Source: Octopus vulgaris (taxonomy: Eukaryota). Taken from it: DNA of 64,000 nucleotides. Shown here one piece after another: positions 1-64,000 of the stretch (the first letter of the stretch is position 1; each line of letters begins with the position of its first letter). The notes beneath the pieces were generated by a model. The model was given only the letters and a program-made list of their open reading frames with translations. It had not been told where the DNA came from and did not search any database. The DNA lies in assembly GCA_951406725.2 (NCBI GenBank), contig OX597820.1, positions 110,980,001-111,044,000 on the forward strand. Reading direction: 5' to 3'. The position numbers were made by a program, and so were the translations under genes.

Positions 1-72
1 AGCTTAAAATGCTCAGAACTTTCCAGACAACCTAACACACACACACACACACACATACATACACACACACAC

Positions 73-113
<41 letters not shown>

Positions 114-121
114 TATATATA

Positions 122-822
122 TATAAATTAAGGAAATCGCGAACACACGAGATTAGCTGTGGAAATAACTTAGAGAATCGGTTAGAGTACCCTTATAGAC
201 GCAAGAAGAGTGCATTACTATTGCAATTTTGGAAGCATAGGCTGAAAGCTCTATATTTCACTTTTCTAGTGATATGATCCTCCTCAAACGAAATCACCAG
301 TTTGTTGGATAGTTTTTTTAAGATTTGAATACAAAGTATTTGTCTCTGATGAAATTGGTTTTTTTTTCTGCGTCAGCAATATTTTTCGTAGAGATGACAA
401 GCTTTTCACGGATCATAGTAAATAAATGATTTGTAATTGTACTCGACGTAAGGGAGTGATGTGATTATAAAGAGGTAGAAGCTTCAAAGAAACACTAGAA
501 TAGAAAAATTCTTCAATGAAGAAATCTGAGTTTCTCTTTTACCTAATTCTCTATTTAAACAATTAAACCACGCTACTTAATTCGGTCCATGTCAAAGTCT
601 CGGGCGAAACAATATGCATTTTGTTGGACTCACTGTTATTGATTAAACGTCTTCGCTCTCAGATTTGAGATCTTTATTCTCTATTCTAAATAGTCACACG
701 ATGTTTGACTGTGAACTTCTTGGATACTATAAATTAAGGAAATCGCGAACACACGAGAATAGCTGTGGAAACAACTTAGAGAATCGGTTAGAGTACCCTT
801 ATAGACACAAGAAGAGTGCATT
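122..822. repeat. ~95-bp direct repeat (122-216 and 728-822) flanking ~510 bp of unique sequence
   Basis: TATAAATTAAGGAAATCGCGAACACACGAG...GAAGAGTGCATT occurs twice with a few substitutions, period 606 bp. Confidence 0.85.
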
Positions 823-828
823 GTTGTT

Positions 829-872
829 GAAAAGGCCTGACAGAAAAAAGAAACAGACTACATCACGAATTT
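829..872 (+). mobile_element. Short fragment of Penelope RT coding sequence
   Basis: GAAAAGGCCTGACAGAAAAAAAGAAACAGACTACATCACGAATTT is nearly identical to ~3584-3627 within the PLE RT region. Confidence 0.7.
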
Positions 873-1539
873 GTACGTACATATACGTACACACGCACAT
901 ACACATATACAGACAAGCAAACACACACACACAGTCGCACACATGAAAGTATGTATATACATACATATGTTTACAATATGTATGGATATATATTTTTAAG
1001 TACATATGCACGCATACATATAGTTTTGCGCGCACACACAAACATGTATGTATGTATGTATGTATGTATGTATGTATGTATGTATGTATGTATGTATGTA
1101 TATATGTATGTATACACAATGCAGTCAGTTGCTAAGCATGGTAACTATTACGTCATTGATATTCCGAAGAATATGCTGTTAGCACAACGCTCTTTGAAAT
1201 TAAAGAACTATGTTCAAAGGGAAATATCTAAATATCTTTACAGCGGTGCCGACGGTGTTACGGAAAAGGAGAAAGAGGTGGAAATTGCCATGTTTTAAGT
1301 AAGAGCGAGAGAGAGAGAGAGAGAGATGACAAGTCAGAAGGATACGTATAAAGAGAGGGAAAGTAAGTGAAGGAGAGAGATAGAGAGTGAGGAGAGAGAT
1401 ATGCAGAATAAGAGATAGTAGTATTTCAAAAGAAACGAGAATAAAGTGTAAAGAGAAAGAGAAAAGTTCAGTATATTAATTTGCCCAAATCTATACATTT
1501 CCCAATATAGTTTCAGTAATTATATTTCAGCAATTAACT

Positions 1540-1551
1540 ATAATAATAATG

Positions 1552-1624
<73 letters not shown>

Positions 1625-1730
1625 TGATGATGATAATGATGATGATGATGATAACAGCATCACATGACCAACAACAACAGCAACAACAACAATAATAATT
1701 ATAATTATAATTATTATTATCATTATTATT
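1540..1730. repeat. (TAA)n/(TGA)n/(CAA)n compound microsatellite
   Basis: Directly visible trinucleotide runs. Confidence 0.95.
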
Positions 1731-2170
1731 ATTTGAAAATTGTTATTTTATCATTATTATTATTATTGTTGTTGTTTCCATTGTTATTTAAAGAAGTTTG
1801 TCTTAAAGACAGTAACCATATCACGGATTTATGAACACGAATCTGAGACCGCGGCATGATATTACACGAGAAATACAAACACATTAACAAACATGCACAC
1901 ACACACACACACACACACACATTTTATTATTGTAAGACTTGTTAAGAGAAAACTGCAACCTTCATCTACAATATTTACACTTGAGATATTGTGTGCGTGC
2001 GTGCGTCTATGCGTGCGTGTGTGTGTACGTCTGTGTGTGTGTGTGTATGTGTGCGTATATATGTATATATTTATGTATGTACATATGTGTATATATATAT
2101 ATATCCATACGAAGTATATGAGCAATAAATTTATTTTATACATACCTATATATTTCAATATACATATATG

Positions 2171-3117
<947 letters not shown>

Positions 3118-3160
3118 ATATATATATATATATGTATATATATATGTATATATATATAAG

Positions 3161-3192
<32 letters not shown>

Positions 3193-3207
3193 TATATAAT
3201 GTATTTA

Positions 3208-3232
3208 TAGATAGATAGATAGATAGATAAAT

Positions 3233-3324
<92 letters not shown>
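3208..3324. repeat. (GATA)n microsatellite
   Basis: Directly visible. Confidence 0.98.
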
Positions 3325-3325
<1 letters not shown>

Positions 3326-3435
3326 TGCATACATACATAACTTATGTAGATTCTGTTTTCAGACTTTTTCAGCTGAGACGAATCTTGTTCCTGTGTCATT
3401 GTTGAAATATATGTGTATATATATGTACATCATTT

Positions 3436-4822
3436 AAAAAGAAGTGGTGTAGTTCTGATGGACGCAGAATGCTATAAATATCTAGTATTATCCATGCTAA
3501 AAAACGGTGACTTCCACGAAAAAGTTGTGAACTATAAACAACAAAATCAATGAAAAATCTTGCATCCTTAATACGTCTACATGGAAAAAGCCTGACAGAA
3601 AAAAGAAACAGACTACATCACGAATTTCAAATATAAACCTAGTCTTTTTTACGGCCTACCTAAAATACACAAGAGCAAGATAATTAATAAAGCCTGCAAA
3701 CAATCACCAGACAAATACATAAATACGCAAGCGCCAGAAAACTTAACGTTAAGGCCCATTATAGCTGGCCCAGCCTGTGAAACCCACCGCCTAAGCAATT
3801 TTCCAGACATCCTACTGAAACCTTAGCTGAAATACATCAAAAGTTTCATTAGAGACGATTTAGACATGCTAGAGCACATACCAAAAACAATTAGTGAAGT
3901 GGCATTATTAGTTTCCTTCGATGTTGTTAATCTTTACACCAACATTCCACATGACTATGGAATAAAAGCAATCAAAGCCTGCTTATAAAAGTACCCTGAA
4001 GTACTCCTGGAACGCATAAATCAGGTCTTTATAATTGAATCTTTAAAATCTATGCTTCAGAATAATTATTTCCTATTTGATGACACCTACTATCGTCATA
4101 AACGCGGAATTGCTATGGGAACGAACGCAGCCCTTGTTCTTGCGAATCTGATAATGGGTTATTTTGAATCCACCATAAATGAAGTGCCATTTCAAAAATA
4201 TGGTTATCTATTTCACCATTACATAAGAGAAAACTGGAAAAGATACCTGGATGACTGTTTTATCATTTGGAAGGAGACCATTGATAAACTTTTGAACTTC
4301 AAATCAACATTAAATGATATAAACAGTGACATTCGATTTACAATGGAATATAGCAAAGAACAGCTCCCATTTTTGGATGTTATGATAAAAAAGGCAACAA
4401 CCAAATTATAATTGACATCTATCATAAACCAACGGACTCGAAACAATATCTCCTTTTTTTGAGCACATGCCACCAGAAACACATCAAAACAAATCCCTTT
4501 AATTTAGCAAAAAAGGATTTGCACAATAGTGTCTCATAGAACTACTCGGGACCTTCGTCTTCAAGACCTCAAAACAACAGTAACGGAAAGACAATACCCA
4601 CCCTCACTTATAGACGATGGAATTAAGCGTGCCAAGAAATTAGACATAAAAACACTAAGGATAACAAAACATAACACCACACCTCATCTCAAAACACTAC
4701 TGTATATTTTAACCCACAACCCTAGAAACAATGTGGCATAAAACACTATTGTGCAAAATCTTCCATTACTAACTAGAGACCCAAAAATGGACAACATCCT
4801 GAAATCGCATAAACTCATTAAA
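3436..4822 (+). pseudogene. Penelope-like element reverse transcriptase, frameshifted and 3'-truncated
   Basis: PLE RT motifs in order: SGVVLMD, FYGLPKIHKS, RPIIAGPACETHRLS, LVSFDVVNLYTNIPH, GIAMGT, WKRYLDDCF, LPFLDV, then thumb region RLQDLK...YPP...THNP. Stops and frameshifts are present. Confidence 0.93.
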
Positions 4823-4993
4823 TGAGAGGGTTGTGTGTGGAGATGTATGGTAAGGCTTTTGGTTGTAAGTTTTTCTTTGATTTGGGATGTCTCAGTTCCT
4901 TGATGTTAAGTTGAAGGGCACGTTGAATGCACTTGTCAATAAGTGAAGGTGGATAGTTCCTGGTGATTAGGGTATCTTTTAGTTCTTGTAGTC

Positions 4994-5764
4994 GTGTGTC
5001 TACAAGAACTACAAGAACTAAAAGATACCCTAATCACCAGGAACTATCCACCTTCACTTATTGACAAGTGCATTCAACGTGCCCTTCAACTTAACATCAA
5101 GGAACTGAGACATCCCAAATCAAAGAAAAACTTACAACCAAAAGCCTTACCATACATCTCCACACACAACCCTCTCAATAACGAAGCCTTCGACACCATC
5201 CTCCACAACATACCCCTCCTAAAAAAAGACCACAGAATGAACGCAATCCTCCAAACACACACGATCATAAAAAGCAAAAGACAGCCTAGATCCATGAAAA
5301 GTCTCCTTACACAAGCCCGAATTCACTCCTCAACACAGAAGCCGACAGTAAAAAAATGTGGAAGACCCAATTGCGGGATATGCGACTATCTAATTGAGGG
5401 ATCAGAGTTCTCCTTCAAGCAGGGACAACGGTTTACAGTGAAAAGCAACTTCACATGTGCTTCGGAGAACCTAATATACTCACTAACCTGCTCCGGGTGT
5501 CAAGAGCAGTACATAGGCCAAACAAAAAATGGTTTGCGTAAACGAATGGCCCTGCACAGATCCCAGATAAAAATTCCCCAAAACAGAAAAATAGCTTTTA
5601 GCCAACACATAGATACTTGCGCCAACAAAATAACACCAAACTTCAGAATTTTCCCCCTCTACCAATTTAGGGACGATACAACCTCGAGACAACGAATAAG
5701 TAAAGAAAATCTCTTTATTACAAAATACAAGCCACTTCTAAACGGGTCTACGACAAACAATTAA
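4994..5764 (+). CDS. PLE RT-thumb/linker plus GIY-YIG endonuclease (uninterrupted 256 codons, no native start)
   Basis: KKCGRPNCGIC linker cysteines, NLIYSLTCSGCQEQYIGQT (GIY-YIG), LRKRMALH, SKENLFI, PLLN. Confidence 0.9.
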   Translation: MCLQELQELKDTLITRNYPPSLIDKCIQRALQLNIKELRHPKSKKNLQPKALPYISTHNPLNNEAFDTILHNIPLLKKDHRMNAILQTHTIIKSKRQPRSMKSLLTQARIHSSTQKPTVKKCGRPNCGICDYLIEGSEFSFKQGQRFTVKSNFTCASENLIYSLTCSGCQEQYIGQTKNGLRKRMALHRSQIKIPQNRKIAFSQHIDTCANKITPNFRIFPLYQFRDDTTSRQRISKENLFITKYKPLLNGSTTNN

Positions 5765-6514
5765 TATACCTCAACTTTAGAATAAAAGAAAAAAATATAT
5801 ATACACACACAAATATTACACTCCATAGAATCCATTACTAATCAGCCCCTTCATAGCTATACTTACACCCATTCATATTCCCCCTTCTCTGTTTTTTTTT
5901 CTTCTTCTTCTTCCTCTTCTTCTTCATCATCATCATTATCATCATCATCGTCGTCATCATCATCACCACCATCATCACCACCATCTTCTCCTTCTCCTCC
6001 TCCTTCTTCTTCTTCTTCTTCATCATCATCATTATCATCATCATCGTCGTCATAATCATCACCACCACCACCATCATCGTCATCTTCTCCTTCTCCTTCT
6101 TCTTCTTCTTCTTCTTCTTCTTCTTCTTCTTCTTCTTCTTCTTCTTCTTCTTCTTCTACTTCTCCACCCCCTACCCCTTAACTTTGTCACTAATGTTTTT
6201 TAGTATAACACCTACGCTAATTCTATAAACAAGCCTGTCAATATAAATATTCTCCTGAATTGAACTGAGACTGCCAGCCGCCACTGACCATTCAAAATAC
6301 GACCATCAGGGCACTCCCAGATTCTCCCATCCCCCTTTCCCCACCAGCCTTCTTCCTCTACTACCCTTCCAAGAACTCACAACGACCTCCGACACACAAG
6401 TGCAAACAAGGGAGTCAGAGAAAGGCAGAATGCCACTTAAATCTGAACACTACTATAGAAATATTCTTTTAAAAAAACTTTTCTTCTAATTTTTCTAAAT
6501 TTAATTATTTAATC

Positions 6515-6560
6515 GTTACAGTTGAAAAGGTCTCAAAATGACCGAAACCGGTACTGAAAT
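6515..6560 (+). ncRNA. Minimal type I hammerhead ribozyme, U3-A8 core variant
   Basis: Stem I TTACAG/CTGAAA (one mismatch), core TTGAAAA, stem II GGTC-TCAAAAT-GACC, GAA, palindromic stem III ACCGGT, cleavage triplet GUA. Confidence 0.75.
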
Positions 6561-7221
6561 GTTCACTATAAAATTATTTTAGCATTTTCTATTTTTGACT
6601 TGTTTTTTAATATATATATATATATATACATGATATAGTGTATATTTAAACACATAAGGAATCCACTTATAGGGATTCTACACGCTAGAAAGAACAGCTA
6701 GGTTCTATAACCACAAAAATTGGGGATAAAATTCGACAGGAATAAATTTGGAAATGAAAAACATTTACCATCTAGTTTCCTGGACCAATTGGTTTCTAAT
6801 TGGAGATCTTGGGTTTTATCCCTGTACTGCTTAAGAAAAACATTTGTTTTGGTGAACTCTCTTCTGAAGACACCAAAAATCTCCAGTGTTATTAAATCCA
6901 AGCTGATTAGGTGTCCTTGATAGATGACAATCAATCGCGATGCTTAACTCATTCTAACAGCTTACATGAATTACCTGTTAATGCATACAAAACCCACTAG
7001 TTCACTGCGTGATATCCCACTTGATTGTTCTTGAACGTTGAGATTTGATGCAACGGGTGCTTTACCAACAGTATTGCTGGACTTTGCCTGAAAACACACA
7101 TGCGCACATGCGCATACATGCTAAAAACATAAAATCGATTTCACACATATATACATCTATAAACAAATGGACGTGTATATATATATATATGGGGGGGGGT
7201 CTAAAACTGCAAGGGATATTA

Positions 7222-8398
7222 ATGTAACTCATAATTTCTTTGTAGATGACCTCAAGATTTATGCTAAAGATGTTAGCACTGCCAAAAAACAACTGGAATT
7301 AATATCAACATCTTCAGTTGACATAGGAATGGAATTTGGCCAGAAGAAATGTGCATATTGAATTGTTGAACGGGGAAATCAGTGCCCTAGACATAAAACC
7401 TGTGCGTCAATGGTCTCACTATTTCTCCTGTCCTACACAAAGAATGCTATCAGTACCTTGGTATTGATGAAAATATATCATACTAAAGTACTGTAAATAA
7501 AAGTAAAGTGACCCTAGAATATTACATCAGACTAAGAAAAATATGGCAGCCTGAACTCTCTTCTTACAACAAGACAATGTTCCACGTGGCATTTACAGTA
7601 CCTGATTCCAACATTTGGGATACTTGACTGATCTGTAGAAGAAATTCACTCCATAGACAATAAAATCTGCAAGATTCTAACATCAACTGGAAATCTCTAT
7701 AAAAATAGTGATGTGGACAAGCTTTACTTAAGAAGAAACAAAGGCGGCAGGATCTTAAGATCGGAGCAGACAGCCTTTGAATGCCGTATAGTCTCTCCCA
7801 GACAGCAAAAACAATATACAATACCATTTGAAAAAAAGACTGTCTTGGAATAAATATAGAGAATCACGCTCTTCTTGAATGCGTTCGCAAATACCAGCAC
7901 GAGGAATACTGGTGGAACATTCCCATTAAAACACTTGTTAAGTGTAAGCATAATATGTTGGATATCGTTGTTTAGGACAGACAAAAAGAAAGTATCATAG
8001 AGCTGAGCTGTCCTGGTGATGTGAATATCTCTTTGAAAATCAAAAAGAAGAAAAAGAAGATAACTATAGGCAATTCCTTCGAAAACCCAGCTTCTACATC
8101 TAAATAACAAATTTACACTTATACCGATAATAATTGGTACACTTGGCTTTGTAAGTAAATGTCTAACTCAGTCTGGATAAGCTTGGACTTTCAGAAAAAA
8201 GAAATCAACCAACTGACCCACAAATTACAAATACAATCTGTAAGAAGAACAGTAAAACTATGCAAGACTTCTCAGGTTTAAAATGTGACATTGTTTTCGT
8301 TATCTACATTCCACTACATTCCAAAGATGGCGGTTTGTATCTTTGTTAGAAATCGGCTCCTTCTTCAGAGGAAGAATTTAAATAATTAAATACAGAAG
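7222..8398 (+). mobile_element. R4/Dong-like (RLE-type) non-LTR retrotransposon remnant, 5'-truncated and degraded
   Basis: HNFFVDDLKIYAKD, IGMEFGQKKCA and YQYLGIDEN motifs. Later DIVV...IPIIIGTLG, typical of the restriction-like endonuclease domain. Confidence 0.75.
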
Positions 8399-8427
8399 AG
8401 ACATACATGCCTACATACATACATACA

Positions 8428-8985
8428 TGGTGGCTGCCCCCCGCCCCATTATCGAGTATGGCCCTTGCACGAAGCTTAATCAATGTTGTTATCGTGCAAT
8501 GCTTGTGCAAGAAGATTTTTTTAAAACTGAGGAAAGGCTGTGCACTGAGTCAATCCCACTCACTAAGCAACAGCAGCCATAATCCGAAAAGAAGAACAAG
8601 TCAACATCATCGGTAACCACTGAGCCGCAGGTTTTATGTCGGAGTTATCCCAGTTACCTGAGTTACCTTCTCCTAGAAGGATGCCCTAACAAAGGCTAGG
8701 AGTCCTTCACTCCCAATGGTTTAACTGCGCGATCGGGTATTCAATGCGATTATTTCTATGTCCCCGCACATGATACAGTCTTAAGACGTTTATTGAATGA
8801 CTGTTGACTCTCAAGCGTTCCTCCACCCTTTGACGGGTTTTGTTTTTTATCCCGCAGGGTGTCCAATAAACACCCTCCTCACAAAGCAAGCTTGGTGGGA
8901 TTGCCGGTTTAGTCGCCGACGACCTGACCATGCAACAGGTTGTATTGGGTTACATGTTACCATTAGCACTCGAAAGTGACCTGAC
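8428..8985 (-). mobile_element. Probable RTE-type 5' UTR or non-autonomous repeat
   Basis: CCTTCTCCTAG...AAGG(C/T)TA segment resembles the 5' region of the RTE remnant at ~59640-59680. No ORF. Confidence 0.3.
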
Positions 8986-9439
8986 ATAATACATACATAA
9001 TACCCTGTTGAAATTCCAATGAAGGAGCCTTGGATCTAGGTTAGAAACCGGCTCTTTCTCTATTGGTAAGAAATCTTGAAATAAAGCCGAAATATGACAT
9101 ATATATATATCCACCTTCATCCATTTTTTCCGTCCATTATTCCTGTTTTTTCATCTGCACCATATCCAGCCCATTTGCTATCCTATAACAATGGACTTAA
9201 ATGGGAAAATATCGTACTGCTAACACAGAAGTAAGACACGGTATTGATTTGTAAACCTTTAATACACTTGGTAGTATAAGGTTGCAAAACGAAATACTGT
9301 CCATAACAGCAATTTATATAAATTTAAACACGCACGCGCATGCACACATACATACACACATATATACATAAATGTATGTATACATATATACATATATATA
9401 CACACAAATACATGTATACATACACACAATCACACACAT

Positions 9440-9494
<55 letters not shown>

Positions 9495-9753
9495 TATGCA
9501 TATATATACATATATGTGTATGTATGTATATATATATATATACACACACACACACATATATATTTACTTGTTTCAGTCATTTGACTATGGCCATGCTGGA
9601 GCACCGCCTTTAGTCGACCAAATCGACCTCAGGACTTATTCTTTGTAAGCCTAGTACTTATTCTATCGGTCTCTTTGACTGAACTGCTAGTTTATGGAGA
9701 CATATACACACCAGCATCGGTTGTCAAGCGATTGGGAGACAAACACAGGCACA

Positions 9754-9835
<82 letters not shown>

Positions 9836-9976
9836 CACGACGGAATTTTCAGTTTCCGCCTACCAAATCCACTCACAAGGCTTTGGTCGGCCCGAGGCTA
9901 TAGTAGAAGACACTTACCCAAAGTGCCACGCAGTGAGTCTGAACCCGGAACCATGTGGTTGATAAGCAAGCTACTT

Positions 9977-11933
9977 TATTTTATATCATTTGCCATAAGG
10001 GCAGTACACAGCTATATAGCTTTGCGGGCTGGACAAGACATTAATGAGGCGAATGATAATAATACAAGATGATAAAGATGGGAGAAGACAGAATGCGCCC
10101 GCCTACCCTCTGCTTTTCTAAAAAATTATTCGTTAAAAATAACATATATAGAGGTATTAAACCTCTTACAAATATATACAAAAAATTGGAGGCGATAAAC
10201 CTCTTACGTTAACTCAATTAACTCTTTTGCGGCCTGCAGATATTCCTGCAACCACCAATCAGAGCCCCCCAAAAATAATCTGTAGTCCTCCTTTGGGAAG
10301 TATCTTGACCTGTGGAAAAAAATCTTTTCTTTCCAGTACCAGTGCAGCCACCTGCAAAGGCCACTCTGGACTGTCAATAAAAATCGGGTCCATCAGAACC
10401 CAACTATCAAGATTATTTTCCACATACTCCTCAGTCGCCCCTCCCCTGCGATAGAGGAATACAAATTCCTCATCATTTTCATTGAGGGGGACCTCAACTA
10501 CCTTGCTCGGTGGCACACATCCCACCTTTTTCTTTCTCTTTCCCTTTGCGACGGGAGGGTGGAGCTCCTCCGGCATGTCCGGAGGTCCCCCCTCCCCTCC
10601 CGCCACCTCAGGGTCCATCGGTGGGCAACCATTGTTGCCCACCTTCTTTCTCTTAGTGCCTTTTCTCGAGGAGGTTACCTCCTTCTCGACTTTCTCCCTC
10701 TCTCCCTCCAATGAAGGAGCAACAGGCTCCGTTGGAGGAACAGGGGATTTACGGTCATCAATAAACAACTGTTCCAGGACCTTCGCCTGGTCCCGGCAAC
10801 AGTTCTTCTTCATGTGCCCTGATTCCGGACACAGGTAACACTTGAGGGGAGGGCGTCCCTCAATGATCACCGGGTGCCTGGAACCGGCCATTGTCAGGAA
10901 ATCTGGTAAAACCAGATCTTCGGTCGATTGGGCCTATAGGGTCAAAATTGCTTTTGACCCGACCCAATCGACCGCAGATTGTATTTTTTCATTCAAGAGC
11001 CTGGCAGGGCCACCACCCAGCCTCGACGGATAGAATCTTCTATCCATTCAGCTTCTATACCGGGCGGCAGCCCACACACCCAGGCTCTTGTCAGTTTGCA
11101 CTCACGTGGGGAGAAACAAAATCTTCCTCCCATCTATAGGTTGGCTCGCAAATTTCTGAGCCTCCGTAGGGGTGTCGAAAAGCACGCACACCGTTGCGTA
11201 TTTTGCACCCCTATGGATGAACCTATAAGTTGGCACAAATCCCGCTAACTCTTCTTCAATTTCACTCTAAGGGAATACACAGATGGTGTCGCGGACTTTG
11301 CAATAAGTCCGCAACACCACCGTTCTCTCATCATTGTTTTAACCACTCCTTGGGGGCCATAATTCGCCACTCCAAGGTTTTCTTATGTTTGGTTGCCATT
11401 AATAAAATAAACTAGAATATATAAATCCACAACAAAATCAAAAATGTTCAAATAAAAGTCTCTAATGCAAACACAAAAAAGAGCAGAGAGACAGACAAGA
11501 CAAAAAGAACGAAGGAAGTCAGTTCAAATGGCAACAACATTCAACTCTGGTAATCCTTCGTAGCACAATTAAAAATCCCTTGCAGCATAAAAATAGCAGC
11601 AAAAAGTTCCTGGTTGTACTCCAAATGGTAAAATTCTGGTTGTACTCCAATTGGTAAAATCCACGAAGTGCACACAGTCACATAAAATCATAAATTTTCC
11701 GAGGGACACGCCTCCCGAAAACACACAATTCTCACTAAAAAGTGAGTCTTTTAGTACGACCACTGGCAAACAAATGTCTGGAACCCAGTGGAGAGCCTTG
11801 TTCGAAAAAATATTAACCATGCGGACAATAGACTTCACTAAGCTCCCAAAAATGCTTTACCTGTGGTCGTGCTTCAAATGTTCAATTTTTCACGTACGGT
11901 GTGACTTCCATCGCGACGAAAAACAACGCGACA
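9977..11933 (-). mobile_element. ORF1-only Tx1/L1-like retroelement (HAL1-like architecture) with ACTT TSD
   Basis: ACTT at 9973-9976 and 11934-11937. About 530-bp 5' UTR, ORF1 with CCHC knuckle, ~280-bp 3' UTR ending in an A-rich tail. No EN or RT sequence. Confidence 0.75.
10259..11399 (-). pseudogene. Tx1-like ORF1 (gag-like, zinc knuckle), frameshifted in the 5' half
   Basis: VIIEGRPPLKCYLCPESGHMKKNC (CX2CX4HX4C). ILFLPT...VCGLPPGIEAEWI aligns with VLLPTY...VSEIPPEIDVAWL of the ORF1 at 60736-61233. Confidence 0.8.
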
Positions 11934-11960
11934 ACTTACCACACAGCCATTCCTATAGAT

Positions 11961-12007
<47 letters not shown>

Positions 12008-12530
12008 CATACATACATACATACATACATACATACATACATACATACATACACTCACACACACATATACATACATACGCATACAAAAACATACATACAC
12101 GCACATATATGTGAATGGTTGCTTATATGTCAAGTTATATATATATAAGCAATTTCACATTAAACTGATGGAAGACTGAAGAATTTTAATCAAAGAAAAG
12201 GTTGACACACAGTTTGGACTGCCTGATGTCATCCGCAGTTGGGGTATATTTCCGTTGGATCTACTTCAGAATCTACTAATAATTCTTCAGTAACCAGAAG
12301 ATAGAGTTGGTATTTATATTTTTATATAAATACGCGCACATACACACATACAGAAGTGTACGCATATACCCATACTTATACATATACATATATATATATG
12401 TATACCTATATACATATATAATCTTTATTTTGTATAACGACCGTTTTACAAAATAAAGATTAACACCAAATCCATCTACTGGTTACTTGAGAAATTATTA
12501 TCATATATACTATCAGAAAGACCACCCTCC

Positions 12531-14999
12531 GGATTTGGTTGACGAAAACTGAAAGAAGCCCATAGGATAAAGTGGCGAGCCATGAGTTGAGACTGAGTGT
12601 CAAAATCATGGTCGTCACTACAGAGCCTGCGTAGACGGAGGAATTGGGAATAGGGGATGGAAAGCTTAGTGTGTTCGGGGCGATTTCTACCAGCAGGTCT
12701 CGGGAGTGGCCATGAGAACGAGAATGGGCCTCAACTATGCGAACCTGTTCGTTGGCTATGTTGAGGCCCAAATATTCTCCAGTTTCACTGATCCCACTCC
12801 CGAACTATATGGCCGTTATATTGACGACTGTATCGGTGCCATCTCACTCACCCGCGAACATCTAGACTCCTTCCTCTCTTTTGGCAAATCTTTCCATCCT
12901 GCCTTCCACTTCTCCTGCACTAACTCTGACACCTCTGTCTCCTTTCTTGACATTTCGGTCAGCATTCATCACTCCACTCTTACCACCTCCATCCACTACA
13001 AACACACAGACTCACACTCATACCTCAACTTCTCCTCCCGCCCCGAACACACTAAGCTTTCCATCCCCTATTCCCAATTCCTCCGTCTACGTAGGCTCAA
13101 CTCATGGCTCGCCACTTTATCCTACGTGGATATCCCCTCACCACTGTCCACACCGCCCTTGCCAGAGCACGTTCCATGGACCGTGCATCTGCTCTCTCTC
13201 CCCTAACCCGCCCTGCAGGCTTCCGCCTCCCTTTTCCCCTCACATACCACCCCACCACCCTACCTCTCCAACGCACCATTCTCCGAGCTTTCCGACATCT
13301 CCAGTTCGACCCGTCCACTTCACACATCTTCTTCAACCGACCCCTCCCCTCCTTCAAACGAGCCCACAACCTACGAGACCTCTTGGTCCACAGCTTCTTC
13401 TCCAACCTTACCTTCCAACCTGGCTTGTTCCCTTGCTCCCGCCCACGCTGCCGCACTTGCCCTTACCTCTCCAAAACACCCTCCTCACCGGCACCCATCA
13501 TCGACTCTATCGCATCACCGACTCCTTCACCTGCACCTCTACCAATATCATCTATTGCATCTCCTGCTCTCTCTGCCATTCTCTGTACATCAAACAAGCG
13601 GGATGCCGCTCGGCTGACCGGTTCGCGGAACACCTCCGAGACATCTGCCTCGGTCTCACGCCATTTCCGCTCTACCGGCGACTCTTTGTCCGTGTTTTGC
13701 ATAGAGGCCATCCTGACTCCCGTTTGCGCTGTGAACAGGGATTAATCTTCTCTCTTCGCTCCTTTAAGCCATTTGGGCTCATCTCTCTTCCCCTCTTCAT
13801 CTAACCTCCTCTCCTTCCCTCTCTCCCCCTCCTACTTCCTCTCACCCACCTCTCCTCTCTTGCTCCGACTCCTACTTCTCTTCACCCCTACTTCTCTTCA
13901 CCCCTACTTCTCTTCACCCCTACTCTCTTTCTCTCTTCTCTCTTACTCTCTTTCTCTCTTCTCTCTTACTCTCTTTCTCTCTTCACCCTTACTCTCTTTC
14001 TCTCTTCTCTCTTACTCTCTCACTCTCTCTTTCTCTCTTCTCTCTTACTCCCTTTCTCTCTTCTCTCTTACTCTCTTACTCTCTTTCTCTCTTCTGTCTT
14101 CTCTCTTACTCTCTTTCTCTCTACTCACATATCCACCTTCCCCTTCGCCCTTCATCGTCAACCGTCCCCATAAGCCCACCCCACCCTTACACATTCCTAC
14201 TCCACCTTCTCTATCCTTCTCATCCCTTATACCCACCTCTCCCACATACCCACCTCTCCCACATACCCACCTCTCCCCCCCTCTGCCTACCCACAAATCC
14301 CCACCTCTACCTACCCACATACCCCAAATCTACTCCAACCCTCAGCCTAACCCACACCCCACACCCCACCCGTGCTTTCCCACTCATGCCTCCCAACAAC
14401 ATCACACCACACCACACTACACCATACAACATTACACATCACATCACAACACACCACCCACACACCAGCACTGACCAATTCCCATCCGCACATTTTCACA
14501 CCTACACATACACACACGCACACGTCAAGATCACCAGCCCTCTTTCACAAGCACATACATACTCTTTTTTACACACACGCGCACCTTCGTGTTGGGGGTC
14601 ATCTTTACTTTGTTATCTCCCCTACTTCTTCGATCTCCTGTGTGATCCTTCTATTATCTTTCTCTCCTTTTTTTCCTGAGCGCAATACTAATACATCTGT
14701 TTGCTTTATACACCACCTTTCTTCGTCTTTTGTTTTTTTCGTGAACTCTCCCCCTATACATATATATACATATATATGTGTGTATGTAAATGTTTGTGTG
14801 TCTGTGATTGTCACCCACCGTCGCTTGACAACCGACGTCCGTGTGTTTATGCCCCCGTAACTAGCGCTTTGACAAAAGGGACCGACCGAATAAGTACTAG
14901 GCTTACAAAGAATCAATCCTAGAGTTGATTTGTTCGACTAAAAGCGGTGCTTCAGCATTACCAGAATCAAATGAATGAAACAAGTAAAAGAATAAGAGA
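12531..14999 (+). mobile_element. SINE family A split by a PLE insertion at its internal TA tract
   Basis: GGATTTGGTTGACGAAAACTGAAAGAAGCCC (12531-12561) is the SINE middle. The 3' half (CGCTTGACAACCGA...GAAACAAGTAAAAGA) lies at ~14775-14999. Confidence 0.7.
12562..14760 (+). mobile_element. 5'-truncated Penelope-like element (CT-rich family) with an inverted internal segment at its 5' end
   Basis: YQQVSGVAM, YANLFVG, YGRYIDDC, VSFLDI, SIPYSQFLRLRR, PCSRPRCRTC, FTCTSTNIIYCISCSLC...DRFAEHLRDI (degenerate GIY-YIG). 12563-12682 is the reverse complement of 13039-13124 plus 34 nt. Confidence 0.88.
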
Positions 15000-15156
15000 A
15001 TATATATTTATGCATAAATATATATGTATCTCTCTCTCTCTCCCCCTCTCTCTCTATATATATATACATACACACACACATATATATGCATGTGTGTGTG
15101 TGTGTGTTTGTGTAGTAAGGTAGATAAATAGTGTTAGGCTTTATACACATATTTAC

Positions 15157-18100
15157 CAGGGGCGTGCACTCTCAGCTATGCAAGCTATGCGCTGCATGCC
15201 TTCTTTGTTTCAAAGAAAACACGTCCAGTTGTTTTAGAAATATTTTGTCTCCCCTTCCCCTCTCTCAGTGACTCGTACTTCTGCTTTGATAAATGCTTTG
15301 AGAAGATCGCATGACACACACTCCCTCTCTGTCTGTATTAGTTTGTCCTTCCTTCCTCTCTCTCTCTCTCTCTCTCTTAGTGACTCGATAAATTTATTGT
15401 AGCTTGTCATGCGTTGAGAAGACCGCATGACACCCCCTCTCTCTCTCTCTTTGTTAGTTTGTCCCTCCTTCCTCTCTCTCTAAGTGACTTGTTTAAAAGA
15501 TATGCTAGGAGGAATGGTCACCCCCTTCTCTCTCAGTGATTCGACAAATTCAGTGTAGCGTGTCATGCTCTGAGAAGACCGCATGTCACGCCTCTCTGTC
15601 TATTTTGACCGAAACAAGAGCAAGCCCATAATTCTTGAGTTAGCCAGCTGAAATGTTGGAATAGCCTTGGCATGTAAGTTTGAATTCTTTTATCCAAAAC
15701 ATCCATTTGCACTATTATATATTTTGGAGTGTTTTGAAAACAAAAATATAATCTATATTATATTTCTTATTTCAGAAATAGCTAATTAATCTTAAATTAA
15801 TTTAACAAAGGGTATTTTTCCGTTTTGTTGAAATTGACTTACAATTTACGCCGGCGCTTCCACGTGGGTCCTTATATAAGAGCAGCCTTTTTCAAAATGA
15901 GTGAAATGTGTGTTATAAACGATATTTTGAGAAGTAGTTTTTCGAAAAGAGACTTCGATGGAAAATAATTAATTATAAGTGGTGGGAGACCAACCGAATT
16001 TACCTAATTTGCGAAGCTACAACAAGAAATTCACGAGACAATTTCAGGTTAATTCGTATGAAAAGAAGAAATGATTAACTGGAAGTGTTGCTCTTAATAA
16101 ATTATTCTGTTGGCCGTGTTTACTTTTTGGCTTAGAAAAAAATGTTTGGAATGATAAAGGCTATGATGATTTAAATAATTTACATATGGCTATGCTAAAG
16201 AACGAGCGTTCTCAAAGGCATATAAAATGTTTGATAGACCTTAAAATATTCGGAAATGTTCGCATAGACTTACAATTAGATGCACGTAAAAATCAAAGCA
16301 TACAACATCATAATGAGAAAGTTCGACGAAACAGATCCATTCTGCAACGATTGATCGATGTTGTTATTTTTTTTAGGCCTCCAGGAATTATCGTTTCGGG
16401 GTCATTTTGAATCTGAAGGCTCTAATAATCGTGGAAATTATAAAGAACTCGTTTATTTGATCAGTAAATATGACAAAAAAAATGGAAAGTCACTTAGATA
16501 CAGCTTCTATCTTCACTGGTCTGTCGAACAGAATTCAAAATGACTTGATCGAAGCAATTCATAAAGTTATGTTGAATGAGATGCAGAAGGAAATTGAGCA
16601 AGCTAAGTTTGTTTCTATTCTTGTTGATGAGACATCTGATGTCTCAGCATCTTCACAACTGTCAACAGTTTTACGTTATGTTACAGAAGACTGTGTGACG
16701 AAAGAACGATTTATCGGTTTTAGTGATGTTAGTGCAGATCGATCTGCAAATGCTTTGAGATGTGGAAATGTGGAAACTAATTGATTGCACAGACATATGA
16801 TGGTGCCGCTACAATGGCAGGACAACTAAATGGGTTACAGGCAAAAGTAAGAAAGAGATATGAATGTGCGATCTTTATTCATTGTTGTGCCCATATCCTA
16901 AATTTAGTTCTTTCACAATCATGCTCTGCTATGAAAGAATGCAAGATATTTTTTTCTACAATAAACGGACTCGGTATATTTTTTACGAAATCACCGAAAA
17001 GGGCTAATGCATTAGATAACATTGTTAAAAAAAGATTTCCGAAAGCAACAGCAACTAGATGGAATTACTCTTCACGTCTTATTACCACGAAGGAAAATTA
17101 TAATTTCATAATCAGCCTTTTGAACACATCATTGAAAATCCTGAAGCATGGGATGATACCACCATAAATTCAGCAATTGGATTCTTACACACTTTAAAAG
17201 CTCCTGATTTCTTATTTTTGTTAGAAGTATTCAGTGACATTTTTTCTTTTACTGACGTTTTATTTAACATACTCCAGAGTAAAAGTCATGACATAGTGTA
17301 TTGTAAAGAGCAAATAGATAAAACTAGACCTGTACTTGAAAACAAACTTGATAATTTTTCAATCTTTTATGATAGGTTAGGGGGAAAATATGGAGTCGAT
17401 GCAGGAATCGGAATTCAGAGATCCAAGAATATATCTATTGATCCCCAATCACATTATAGAATGCTTTATAACAAAATTATCAGTACAATAGTTGACCAAA
17501 TAAAAGCACGATATTCATCCTTAGAAGAGTTTAAATTCATGGAACTTTTGAATTTCAACAAAGTTGATGAGTATTGCAAACAATTTCCTGTGGACTCTTT
17601 AGATTCTTTAAGAACAACTTATGGCAGATTTTTTGATGTAATATGATTACAAAGTGAGCTCAATGTGATGTATTCAATGAAAGATTTTAAAAAACCAAGT
17701 GTAAGTCATTTAATGAGTTACATTAACAGCAGTAATCTTGTTGAAGCTATGCCAGAACTCTTCAATCTGTGCAAGTTGATTTTGACAATTCCGTTTACCA
17801 CTGCTTCTGTAGAGCGATCCTTTTCTGCATTAAGTAGAATTAAAACATACCAAAGAAATGCGACAGGAGAAAGAAGACTGTCTGGGTTAGCACTAATGTC
17901 AATTGAAAAAGATTTATTACAAGAATTGATGAAAAGAGAAGATTTCCATGAAAATGTGATAGATATATTTGCCCAGAAAGATCGAAAAATTGAATTAATT
18001 TATAAATGAGGTAAATAACATTTTAAAACATTAAAAAGATTAATATATTTAAGAGCATATATTACAGGTTTTGCTTAGTATTTGTTATAACGTAAGGTTC

Positions 18101-18976
18101 GACCTTCTTACATCAGTATTGTTTCGCAGAAGAAATGTTTCGATTTCTTTGTCAAACCTAACCTACATAGATTTCCCTTTCTGTGCTGCTGGGTGTAGTC
18201 TATTTACGGCTGTAAATAAGTGTCTTGTTTCACTTTCAATAAGTGTCTTGTTTCAATCTCAGAGATGTTGACTTCTGCCACAACAGTTTTGGGAGGCTTT
18301 TTACAATGTTGAATTTTCGCTGTCTTTCATTGTGTGTGTATTCATGTATATGTGTGTATTTTCAATGCGTGTGTGTGAGACGTAGTCTTTTAATGTACGG
18401 AGTTCAGTAAGTCTCAGAACAGTCAATAATTTTCCCGGAATTGACAAGTAGCATGATAAAGCACCTGACTTGTTTTCGAGAGTGTAACGATCTAAAACCA
18501 TGGACATATAATGTTACTAAATGTGTTCTTTTAATTAAATCATTTCATTCAGCTCAACCAATAGGGGCTAATGCAGAATCGCACCTCTTTGAAAAACGAA
18601 TTTTTGTGAAAACTTTTTTCGGATTCCTACCTTTAACAGAGATTCTGAATATGCAAAAATATTGACAGAATCCAATTTCATCTTTATTACATTTCACTTA
18701 TGATTTTTAGACTTTTCTAAGGGAGAATGAGGATGGGAAAGCACTGACGTTTCGAAGAGCAAAGAATAATACAAACAATACACTTATTTCAGGCTCATCT
18801 CTACACAGCCATTTTTTATTCCCTGTTTATTCTAGGTCATACGAGGGTGATTGCATATTCAGAATCTCTTATATGTAAATCGTAGGAATACGAAAATGTT
18901 TTACTGAAAAATTGCCGGTGGGGGTGGCAATGAAATTCATTGCATGCCCAACGCCGGAAGTCACCACACGCCACTG
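15157..18976 (+). mobile_element. Complete hAT DNA transposon (3820 bp) with 8-bp TSD
   Basis: TIRs CAGGGGCGTG / CACGCCACTG. TSD ATATTTAC at 15149-15156 and 18977-18984. Subterminal repeats containing GAAGACCGCATG. Confidence 0.96.
15897..18009 (+). pseudogene. hAT transposase (ZMYM1/DUF4371-like), several frameshifts and stops
   Basis: LFCWPCLLF, LSFRGHFES, NRIQNDLI, SILVDETSDVS, AQTYDGAATM, IHCCAHILNL, TRW, C-terminal TTASVERSFSALSRIK dimerisation motif. Confidence 0.93.
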
Positions 18977-19659
18977 ATATTTACATTGGACATTAAAAAA
19001 TACAGTTTATAAAATTTAAAAAAATATTTATATGGAGAGAAATAGTGTGTCTACCTTATAACAGCTCGTTTGGATTTCTCTTATAGCCATTCTCGATGCC
19101 ATTGTCCTTGTCCTGGGCGAGGAGGTCGGAATCTAAGTTTTTTACGAAAAAATGTTTTATCTCGTTTGGCTTAACAGCCCTTTTTGTTTGTGTTACTGTT
19201 ATTCTCCGTGTCCTGTCTTTTACTGTTTATATTTTGTACTGTCGTTACTGTCCTGGTTTTGTTACGATTTTTATACCCCTCCACAAAAAAATCTCAAATT
19301 TTATTTAATTTGATTTTCGCAGGAAGGAAAGTTTTATTGAAGTCATGTATCGCCTTGACCTTCGAAAGGTGGAGTAGATGAAACAAAGGCGACTGAAGAA
19401 GGGGAATTTCCCTTGTTTTATATGTCCTGTACTCTATTTTTCGTTGTTTAAAAGAAATTTCCATTTCTTTGGTTTTGTGTTTATGTTTTCGTTTCTTATT
19501 GTGTTCGACGTTTTTTTGGTATCCTGTACCCATATATACATGTATATATACATGTAGAGGTAGATACGTACATATATGTATATATATATATGCATATGTT
19601 TTATTTATTAATTTATTCTATGACGGAACGCACGCATCCATTTCTAAGTAAGATCGTTC

Positions 19660-19700
<41 letters not shown>

Positions 19701-20071
19701 GTGTGAGTGTGTGTGTGTGTGTTTATACATTTTATATGTATATGTATATGTATATACATACATACAGACATACATTTGTATATTTACATGGAAACAGTTG
19801 AATGTGATTTCCAGATCGCTGCTGTTTAGTTGTCACCAGACTGTGGTCTTTAAGGCTTTACATATTGTGCATTTGGCAGAATGCTGAGTGCGATTTGGGA
19901 GGAAGGGGTGGTGGGAATAGTTTTTCGGATCTGATAAAGAAAGTTTGTTATTAATTGGCTTTTATAGAGTTCATAAGGCGTGTGTCATACTCAAGTTATA
20001 ATTTATGTTGGTCGAAATTTTGACTGATCAAGTCTTTATAAATGATAAAATAGACATTACTTCCACATTTT

Positions 20072-20183
20072 GTTATAATTAACTACTGTCAACTTTAGTA
20101 GAGGCACCACTCACACACAGTGTTATAATTAACTATTGTGAGCATCAGTGGGAGCATCATTCCCACGTGGGTTATAATTAACT
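20072..20183. repeat. Degenerate ~50-bp tandem repeat with an invariant GTTATAATTAACT core (3 copies)
   Basis: Core at 20072, 20122 and 20171. The intervening segments align with each other but are strongly diverged. Confidence 0.7.
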
Positions 20184-20751
20184 GGTGTTTAACGGAATTG
20201 AGCTTATTCCTTAGTTTCTTGTTTCGAGTTCTATTCCCTATGCGAAGACACCTGTGACAGACCAGTGTATTAAATGGGTGGGGAGGGGCATTAACTTTTA
20301 TCAGCTTAACGCTACGTAAAATGGACATAAGCTGCTGCGGACCATATCCTTTTAATTCAGGAAAGATTAGCTAATTATGTAAAATATAGTAAATATTTCA
20401 GTTATAGAGCCAAAGATAAACTAACTCTAGTTTGAGATAGCAACGTTATTTTAATCCCCATTTAAAGACATTACATTTCAATTAGCTTCTTAGACCTTTC
20501 AGAAAATCCCCAGCAGCTAAAACGTATGACTTTAGTGCCAATTCAAAATAAAACCATTATTTCAGTAATGACTGCCGTAGACCGAAAAATAAGTTCTCTG
20601 TGAATGATTATCCTCGTTCCAGTTTCGAGCTCCGTTGAAGATATACTTTATGCTTTGTCTTCTGTGAAAAAAATATATAAATTTTGGTGTTTATTCAAAA
20701 TGTGGTAGTTAACTTGTAATTGTTTGTATTGTTGAAAGGAACGACGTCATT

Positions 20752-21099
20752 ATGTATTACATGGGAAAATGCGATCAAGAGAAATAATTTTCTTCAGATT
20801 ATAAAACTGGAAAAGTAGAGAAGTTATTACACTCGGAAAAGTTCAGAACAAGTTATTACATCTGGTAAAGTACAGAACAAGAAAATTTTTACTTCAAATA
20901 TTGCAGCTAAGGATAAAAGGTACTACTTAAACTTAACTTAGCTGCAATATTTTAAGTAAAAATTTTCTTGTTCTGTACTTGACCAGATGTAATAACTTGT
21001 CCTAAACTTTTCCAAGTGTAATAACTTGTCCTGTACTTTTCCAGTTTTATAATCTTAAGAATAGTATTTCCCTTGCTCGCATTTTTCCATGTAATCCAT
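20752..21099. mobile_element. Fold-back/MITE-like palindrome with internal ~29-bp subrepeats
   Basis: Arms 20752-20911 and 20937-21099 are imperfect reverse complements around a 25-nt loop. Each arm contains AAGTTATTACA-type subrepeats. Confidence 0.8.
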
Positions 21100-21638
21100 G
21101 GTTTTCCCAGGTTATGCTATTATGCTAATTAATAATGTGTCAAATGTGTTAATTAGCGGTGTCGTTGATAATTTTTTCCTTACCTCAATGATGCCTTTAC
21201 AGAACTATATTCACAAACAAGCATAGAGAAACAAACACTCAACGTTTTTCATTTAAACTTCATTGCATGAGATTGATACCATGGAATTTTTCGAACTGAG
21301 TTCTATTATTCAAGCTTAATTAAAATATAGTCTGTTTTTAAAATAAAATAGGTAATTATACTTACATCCAATTTTTTGCCTTACTTATATTTTTCATGAT
21401 ATTTTATCTCACAAATTTTTTGATAGCAATTTTTGTTATATTGGGCCAAAACTACGAAATTCTTCATGCTTTCTTCTATCATTATGATAAATATATTTTG
21501 CTTTTAAAGTGAAAAGTTATTTAGATCTAAACTTGATTGGTGGCGTTACTTACTCTCCTATAACGTTGCTACATATTTTGATGTAAATTTTTTTCTACTT
21601 GACCAAATCACAAATTTTTTAATGTCAAAATGTAACTA

Positions 21639-22024
21639 GGCGCAGGAGTGTCTGTGTGGTAAGTAGCTTGCTAACCAACCACATTCCGGGTTCAGTCACA
21701 CTGCGTGGCATCTTGGGCAAGTGTCTTCTGCTATAGCCCCGGGCCGACCAATGTCTTGTGAGTGGATTTGGTAGACGGAAATTGAAAGAAGCCTGTCGTA
21801 TATATGTATATATATATATGTGTGTGTGTTTGTCCCCCTAGCATTGCTTGACAACCGATGCTGGTGTGTTTACGTCCCCGTCACTTAGCAGTTCGGCAAA
21901 AAAGACCGATAGAATAAGTACTGGGCTTACAAAGAATAAGTCCCGGGGTCGATTTGCTCGACTAAAGGCGGTGCTCCAGCATGGCCGCAATCAAATGACT
22001 GAAACAAGTAAAAGAGTAAAAGAG
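21639..22024 (+). mobile_element. Full-length tRNA-derived SINE (family A)
   Basis: A-box-like TGTCTGTGTGG and B-box-like GGTTCAGTC, internal TA/TG microsatellite, tail GAAACAAGTAAAAGAGTAAAAGAG. Several homologous copies occur in the window. Confidence 0.9.
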
Positions 22025-23238
22025 ATGGGAACCAGTGCTCTTCAAAAATGTTAACAGTTTTCAATTTGGTTAAGAACTGAATTAGTAACAAGCTCTGAAA
22101 GATGCTGTGTGAGTAAATTGCGGTCTTAAGAATATTATTCAACTACTACTGTAGTTGAATGATATATGTATGTATTTATGTATGCATATATGTCAGGGGC
22201 GTGCACTCTCAGGTATGCAAGGTATGCGTTGCATGCCCTGTGATTTTTTTATCCATATGATCGGAAAATTAGATAAAATAGTTACTTTGTTTCAAAGAAA
22301 ATCCGTCCAGTTGTATTTTTCTCCCCTTCTCTCTCAGTGACTCTACTTCTGCTTTTAGAAGTCATGCATTGACAAGACCAGCATGTCAGACACTCCCTCT
22401 CTGTCTCAGTTTGTCCTTCCTTCCTCTCTCTCTCACTCTTAGCGACTTGTTTAAAAGACATGCTAAGGGGATAGGGCTTTTGAAATATTTTTACCCCCTT
22501 CCTCTTTCTCTTAGTGGCTATGCTGTGGTAAGACCCGCATGACCTCCCTCTCTGTCTCTTAGTTTTTCCCTCCTTCCTCTCTCTCTCTCTTAGTGAATTG
22601 ATAAAACAGATGCTAGGAGGAAAGGTCGTTCATAATATTTTGTACCCTCTTCCTCTCTCTCTCGGTGGCATGTCATGCTATGAGCTGACCGCATGATACA
22701 CACTTTCTGTATCTTTCTGTTTTGTTGAAATTGACATACAATTTACGCCGGCGCTTCCACGTGTGTTCGTATATAAGAACAGCCTTTTACGAAATGAGTG
22801 AAATGTGTGTTAGAAACGACATTTTGAGAAATAGTTTTTCGAAAGGAGAATTCGATGGAAAATAATTAATTATATCGGTGGGAGACCAACACCGAAAAGG
22901 GCTAATGCATTAGATAACATTGTTAAAAGATTTCCGAAGGCAACAGCCTCACGGCTTATTATTGCCACAGAGGAAAATTATCATTTCATAATCAGCCTTT
23001 TTGAGCACATCATTGAAAATCCTGAAGTATGGGATGATACCACCATAAATTCAGCAATTGGATTCTTACAAACTTTAAAAGCTCCTGATTTCTTATTTTT
23101 GTTAGAAGTATTCAGTAAGATTTTTTCTTTTTTCATATTTAACATCCTTCAGAGTAAAAGTCATGACATAGTGTATTGTAAAGATCAAATAGATAAAACT
23201 AGAACTGTACTCGAAAACAAACTTGATAATTTTTCAAT

Positions 23239-23559
23239 CTCTTTTACTTGTTTCAGTCATTTGACTGCGGCCATGCTCGAGCACCGCTTTTAATCGAGCA
23301 ACTCGACCCCGGGACTTATTCTATCGGTCTATTTTGCCGAACCGCTAAGTAACGGGGACATAAACACACCAGCATCGGTTGCCAAGCAATGCTAGGGGGA
23401 CAAACACAGACGCACAAACACACACACGCATATATATATATATATACCACGGGCTTCTTTCAATTTCCGTCTACCAAATCCACTCACAAGGCTTTGGTCG
23501 GCCCGAGACTATAGTAGAATACCCTTGCCCAAGGTGCCACGCAGTGGAACTGAACCCGG
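23239..23559 (-). mobile_element. SINE family A, 5'-truncated, inserted in the hAT transposase remnant
   Basis: Reverse complement of the 21639-22024 SINE. It interrupts sequence that is contiguous at ~17360-17385 in the full hAT. Confidence 0.9.
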
Positions 23560-23776
23560 GGGGAAAAATATGGAGTCGATGCAGGAATCGGAATTCAGAG
23601 ATCCAAGAATATATCTATTGAGCCCCAACGACATTATAAAATGCTTTATAACAAAATTATCAGTACAATAGTTGACCAAATAAAAGCACGATATTCATCT
23701 TTAGAAGAGTTTAAATTCATGGAACTTTCGAATTTCAACAAATTTGATGAGTATTGCAAACAATTTAAAAATCATG

Positions 23777-24028
23777 GGTACTATTTAAGAAGAGTGGTCC
23801 CGGTGCGCGCACCCGAGCATCCACGCCAGCTAGTCGTGACTAGTCGATCCTTACTTTGTGTTTTATTTACTTTGTTTAAAACATTATTTACTTTGTGTTT
23901 TTGTGTTTTATATATTTTGTTTAAAAAATTTATTTACTTTGCTAGATAGTCGTAGGATCGACTAGTCACGACTAGCCAGCGCGGATGCGCGAGCGCGCGC
24001 AACGGGCCCACTCTTCTTAAATAGTACC
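23777..24028. mobile_element. MITE with ~76-bp GC-rich terminal inverted repeats and AT-rich core
   Basis: GGTACTATTTAAGAAGAGTGG...GACTAGTCGATCCT / AGGATCGACTAGTC...CCACTCTTCTTAAATAGTACC. Confidence 0.85.
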
Positions 24029-24218
24029 AGGGCGACGTTTTTTTTTTTATTCTCGGTCATACGGGGTTGATTGCATATTCAGAATCTCCCATATGTAAAT
24101 CGTAGGAATTCGAAAATTTTTTTACTGAAAACTTGCCCGGGGGGGGGGGGGGCAAAGAAATTCATTGCATGCCCAGCCCCGGAAGTCACCGCACGCCACG
24201 TATGTATATATGTGTGTG

Positions 24219-24254
<36 letters not shown>

Positions 24255-24519
24255 TGTATGTATATATGTATGTATGTATGTATGTATGCATATATGTATG
24301 CATGCATGTATGTATGTATAAATGTGTGTGTGTGTGTGTCTGTATGTGTGTGTATATATGTATGTATGTATTATATGTATAGTTCAGCACACACACACAC
24401 ACATATGACGGACTCTCCCGTCAGATACGACGTATGAGTGTTCAGCGAGAAGACAATAGTAGACATCCAACCAAACAGACAATCAACAATACACATTATT
24501 ATTACTATTATTCACCAGT

Positions 24520-25030
24520 GTTTGCAAGTCATTCACTTCACCTAGTCCTTAGACCACCCATGTGAGTCCTTAGACCATCAAAAGCAATATGGGTATGGGC
24601 ATGACTTATTAAACCAGCACGCGTTCTAGCGGAGAAAACACAATGTACACGATGATGGTTTGCGGTAAGACTGCCGTTGTGTTGGTTTATTTTCCTATTT
24701 TTCCATAACTGCTCTTGATGAAGTATCCTTTGAGTTTCGAAATTTTGAAGCTGACAAAAGCATTCTCTCCTCCAGTCTGCGCAGTTTCTTGCAAGATTCT
24801 CAAAGCTTTCTTTGAAATGCCAGAATATGCATTTCAAAATATCTTTTACTTTGTCCTTATACCGTAGAAGTGGTCGGTTACATTGCGTCGTGAATTTTCA
24901 AGCTGACCATGAAAGATTTGTTTTCATTTTCGACCATTATTCATGCGAAGGATGCGTCCATACCATCGCATCTGCGACTTGATTGGAGCATCAGAAGTAA
25001 CCGCAAACTTCTCTGTGTGACAAACCCGTT
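24520..25030 (-). mobile_element. RTE-like LINE 3' remnant
   Basis: QMRWYGRILRM, QIFHGQL, ENLARNCADWRR and C-terminal CVFSARTRAGLISH. Confidence 0.7.
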
Positions 25031-25830
25031 GTAGCTTAAGTTTCCGCCCTTGAAGCCACTTGATGCAACCCTCAGGCATCAGTATACCGACCGGCAGCGT
25101 CGAGTGTATTCCTACTGCTACGTGGTGCGTCTTTGCTTTGCAATACTTCTCCACTGTTTGTCGATTTTTGCAATGATTGAAACGAAGGAACAACACGTTT
25201 CCCTGAAATTCTGTTTTCTACCGGGAAACAGTTGTCATGCTTCAAACAGTTTACGAGGAAGCTGCCATGGGGAAAACACAAGTTTACGAGTGGTTTTCAC
25301 GCTTTAGAAATGGTCACTTGTCGCTTGAAGACCAACCTCTTTCAGGACGACCGTCGAGCCCCTGACCGTACAAAAACATCACGAAAATTCATGAACTGAT
25401 CTTGGAGGACCTTCGTCGAACAACTGACGGACTTGTTGACATGTCTGATGGTTCCTGGACCTCCTGCCAACGAATTTTGAGCAAGGAACTGCAAATGAAA
25501 AGAGTTGCAACAAAATTTATGCCTCGCTTGTTCATGGAAGATCAAAAGCAGTCAGGACTGACTTCGTGTCGAGAACTGAAAGAAGAGTTGGGAATTGATC
25601 TGGATCTGTTTTTGAAGGTCATCACTGATGACGAAAGCTGGTGCTACGGAATTTGTTGATGTGGAAGAGGTGAAGAAAAAAACGACGGAGGAGTTAAAAG
25701 ACATCACTTTACAACAGTAGATGCATTGCTTCAAATGGAGAATATTTTGAAGGCGATAAAAGTGTAAACATGTAAAACTAAGTGAATAAAATATTACAAA
25801 ATTACGGTTTCTGTTGGGTACACCCTCGTA
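25031..25830 (+). mobile_element. Mariner (Tc1/mariner) remnant, internally deleted, right TIR only
   Basis: EQHVSLKFCF N-terminus, VYEWFSRF, ILSKELQMKRVATKFMPRL, VITDDESWCYG (first catalytic D region). Ends ...CACCCTCG followed by TA. Confidence 0.85.
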
Positions 25831-25843
25831 TATAAATATATAT

Positions 25844-25912
<69 letters not shown>

Positions 25913-25997
25913 ATAATAAGGGAGTATATTAGGGAGTAAATCCAAAGTTACAGGGAAAAATTAGAATTTAGGATTAAATCTTATTTTATAGTATAAA

Positions 25998-26476
25998 TAT
26001 ATATTATATTAAATTAGAGATAAAACCACTATTAGGCAAATCAAACAGTGAAAATCATAAGCCAATACATAGAAATAAAAGTAATTAAAAAATATAAAAA
26101 ATATAAAATATAAAATATAATAACCCAATTAAAATATTTAAATTAAAGTTAAAATTTTTAAAAATTATTTAAAGTAATAAATTAAACTTATAAATTTTAA
26201 ATATATATATTCATTTATTTATTATTATTTTATTTATTTATTTATTTATTTTTAAATTTATTTATTTATTTTATTTTTTTTAACTTTTTTTATTTTAAAC
26301 TATCGAAAAGTATTAAAGGTTTAATATAAGATAAAGTACTCTTTATCTTATATTAAACATTTAATACTTTTTGATAGTTTAAAATAAAATAAATAAATAA
26401 ATAAGTTTAAAAAAATAAATAAATAAATAAATTTTAAAAAAATAAATAAATAAATAAAATAATAATAATAAAAAAA

Positions 26477-26541
<65 letters not shown>

Positions 26542-26738
26542 TTTAAAATTTATAAGTTTAATTTATTAATTTAAATAATTTTTTAGAATTTTAACTTTAA
26601 TTTAAATATTTTAATTGGATTCTTATATTTTATATTTTTTATATTTTTTTGTTAATTTTATTTCTATGTATTGGCTTATGATTTTCACTGTTTGATTTGC
26701 CTAATAGTGGTTTTATCTCTAATTTAATATAATATATA
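25998..26738. repeat. ~740-bp AT-rich fold-back palindrome with a 4-nt loop
   Basis: Centre ATAAAG-TACT-CTTTAT at 26331-26346. TAAAACCACTATTAGGCAAATCAAACAGTG on the left pairs with CACTGTTTGATTTGCCTAATAGTGGTTTTA on the right. Confidence 0.9.
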
Positions 26739-26744
26739 TATAAA

Positions 26745-26807
<63 letters not shown>

Positions 26808-26809
<2 letters not shown>

Positions 26810-27250
26810 TAAATGTGATTAGGGTGCTAGAAACACCTACATTGGTAGAAATAAGAGCTAAAATGCTCTAATGGTGTTGTCAACGCACATAAATGTAAAC
26901 GTATATACTAAGAGGGACCTTAATCGTCGGTAAATTATCCATTAATTTGGATGAGAAAACATATATTTTAATAGAGAAGCAACTCCGAAAATAGCCGAAG
27001 TTCGAACTAGTCTTAACTGATGAGGCAACGGAAATTGCCGAAACTGACGTCAGTATTAAGAATTTTTGATCGGCACTTTTCAGACAATTAAGGTCCCTGT
27101 TAGTGTTTATGTTTACGTTCATGTGCGTTGACTACAGCATTAAAACATTTTAGCTCTTATTTCTGGCAATGGAGGTGTTTCTAACACCCTAATCACATTC
27201 AGTGATAATTATAGTTCTCCTTTTTGGTGAAGCATTACAATCTGCCGTTT
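26808..27250 (+). mobile_element. Mini PLE-like unit: inverted tail, HHR, tail
   Basis: ~26808-26930 is an imperfect reverse complement of ~27082-27203, and the HHR lies between the arms. Flanked by TA runs. Confidence 0.75.
27011..27061 (+). ncRNA. Canonical type I hammerhead ribozyme
   Basis: TCTTAA-CTGATGA-GGCAA(CGGAAA)TTGCC-GAA-ACTGACGTCAGT-A-TTAAGA. All core nucleotides are present, all three stems pair perfectly, and the cleavage triplet is GUA. Confidence 0.92.
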
Positions 27251-27412
27251 ATATATATGCGCACAAAAAAAGAAAAGAACGCAATTCCGATAATGGACAG
27301 AGTCAACGACTATTGAAAATTTTATTAAAAATAAATAAGTAAATGAGTGGAAATCAAACCGGTGAGTGTGTTAAATTAATAAGTCACGAAAAGAGAATGA
27401 CTCATCCCAGAC

Positions 27413-27688
<276 letters not shown>

Positions 27689-28033
27689 TGATACTTAGTT
27701 TCTTGACTCTGGATAGAGGGGCAAAGAGAGCAAAGAGAAGTAGACCCTGGTAGGATGTGAACTCAGAAAGATTAAAATAACCTCAGAAAAAAATAAACAG
27801 TAACATAGTATACAGCATCCCTACCATCACTTTCTCACTTGCCATCACTCATTTCCAAAACCACTTCTATCATCGCCATCACCACCACCACTGCCAACGT
27901 CACTACTACTAACACCAGAAGCGCCACACCAACACCGAAACCAAACCAGACATAAAAATATTTCTTCTCAACAAACTTCATCTGCCAACCACGGCTACCA
28001 TTCTAGAACACCTACTACTACCCAACATCTAAA

Positions 28034-28244
28034 TTATGGATATAAGAATTGGGCAGCACTGACATCTGGCATCATGGACGAGTAGTTCATTGGTAGTGGT
28101 GGTGGGGGTAATGATTTTCGTAATGAAGGCGGTGGTGGTGGTGGTGGTGGTGGTGGTGGCGGCGGCAGTAGTGGTGGTGGTGGCGGCAGTGGTGGTGTTG
28201 GAGCCGGTGTTACTGGCATCAGATCAGACATTTCAGTAGAACAT
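28034..28244 (-). CDS. Candidate terminal coding exon of a host gene, proline-rich
   Basis: Polypyrimidine tract and TTATAG acceptor, then open frame CSTEMSDLMPVTPAPTPPLPPP...MNYSSMMPDVSAAQFLYP-stop. Non-repetitive sequence flanks the poly-Pro run. No upstream exons identified. Confidence 0.4.
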
Positions 28245-28717
28245 CTATAACGGTAAGACACTCACGAAAAGAAAAGAAAACAAATTGAATGAAACAGAAA
28301 AATTATAAAAACCAATAACAAAACAACAAAAACGACGACAAGAATTCCAGTCCTGGTATATTCTGAAAACAGCAGCATCTTCTGAGACTTGTCTTTGCCT
28401 GTGCTGTTACTCTCTACTTCTGATGCTCCTGCTGACTGAAACCTTCACGTTATTTTTGCTACCACGTGACTGCCTACTTTGTACTGCTGGTTTCATGGGC
28501 CGTATTTCTGCGCCTGCAACTGGACAATGCTTCGGAATAGCCATTTATTTTTTGGGGGAGTCACAAAATCTCGAAAGTTCAAACTGACTGCTCCGCCAAC
28601 CATTTGCTCCTCGCCATATTGGCTCTTACAACCCTCCAATTGTATTGCCATACAAAGATGACAACAAGATAGAGGTTACAGTTCTATATTTAAGAGATGA
28701 GTAATTATGTACATTAT

Positions 28718-28860
28718 TTACATTATTTACATTTGACGGATATTTGTCCTCATCTTGTTTGTTGTTAACACAACGGTTCGGCTGATATACCCTCCAGCCT
28801 TCATCAGGTATCTTGGGGGAAATTTCGAACCTGGGTTCTTATTCCTAAGGTATTTTTCGA

Positions 28861-28935
<75 letters not shown>
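28718..28935 (-). mobile_element. HHR-bearing PLE-type terminus plus (TAA)n, left arm
   Basis: Minus strand reads GATAC-CTGATGA-A-GGCTG(..)CAGCC-GAACCGTT-GTGTT at 28767-28812. Inverted homolog at 30820-31027. Confidence 0.75.
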
Positions 28936-30818
28936 GTAGTTTTATTATTTTTATATCGTGCTTTCACTTCACTACTGAGCGCAGCTCCGTGTGCCTTGGG
29001 TGTGGTTTGTTGTGATGCTCTTATGGTTACTGTATTGAAAGTGTTTTGCGTAGGATGTGTGCAGTGCCCAGTAGTGCAATTTTCTGTATGTTATATATAT
29101 TTGTGAGTCCTGGTGTTTTTGTTATGTATTTGTCTGAATATATTTTTACCATATTCTTTCTTTATTTTCTCTTTCATTTGTGTGTGTTGTGTCTTATCTA
29201 GTTCATGGATTCCTAAATATTTGTATGTTTGGCTTTGGTCTATGATAGGAATTGTTTCTGTTTTTAGATTCCACATTCGAGTTACCTCTATTTCTAGGTT
29301 TTTGTATTTTGAAAGTTTCTCCATTTCTTTTAGAGACACGTTGTTATCTGCTGGTATTGATACATTAATTAGAAAGCATTTTTTTCCTCATGATCTCTGA
29401 CAACTATATCTGGCCTATTGGCCTTATTTTCTCTATCTGTGTGTATTGGCATATCCCAAAGTATGGTTGCTTTCTCGTTTTCTGTGATCTTTTCTGGCGT
29501 GTGCCTATACCATCTTTTTTCTGTTGTTATTCCAGTGTTGGCATAACTTCCAGTGTATGTAGGTCCCAACTCTGTCGTGTCTGTGAATATATTCCTTCTT
29601 AGCCAGGACTGGGCAGCCAGAGATAATATGATTTATTGTTTCTTGTCCATCGCCACATATTATGCAGTTACTTGTTATGTTTCTTTTCATCATATGTTTT
29701 TGGTAATTTCTGGTGGCAAGGCTTTGGTCTTGTGCTGCAATTAAAAATCCCTGCATCTCTGCTTTGAGTCTCTGCTTCTCAAGCATTGCTGGTATTTTTC
29801 TCTGGCTATTTCTTTTGCATTTAGTTTAGTCCAATATTTACCATAAGGAGCTTTTCTTGCCATCGTTTTATCATGGTTCGTTGCTGTTCTAGTTTTAGTT
29901 TGGTTTTCAATTGTTTTATATCTTTTGTTGTTTCTTCTTCTTCATATTTGTTAGGTGGTATGATTTCTTGTTTGTATTTGTCAGCTTCCTTAAATACTGA
30001 GAACAGTTTTCTGTTTTGCTCGTGTTTTGCGGCTATTTGTATCAGTTTTCCTTACTTCTGAAGTAGGTATTTTTGCAGTCTTATGGTGGTTATTTTATAA
30101 TGGTTTTCCAGCTGTATAAGGCCTCTAACACGTTCTATACATTCTATGTCAGATTTTGGGTGATGCATCCTAGATCCTGTCATTATTTTTCTTGTTTTCC
30201 TATCTATTTTGGTTAGTTCATTTAGTGTCCAGTTAAGGATATTGTAGCTGTAACTTATAACTGGGACGGCTAAAGTGTTAATCCCTATTATCTTGTTTTA
30301 GCATTGAGCTCTGTTTTTAGTATTGATCTAACTCGTCTATAGTATTCTTTCTTTATTTTCTCTTTCATTTGTTTGTGTTGTGTCTTATCTAGTTCATGGA
30401 TTCCTAAATATTTGTATGTTTGGCTTTGGTCTAATTCTTTTATCTCATTGGATTTATCTAGTGTGATATTGCTACTCTTAACTAGTTTTCCTCTTTTCAG
30501 GGTTGCTTTGGCGCATTTTTCTAATCCAAATTTCATATCTATTTCTTTGGTAAATCCATGTACTGTCTGTAGTAGTGTTTCCATCTGTTTATCATTTGTA
30601 GCGTATAGTTTTAGGTCATCCATATATAAAAAGTGTCTGATTGTTTTGCCGTAACATTTGTATCCGCATCCACTTCTATTTAGCATATCAGATAGAGGTG
30701 TCAGTGCCAAGCAGAAATGGGGTGGAGAGAGCGTGTCTCCCTGGAATATTCCCCTTCCAATCCATTTGTTTGGATCTGTAGCACTGTCTGCCATTTATTC
30801 ATAGAGTGTCTTATGTAT

Positions 30819-30819
<1 letters not shown>
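28936..30819 (-). mobile_element. R4/Dong-like non-LTR retrotransposon, 5'-truncated, 3' end abutting (TAA)n
   Basis: GRGIFQGDTLSP, HFLYMDDLKLYA, MKFGLEKCA, YKYLGI, IAAQDQSL, CIICGDGQETINHIISGC (CCHC), HRHD, LWD, NRPDIVV...EKLSKY (RLE). Confidence 0.92.
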
Positions 30820-30878
<59 letters not shown>

Positions 30879-31027
30879 GTAATAATAATAACAACAAAAT
30901 CGAAGAATACCTTAGGAATGAGAACCCAGGTTCGAAATTTCCCCAAGACACCTAATGAATGTTGGAAACGTTGTGTTAACAACAAACAAGATGAGGACAA
31001 ATATCCGTCAAATGTAAATAATGTAAC
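30820..31027 (+). mobile_element. (TAA)n plus PLE-type terminus, right arm (inverted copy of 28718-28935)
   Basis: TCGAAGAATACCTTAGGAATGAGAACCCAGGTTCG...GAAACGTTGTGTTAAC...CCGTCAAATGTAAATAATGTAA. Its HHR lacks most of stem II. Confidence 0.8.
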
Positions 31028-31639
31028 TAAAACTAGATGTTAATATCACTGGCAAATACCCCTGTCTTTCTTTTTTTATATTACGTTGAGCTATGTCTAT
31101 TGGGCAGATATGTATCTTAGCACTTAAGCCTGTTGTTGGATCATATCCTCAATGTCGAAAATCAGAAAGACATGACCGTAATTTTTGGTTCGTTCAGTAA
31201 ACAAGACCCGGTTGCATACTTCAACTTATTTTAATTCATTTTTAGAGAGAACACAGTTTTCCCTTTGCCTGATCTTAGAGAAAATCTTCGAGATAGGCGA
31301 GAGACACTTTGTGATATAATCTTGCCAAATTTGTTTAACAAAAATCTAAATTTAGAATCTGGAGTTTATTATGTATGTACAGGAAACTGTCTGGTTATTA
31401 CTTATCAGTTGAACAAGGCATTTGTATGTGTAGAGGGAAACTTTCTGGTTATTGTCGCTGTAGTTATTTTATATTGTCTTAGAAACGCTAAATATACCAT
31501 TATTTTTTTGTTTCATTGTCGTTTTTTTCCCCTTTCTGTGCAACATATTATGAAAGCACTTTCAATATAAGGAAAAATACCTACTGTATTTCGTAGGGCG
31601 GTGAAAACACGAAAACAATAAGGCCACTGAATAATTATG

Positions 31640-31845
31640 TTTCTTAGATAAACATAAGGCCAAGAAATTGATGGGAGGGAACAGTCGATTAAATCGACCT
31701 CATAACATTACTGGCACTTTATTTTATCAACTCTGTGAGAATATAAGACAAAATTGACTTCAGAATGTAAAGAGCAGGAACAACTACCGAAAGCATTTTA
31801 CCTGTAGTTACTTATTCTTCATTCTACCAATCCACTGTCTTGCGA
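31640..31845 (-). mobile_element. Degenerate SINE family B
   Basis: Weak alignment to the reverse complement of 53698-53913 (AGTCGATTAAATCGACC...CTGGCACTTTATTTTATC). Confidence 0.55.
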
Positions 31846-32902
31846 GATAATAAATAATAACAATACTATAAGAAATAAACAGTATTCACAACAAGGTATG
31901 GTCATACAAAAAAGATATAAGTATAAATTGAAAACACAGACCAGAAAAGATTTCAGAGATACACAAAGTTATTCTCTGAATTATATCAACTCACAGAGAG
32001 AAGGAGATCAAGAAAAGCGGAGCTTATATTCATAGCAGGCATATTTTGAAAGAGGAAGTACCTTCTGATTGATATATCGATTTTAAACATGTGATAATCT
32101 GTATCTGAAAGGGAAAATGGAGAAACTATCGGGGATATACAAATCTAGAACGAAAGACAGTCAGAATTGGAATGTTGAGAATAGAAATACTTTATATATT
32201 GATGGAAACTTTGGGAATGATTAAAAGAATATGGCAGACAAATAATCATAATCACATCCCTTACACATGTAATAGTATGTGCATGTGCAGTATTATTATA
32301 CACTGCTCGTCTTTGACGAAGATTTCTTTCAATACAATTGAAAGATGAACAGTAAAATGTCCATGAAGTGCACGCAGATCAGCGGGAATCCAAACAATAA
32401 ATATCTACTCATTCTCAATACGTTCTGCTAGATTCGAACGTGAATATGCCGATTCTCATGAATTATTATAAGCTTGGAAAACATCAGCACGCATTAGCAA
32501 ATGATTAGTTTACTGAATTTCACTAAACAAGAAAACAAGAGCAAGTGTTCTTGCTAGATTCATTGATCTGGCGGGGTAGCTTTGACTGAAGAAACACACA
32601 TTTAGGTCGAAACACCACAGTGTCTCTAACTTCCTTTACATCAATAAATCGCATGTGTTCTGAACACATATTGTCTAAAGGTGGGGGAGGACGAAAAGCA
32701 ACTGTGATTAGCATGTTCACGTTTAAATCTGCCAGATCTGATTGAGAATGAATAGCTATGTTATTGTGAAAAAAAAAATTACTTTTGAAGAATTTGAACT
32801 AGCCCAATTAAATACTAGGTGTCTTGTCACCAGCGCTACATGATCTGCCAATTCACCGTTCATTCCGCCTTCTCTTAATTAAAAACAATATTAATAATTA
32901 AT

Positions 32903-35845
32903 TCTTTTATTGGCCACAAGGACTAATATAGATATACACAAAAGGACATGCAACAACATAAAAGACAATACAAGACGATACAAAGAGTTTTCTGTGTGTA
33001 AACAATAAAATCAATCAAAATTAAACAATATAAAATTCTCAAAAGGGGCGGCGCTTTAAGGCTACTCGTGGAAAAAACCACAAAAGCTACGGGTACCTGA
33101 CTAACAGGGCAAGAACCCTTCTTTTATTTCTTTACAAGTGTATGCTCAGAATTGGTCCTTTCACACTAGCCATTCTTCCAACATTCACCCACCTTATAAT
33201 AAACTTGCTAGAAGACAACACTTCCTTTTCCACCCTCACTTTCCTCTTCAAGTGAAACTTGAAGAAGTTGATTAGGGCTTGGCCAAAGAGGAAAGTGTCC
33301 ACCATACTACCTCTTTCGCTACAGCCACCAGACAAATAAAAATTGCCTGCCCCTCCCGGCCAAAGGAGGGCGGTGGGGCAATCATCACTATGGACTCAGC
33401 TGAAAAGCCAGATCCGTCCTAGACGCGACAGCAGGTGTTCGACATAAACCTACAGGTCAGCAATGCTCGGGCACTAGACGAAGGCATGCAGAACGGTCTT
33501 GTCGCTCTGCACACACCTCGGGCAGGCTCGGATGACGGCACTTTCGTGCCTGTAAAGTTTATCCTGAACGGGCAGTTCCTCTCAGTAGGACTGCCAGGCG
33601 AGGGATTTCTGGAAGTTATCCATAGGCACCGGCCCGAAAGTCCTTCGAAACAGACTAGCAAGTTGATCCTCGTCGACACCAAGAGTTTCTCCGAGAACGT
33701 CGTCGCACTTTCCCTCCGCTAACCCTCTATAGAACGTTAGAGTGGAACTACCAGCGATCGCATTGCCCGCCTGGCAGAGGGCTTTGACCGCTTGACGACA
33801 CTCGAGGTGCCAAGCATCCCTCCTCGGTCTACGCCTAATACAGGATTGCAGCTCAGTCAAAGACACGAGCTGTGGAAGAGCGTGTCTGACAAGCGACGAT
33901 CACACCTGCTCACCGTCAAGGAAACACTGGAGATGCCGTAACCGGAGCGCATGTCTGCGCATCAGTAACCGCGTCATGCTCAGGCCTCTATTCAGCGTTG
34001 TTGACAGCAGATGGAGCGCCTTACTAGTGGAACGTAACCCCTCCCACAGAAAGCGGAAGAGTAAGCGAACAAGTTTGTTCAGCCAACATAAGGGGCAAGG
34101 GACGACGGTCAAGCGGTAATAGATGACGGATGCGATGTACGCATTCGCCACCTCGGCTTGATCTTTCAGGGACAGCTTCCTCTCGGCTCATTTCTAGGTG
34201 AGATTGGTCACCCTGTTCGCCACCTCGTTCCAGTTTTTCTACACCCGAAGGTCTGTACCAAACCAGACCCCGAGCAATTTAACCGGACGTCTGTCCAGCG
34301 TCCCACGATGCTGTTAGACAGCAGAGATTTGCCTCTCCAGGTGCCGAGTTGCAAGCCCATTGACTTTTCCGCATTAAATTTTACTCTTGTCATCACTATA
34401 TGCTTTTAGTATGTCGCCAATCAGATCTATATGCCTGTGGCGCGACGCTATGATGATGACATCGTAGGCGTAAGAAGACACGCTTCTCCCACATCCTAAA
34501 TTACGCGGGCACCCCCAAAGCCTCCAACTTTCGCATCAGTGTCTCAAGAGTCAGTACATACAGAAGTGAGGAGAAATGGCACCCTTAACAGACCGATCGC
34601 AAGATGCTGAATGGCTCTGACAGGTGACCATTCACCCCAAAAAATGAGCAGACGCCACTGTACAAAGCAGTGATCCAACCGCGGAAAACCGGACCGAACC
34701 CAGCTGCCTTAAAAACAGCTGCCAAGTGTTGATGATCGACCCTATCGAAGGCACTTTAGATTGATCTAAATTGATCAGAGCCCCACCCATGCCGGCTTCA
34801 TTACCCACCCTCTCTCTACGATGTAGCGCATGAGGTGAAGGTTGCCACGAATAATCCTGGTTGGGATGGCATATGTTTGCGCCAACCTCTTGGTTAGCGC
34901 CTTGGCCAAAATCTTCAACTCTGCATTGAACAGAGTGATGGGCCTGAAATTCTCTATAACGTTCCCCTTGTTTGGGTCCTTTCTCAGCAGTGCCACCGCT
35001 CCTCGACAACCAAAAGTGTGAATCCTCCCATTGTTGTGATAGACGTCTGCTAAGAGGCCCGCAAATAAGTGTGACATCGAAATATAAAGCTCGTAGGGCA
35101 GACCATCCAAATCCGGCGATCTGCCTCTCGTGCAGCTCTTCATCGCTTCCTGTACTTCCGCGGCTGTTATCGGCCTTTCACAGCAAGCACTCCGCCTCAC
35201 TCGCCGAGATCGCGGCAGGCCGTCCAGGTAGTACCGACGTTTGCCCTGCTATCCGTCCTACCACTCTTCCCGAACAATCGAGCAAAGTGCTGCTGAAAAG
35301 CCCCGCATATCTGCTTCGGTTCAAACATCTCGCGCCCGTTCTGGTCCACCAAAGATTGAATGGTGGCTTTGTTGTACCACTTTGCTTCCGTCACTCAGGT
35401 CCATCGAGGTGCTTTCGTTCCCTCCCCGCTTAGTGGACGTGCCTTAGCTTTGACAACGTAGCCTTCGTGTTTAGCGTCGAAAAATTGGTCGAGGCCCAAC
35501 ATCGCTGCCAACACGTCGGTTGCGATGCCTTTCCTAAGTGCCTTACCTAACTTTCTAACTAAATTTCCCTCTATTCTATTTCTTTCTACCGATAAAGTCT
35601 TACTAAACTAAATGGATTCTACTCTACTTGTCCTTTTAAGAGCATATCACCAGTTGTTCATGATTGCGCCCGTCAACGCCCCCTAATCCGATCTCTGTAA
35701 GTTTGACACGCCAGTAACGACGTGTCCAGCTTCCAGTAACCGGGATCCTATCTACGAATCCTATCTAAGTCAACCGTACAGATCATGAATTTGTGGACTG
35801 TGTAGCCGACTATGTGAAATTGTGGACAACGTATATTATCCTTCA
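32903..35845 (-). mobile_element. Tx1/L1-like LINE ORF2, 5'-truncated and degraded, with 3' UTR
   Basis: GYWKLDTS (end of EN), SPDLDGLPYELY, LRKDPNKGNVIENFRPITLFNAELKILAKAL, LINLDQSK, SYAYDV, FNAEKS. Homologous to ~61960-63346. Confidence 0.9.
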
Positions 35846-35859
35846 CAACAATAATATTA

Positions 35860-37150
35860 ATAATGATTTCAAATTTTGGCAGAGGGCCAACAATTTTAGG
35901 GGGAAGGTAAGTCGGTTACATCAAACCCAGTATTCAACTGGTACTTATTTTAGTGACCCGAAGGGATGAAAGGCACCTCAGCGAAATTTGAACCCAGAAC
36001 GTGAAGGCGGGCGAAATGCACAAAGTATTTTGTACGAGCGTGATAACGATTCTGCCAGCTCACCGCCGTAGACAACAATACTAATAATTATGATTCCTGA
36101 TTTAGGCACAAGACCAAAAATTTTGAGAATAGTGGACAAGTTGGTTACATTGACTCTAGTACTCGACTATTACTTTATTTTGTAGACCCTGAAAGGATGA
36201 AAGGCAAACTTGACCCCTGCAAGAATTGAACTTAGAATGTAAGGAGCCAGAAGAAATATTGCTAGGCATTTATTCTGACGATCCAACGATTCTGTCTCTT
36301 CACTGTCTTAAAAATCTCTATAAATAATAGCCGATATAAACATTGATTGGTTGATTGATTTCTCCAACAACACTTTACATCTTTTAGGTAAAGGAGAAAG
36401 AATAAGAGTGCAAGTTAATATTAGATTTGAAAGTTCCGAGCACATATTAGGCTGGAGTTGATGTAACCAACTTGTCCACTCTTCTCAAAATTTTTGGTCT
36501 TGTGCCTAAAGTAAAGAAACATTACACAGACAGTGTGAGAAAGAGTTATCGAGGAAGAAGAGGAGGAGGGGAGAAATAGAGGAGAAGAGAGAGTAAATAA
36601 TAGAATAGCTATGAAAGGAATTATACAAACAAGAAATTTTATTTAAATTTATTTTAAGGTAATAAATATTTGTATAAGAGCCAAGAAATTTATGCCGTAT
36701 TTCCTGATGTCATCGGTGGTAGTAAAAGTATACTGCTATAGTTCCCCGCCATATGAAGGGCAACAAGTACTAAAAATGATTGTTTTAAATTTTGGCATGA
36801 GGCCAGTAATTTTAGGGGAAGGGCTTCATCGATTACATCAATCCCTAAACACGACTTGTATTTCCTTTTATTACCTCCGAAAGGATGAAAAGTTGATCCT
36901 AACGGAAATTGAATTTTAAACGCAACGAGCCACAAGAAATACCGCTACAGTTATTCCGATGCCCTAACGTATTTACCAGCTTGCTTCCTTAATAATCGTT
37001 ATAGTAATAACTGTTTCTAATAGTAAGGTATTTAGTCGACTCCAGTGTAGGACTGGTACTCAATTTTATTTATCCTGGAAGGAAGAAGAGCTAAGTTGAC
37101 CATAACAGGATTTGAAATCAGAGCGTTAAAAAGCAGAGTATATGTAGCTC
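35860..37150 (-). mobile_element. Cluster of about four co-oriented SINE family B copies
   Basis: Copies at ~35860-36070, ~36095-36312, ~36780-36992 and ~37010-37140 match the reverse complement of 53698-53913 with variable divergence. Confidence 0.75.
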
Positions 37151-37694
37151 TGACGGTTATGTGTTGGCGCCTATTCCACTATGCCACTCTTTAATATATA
37201 ATGAGATCACTGACATTGGCATTAAAAGCAGTTATAATCGTTTAAGAAATCGATAGCACGTTTTGGTTAATCAATTAAACATGACGTATAATAATAATGG
37301 AAAAATTTGATTAATTAAAATAATTTTTATTCGAAATTTTCCATTGAAAGAAATGGGAAACAAAACGAAAATCCTTCAGACGAGATTAAATGAAGTAAAG
37401 CATTCGTTAAATAACTGAACTCTATTGATTTTTAATTGGAAGCCTGTTGTGAAAGAGTGAAAACTATTTCGTTTTTTTTGTTTTGTTTTTGTTATGTTAG
37501 CAGTAATGGACTGATTGATGGAAAACAGTTACATAAACCTCCATCAATAATACTGTCTATCGCACTCTCACCCTCCAACTCCCTCTCTTCATTTTTTTCT
37601 CTTTCTCCTGGTATCAATTCGAAAGTATTTTTAAATGCATTATAAGGTTATTTTAATCTTATTTTTGATAATAGTAACATTATTATTATTATTA

Positions 37695-37768
<74 letters not shown>

Positions 37769-37789
37769 TCGTTTACGCACAACAGATTA

Positions 37790-38375
37790 GACTGTTGGAA
37801 AAAAATTCCTAACTTTCAGTCTCTGCTTTGAGTCCTGAGCTTCTCAGCTTGTTGTTGGGATTTTGGTACGTCTACTTCTTTTCTGTTTAACTTAATCCAA
37901 TATTTGACTTGTAGGTGTTTATCTTGCTATCGTTTTATCATTATACGTTGCTGTTCCAGTTTTAGTTTGGATTAAAGTTGTTTTACAGCTTTTCTTGTTT
38001 CTTCTTTTTTCTTCAGGTACTATATGACTTATTTTTCTTTTATTTGTCAGCTTCCTTAAAGACAGAAAACAGATTTTTTTTTGTTTTGTTCGTGCTTTGT
38101 GGCTATTTTGTATCAGTTTTCCTTGCTTCTGAAGTAGGTATTTCTGTAATCCTATGGTGGTTATTTTGTAATAGATTTCTAGCTGTATAAGGCCGTTAGC
38201 ACCTTCAATAAGTTGTATATATAAGCTTTCTATGTCAGATTTTGGGTGGTGCATCATAAATCCTGTCATTATTTATCTTGTTTTCCTGTTTAATTTGATT
38301 AATCCAGTTAAGAATATTGTAGCTATAACTTATAACTGGGACGGTCAGAGTGTGGATACATATCTTGTTTTTCGC
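37790..38375 (-). mobile_element. R4/Dong-like internal fragment next to (TAA)n (37681-37768)
   Basis: Aligns with ~29740-30300 (HHPKSD, GLIQLE, KITTIGLQKYL). Confidence 0.85.
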
Positions 38376-38859
38376 ATTATAAGCCAAAGAAATGGGACAT
38401 CAGAACATAAGAAAGGGGAAAACCTTGGTTGAAAAATTTATTTAGGAAAAGACAAGGCGGATGGGGACATACCTCAACTTTGTGAAGACGAGAGGAAATG
38501 CTTCAATATTCCCTCAAAAGGAAAACTTAAAGATGTACTGAAGGAAGTGTGTCACGATGTGCTTTCTATTGATAAAAGTATAGTATATGGAAACCGTTCG
38601 AATTCTTGCGACACATAGCTAGCTATAGTCTGGCTGGTTCAGCAACAAATAGAATAACGTAATACGCAGAGCTTTGAAAAACAAAGATAAATAAGGTTAT
38701 ATTAGATACGCAATATATGATTGAAATTAATTTCGCTTTCAGTGGCGGTAGAACAATAATTTGGTGATAATTGGTAACAACTTCAAAAGTAAAGGTGAGA
38801 TGATTACATGAACATATGTAAACATATATACATTTACATTCATCTCTCATTCTCTGCAT

Positions 38860-40240
38860 TTCTATCTATCTATCTAATTTTATTTTTATACTTATTTTAA
38901 TTTTTAGCTTTTACTCTTGTAATATTCAACAAATAGGAACATGCCCATATAGGTTTAGCTTTTCTGCTTGTACACTATTATACATTTGTACACCCCTTAC
39001 ATTCGATTCTACATTTTAGACATCTTATACTTATCCGCCTGTAACAAGGATAAATATCCTGGTTTTGATTTAATATAAACTATGTACTCCTACTCAGATG
39101 ATAATTTGATTTAGTTATAAATTCATTGTGGAATAGTTTTATAATGACCACCTTAGCAATATGCTTAGGAAAGGCCTTATGAACTTTCTCTTATATATTA
39201 AAGTACCCCATTTTTAATGTTTAAGTTTAATTATGTATCCTTTTTCCTTTATATTGTTCTAAAATTCTTTTCTAAATTTTTAATATATTAAACTGGCTCA
39301 GTTATGATACACCTCGTAACCCTAGGTTATAATTCCCACCCTTAGAACTTATTTTGATCTCTTTTATTTTCCACTTTATTCTCCTTTTATTTGACAATCT
39401 AAATACGTACTAGTCACCCTCGTCCTTCTTCCGAGTTATCACCTCTTCTCCATCAGTCATTCTTTTACGAGCAGCTCTGAGATATATCCTTTTATGCGGA
39501 TAAAGCTACATATACGGTCCCAGTAAAATAAGGCTCCGGGAGAGTATCTGACATTAATTAATTTATAACCATCAACTGGAACTTATCTGTCAACTCCCAG
39601 TGGATTTAACTCTACAAGTTTGTAGACTATAAGCTGACTAAAATAAAATAAAGATAACGATAAATTAAGTATCTCACCATTCCTTTTTCTTGACCCCTCC
39701 CCCACTATTTTCCTTTGCTGCTCTCTGAATTATAGTTAGATTGGTTTCGGCAATTATCGGTCATGAATAACTCAATAGCACCACCTTTTAATTAATTATT
39801 TCGAGATTCTATGGTAGGCTTTAGACACACATTTCCCCCCAAAATTCGTTCTGCCACAAACATAGCATATGCTGCCTAAGATAAAATAAAGATAAAGATA
39901 AATTAACTACCTCACCATTCCTTTTTCTTGACCCCTACTATTTTCCTCTGTTACTCTCTAAATTATAGTAGGCTTTAGATATACATTTTCCCTAAATTGA
40001 TTCTGCCACAAACATAGCGAAGGGAAACTATGTAATTATTTTGGCTTTTAGTACTGATATAAATTGTGCTAAAAAAATAGTTTATCTTTTATTCTGAAAA
40101 TCTATAGGTCGTCTGCGCCTGAGGTGAGCGGTTTCTTTCAAATTGATGTAATGTTTTCATTGATCGATTAAATGGAGTAGCTTGAAACGGCCGTAATGCA
40201 TTGATACCTGGACATCCTTGTTACTTATTTGCTACATATA
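38860..40240 (+). mobile_element. Degraded repeat ending in an HHR-like motif (40114-40200), with an internal tandem duplication
   Basis: TGCGC-CTGAGGT-GAGC...GCTT-GAA-ACGGCCGT-A-ATGCA. ~39640-39870 is partly repeated at ~39880-40020. The left boundary is uncertain. Confidence 0.4.
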
Positions 40241-40260
40241 TGTGTGTGTGCACGCGTATG

Positions 40261-40318
<58 letters not shown>

Positions 40319-40347
40319 CATGTATACATATATACATGAAGATACAT

Positions 40348-40417
<70 letters not shown>

Positions 40418-40530
40418 CACCGTATATAAAGATATATATACATATATATATATGTACATATGTATGTATATATATATATATATATACACACACACATATA
40501 TATATATATATATACATATACATACATATA

Positions 40531-40571
<41 letters not shown>

Positions 40572-40572
40572 G

Positions 40573-40616
<44 letters not shown>
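40240..40616. repeat. Compound (TA)n/(CA)n microsatellite
   Basis: Directly visible. It accounts for the YI-repeat N-terminus of ORF 40218-41381. Confidence 0.97.
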
Positions 40617-40618
<2 letters not shown>

Positions 40619-41381
40619 AGAAATACGCCTTCAAGACCTCAAAAAAACACTATTACAACGTCAATATCCCTCCACCCTTATAGAGTATGGAATAAAACGC
40701 GCCAAAGAACTAGACAACACTACACTGAAAACCACCCAACCTAACACCACACACAACCTCAAAATACTTCCATACATTTCCACCCACAACCCCAAAAATA
40801 TCGAAGCATACACCACAATCATACAAAACCTCAGTCTACTGTCAACAGACCCAAAAATGAAAAACATTATAAATACACACAAAATCCTCAAATGTAAAAG
40901 GCAACACAAATCTTTAAAAAAACTCTTGACAAATGCCAAACTTCACACACCACATCCACCCCCAACAGTAAAAAAATGTGCACGCTCAAACTGTGGTACC
41001 TGCCCCTTTCTACTTGAAGGCTCTGAATTTACCTTCAAACAAGGTACGAAGTTTAAAATCAAGACTAACTTCTCCTGTTCCTCCGAGAACCTTATCTACG
41101 TTCTCACATGCGCTGGTTGCCAACATAATTATGTTGGACAAACGAGTCTCCCGTTACGTAAACGAGTAACGGTGCATAAAGAACAAATAAATCTCCCGGA
41201 ATACCGACAAATTCCACTGAGTGACCACTTAGACTCATGTGCTAAAGACTTAAACCCCAAATTCTATATATTCCCCTTCTACCAATGTAAAGACGGGATC
41301 ACCACACAGGAGAGAATTAACAAGGAGAATCTCTTTATTGAAAAATTCCAAACACAACTTAATATGCAAACTCCTCGTTGA
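40617..41381 (+). CDS. PLE thumb/linker plus GIY-YIG endonuclease (uninterrupted)
   Basis: [48 protein letters not shown]. Colinear with 4994-5764. Confidence 0.9.
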
Positions 41382-42013
41382 TCAAACTTCCTTTTTCTAC
41401 CTCACTCTTCATGGATGGACAAACACAAATATATAAAGATACCATGCATTCATCACTTCAAGCTAAAACTTATATTCTTTAAATATCATTTTTACTATTG
41501 TTGTTATCACTATCATTTTTATTATAAATGAGATGACAATTTGAAATGCAATTGTCTATGCAGATGTATATAATTAGAAAATAATATAAATAAAGTGTTA
41601 AAATCTGAAAGTTAAGTTAACAAGAAATTATATATAAAAAAGATAACGCAAATGAAGCTAAAATGATAATTTTATAATTTGGGTTTTACCATATTATTGA
41701 AGAACTCAAAAGAGTTGTCTCCCCTTACTCACAACACAGGAACTGAAGAACCACAATTAATACTACTTCCTGTCCTGCCAACATGCTGAATTAAACCACA
41801 CAACACATGCTCTTAATCCCTTTGGATCTTAATACCTCAAGGTAATTTTTTCGTGAACAATCATAAAACTCAAGATACACAACGAACTCACAATGTATCG
41901 GAGCACTTATCTTTTAATTTTTGTACATTTTTATCATTATTCTTTTGCAAAAAACAATGCAATTTTCTTTTTTTCCCCTTTCTAATTTCTAAAAAAACTT
42001 TTTAAAACATAAA

Positions 42014-42054
42014 TATTCTTGACAAGTCATACAATGACGAAAACCGGTTGAATA
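42014..42054 (+). ncRNA. Minimal HHR-like motif, U3-A8 core variant, with a 1-nt irregularity
   Basis: TATTC-TTGACAA-GTCAT(ACA)ATGAC-GAAA-ACCGGT-T-GAATA. It has either an extra A after GAA or no cleavage-site nucleotide. Confidence 0.65.
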
Positions 42055-42191
42055 AATATATATTTATATATTTTATCAATTTCTCATTTTATTAAAATTT
42101 TCTTTCATTTGAGCATTCTGCATTTTTAAAAAAATTTTTCCTTACTTATCATTTCTCCACGTGCGGTCAACACAACCCCACCATTTATTGA

Positions 42192-42275
<84 letters not shown>

Positions 42276-42329
42276 TATATATATATATGTACATATATAT
42301 ATATATATATATATATCTTTATATACGGT

Positions 42330-43025
42330 GTTGAACTGTATTCATAAGGCACATATTGCCATCTATCGTAACGCCCATTTTCCTTACAATTAAAATTGTT
42401 AAAAAGTATTTAAATATTGCATAATATAATTTTTAAAATTTATTTAAAATATATAAATACAGAAACTTGTATAGATAATAATAGAGAAAAGTATTGGACG
42501 AAAATTATTAAACATTTACAGGACTTCAGTATGTACAATGTTTTTAATTTTTCCTTTGGAGCATATGCGAAGAGTTTCTGTGGGCTTCCTACTCTGGAAC
42601 AACCTACATACAATTGACTATGTAAGAAACAGTCCTCTTCTAGATGGAGACTGACAACCTGCAATATTTGACCTTAGGACTTGTTAATGGTCATTGCGTA
42701 ACTGACTCTCACTGGTAACTGCAATCGTTTGAAACGAAAAGGGACATCTGTTGGCATAACGGTATTCTAAGTATAAATGCGATGTCTCCCTTACCACATC
42801 CAGTGAGAATTTTTGCTTCGATAAGGCGAGGCTGTAGTTCAGTCACAACTGTGCGTGTACCATTGCACAATCTTAGCTGATCCAGGTTTATGAAAAGCAT
42901 GATGACTGCATCCTTCTTCAATCCAAGGTTGTGTGACGGCATACCGGACGGTTCCAGACTGTTGAGGAAATCTGTAGGATAATGAACAGTATCATCCTCG
43001 TCAACTTTGTCGAGAGATTTGTAGA
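42330..43025 (-). mobile_element. Helitron PIF1-like helicase C-terminal fragment
   Basis: YPTDFLNSLEPSGMPSHNL, RLCNGTR, IAFILRIP, RLQLPVRVSYAMTINKS, FLHSQLYVGCSRV. Confidence 0.9.
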
Positions 43026-43364
43026 TGTGGCTACTTCCATTCTCCCTCTGTCTCGTTTGTTTTTTCTCCGTATTTTTTCTCTTCAGAGAAAAGGAGGAAG
43101 AGGTAGTGACAGAGAAGACACATATACAACCAGAAGGTGAGAAAAAACACATGAGAGACACACAGAAAGGAGGTAACAAAGAAAAAAGTGAGATACTGTA
43201 CCTCTACGTTCTCTCTATCTGTATGTCCCTCTCCATATCTATGTCTCTCTCACTGTCTATTTAGTGTTTACAGCGGTCAACGAAGAAACAAACTTTGCTT
43301 TTTAGAAGGATATATGTTATAAGGATAATATATACATACACAGAGAGATAGAGAGAGAGAGAGG

Positions 43365-43407
<43 letters not shown>

Positions 43408-43855
43408 GCGGGGGAATAAAGGTTTGGCAGAACAAATAACAGAAGTAGAACTTGGTATATGAGGATATTTTTGCTCGGCAGATATTGCAAAGTGATTAAA
43501 GGGTCGAGAGTCCCTTGAGGCACTTTGATGGCGATGTAATATATATATATATATATATTTATATATGTATATTATATTAAAGAACACACACACACACACA
43601 CCCATATACACAAATATATACATATAGAATATGAGGGCTTTGGTTTACTTGTGATCAAAACGAATAGGTACGCTGGGTAAGTGCTATAGTAGGTGGACTG
43701 TTAGGTTCCAAGATCATAGCTAAAGCTGGATTTAAGGATCATATTAGGTTCCGTTATATCGTGTTTATATTATATTAGAGGAAAAATCAAAATCAAGGCA
43801 GAACGCGTATCTCAAGTCATTTAGAATAATTTAATTAGGGTAAGGTGAATTTGAA

Positions 43856-43931
43856 GTCTTACAGCCGTTTCTAGGCTAACCCAAGTGGTAGGTTAGCATG
43901 TTTGTACACTGGGTATTCCGTCATCAGAGAC
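43856..43931 (-). ncRNA. HHR-like motif with an enlarged, branched stem II
   Basis: GTCT-CTGATGA-(~49 nt including hairpin GCTAACC..GGTTAGC)-GAA-ACGGCTGT-A-AGAC. The base of stem II pairs weakly. Confidence 0.6.
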
Positions 43932-44994
43932 AAATTATGAATATTTTAGATGGAGAAAGATTGACAGTTTACAAGGAATAAAATAGAAGAATAAAGAGTA
44001 AAATAGAAGAATAAAGAGTAAAAGTAGTTAGAAGAATATAGATAGAAGAATAATGTTCACAACTCCTCTTTTTCCAGAGGATATGGATGTTGGTCGGTAC
44101 TTCTATGAAGGTATAGGATTTTAGCTAAAATCCCAGGTAAATCCAGGCAGTATTTTGGTAGTATTCTGAACGATGTATTCATATTGTAAATATGTATATA
44201 GAGCGAGAAAGTATGATGGACATAAATGGATTTTGCGAGTGGGTGTATGAGAGAGAAGGGGGAGAAGGAATGAAAAATAAGATAGAGGTAAAAGGGTAAA
44301 AATTGAATTAAGATGAAAATAAAAATATAAATAAAAATGATAATAAAAATAATAAATAAAAGAAAAGGTAATGATAGATATATCATAAATGGGTTTTGTG
44401 AGTGAGTGTGCATGGGAGAGAGGAGAAAGAGAGAGAGGAGAAAGGGAATAAGAACAAGATAAGATAGAGGCAATAGGATAAGAAATAAGAATAAAAATAA
44501 TGAATAAATAAATAAAATTGAAGGTAATGACATAAGTGTGTCAGTATTGTGTAGGGGTAGAGGTCAAACGTTTAAAGTTTCAGTAGAGTTGGGGGTTGAA
44601 GGCCAATCTAGGTAAAGTTATAATGACAATAGCTTCGTGCAGATATTTCAAATTGTATTTCAAGCTACACAAGATAAAGAATTAAGATTTACAATTAAAA
44701 TTTAAAACCTAAACTTAAAATTACAAACTAAAAAAACTTTAAAAACTAAAAATTATTGAGCTGAAATTAGCTGGTTTCTTAGATAGTAATGTTGATGGAG
44801 AGGTAGGGTAAAAAGAAGAGAGACCACACACACACACACAAACGAACACACATATATATACACATACATAGACATAGACATATATACCTACATCCACACA
44901 TATATATACGCACATAAGCGTACATATAAAGCGCACACATATACATACATACATACATACATACACACACGCATATATGTATATATATATAAAA

Positions 44995-45145
44995 AGTTAA
45001 TCCAAACAAGAAAACACAGAAAAAAACAGAAAAAAACACAGCAACGCGAGGACGTGGAACAATTAAAGTATTATTTGACGCTCAGGAAAGAAGGAGGGTT
45101 TAACGTTTCGAGCGGAACTCTTTGTCAGAAACATAGGAAAAGGAA
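44995..45145 (-). mobile_element. Solo PLE terminus with mutated HHR (45098-45132), nested in the previous element
   Basis: GTTT-CTGACAA-A-GAG(TTCCG)CTC-GAAACGT-T-AAAC, followed by ...TTTCCTGAGCG, which also appears at the end of the PLE near 14670. Confidence 0.65.
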
Positions 45146-45255
45146 CCATGTGGTTTGTAAGCAAGGTACTTACCACACACGGGTTTACGTATTATAATTA
45201 CTGCTGTTGTTGTTGTTATTATTATAATTACTATTACTAGTACTACTACTATTAG

Positions 45256-45348
<93 letters not shown>

Positions 45349-45414
45349 TACTACTACTGCTACGACTACTATTGTCATTGGCAATAGTAATGGTGTTAAC
45401 ACTATCAATAACAC

Positions 45415-45462
<48 letters not shown>

Positions 45463-46347
45463 CAGCAGCAGCAGCAGCAGTGGTGGTGGTGGTGGTGGTA
45501 GCAGTCGTATTAGAGTTAGTGTTAGTGGTGATGCTATTAGTATCAACATTCGCCTCAGCTACACTTCAACCTTCATAGGAGACGGGGATGTTTATATCTT
45601 GGTTAATTCTAGTTGTAGTGCTAGGGTACGGTGTATGTCATCACGATTACTATTAGTGATTTTGTGGCTTTGATTATATCTATTTAGGTAGTAGGAATTA
45701 AGTTTACGTTTATTGGAAGAGGTAACAACAGATTCTCTATTGGGCGGAGAGGGGTAGGATAATTTTAGGGTAGATCTATTAAAGATTGAATGGTACTATT
45801 ATTTGAAAGAATGTTTTGGCTAAGTCCTTAACGTTTAAAGTGAATGGGGGGTATAAACCAGAGAATCGATCTATCCCTGCTTTTGTTATGCAATATAGGT
45901 TAAATATAATCTATAGCATTTGTTAGAGGCGAGTTGTAGGCTTTATTGTTGTTTATCAGTTTGAGTTTCGATCGAGTGTTATACAGGTGAGTGTATGGCT
46001 TGACGATTGTGTCTCACTCGAGGTCCTTCAAAGTTTCTAGCGGGGGTTTTAGCTTGTCTATCTATACTGGAATGGCTTATTCGTCTTGTAGAAACGACTG
46101 TAAGACTTCAAATTCACCTGACCCTAATTAAATTATTCTAAATAACTTGAGATGCTCGTTCTACCTTGGTTTTGATTTTTCCTCTAATATAATATAATAT
46201 AATATATAAATATAAAGAGGATAAGATAAACACCAAAATCCCTACACTCACACCTACTAACATGAATTTCACACATATACGCATACACGCACAAATCCCC
46301 CAGATACATAAAAACAGGACCTAAACATTTGACAGGAAACACACACA

Positions 46348-46410
<63 letters not shown>

Positions 46411-46659
46411 ACCACAACTGCTGCAACCACACTGTGCATGTGTATGTGTACAAGCATGTATGTGTCTACGTATTTATCCTTTCATGGATGCAGCATATAT
46501 TTGAACCTGCGAATATTTTAAATGCATGCAACGGTAGCAACGGCAGCGATAGTAGCAGTAAGAACAACAGCAACAGTACCAACAATTCGTCCGGCAGTTA
46601 CTGCAGCAACGGCAGTGATAGCGGCAACAATAGCAGCAGCAGAAGTGGCGCTAATAGCA

Positions 46660-47370
46660 TCAGGACATATACGAGGAAATATGTTGGAGTCCCTTTAAGC
46701 TGCGGAGCCCTTTTAAGCGGTGGAAAGCCCCTAAACATTTCAGCAGCAACTAAATAAGCACAGATCCCCTTTTCGTACAAGAGAAATGCAACGTTACATC
46801 TTTGGCCAACTACATATGGCGCTCAAAAGAAGAAGAAATGCCATATTGAATTATATGGAAGCTCCTGAATAGGAACAGGTGATGCAAACTTTGCTTGGTT
46901 GAGAGGGAAAAGATCCTAAAAAATCCGCTTCACCTGGAGGGTTAGGAATTCTTAAATTCCAAAAGTGAAACGTTTAGTCGGTACCTTCATGAAAGAAAAT
47001 TCATGTTGAAGACATGGGATTCCCGGCTTCCAGACTAGTGAATGGAAATCGAGCATAAACTGACCCATTTTAGACATATCTGGAAGCGGGCATGAGGAGA
47101 TAACTCCATCTCGCACAGAATGGGTTTTCGTTTTGAAAAATTTTGTAGTTAGGTGTTTTTCACAATCCTGGTTGTCCTAGCCTGTATTTTTACCTCTATT
47201 AGTAAAGGGGTGATGTGACGCCGGCCAGCAGGTCTGATGAGCAATAATAGACGTGAAACCAATAGTAACTTTCTGACCGGCCATAAACAAAGACTACTTT
47301 AAATATTATTACTAAATTTTTTTTTAAATAGAGTGTTCTTGTTTTCGGACTTAAGAACAACAGAACAATT
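46660..47370 (+). mobile_element. PLE 3' fragment: degraded GIY-YIG domain plus HHR terminus
   Basis: KYVG...FKRW...TSLANYIW...IIWKLL...CKLCLVEREKI...FLNSKSE...HERKFML, read across frameshifts and stops. Confidence 0.75.
47221..47280 (+). ncRNA. Type I hammerhead ribozyme with an extended stem I
   Basis: CCGGCCAGCAGGT-CTGATGA-GC(AATAATAGAC)GT-GAA-AC(CAATA)GT-A-ACTTTCTGACCGG. Confidence 0.75.
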
Positions 47371-47372
47371 AT

Positions 47373-47374
<2 letters not shown>

Positions 47375-47437
<63 letters not shown>

Positions 47438-47457
47438 GAGAGACATACACACACTCT

Positions 47458-47489
<32 letters not shown>

Positions 47490-47580
47490 TGTATGTATGT
47501 ATGTATGTATGGATGGATGGATGGATGGATGGATGGATGGATGGATGGATGGATGGATGGGTGGATGGGTGGATGGATGG
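47375..47580. repeat. (GATA)n, (ATGT)n and (GGAT)n microsatellites
   Basis: Directly visible. Confidence 0.97.
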
Positions 47581-47967
47581 ATATTTATCCTGTTTGGAGT
47601 TACTGAATTTCGAGAATTTCATGGCACCGATCTTCAAATGTGTTTTCCTTTTCCTTTCTTTTCTTTATTTTTTTCATCAATTATATCAATTCCAGTACTT
47701 TGTTCCTTATTTTTATCGACTTCCTCAACAGAAATCCACTCATATTCATGAATAGACGTCAAGTAGATCAGCACGCACCTACATACATATGAACGTACAC
47801 ATGTTGACATTCATACACATACACGTACATACACACATGCATACATACATATATACACACACTCAAGCATGCATACATACACATATGTTTGTGCATGAGT
47901 GTGTATGTATCGTAACATGGTTGAGAAATATGAAAACTATACAAAAAACGCAGCGCTCGATAATGAT

Positions 47968-48000
<33 letters not shown>

Positions 48001-48126
48001 GAGAGAGAGAGAAAGATATTATATTACATATATGTATAAGTATATGTGTAGGTGGTGTTTACATATACACGTATATGCATATATATGTATAAAAATACAT
48101 ACATGCGTATATATATATATATATAC

Positions 48127-48163
<37 letters not shown>

Positions 48164-48470
48164 ACAACCAAATACTATACACACACATGGGCAAACAAAA
48201 TCACATATACTCACAGGCAACGCGACACATATATAGACATGATGAAACACAAACAGAGATACGCACTTGGTCAAACAAACATATATACACAGACAAATAA
48301 ACAAACATTTACAGTTGCAGTACTAGCGTATAAAATGTTATGACGCTATGTAACTTCTATTATCAGTCCTAAACGATAAAGTTATTCCCGGATAACATGT
48401 TGGCTAAACATTGATACGTGAACTACTGACCTTTGGGTTCCCAGAGGAAATTAACATCCTATGTATAAAT

Positions 48471-48502
<32 letters not shown>

Positions 48503-51139
48503 TGGTACTGGAGAGCCAACGCCAATACGCTGAAAGTGATGGGATGGACTAGAAGATTTATAAACGCTCTTCAATAGAAGTACACCGACAATATATAAGT
48601 GAGAAATACATATACATACGAATAAATTCTGCGTACAGATACCAATATATACATGCATTTCCCACGTATCCATTATATCTAATCGCCCATCTCAGCCATG
48701 TGGCTAATGCCAGAAATAGTGCCGGAGTGAATATAGTACCGGAGCAAAATATAATGACTAGAGAACTCAAAATTGTATATATACGTATAAATTGAGGATA
48801 CAATCATTAAAATGATTATATCAGAGGCTAGCGTGTAAAGAGTGTAAAGCAATTTTTATTACAGAACACGAAATCTTAAGATATAGAGTTATCCAAAATT
48901 TTTATAAATCTTCTTGCCCATTCTCTCGATTTCATCCTTGTGCTAAAAAGAGAGCAAATTTAGAGTGGTTTGTAGACATTTGATATCTACTTCTAGCGTA
49001 GTGGAGTTGGCCCTCCTGCGCCCTTAATTATAATTATATTTTTATAATTATACACACACACACAAACACACCTGCACATATTGTTGTATTAAATTCCATG
49101 AGTCATAGAAGAAAATGCATGCATATATAGGGTTGCAGAGTGGGCACTATTATTATTATTGTTGTTGTTGTTGTTGCTGATAGGTCATAGTTTCAGAATA
49201 GCTAAATTATCAGTAGGTTTCGTACAAGATGTGAAGAACCAAATCCAATAATCATCAGAAAGGGTTGAAAGGAATAGCATGTCTTGGTTCTCTGTCAATG
49301 GAGGCCTAGAACTGGAAATCACATTTTAGTTGGTGGGTGTTACGGCTGTTGTAAAAATCTGGAACGAAGTTCATAGAATAAATTTTCCAGATCAAACTCA
49401 AGGAAAAAATCTTTAGTTCATCGCGGTTGTCCCTTGGGTTGGGACCAGCAGGTCCACTTCATTATACAAGATATCTGCTTGCATGTGGAGTTGGGGTAGA
49501 GGTGCGATGGGATTGGGGAGTGGGGAGTGGGGTATGGTGAGGAGGAACATTGGTGGGTTAGGGTTAATCCAACGTTAATCGCGGTCGGCCAATTTGCTAA
49601 TGTATATCTGCGCGAAGGAAGAGAGTCCTTCAGTACGATTCTTTTCTCCGAGAAGCAGAGTTTTTATCTCTCACTGCTGTTAGGATGAACTTTTCTAGTA
49701 TCCTCCACTTGATATTGTAATTCGCAGTACTTTCTTTCAATGCCCATAAACGTTTTGCTAGAGGTGTAACATTTAACCAGTATTGGATTTTAAAATGGCA
49801 TGCGTGGTGGCTGGATCTGGTCCTTCATATTTCACACCCACATATTTCCACACGCTCGTCCCTCAACTGGGATCCACTGATACCACCTGTGCCTCATACA
49901 CAACAGTTTCTGTATTACATTTTCTGTTCAGTGTAGATGTGGCATTACCTTTGCGTGAGCAGATTTTATCTATTAGGTGCACAGCAAAAGAAATCCTTAA
50001 AATACTTGGAGCTGCCTCCCATTTTCTGAGGTTTGGACCCAGTCTGATCGCAGACAGCTTAATTAGACAGATTTAGGTCTTCCACTTAAGTAAGCCATAG
50101 TAGGATTTGTACTCAGAACGGAGAGAATCGGAACAAATACTACAATACAAATGGTCAGATATTCATACAGTTCCGGCAATCCATCATCTTGAATTGATGC
50201 TTATTTTTTTTACCCCGAAAGCATGAAAATCAATGCTGATCTCGGCAATATTCGAACTCAGAACGCAGAAATTTGAACCAAGTAGTGTGCAGCATTATTA
50301 TATTCGACATTCTCATGACTCTTTCGATTTACCACTTATACATTACTTGGGCATGATCAAATGCAAGGCAAAAAAGAAAACATATTTTAGATTAATCCCC
50401 GACGAACAACTCTCTGTCCCACTTTTGAAATATACATTTGATCGCAGAATCTCCCATTAAAAAAAAAAGAGAAATAATTAAAATTTTCAAAAGGAAAAAA
50501 AATCATAAAAAATTATATCATAAATTAATTAATTTTTTGTTTAGTCTAATTACAGAACTTTGGAAGTATACCGCATTTATGTTTTAATTATTAATTCTAT
50601 ATTACGTCTTTCATTATGTCGAAAAAATTACACTAAAGGGATTTTGTCTTTTTTTATGATTTAAACAAGGGTGGGAGGTTTCTCCAAGAGAGTTTTGTCC
50701 TTGTTGGTTGAGGGTGCTTTTGTACCAGAACGGTTTTGATCAAAAGACCTCTCCACCCAATCAGGGATGAGCAAGGGCTGAACAGCAACAGCATAACTAC
50801 AACATTACATTATATTGTTATATGCTGTCAGATCATAGTGAATACACAAAGTTGATAACAACCCGGTAATGTATGAAAAGATAACACATATTCAAAACTG
50901 AAAGACAAGATAAATCCTAACAATACTCTCAGTCTCACTCCCTCCCTCCATATGTGTGTATGTGTATATGTATGTATGTATGCATGCATGTATGCATGCA
51001 TGTATGTATGTATGTATGAATGTACGTAATACATACATACATACATACATACATACATACATACATACATACATACATACATACATACACACATACACAC
51101 ATACATACATATAACTTTGATAACTTTGATAGGTTTCGG

Positions 51140-52372
51140 CCAGCATAGGCCCAGGCCATGTCTAACGAAATAGCACCACCTGGTGAAATCTTTTAGTCAT
51201 ATATGGGACACCATAGTCCACTCTAGCAAAGAGTTGGTATTGTTGGAGACATATCTGTGTGTAGGAGGTTTTCCGTTTTGACGCATTTTGGTATGGTATT
51301 AAAGAGAGCTGAACCGGTTGATGTAAAGTAATTTTGACGTATTGTTGCTTTCTGTCCTGAGTTCGATTTTTGTAGTGGGTGGATAGCTCGGGGGCCAAGT
51401 CTTGGATGGATTTCAAAATTGATGCCAATATCATTTGTGCAATATTGATAGAATATTTTTCACATAACACAAATGATGTAGCGCTCCCGGCGGCGTTGGG
51501 GAGAGTAGAGATTGAGTTTTTCTAGTCGACCCCAATATTCAATGCCTCTCATGCCGTCTATCTTTCTTGTTATTGACCTCTGGAGTGCTTCTACTTTCCT
51601 AATGAGTTGCTTCGTATGGGTGGGGACCACAGTGGGCAACAGTATTCAAAGTGGGTTCGGGCAAAAGTAGAGTTGAGAAGGATGATGGTTTAGGCATCTC
51701 TAGACCGGAAAGTTCTCAGAATCTAGAAGCACATCTTGCGAGCCAAGTCAACCTTGCTGTTTACGTGGGAACTCTAGCTTAGATTGTTATCAACAATTAC
51801 TCCAAGGTCTCTGGTGTTGTTAGATGACACTAGGGAGTCGCTCGAGGGAAGAGCATATAGTAATTTCAGACTTTCCTCTTTTTCAAAGTGAATCAAATCA
51901 AACTTATCTTCGTTTAAAAGCATATTGTTTGTTTTTCCGCCCAGATCTGACTGAAGGCATGTTCGATCTCCCATGCCGTTTATGGCTTTCTGGAGTTTGG
52001 AATCATCTGCAGAGTTCTTCAATGTAGAATGATTGATAATATCTACTATGTCCTTGATGTAAATAATGAAGAAGAGTGGGCCCAACACAGTACCTTGTGG
52101 GACACCACTACTGAATTTGGCTGAGCTGGATCATATTTCCTCAAACACATGTTGGGTTCTGTTCGTCAGGAAACACTTTATCCACTGCAGAAGCTTTCCA
52201 CGGACTCCAATGTTGGAGTCAGCAGGATTTTGTGGTCCACTCTGTCAAATGCTTTGCTGAAATCAAGATATATGACGGCAGTGTTGGAGCCCTCTCTCAA
52301 CGCTTTTAAGATGTCATCAAAATGGTGCTTAAGCTGAAACAGGCAGCCTCTACCATCACGGAAACCATGGGT
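51140..52372 (-). mobile_element. CR1-like LINE RT fragment, degraded
   Basis: HGFRDGRGC, VIYLDFSKAFDRVDHKILL, SGVPQGTVLGPLFFIIYI, ADDSKL, RDLGVIVDNNLS. Confidence 0.88.
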
Positions 52373-52836
52373 ATGTAAATATATATATGTGTATGTGTAT
52401 TTACATATACACCAACACAACCACACACACTCACACACATACACACAAACACGTAATTGTTTATCATTATATAAACGCATAACAATATTTTATGTGCATG
52501 TGTGTGTACGTGTGTGTGTATGTGTATGTATGTGCTTGCGTGCGTTCGTGTTTCCGTGTGTTTATGTGTATGTGTGCATGTATATGTGTGGTTATGTATA
52601 TTTAAAAGTTGTACATCGCCTTTGATATTTGATATAATAAAGGATATCTTCCTCTCCAGACAAAGACCTTATCTAAATGGAGGGAAACCATATGTTGTTA
52701 AATAGATAGAGAGAGAGAGAGAGAGAGATCGACAGATAGATAGATATAAAGAGAGAGGGGAGAGATAGTGAAAGAGGGAGAAAGAGAGAGAGAGAGAGAG
52801 AGAGAGTGAGAGACAAAGACAAAGACAGACAGATAT

Positions 52837-52879
<43 letters not shown>

Positions 52880-53697
52880 AGAAAAAGCAGAGATGGAGAC
52901 TGAGGGGGAGAGAGAGAGAGAGAGAGAGAGAGTAAAACATAGACGGAGACAAAAACAGACAGGTAGACAAACAACCAGGCAGACAGACAGACAGACAGAT
53001 AGATAAACTACGTATATGTATGTATCTCCGCATATGCATGTGTCGACATGTGTGCGTGTGTATGTGTGTGCGTTTGCATGTGTGCATACATGTATATGTG
53101 TGTTTGGCTGCGTATATATTTTTGCGCCTGTGTATCTTTGTGTTTGTGCATTTGAATGTATGTGCATCTATATGTGTATCTATATGTGTACTTATGCGTA
53201 TATATGCTTACACTTTGGCGTATATGTGCGCATTTGAGTATATATATATGTTTAGATGAGCGTTTATGTGTGGGCATGTACATATATGTGTGTATAATTA
53301 TGCGATCGAAAGAAGAGATACATTTATGTCACATTAACACAATATATCTTTTTTATTTCTGCAACTGTACTTGTATGCGTGAATGTGTGTGTTTATGAAT
53401 GTGTTTATGTGTTTGTGCATATGTGGTTGTGAATGTGTGCGTATGTGTTTTCATGACTATATGTGTGTTTATTTCCATATGTGGATGTGTACGGGCGTAT
53501 TAGCCAAGTGTTGTGTGGCACAGGATAGCTCACGAACCTATTTTCATCTGACATATTATGCCAAGATTCAGACACAGACAGACTTAAAACAAACTTGTCT
53601 GTGTACAGGTCAATGGCTGCTTAAAGATTAACTTACAGAAACTAAGAGAGGTCATACACCACAGCAATTTATTCTCTTGGTAATATTTTAGAATCCT

Positions 53698-53913
53698 TAA
53701 GGTGGTGAGCTGGCAGAATCGTTAGCACGCCGGGCAAAATTCTTAACGGCATTTCGTCAGTCTTTATATTCTGAGTTCAAATTCCGCCGAGGTCAACTTT
53801 GCTCTTCATCCTTTCGGGGTCGATAAAATATGTACCAGCCGAGCATTGGGGCTCGATGTAATCGACTCAGCCTCTTTCCCGAAACTACTGGCATTGTGCT
53901 AAAGTTTGAAGGC
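53698..53913 (+). mobile_element. Full-length SINE family B with 16-bp TSD
   Basis: AATATTTTAGAATCCT at 53682-53697 and 53914-53929. A-box-like TGGCAGAATCG and B-box-like GAGTTCAAATTC. Confidence 0.92.
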
Positions 53914-54487
53914 AATATTTTAGAATCCTGTCAAAATAGCTTTAAGTGAACTGCTACCCTAAAAACACGGTTAGGGAGGAAAATTCAGGGCCAGATATTC
54001 TGCAAGGAGGATTAAAACCTTGTGGTTAGTGAGGCAGTGAAAGGGGAACATATCATGGGCGACGAAACGAGATGGAATGAATGAGTTATGTTGCTACTGG
54101 TTGACGTGACGCGGGAAGAGCTAGTTCCGAAATGTGGTAACGATAAGAAACGCAGAGTGGTAACCCAGCCCAACTGCGGACCAGAGATTGGAGTGTACTG
54201 GTGAGTCTCAATTATTAAAATTCTTCACATTGCATCCACAATATAATGCTTCACCGTGAAAAAGTGATATAAGACACATAGGTATGAATCACATTGTTGT
54301 TACAAGGAAGTCTCACATATTTCACTCACAAATATATTTGTATGATGAAAGTGTCAATTATTACTTAGTTGTATCATGAAATTTTATCTTAAATAATTGT
54401 TTCTTAAATAGTGAAAGACGAACTTGCTTCTGTATTATTAGACTGCGTCAATGAAGGATATTCTGTCGAATTGTAAAAATGTGTGTG

Positions 54488-54541
<54 letters not shown>

Positions 54542-56274
54542 TGAATAGATGTGGATAAATATCCAGGTTATGGCTAACCGCATCGAGTTGTAAGAAACAT
54601 AGGATTACTTAAGCAGCCCCGCTGGATTTCATCCGATGGCTACATCTTGGGTGCGCTTCGCTGGATTATAAATATTTTACCGAGTGTACGAGATATCCAA
54701 GTCAATCACAATGAATATGGAGATTAGTACATCTGCATATTTTTCTACCGTTAATTATTGAGAATATTTGATTTACACATGCGAGACTCTATCGTATCTT
54801 CAGTTACTATACAGAACAGCCACCACTCCTCCATCGAGGTATTTTTCTTCAACCATAATGTTCATATTATAAACAAAATATTTACGTACAGAGATCTTTA
54901 TAAAATATTAAAACATTTTTAGCTTTCACGAGGATATGTTTGCTATGAATATCAGTTCGATCATTCAATCTGTATTGGTTGTGCTTACAGTCCATTGTTG
55001 ATAGGTTTTATTCTTTGCAACCGTTAGCGAAGGTGGGGGGAGACAAACGAGTGGTTTAAGACTCCGCTCACATAAAAACGATGAAATGCTTATCATGCAA
55101 ATAACCTCAACTTGTTTGCGGTGGCAGCCATGGATCTGAAAATAGCGGCCTGATAGCAGACGAGCGCTCGACATCTGAAAACTACCCGTCGCCCCACTTT
55201 TTTTTCATTATGCTATGTGTAATATGAATAACAATCACTAAAAAGAAAAGAAAAACGGATGATACATTGTCACATGGCAAGTAGCAGAATTCTTCTTAAA
55301 CATAAAATAAAATTGTAAAAGTTGGAGCTGAAGTTATATTTACTTCATTTACATAAAACATCATTGACATTTTTTGATTAGAAAAACTCATTTAGATAAT
55401 GAATGTTCTCCTCATTAAGGGTGTAATTATAATTATTTAAAACATCTTGGTTTGTTACATCAATTATGCTAGCACCTAGCTCACCGTTTTAATTCATGGG
55501 ATTGTAGCAATTAAGGTAAAAGCGCCTATTTAACCCTCGGTCAATCTCGATTGAATAAACTGTCAATCAAAGATGTTACAGCCATTAGTAGCCATTATTT
55601 TTACAGCTACATCATCGAATTCCTTCCTTCTTTTTAAGACATTAGAGCGTGATTTGGATGTTATTTCTTTCAAATTTGCTTTGAAATGTTTGGTAGAATT
55701 CGCAGGTAATAGCACGTATTATTTTACAGGGATCACGATGCGAACGATTATACCTCGATCCCTGCATACCCTGTCTGGAAGAGATCAACCCGTGCAATGA
55801 AGCTTGACCCAGAATTGAAAAACACCGACTCCTTGATCACAAGTTGAATGAAAGTCACCAACATGAACAACCTGCAACTCCTTGCTGACATTGCCTCTAC
55901 TGATATTAGACAGGGAGTGGCCAATTGAGTCGAGATAACAAAAGTTATAAGTGATGAGCGCCACATCCTCCTTAAACGTTAAATTCCTGCCCAATAACTG
56001 AAGTCAATAAGCTTCCTCAACCATGCCCAGTCTGTGACAATATCTCAGAAGAAACCAGACTTGGGCTCTGGATGGAAAAGCTTAAAACCGACTCTTTTTC
56101 CATTGACCTGAGAATCCACCAACCCCTGCTAAAGGCCTCCCCACTGGCTTAGAAACAGTATAAGTTCAGTGGAAGCACCATAAGTTCTCAAGCGACCGAG
56201 AAGGAGAACGTGAGGATCAAAAGTTGCTTTGGTCAGAGAGGAACTACAAGACTGGCCAAGCCACCTGTGAATGT

Positions 56275-56520
56275 AGAGACAGCCTCAAGATAGACGCCCT
56301 TACTGTTGACAACCTTAAATTAGACACCCGTAACGTTGATACTCTTATAATAAAATGCCAATAACGTAGATACTCTTAACGCAGACACTTTTAAAGTAGA
56401 CACGCTAAACGTTGACAACTTTAAGATATGCATTGTTAATATACAGTAGATATCCGTAACAAAGACACCTTTAAATATATACCCTCAACGTAGACACCTT
56501 TAAGATAGACACCTTAACAC
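56275..56520 (+). repeat. Degenerate 15-bp minisatellite (~16 units, consensus near GTAGACACCCTTAAC)
   Basis: Units such as TAGACACCCGTAACG, TAGATACTCTTAACG and TAGACACCTTTAAGA. Confidence 0.8.
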
Positions 56521-56957
56521 AATTCTCAGGTCGTATAAGTATGACAAGGCTGGGTCTAGGGGAAGAAAAAAGAAAAAGAATGTGGGAGGGAGAAACAGAA
56601 AGAGAGAGAAGGAAGAAGAGAAGAATGAGAGGAGTAGAGAGAGGGAGAGACAAGAGGAGAAGAATCGGTCACAGTATGAGACTGGTACTGTATTAATCAA
56701 TCCAGAAAGGAAGGTAAAGTTGACTTCAGCACTGATTTAAGCACAGAGCACAGTCAGAACGTATGCTAGGGCAAAGAATTCTACCCGATGCTTCTATAGA
56801 CATTTATTATGGGGATGCCGTGATTATCTATGTTTGTGTGTGTGCAGAAGGGGATGTAAGCGATTGTATATGTATAGGTACGTGTATGGGATTGCTTAAA
56901 GAAGTGTAAAATATTTACAATGTATGTATAGATGTAGACCAGCCCTAACTGTAGAAT

Positions 56958-57133
56958 TTTGTTCCAGATAAACTTCTCCTTAGAGACTTTCTGTTTGAAA
57001 AAAAAGAAGCTAGCTTGGTTTCCCTCATCACTGAGGAGGTGAACTTAAGCCAAAACACCAGCGTTGCACCGTTATTCAACGCAAGTTGTGTTTTTAGCAT
57101 CCACTCACTAAAGAGAAGTTTATCTGGAACAAA
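56958..57133. repeat. 26-bp inverted repeat enclosing ~125 bp
   Basis: TTTGTTCCAGATAAACTTCTCCTTAG / CTAAAGAGAAGTTTATCTGGAACAAA. Confidence 0.8.
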
Positions 57134-57222
57134 GGCTTAAAACCAGAGGCAATCTACTTTTCTATATAGATTGATGTACACATTCGTTATATTAATCTAA
57201 TTTTATTTCAAGTGCCAACATC

Positions 57223-57341
<119 letters not shown>

Positions 57342-57400
57342 TTCGTTCTTGGATTTGGTTTGCAAGATTCTTTATATGAGTTCGTGTATTGAAGCATAGT

Positions 57401-57537
57401 CTGTTGTGTCTGGGTAGAGTTATTCTCTTTTAGTGCCTTATTATTTAACACACTCACCGGTAAAATTTCCACTTTTACCGGTGAGTGTGTTAAATAATAA
57501 GGCACTAAAAGAGAATGACTCTCCCAGACACAAACAG
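57401..57537. repeat. Fold-back palindrome (65-bp arms, 7-nt loop) of a dispersed repeat
   Basis: Arms 57401-57465 and 57473-57537. An unfolded homolog lies at ~27330-27412. Confidence 0.9.
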
Positions 57538-57561
57538 TATATATATATATATATATATATC

Positions 57562-57615
<54 letters not shown>

Positions 57616-57633
57616 ATATATATACTGTAACTG

Positions 57634-57669
<36 letters not shown>

Positions 57670-58613
57670 TGCAACTGCGATTTGAGTACCTTTCCTCTAT
57701 TCTTTACCAAAATATGTATTCTGTGTGTGTTTGTATGTGTGCGAGTGTGTGTGCATGCGCGCGCGTATGTGGTTGTGTGTGTGTGTACGTATACATTGTA
57801 TACATGTGTGAAAACATGCATTGATGCAGACGTACATGCACGCATACTTACAGGCAAAACACAAATATGTACTATTATACATACATAGATACATACATAC
57901 ATACGCACGTACGTACATACATACATCCATACATCCATACATCCATCCATCCATCCATCCATCCATCCATCCATACATACATATATACATATATACATAC
58001 GTACGTACGTACATACATACATACATGCATACATACATACATGCATGCATGTGTGCATTCGTGCATGTATTCTTATTATAAAACAACTTGCTGAGTGACA
58101 CAAAGCCTATAGTTATTGGATTCTCAAATCCCCCATTTTTTACCAACTTTAAAATTACAATATCTTAACACCATCTGCTAATCTCTGTTTCCTGCATTCA
58201 GAAAACCAATTCCGACTCTATTTGCTCTAACACAGACATTTTTTCACACCTTATTTTTATTTATTCATTTATTTATTTATTTATTTTATTTAATCGCATA
58301 ACTTGCTGAACATAAGGTTATCTCATGAACAATTCTCCGTAAGAAATTATGGTGTGTATATTATAGGTATCATTTCTTGTTTGATTTTTTCAATTTTATT
58401 TTATTTATAATAATTGGTGATATTAATATGCTTAGTCTTGTGAAATATATCAAAAACATAATAATGTTTGTGTGTGTGTAAGCTCATCTTCAGAAACAGT
58501 GTACCCAAAAATCAATACCGTTGCTGCTGGCTAAAGCCAAGTCTTCCTTTACAGAACTGATTTATGATAAATGCTACCCTGGCGGTGACTATTCCGTCTT
58601 TTTCTTATCTTTA

Positions 58614-58815
58614 TCTTTTACTTGTTTCAGTCATTAGTCTGCGATCAAGCTGGAGCACCACATTGAGAAATCTTAGTCAAACTAGTTGACTCCAGTACTT
58701 ATTTCCTTTTTAAGCCTGGTATTTATTATATCGGTTCTTTTGCCGAACCGCTAAGTTACTAGGGACAAACACACCAACATCGGTTGTCAAGCGGCGGTGA
58801 GGGACAAACACACAT
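58614..58815 (-). mobile_element. SINE family A, 3' half
   Basis: TTTTACTTGTTTCAGTCATT...GCCGAACCGCTAAG...CGGTTGTCAAGC. Confidence 0.85.
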
Positions 58816-58834
58816 ATGATATAATAAGCTTAAA

Positions 58835-59720
58835 GCTACCACCGCGCCAAGAGGGTGGGTGCATCAAGGTCTTACTTTATTCCAGTTTTCACAGCAAAAG
58901 ATTCAGAGAGCCTACCACCAAAGTTATCTCTAGCTTTCATATTTTGATGCAAAGCCCTGATCGTATTTACAAATTTTTCTGGGCAATGCATTTTCCTTAG
59001 AATTAGCAACAGAGCATTTTGATTAACAGTATCGAATGCTTTGCTCAAATCAACAGAGCAATGGTATAGAGCAAGGTTCTGTTCAATGCACTTTCTGATA
59101 CAATCAGCTGTGCCTCTGGAGGGACGAAAACCACACTGAGACTCAGACACTATATTTGGAACTATGAAGGTATTTAAAAGTTCTAACAAAATGCGGGCAA
59201 GTACCTTTCCAACCTCTTGTTGAAATTATCAAGAAGTGTGCACACATTCCAACAACCGAAATTCAAATTATGTTTATTTTTATTTTTTCTTGAAGATTGT
59301 TTGACCACAGTGACAGGATGACGACCGGGTCCAGCGTGTGATACACTGGGACTCCTGCAGAGCCAAACCTGTTCCCTTGACGTTCTCAAGCCTATTTTGC
59401 CATTTAGTGAATCTGTTTGAGACATTTTAGAGTAAGTTACAAGTGCATCTTTAGGTTTCTGCCAACCAACCAATTCAATGATTTTACTAAGATTTGGTGT
59501 AAAGGAAGTACTTGTTCAAATGAATAATTTTCGTGGGTGTAGCATGCACTGCACTACCTTGGCCCAAGAAGACTTTCGCCGGTGTGACATGAAAATTGAC
59601 AAAACCAAGAACTTCCAAGGCCTCAGGTTTTATTTCGGAGATTTCCTTCTCCTAGGTAGATTACCAACCAAGGTTAAAGAGCTTCTTCCTGCCCATGAGG
59701 TAAGCTAACCCATACCAGAC
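58835..59720 (-). mobile_element. Internally deleted RTE-like LINE (5' region and EN start joined to RT)
   Basis: LNFGCWNVCTLLD, joined shortly afterwards to ESQCGFRPSRGTAD...VDLSKAFDTV...CPEKFVNTIRALHQNM...SESFAVKTGIK. Confidence 0.85.
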
Positions 59721-60024
59721 ACCAAACCGACACTCAAACATTCTATAAAGTGATCAAATATCACTCCGGTGAGCGACGCGGAGTAGCTCATACATACATA
59801 AAAAAAGATATGTACGATATGTGATTTGCAAATGTAAATAAGAATTAAATAGAAATAATATATATAAATATAAAAAAGTAAAAGATATGCAATTGAAAAA
59901 TATAAAGTAAGATTTAACTATAAATGATATATATATATATATATATATATATAAGTAAAAATATACATATATATATATATACATAAAAAAAAAGATATAT
60001 ATATATTTACAGATATTTTGTAGG

Positions 60025-63000
60025 ATGGCCGTTGTCTGTTCACTCGCGCTGGTGTTCAGACATGTTTTTGATTCGCTCCGCTGAGAGGTATTGCTGTGCT
60101 ATTTTGTTGTATTGTTGAACTTTTTCTTGTGTTAGTCGCAAAGACTACTTGTTTTCTGGTGTTACAGCAGATTTGTTTGTTTTGCCCCTTGTTTCAAGGG
60201 GGAAAGAAAATTTTATTATGAATTTGACACCTATTTCTTCTGAGGAGGGGGAAAATTTCGACATATTACTACAAGCCATGTTTGAAAATATATCGAAAGA
60301 AATTGAGACTGTTGAACAGGGGGAAGATGTGCATGTTTTAAAAGCGAAAGAAAATGCCTGGTGAACATGTGGAAAAACCAAAAGTGAATTTTGCTGCAGC
60401 AACAAACCGTTTAAGTGAAGACAGGAATATCAAAAAGAAAGAGCTACAGAAATATAAAGGGCTACTTCACAAGGAGGGATATGATGTTAAATTGGTCCTA
60501 CCAAGTCAGATGATGCATACAACTGAAAGAAGACGTTGATTTACAAAATGTTTCACGTGAAACGAAAAAAAAGACTCTGTGTCTAAAGAAGCAATAGAGA
60601 AGTACTTAAGCAATAGAGAAGCAATAGAGAAGTACTTATGTAACTAGGGGAAGACGGTTTGGGACAGTGTAGGCTCGTTTTCCTAGTGAAGAAAATGCTA
60701 GGAAACACTCCACAATCAACCTAAAATCTACAGAGGTGGTTCTCCTGCCAACTTACCTCAGAAGGCAGACTTCCAAAGTAAGGGTGAGCGAAATTCCACC
60801 AGAAATAGATGTGGCATGGCTGGTGGCCGCCATTATCATGGGCCTGGAGGAGAAAATTACCATCCTCCAAGCAACCAGATACCATCACATGAACCGGATA
60901 GGACAGGCTCTCGAAATGATCATCCAAGCTGCGCCCCTCGACCTAGAAGAAATCCCCAATTCCATTTTAATTGGGGAGGACACTAGCCTGAAGCTCCTGG
61001 TCGAGGGGCGCAAGCCAAGATGTTACAAATGTGGTGAGAAAGACCACATCAGAGCAGAATGCGAGAAAGGAAAAAGGAAAGAAGACAACCACACCACAAA
61101 AGAAACCACAGCACCAGAAAAGGCAACTGCACCACCAGGAAAACCACATCACCAGAAAAAGCAATCGCGGTGCCTCTACATACCGAAGAACAGCCGGCAC
61201 CGCGGGAAGACACTAATAACCAGGAGTGGGTAATCGTTGAAACGTCAAAGGGAAGACGGATACGTAAAGATGTTACAAATGTGGTGAGAAAGACCACATC
61301 AGAGCAGAATGCGAGAAAGGAAAAAGGAAAGAAGACAACCACACCACAAAAGAAACCACAGCACCAGAAAAGGCAACTGCACCACCAGGAAAACCACATC
61401 ACCAGAAAAAGCAATCGCGGTGCCTCTACATACCGAAGAACAGCCGGCACCGCGGGAAGACACTAATAACCAGGAGTGGGTAATCGTTGAAACGTCAAAG
61501 GGAAGACGGATACGTAAAGACCCCACCTCATCGGATACACCGACTTGTGCACCCACAGAGACACGCGCAAGCACACACACACTCCCACAAATACATACGC
61601 AAGCACACAAGTATTCAAAAAAACACACACACTCACAAACACACACGCACAAAAAATACACACGCATCCACAAACACACATGCAAGCACACACGCACCTA
61701 CAAACACACACGTATCTACAAGCACACATGCATCTACAAACACGCACGCACCCTCAAACACACACGCATCAACAAGCACACACACACATTCCTCACCAAT
61801 CACCCATTTAAAAAAGATTAACAACATAATGGTAATAAACAACAATAACAAACTCTTAAAAGAAAAAATTCAAGTAATTGCGTCAGCAAAAAGATACAAA
61901 ATAACAGAGATAATTTTAGTAGCGCCACATGTCGAATTTTACACCATTAACAGTACTTCAACCATACGGTCTTTGACGGACCCACATGGTCGTTCAGTAA
62001 ACAAACTCGAAGAGATGTTCGAGGTGTTTCACGAGTATTTCACCCAGCTTTTCGGGAAGGGCGGCAGACCGGAATGTAGGGAGGAGCTCGCAGACTTCCG
62101 CGAGAGGATGCGGTGCGCCGCGCCTCTTGGGCAGGATACGGAATCTTGTGAAGGGCCGATCACAGCTACGGGGGTCGAGGTAGCGGTAGCAGATTGCGGT
62201 GGGGACAAATCGCCAAGACTTGATGGTTTGCCTTATGAACTGTATTGTAGTATGCCAGATTTGTTTGGGCATCTACTTGCATGCGTGTACACCAACTGGC
62301 AACAGAATTGGAGAATTCCCAAGTCTGTGAACCGGGGGTTGTGGAGATGCTAAGAAAGGACCCAAACAAAGGGGACGTAATTGATAATTTTCGGCCCATC
62401 ACTCTCCTTAATGCAGAGTTGAAGATTTTGGCCAGGGTTTTAGCAAAAAGGTTGGCGCGGGTCGTGAGTGGACTTCTTGGGGAAGCGCAAACATGTGCCA
62501 TCCTTGGCAGCTCCGTTCACGACAATCTCCACTTTCTACGCCATGCTTTAGAGAGGGTAAATAGAATTTCTGGCAACGGTAGGGCTATGGTCCATTTAGA
62601 CCAATCCAAAGTGTTCGATAGGGTTGACCATTTGTAACTGGCGGCGGTCCTTGCGGCAGTTAGTTTCGGCCCGATCTTCCGTGGGCGGGTCATTGCTTTA
62701 TACAGCGACATCGAATCGATAGTTCGAGTGAACGGTTTCTTTACGGAGCCGTTCTACGTTGAACAATCGGTGCATCAAGGGTACCCTCTCTCTCCGCTTC
62801 TGTACATTTTGGTCCTCGATCCATTGCTGAGGAAGTTGGAGGCTATGAGGGGCACTCCACAATATCTAGGGTGCGGAAAGTCAGCTTCGGCGTACGCGGA
62901 TGACATCACTATGATCATATCTCAGGTCGAGCACCTACAGTGGGTAGGTGAGGCCATAAGGGATTACCAAGCGGTGGCAGGAGCAAAAATTAATCGCGAT

Positions 63001-63346
63001 AAATCGGTCGGCTTGCTACTCGACACCTGGAGGGGCAAGTCGATACCGTCCGACAACGTCGTGGGACGTTGGATGGACAGTCCGGTGAAAATGCTTGGAA
63101 TTTGGTAAGGTCCAAATCTCCAGATAGAGGAGAATTGGAGCGAGGTGGCGGGCAACTCAGACCTGGTCTGAGCGGAAGCTGTCTCTGAAAGGGAGGGCGG
63201 AGGTTGCAGAGGTGTTTATCACATCTGTAATTACCTACCGCCTGACTGTCATCCCATGTCCCGATTCGTGGCTAAACAAGTTGGAACGCATGCTCTTCCG
63301 CTTTCTGTGGAGGGGCAGGGGACCTCTTGTAAAGCGGTCTATCTGC
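60025..63346 (+). mobile_element. Tx1/L1-like LINE: ORF1 with zinc knuckle, ORF2 lacking EN, 3'-truncated
   Basis: ORF1 LLVEGRKPRCYKCGEKDHIRAEC. ORF2 KSPRLDGLPYELY, FRPITLLNAELKILA, LDQSKVFDRVDH, SVHQGYPLSPLLY, AYADDI, KINRDKS. Confidence 0.92.
61021..61520 (+). repeat. 250-bp tandem duplication inside ORF1
   Basis: 61021-61270 appears identical to 61271-61520, with AAGA microhomology at the junctions. Confidence 0.92.
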
Positions 63347-63379
63347 TTATATTAATTATATGTATATAATTAATGTAAT

Positions 63380-63487
<108 letters not shown>

Positions 63488-64000
63488 CGTATATTATTTA
63501 ATATTCACCCTCTCCAAAAGTGCTACAAATGGTTTCATGCTTTAGAAAAGTGATTCTCAACTAGGGTCCATATAAGGTTTTGTTGTTAAAATCTATGCGC
63601 AATAAACTTATATTTCTACAATGCACAAAATATTTAAACATTCTTTTATACAATTCTGAATTACATATAATCATAAAAATATAAGAATTTTTATATAATG
63701 AGTGTCGCACCTCCTGAATGAAATAGGAATAAAAAGAGGATCCATAGGCAAAAAATGGTTGAGAAGCACTGCAGTAGAGATGCAATAAATTGACACATTT
63801 ATATAGCATGCTCTGTACCTCCAAGCAATCTGTCAGGCTCAGTGCATATCGTTAGATGTAGCTAAAAACCAGGACACTGGTCTATGAGAAATTACGTAGG
63901 GGGAAAGAAACCAGAAGAATAAAATGCAAAGAAGATTGATGCAAAATGTGGAATGAGAAGAATGAAAAGAAGAGTATGAAAACCAAGATCTTCATCTACT

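What the first reader, a model, noticed from the sequence alone, without database searches (positions are those of the whole stretch)
6515..6560. PLE hammerhead with a compensatory U3-A8 catalytic-core pair, seen in two diverged elements
Seen: here the core reads TTGAAAA, and at 42014-42054 it reads TTGACAA, instead of CTGANGA. Both change C3 to U and G8 to A together. Their stems I and II differ in sequence yet still pair, and both use the palindromic stem III ACCGGT. Established: positions 3 and 8 form a Watson-Crick pair in the active HHR, and minimal PLE HHRs with palindromic stem III are thought to act as dimers. Inference: a PLE lineage has fixed a non-canonical core that CUGANGA-based searches would miss. 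The 42-kb copy has a 1-nt irregularity and may be dead.
Basis: partly seen in the sequence, partly recalled or inferred. Interest (0 to 1): 0.75.

Follow-up and report, generated by a model that had tools for sequence, protein, structure and literature searches.

The report
Known hammerhead variant in Penelope-like retrotransposons
This is a real motif of a self-cutting RNA near the tail of an abundant jumping gene, carried with the same swapped core letter pair in about two thousand near-identical genomic copies; that swap is already published, and these versions are predicted to cut only weakly, if at all.

Summary
Observation confirmed. 6514-6561 is a type I minimal hammerhead with U3-A8 (U6522, A6527), 760 nt behind the GIY-YIG ORF of a 5'-truncated Penelope-like element (PLE). 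The core is fixed: 1,966 genomic copies of this family, 100 of 100 listed with U3-A8. Genome-wide the U3-A8/ACCGGT pattern gives 11,150 hits (control 103) against 328 for C3-G8. Stem I covaries across families, and full-length copies carry two same-strand hammerheads about 4.4 kb apart, as the dimer model needs. It is not new: U3-A8 cores were reported in nature in 2011 and in Schistosoma PLEs in 2014 (~1,300 hits), and this scan noted them before elsewhere in this genome. The 42-kb irregularity is not decay: 98 of 100 listed family copies share it (593 in all), and sister families have one more base at the cut site. That family, a U3.G8 family with a similar loss, and a predicted U3-A17 trap in the 6.5-kb family suggest weak or dispensable cutting. 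No cleavage was tested.

The parts
6514..6561 (+). Type I minimal hammerhead, family 1: U3-A8 core, 4-bp stem II, palindromic stem III ACCGGT, predicted cut after A6553
   Evidence: 1,966 family copies, 100 of 100 listed U3-A8
5008..6610 (+). 5'-truncated family 1 PLE copy: end of RT thumb, CxxxxCxxC linker, GIY-YIG endonuclease (open frame to 5764), microsatellite-containing 3' UTR, hammerhead, end 57 nt after the cut site, then (TA)n
   Evidence: GIY-YIG E 2e-4; 95.9% to full-length copy L129 over 1,642 nt; 3' ends
4823..4992 (-). Inverted 170-nt copy of the element's truncated 5' end (arms 4823-4992 and 5008-5177)
   Evidence: (I1, 100% complementary)
3438..4824 (+). Older, broken PLE reverse-transcriptase remnant that the family 1 copy abuts
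   Evidence: 70% to family 2 copy L135, 65% to L129; RT frame
42014..42054 (+). Type I minimal hammerhead, family 2: U3-A8 core; one base shorter at the cut site than sister families
40616..42193 (+). 5'-truncated family 2 PLE copy (GIY-YIG frame to 41381, 3' UTR, hammerhead, tail) between two (TA)n tracts
   Evidence: 97.7% to L135 over 40618-42144

Best explanation
6514-6561 is the U3-A8 hammerhead motif in the terminal repeat of a young, abundant Penelope-like retrotransposon family; it likely acts as a weak dimeric ribozyme, in which the two copies at the ends of a full-length transcript would pair through their ACCGGT palindromes and cut after A17. Shown: the motif, its fixation, its covarying stems, its place in the element and the two-copy layout of full elements. 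Inferred: U3-A8 replaces C3-G8 as the core pair, inherited from an ancestor of a group of Neptune-like families whose RT-endonuclease proteins are now only 56-58% alike; cutting would release a unit-length RNA, possibly circularised, that serves as template. Activity is probably low: U3 can pair with A17 and cover the cut site, and related families that lost a base there still spread. This particular copy is a 5'-truncated monomer with no same-family partner in the window and is probably inert.
For: Fixation: 100 of 100 listed among 1,966; family 2, 35 of 35 motifs in 29 of 30 loci. Pattern counts with ACCGGT: U3-A8 11,150, C3-G8 328, C3.A8 321, U3.G8 392 (controls 103, 40, 52, 56). Covariation on 12 family representatives: 90.4% of cells paired vs 58.8% shuffled, all 6 stem I pairs change on both sides, pair 3-8 UA 7 / CG 4 / 1 misaligned row, slid controls 29-43%; family-level stem I test 58 of 90 paired vs 37.6 +/- 5.2, 4 of 20,000 shuffles as high. 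Host element: RVT_1 plus C-terminal GIY-YIG in L123. Two same-strand motifs in L129 (4,429 nt apart), L159 (4,386), L169, L221, L222 (about 4,615). Hammerhead fold costs +1.1 kcal/mol as monomer, -15.1 as linked dimer vs -8.2 for two open monomers. U3-A8 ribozymes are active in vitro per PMC3088659 (passage); S. mansoni minimal hammerheads cleave weakly as dimers, not as monomers (PMC4209133; that test used family Sm1, not shown to be U3-A8).
Against: No cleavage data. In the copies inspected, ends run 57 or about 97 nt past the cut site and 5' repeats start upstream of the core, so no DNA end marks the cut. Minimum-energy folds of monomer and dimer pair U3 with A17. Two recently spread families are one base short at the cut site: family 2 (593 copies) and a U3.G8 family (107 copies, 99 of 100 listed short). 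Near-identity of copies reflects recent amplification, not selection on each copy. Stem I of family 1 has only 3 uninterrupted pairs next to the core.
Confidence: 0.62

Rival explanations
1. The motif descends from an active hammerhead but cutting is now dispensable for these elements: the fold is kept as a structural signal (dimerisation, protein binding, RNA end protection) or is drifting, and the template is an uncut read-through RNA.
For: Families short by one base at the cut site amplified to 593 and 107 copies, with long open RT-EN frames in some copies; U3-A17 pairing predicted; A17 in 25 of 56 distinct U3 motifs, so no avoidance; no copy end at the cut among those inspected; Naiads spread without canonical hammerheads (PMC8557442 passages).
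Against: Core positions U4, G5, A6, A9, GAAA and the palindrome stay fixed across families whose proteins are 56-58% alike while stems covary; a pure dimer signal would not need the whole catalytic core. Family 2 can be re-registered with a bulged A and U17, like the active U13a insertion in PMC3088659.
Confidence: 0.3
2. The two sites are independently decayed canonical hammerheads, or chance matches in AT-rich DNA.
For: AT-rich window, weak Rfam score, unremarkable folding z-scores; one U3-A8 retrozyme monomer (L165) could have arisen partly by CpG decay.
Against: 100 of 100 listed family copies are U3-A8; 11,150 vs 103 control hits; single-change states are about 30-fold rarer.
Confidence: 0.02

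Closest known systems
U3-A8 minimal hammerheads of Cercyon PLEs, Schistosoma mansoni (Cervera & de la Pena 2014, PMC4209133; read: parts 1-2 of 4 of the main text, parts 1-2 of 3 of the supplement)
   Same: Type I minimal hammerhead in PLE terminal repeats, U3-A8 covariation, missed by the canonical descriptor, mostly single dispersed copies, inverted pairs nearby, predicted dimer. Their Fig. S3 lists two UUGANAA families in S. mansoni and a U3.G8 motif in a Saccoglossus PLE.
   Different: Other host and other PLE clade (CxxxxCxxC linker here); 6-nt palindrome ACCGGT rather than a 2-nt one; no bulged base before stem II in the two window families; about ten times more copies (11,150 vs about 1,300).
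Natural U3-A8 core variants (Perreault et al. 2011, PMC3088659; passages read)
   Same: C3-G8 covaries to U3-A8 in several natural hammerheads; said to be active in vitro, citing Przybilski & Hammann 2007 (not held; not read).
   Different: Scattered examples, not tied to PLE families in the passages read.
Small dimer-cleaving PLE hammerheads (Lunse, Weinberg, Breaker, RNA Biol 14:1499; not held, seen only as a reference and through the review PMC6765202, passages)
   Same: Palindromic very short stem III, type I, cleavage as dimers, low rates.
   Different: Could not check whether it lists these families or U3-A8 cores.
Neptune/Nematis-type EN+ PLEs (Craig et al. 2021, PMC8557442; passages read)
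   Same: RT, CX2-5CxxC linker, C-terminal GIY-YIG, (TA)n targets, inverted 5'-truncated copies, 30-40 nt optional tail, ORF1 separable by a frameshift.
   Different: Neptune versus Nematis not resolved here; no reference clade sequences were in my tree.

Membership tests
Type I hammerhead ribozyme | Core U4 G5 A6 N7, A9, G12 A13 A14, A15.1-U16.1, H17 around three stems | tested here: met
   Family 1. Family 2 meets it only with a bulged A or G17
Type I hammerhead ribozyme | Watson-Crick pair between positions 3 and 8 | tested here: met
   U-A; covaries with C-G across families; single-change states about 30-fold rarer
Type I hammerhead ribozyme | Stems I and II supported by covariation | tested here: met
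   Stem I: (12-15 related, hand-picked families; not tree-corrected). Stem II pairs in each family but was not scored across families because lengths differ
Type I hammerhead ribozyme | Self-cleavage after position 17 | not testable with these tools
   Only assembled contigs are held; no raw reads; no bench data
PLE minimal hammerhead (dimer type) | Short palindromic stem III, unstable as monomer | tested here: met
   ACCGGT duplex -8.3 kcal/mol; monomer hammerhead fold +1.1
PLE minimal hammerhead (dimer type) | One copy in each terminal repeat of a full element | tested here: met
   L129, L159, L169, L221, L222; the two window copies are truncated and have one each
EN+ Penelope-like element | RT followed by C-terminal GIY-YIG endonuclease | tested here: met
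Neptune clade | CX2-5CxxC linker between RT and EN; (TA)n targeting | tested here: met
   Linker; (TA)n flanks. The linker is shared with Nematis
Neptune clade | Placement with reference Neptune RTs in a tree | not tested
   No named PLE references were available; the tree holds unnamed homologues only
Non-LTR retrozyme | Short (150-450 nt) non-coding tandem unit | tested here: not met
   The unit is 4.4-4.6 kb and codes for RT-EN

The most novel reading that the evidence does not exclude
Penelope-like elements do not need their ribozyme to cut: in this genome the dominant U3-A8 lineage has locked or lost the cut site three times over (U3-A17 pairing in family 1, a base lost in family 2 and in a U3.G8 family) and still spread to hundreds or thousands of copies, and the all-adenine core may be further silenced by host A-to-I editing. 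These natural families would make the open question of what PLE hammerheads are for directly testable.
Probability: 0.2. Interest if true: 0.6.

Novelty: new member of a known kind. Interest (0 to 1): 0.24.

Why it matters
As it stands it is an annotation point: with the patterns tried, U3-A8 motifs outnumber C3-G8 motifs roughly 3.7 to 1 in this genome (about 18,300 vs 5,000 after subtracting controls), so canonical descriptors undercount hammerheads here. The variant itself is published. The more useful part is the natural series of young families with intact, trapped and shortened cut sites, which would let one ask whether PLE hammerheads must cleave for the element to move.

Tried and rejected
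Decay of single copies: rejected. Rfam: no family at gathering score at either site. Expression: no RNA holder listed as such; only contigs, RNA status guessed, so nothing on ends, strand or level. Genomic footprint of cleavage: none in the roughly 45 loci looked at, but these were chosen by containing the whole motif, so copies starting at the cut could not appear. A shared 5' inversion among family copies: an artefact of the window's own inverted repeat. C3.A8 as a real PLE family: the commonest such hit has no stem I and looks like a chance match in another repeat (L167, L168). A 3' splice acceptor at 6521 (TTACAG): no joint to it in one contig lay, and other families lack the AG; unresolved. 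Link of U3-A8 motifs to Naiads: no evidence; several U3-A8 families showed no RT or EN in the 1.5-5 kb fetched. Tree: only the quick IQ-TREE finished; the five U3 rows fall in one 9-row clade (SH-aLRT 92) with four database proteins of unknown hammerhead state, so a single origin is plausible, not shown. Literature searches: searches found no paper on these families or on editing of PLE hammerheads; Lunse et al. and Przybilski & Hammann 2007 were not held and could already cover them. The A-to-G lead remains unchecked against DNA of the same individual.

Full report
Observation. Both motifs are present as described. Site 1: stem I 6514-6521 with 6554-6561, core TTGAAAA 6522-6528, stem II 6529-32 with 6540-43, GAAA 6544-47, palindrome ACCGGT 6547-52, A17 at 6553. 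Site 2: stem I 42014-18 with 42050-54, core TTGACAA 42019-25, stem II 42026-29 with 42035-38, then GAAAACCGGTT, one base out of register. Rfam HH9 matches site 1 far below its gathering score (19.7 of 52 bits) and misses site 2. They are the only two descriptor hits in the window, with none in 200 resampled windows.

Host elements. Each motif lies 640-760 nt behind a GIY-YIG frame preceded by a CxxxxCxxC linker. Site 1 belongs to a 5'-truncated copy (5008-6610) capped by a perfect 170-nt inversion, next to an older PLE remnant and ending in (TA)n. Site 2 belongs to a truncated copy between two (TA)n tracts. The genome (G000, 2.8 Gb, 227 contigs; other notes of this scan call it octopus, which I did not test) holds full-length relatives: L129 has a 144-nt terminal repeat with a hammerhead, an ORF1 of 411 aa, an overlapping RT-EN frame and a second hammerhead 4,429 nt after the first; L123 gives RVT_1 and GIY-YIG. 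The two window families' RT-EN proteins are 56.7% identical. Linker, (TA)n targets, inverted copies and optional tail fit Neptune/Nematis-type PLEs as described in PMC8557442 (passages).

Fixation. With positions 3 and 8 left free, family 1 has 1,966 exact copies and 100 of the 100 listed are U3-A8. For family 2, 35 of 35 motifs found in 29 of 30 loci are U3-A8. Loose patterns ending in GAAACCGGT give U3-A8 11,150, C3-G8 328, C3.A8 321 and U3.G8 392, against reversed-pattern controls of 103, 40, 52 and 56. With other 4-nt stem III inserts the counts are U3-A8 9,418 (control 2,140) and C3-G8 5,743 (control 1,046). These patterns do not enforce stems and leave out 2-nt inserts, so the 3.7:1 net ratio is approximate.

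Structure. On 12 family representatives (8 U3-A8, 4 C3-G8; I left out the three extra-A families and the U3.G8 family of alignment A1 because they are out of register, and one row is misaligned) 90.4% of cells pair against 58.8% in shuffles, all six stem I pairs change on both sides, and slid controls give 29-43%. A separate test on 15 greedy clusters of 56 distinct U3 motifs, out-of-register ones included, gave 58 of 90 paired against 37.6 +/- 5.2. Neither test corrects for relatedness. The hammerhead fold is unfavourable in a monomer (+1.1 kcal/mol) and favourable when two copies pair through ACCGGT (-15.1 against -8.2). Two same-strand copies per element occur in L129, L159, L169, L221 and L222. 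In the dimer each core would use the cut site and 3' stem I strand of its partner, so only same-family pairs should work (inference).

Signs of weak or dispensable activity. (a) Minimum-energy folds pair U3 with A17, the counterpart of the C3-G17 trap discussed in PMC3884650 (introduction and passages); A17 occurs in 25 of 56 distinct U3 motifs. (b) Sister families of family 2 have an 8-nt palindrome plus a base at 17, whereas family 2 is one base shorter; 98 of 100 listed among 593 copies are short. It must either lack position 17, use G17, or bulge an A, as in the U13a insertion listed among active variants in PMC3088659. (c) A U3.G8 family, 96.7% identical in protein to a U3-A8 sister, is also one base short in 99 of 100 listed among 107 copies. 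(d) Copy ends lie 57 or about 97 nt past the cut site, never at it, in the loci inspected; this fits a cut-and-ligated circular template and an uncut read-through RNA equally, and my loci were biased to whole motifs.

Origin. In the quick tree (the careful search did not finish) five U3 rows sit in one 9-row clade of 44 with four database proteins of unknown hammerhead state. Two C3-G8 loci with PLE protein remnants (L209, L210) lack the linker and match the profile only weakly. U3-A8 also occurs in about 360-nt retrozyme-like repeats, beside C3-G8 and C3.A8 versions, so the swap is not confined to one coding lineage. In contigs of four coded runs (organisms B-E) no difference at 6522 or 6527 was among the 40 rows shown; 30 more were not shown.

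What is known. PMC4209133 reports U3-A8 instead of C3-G8 in Schistosoma PLE hammerheads, missed by the first descriptor, about 1,300 hits, and low cleavage of minimal hammerheads as dimers; its supplement shows two such families and a U3.G8 PLE motif in Saccoglossus. PMC3088659 reports natural U3-A8 covariation and prior in vitro activity. Seven searches found no paper on these particular families; two key papers were not held. This scan had already noted U3-A8 motifs elsewhere in this genome with the same verdict, after I had reached it.

Verdict. A real, fixed, covarying PLE hammerhead of a published variant: new member of a known kind, interest 0.24. Weak dimeric cutting is the most likely working (0.62); a non-cutting role or drift is the main rival (0.3).

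Noticed in passing
window 6525-6528, contigs of run X9: Eight contigs of a run guessed to be RNA read G instead of the four adenines after G5, and T>C at 6552 is frequent; this looks like A-to-I hyperediting of the core, plausibly on double-stranded RNA from inverted copies. No matched DNA, so unverified.
   Followed up: no
window 55692-55774, minus strand: HDV-like ribozyme candidate: Rfam CPEB3 model 32.5 bits (gathering 35), E 3.5e-7 in a local search.
   Followed up: partly
L129 (element orientation 4776-4800), L123, L122, L126, L132, L134, L135, L159, L169: ORF1 and the RT-EN frame overlap at a T TTT TTA slippery heptamer kept in three families, pointing to a -1 frameshift; no strong simple hairpin downstream. 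A frameshift after ORF1 is noted for some PLEs in PMC8557442.
   Followed up: partly
L095-L101, L113-L118, L165, L166; G000:C1:8134352-8135463; G000:C4:80857199-80857948: About 360-nt tandem retrozyme-like repeats occur with C3-G8, C3.A8 and U3-A8 cores; L165 is an 86% identical U3-A8 monomer of the C3-G8 unit.
   Followed up: partly
L159 (G000:C1:70848000-70857500): A full-length family 1 element sits 20 nt upstream of stem I of the 5' hammerhead of a full-length U3.G8 element: a mixed tandem of two PLE families.
   Followed up: no
window 6480-6521: A pyrimidine-rich run ending in TTACAG directly before U3 resembles a 3' splice acceptor, as at the Drosophila Penelope hammerhead; no joint seen.
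   Followed up: partly
L225 (G000:C1:94342410-94343255): A head-to-head array of family 2 hammerhead halves fused at the core.
   Followed up: no
window 7190-8280: Broken remnant of another non-LTR retroelement RT frame (read by eye; not searched).
   Followed up: no
window 42709-43203, minus strand: 164-aa frame that resembles a Helitron/PIF1 helicase fragment (recalled resemblance; not searched).
   Followed up: no
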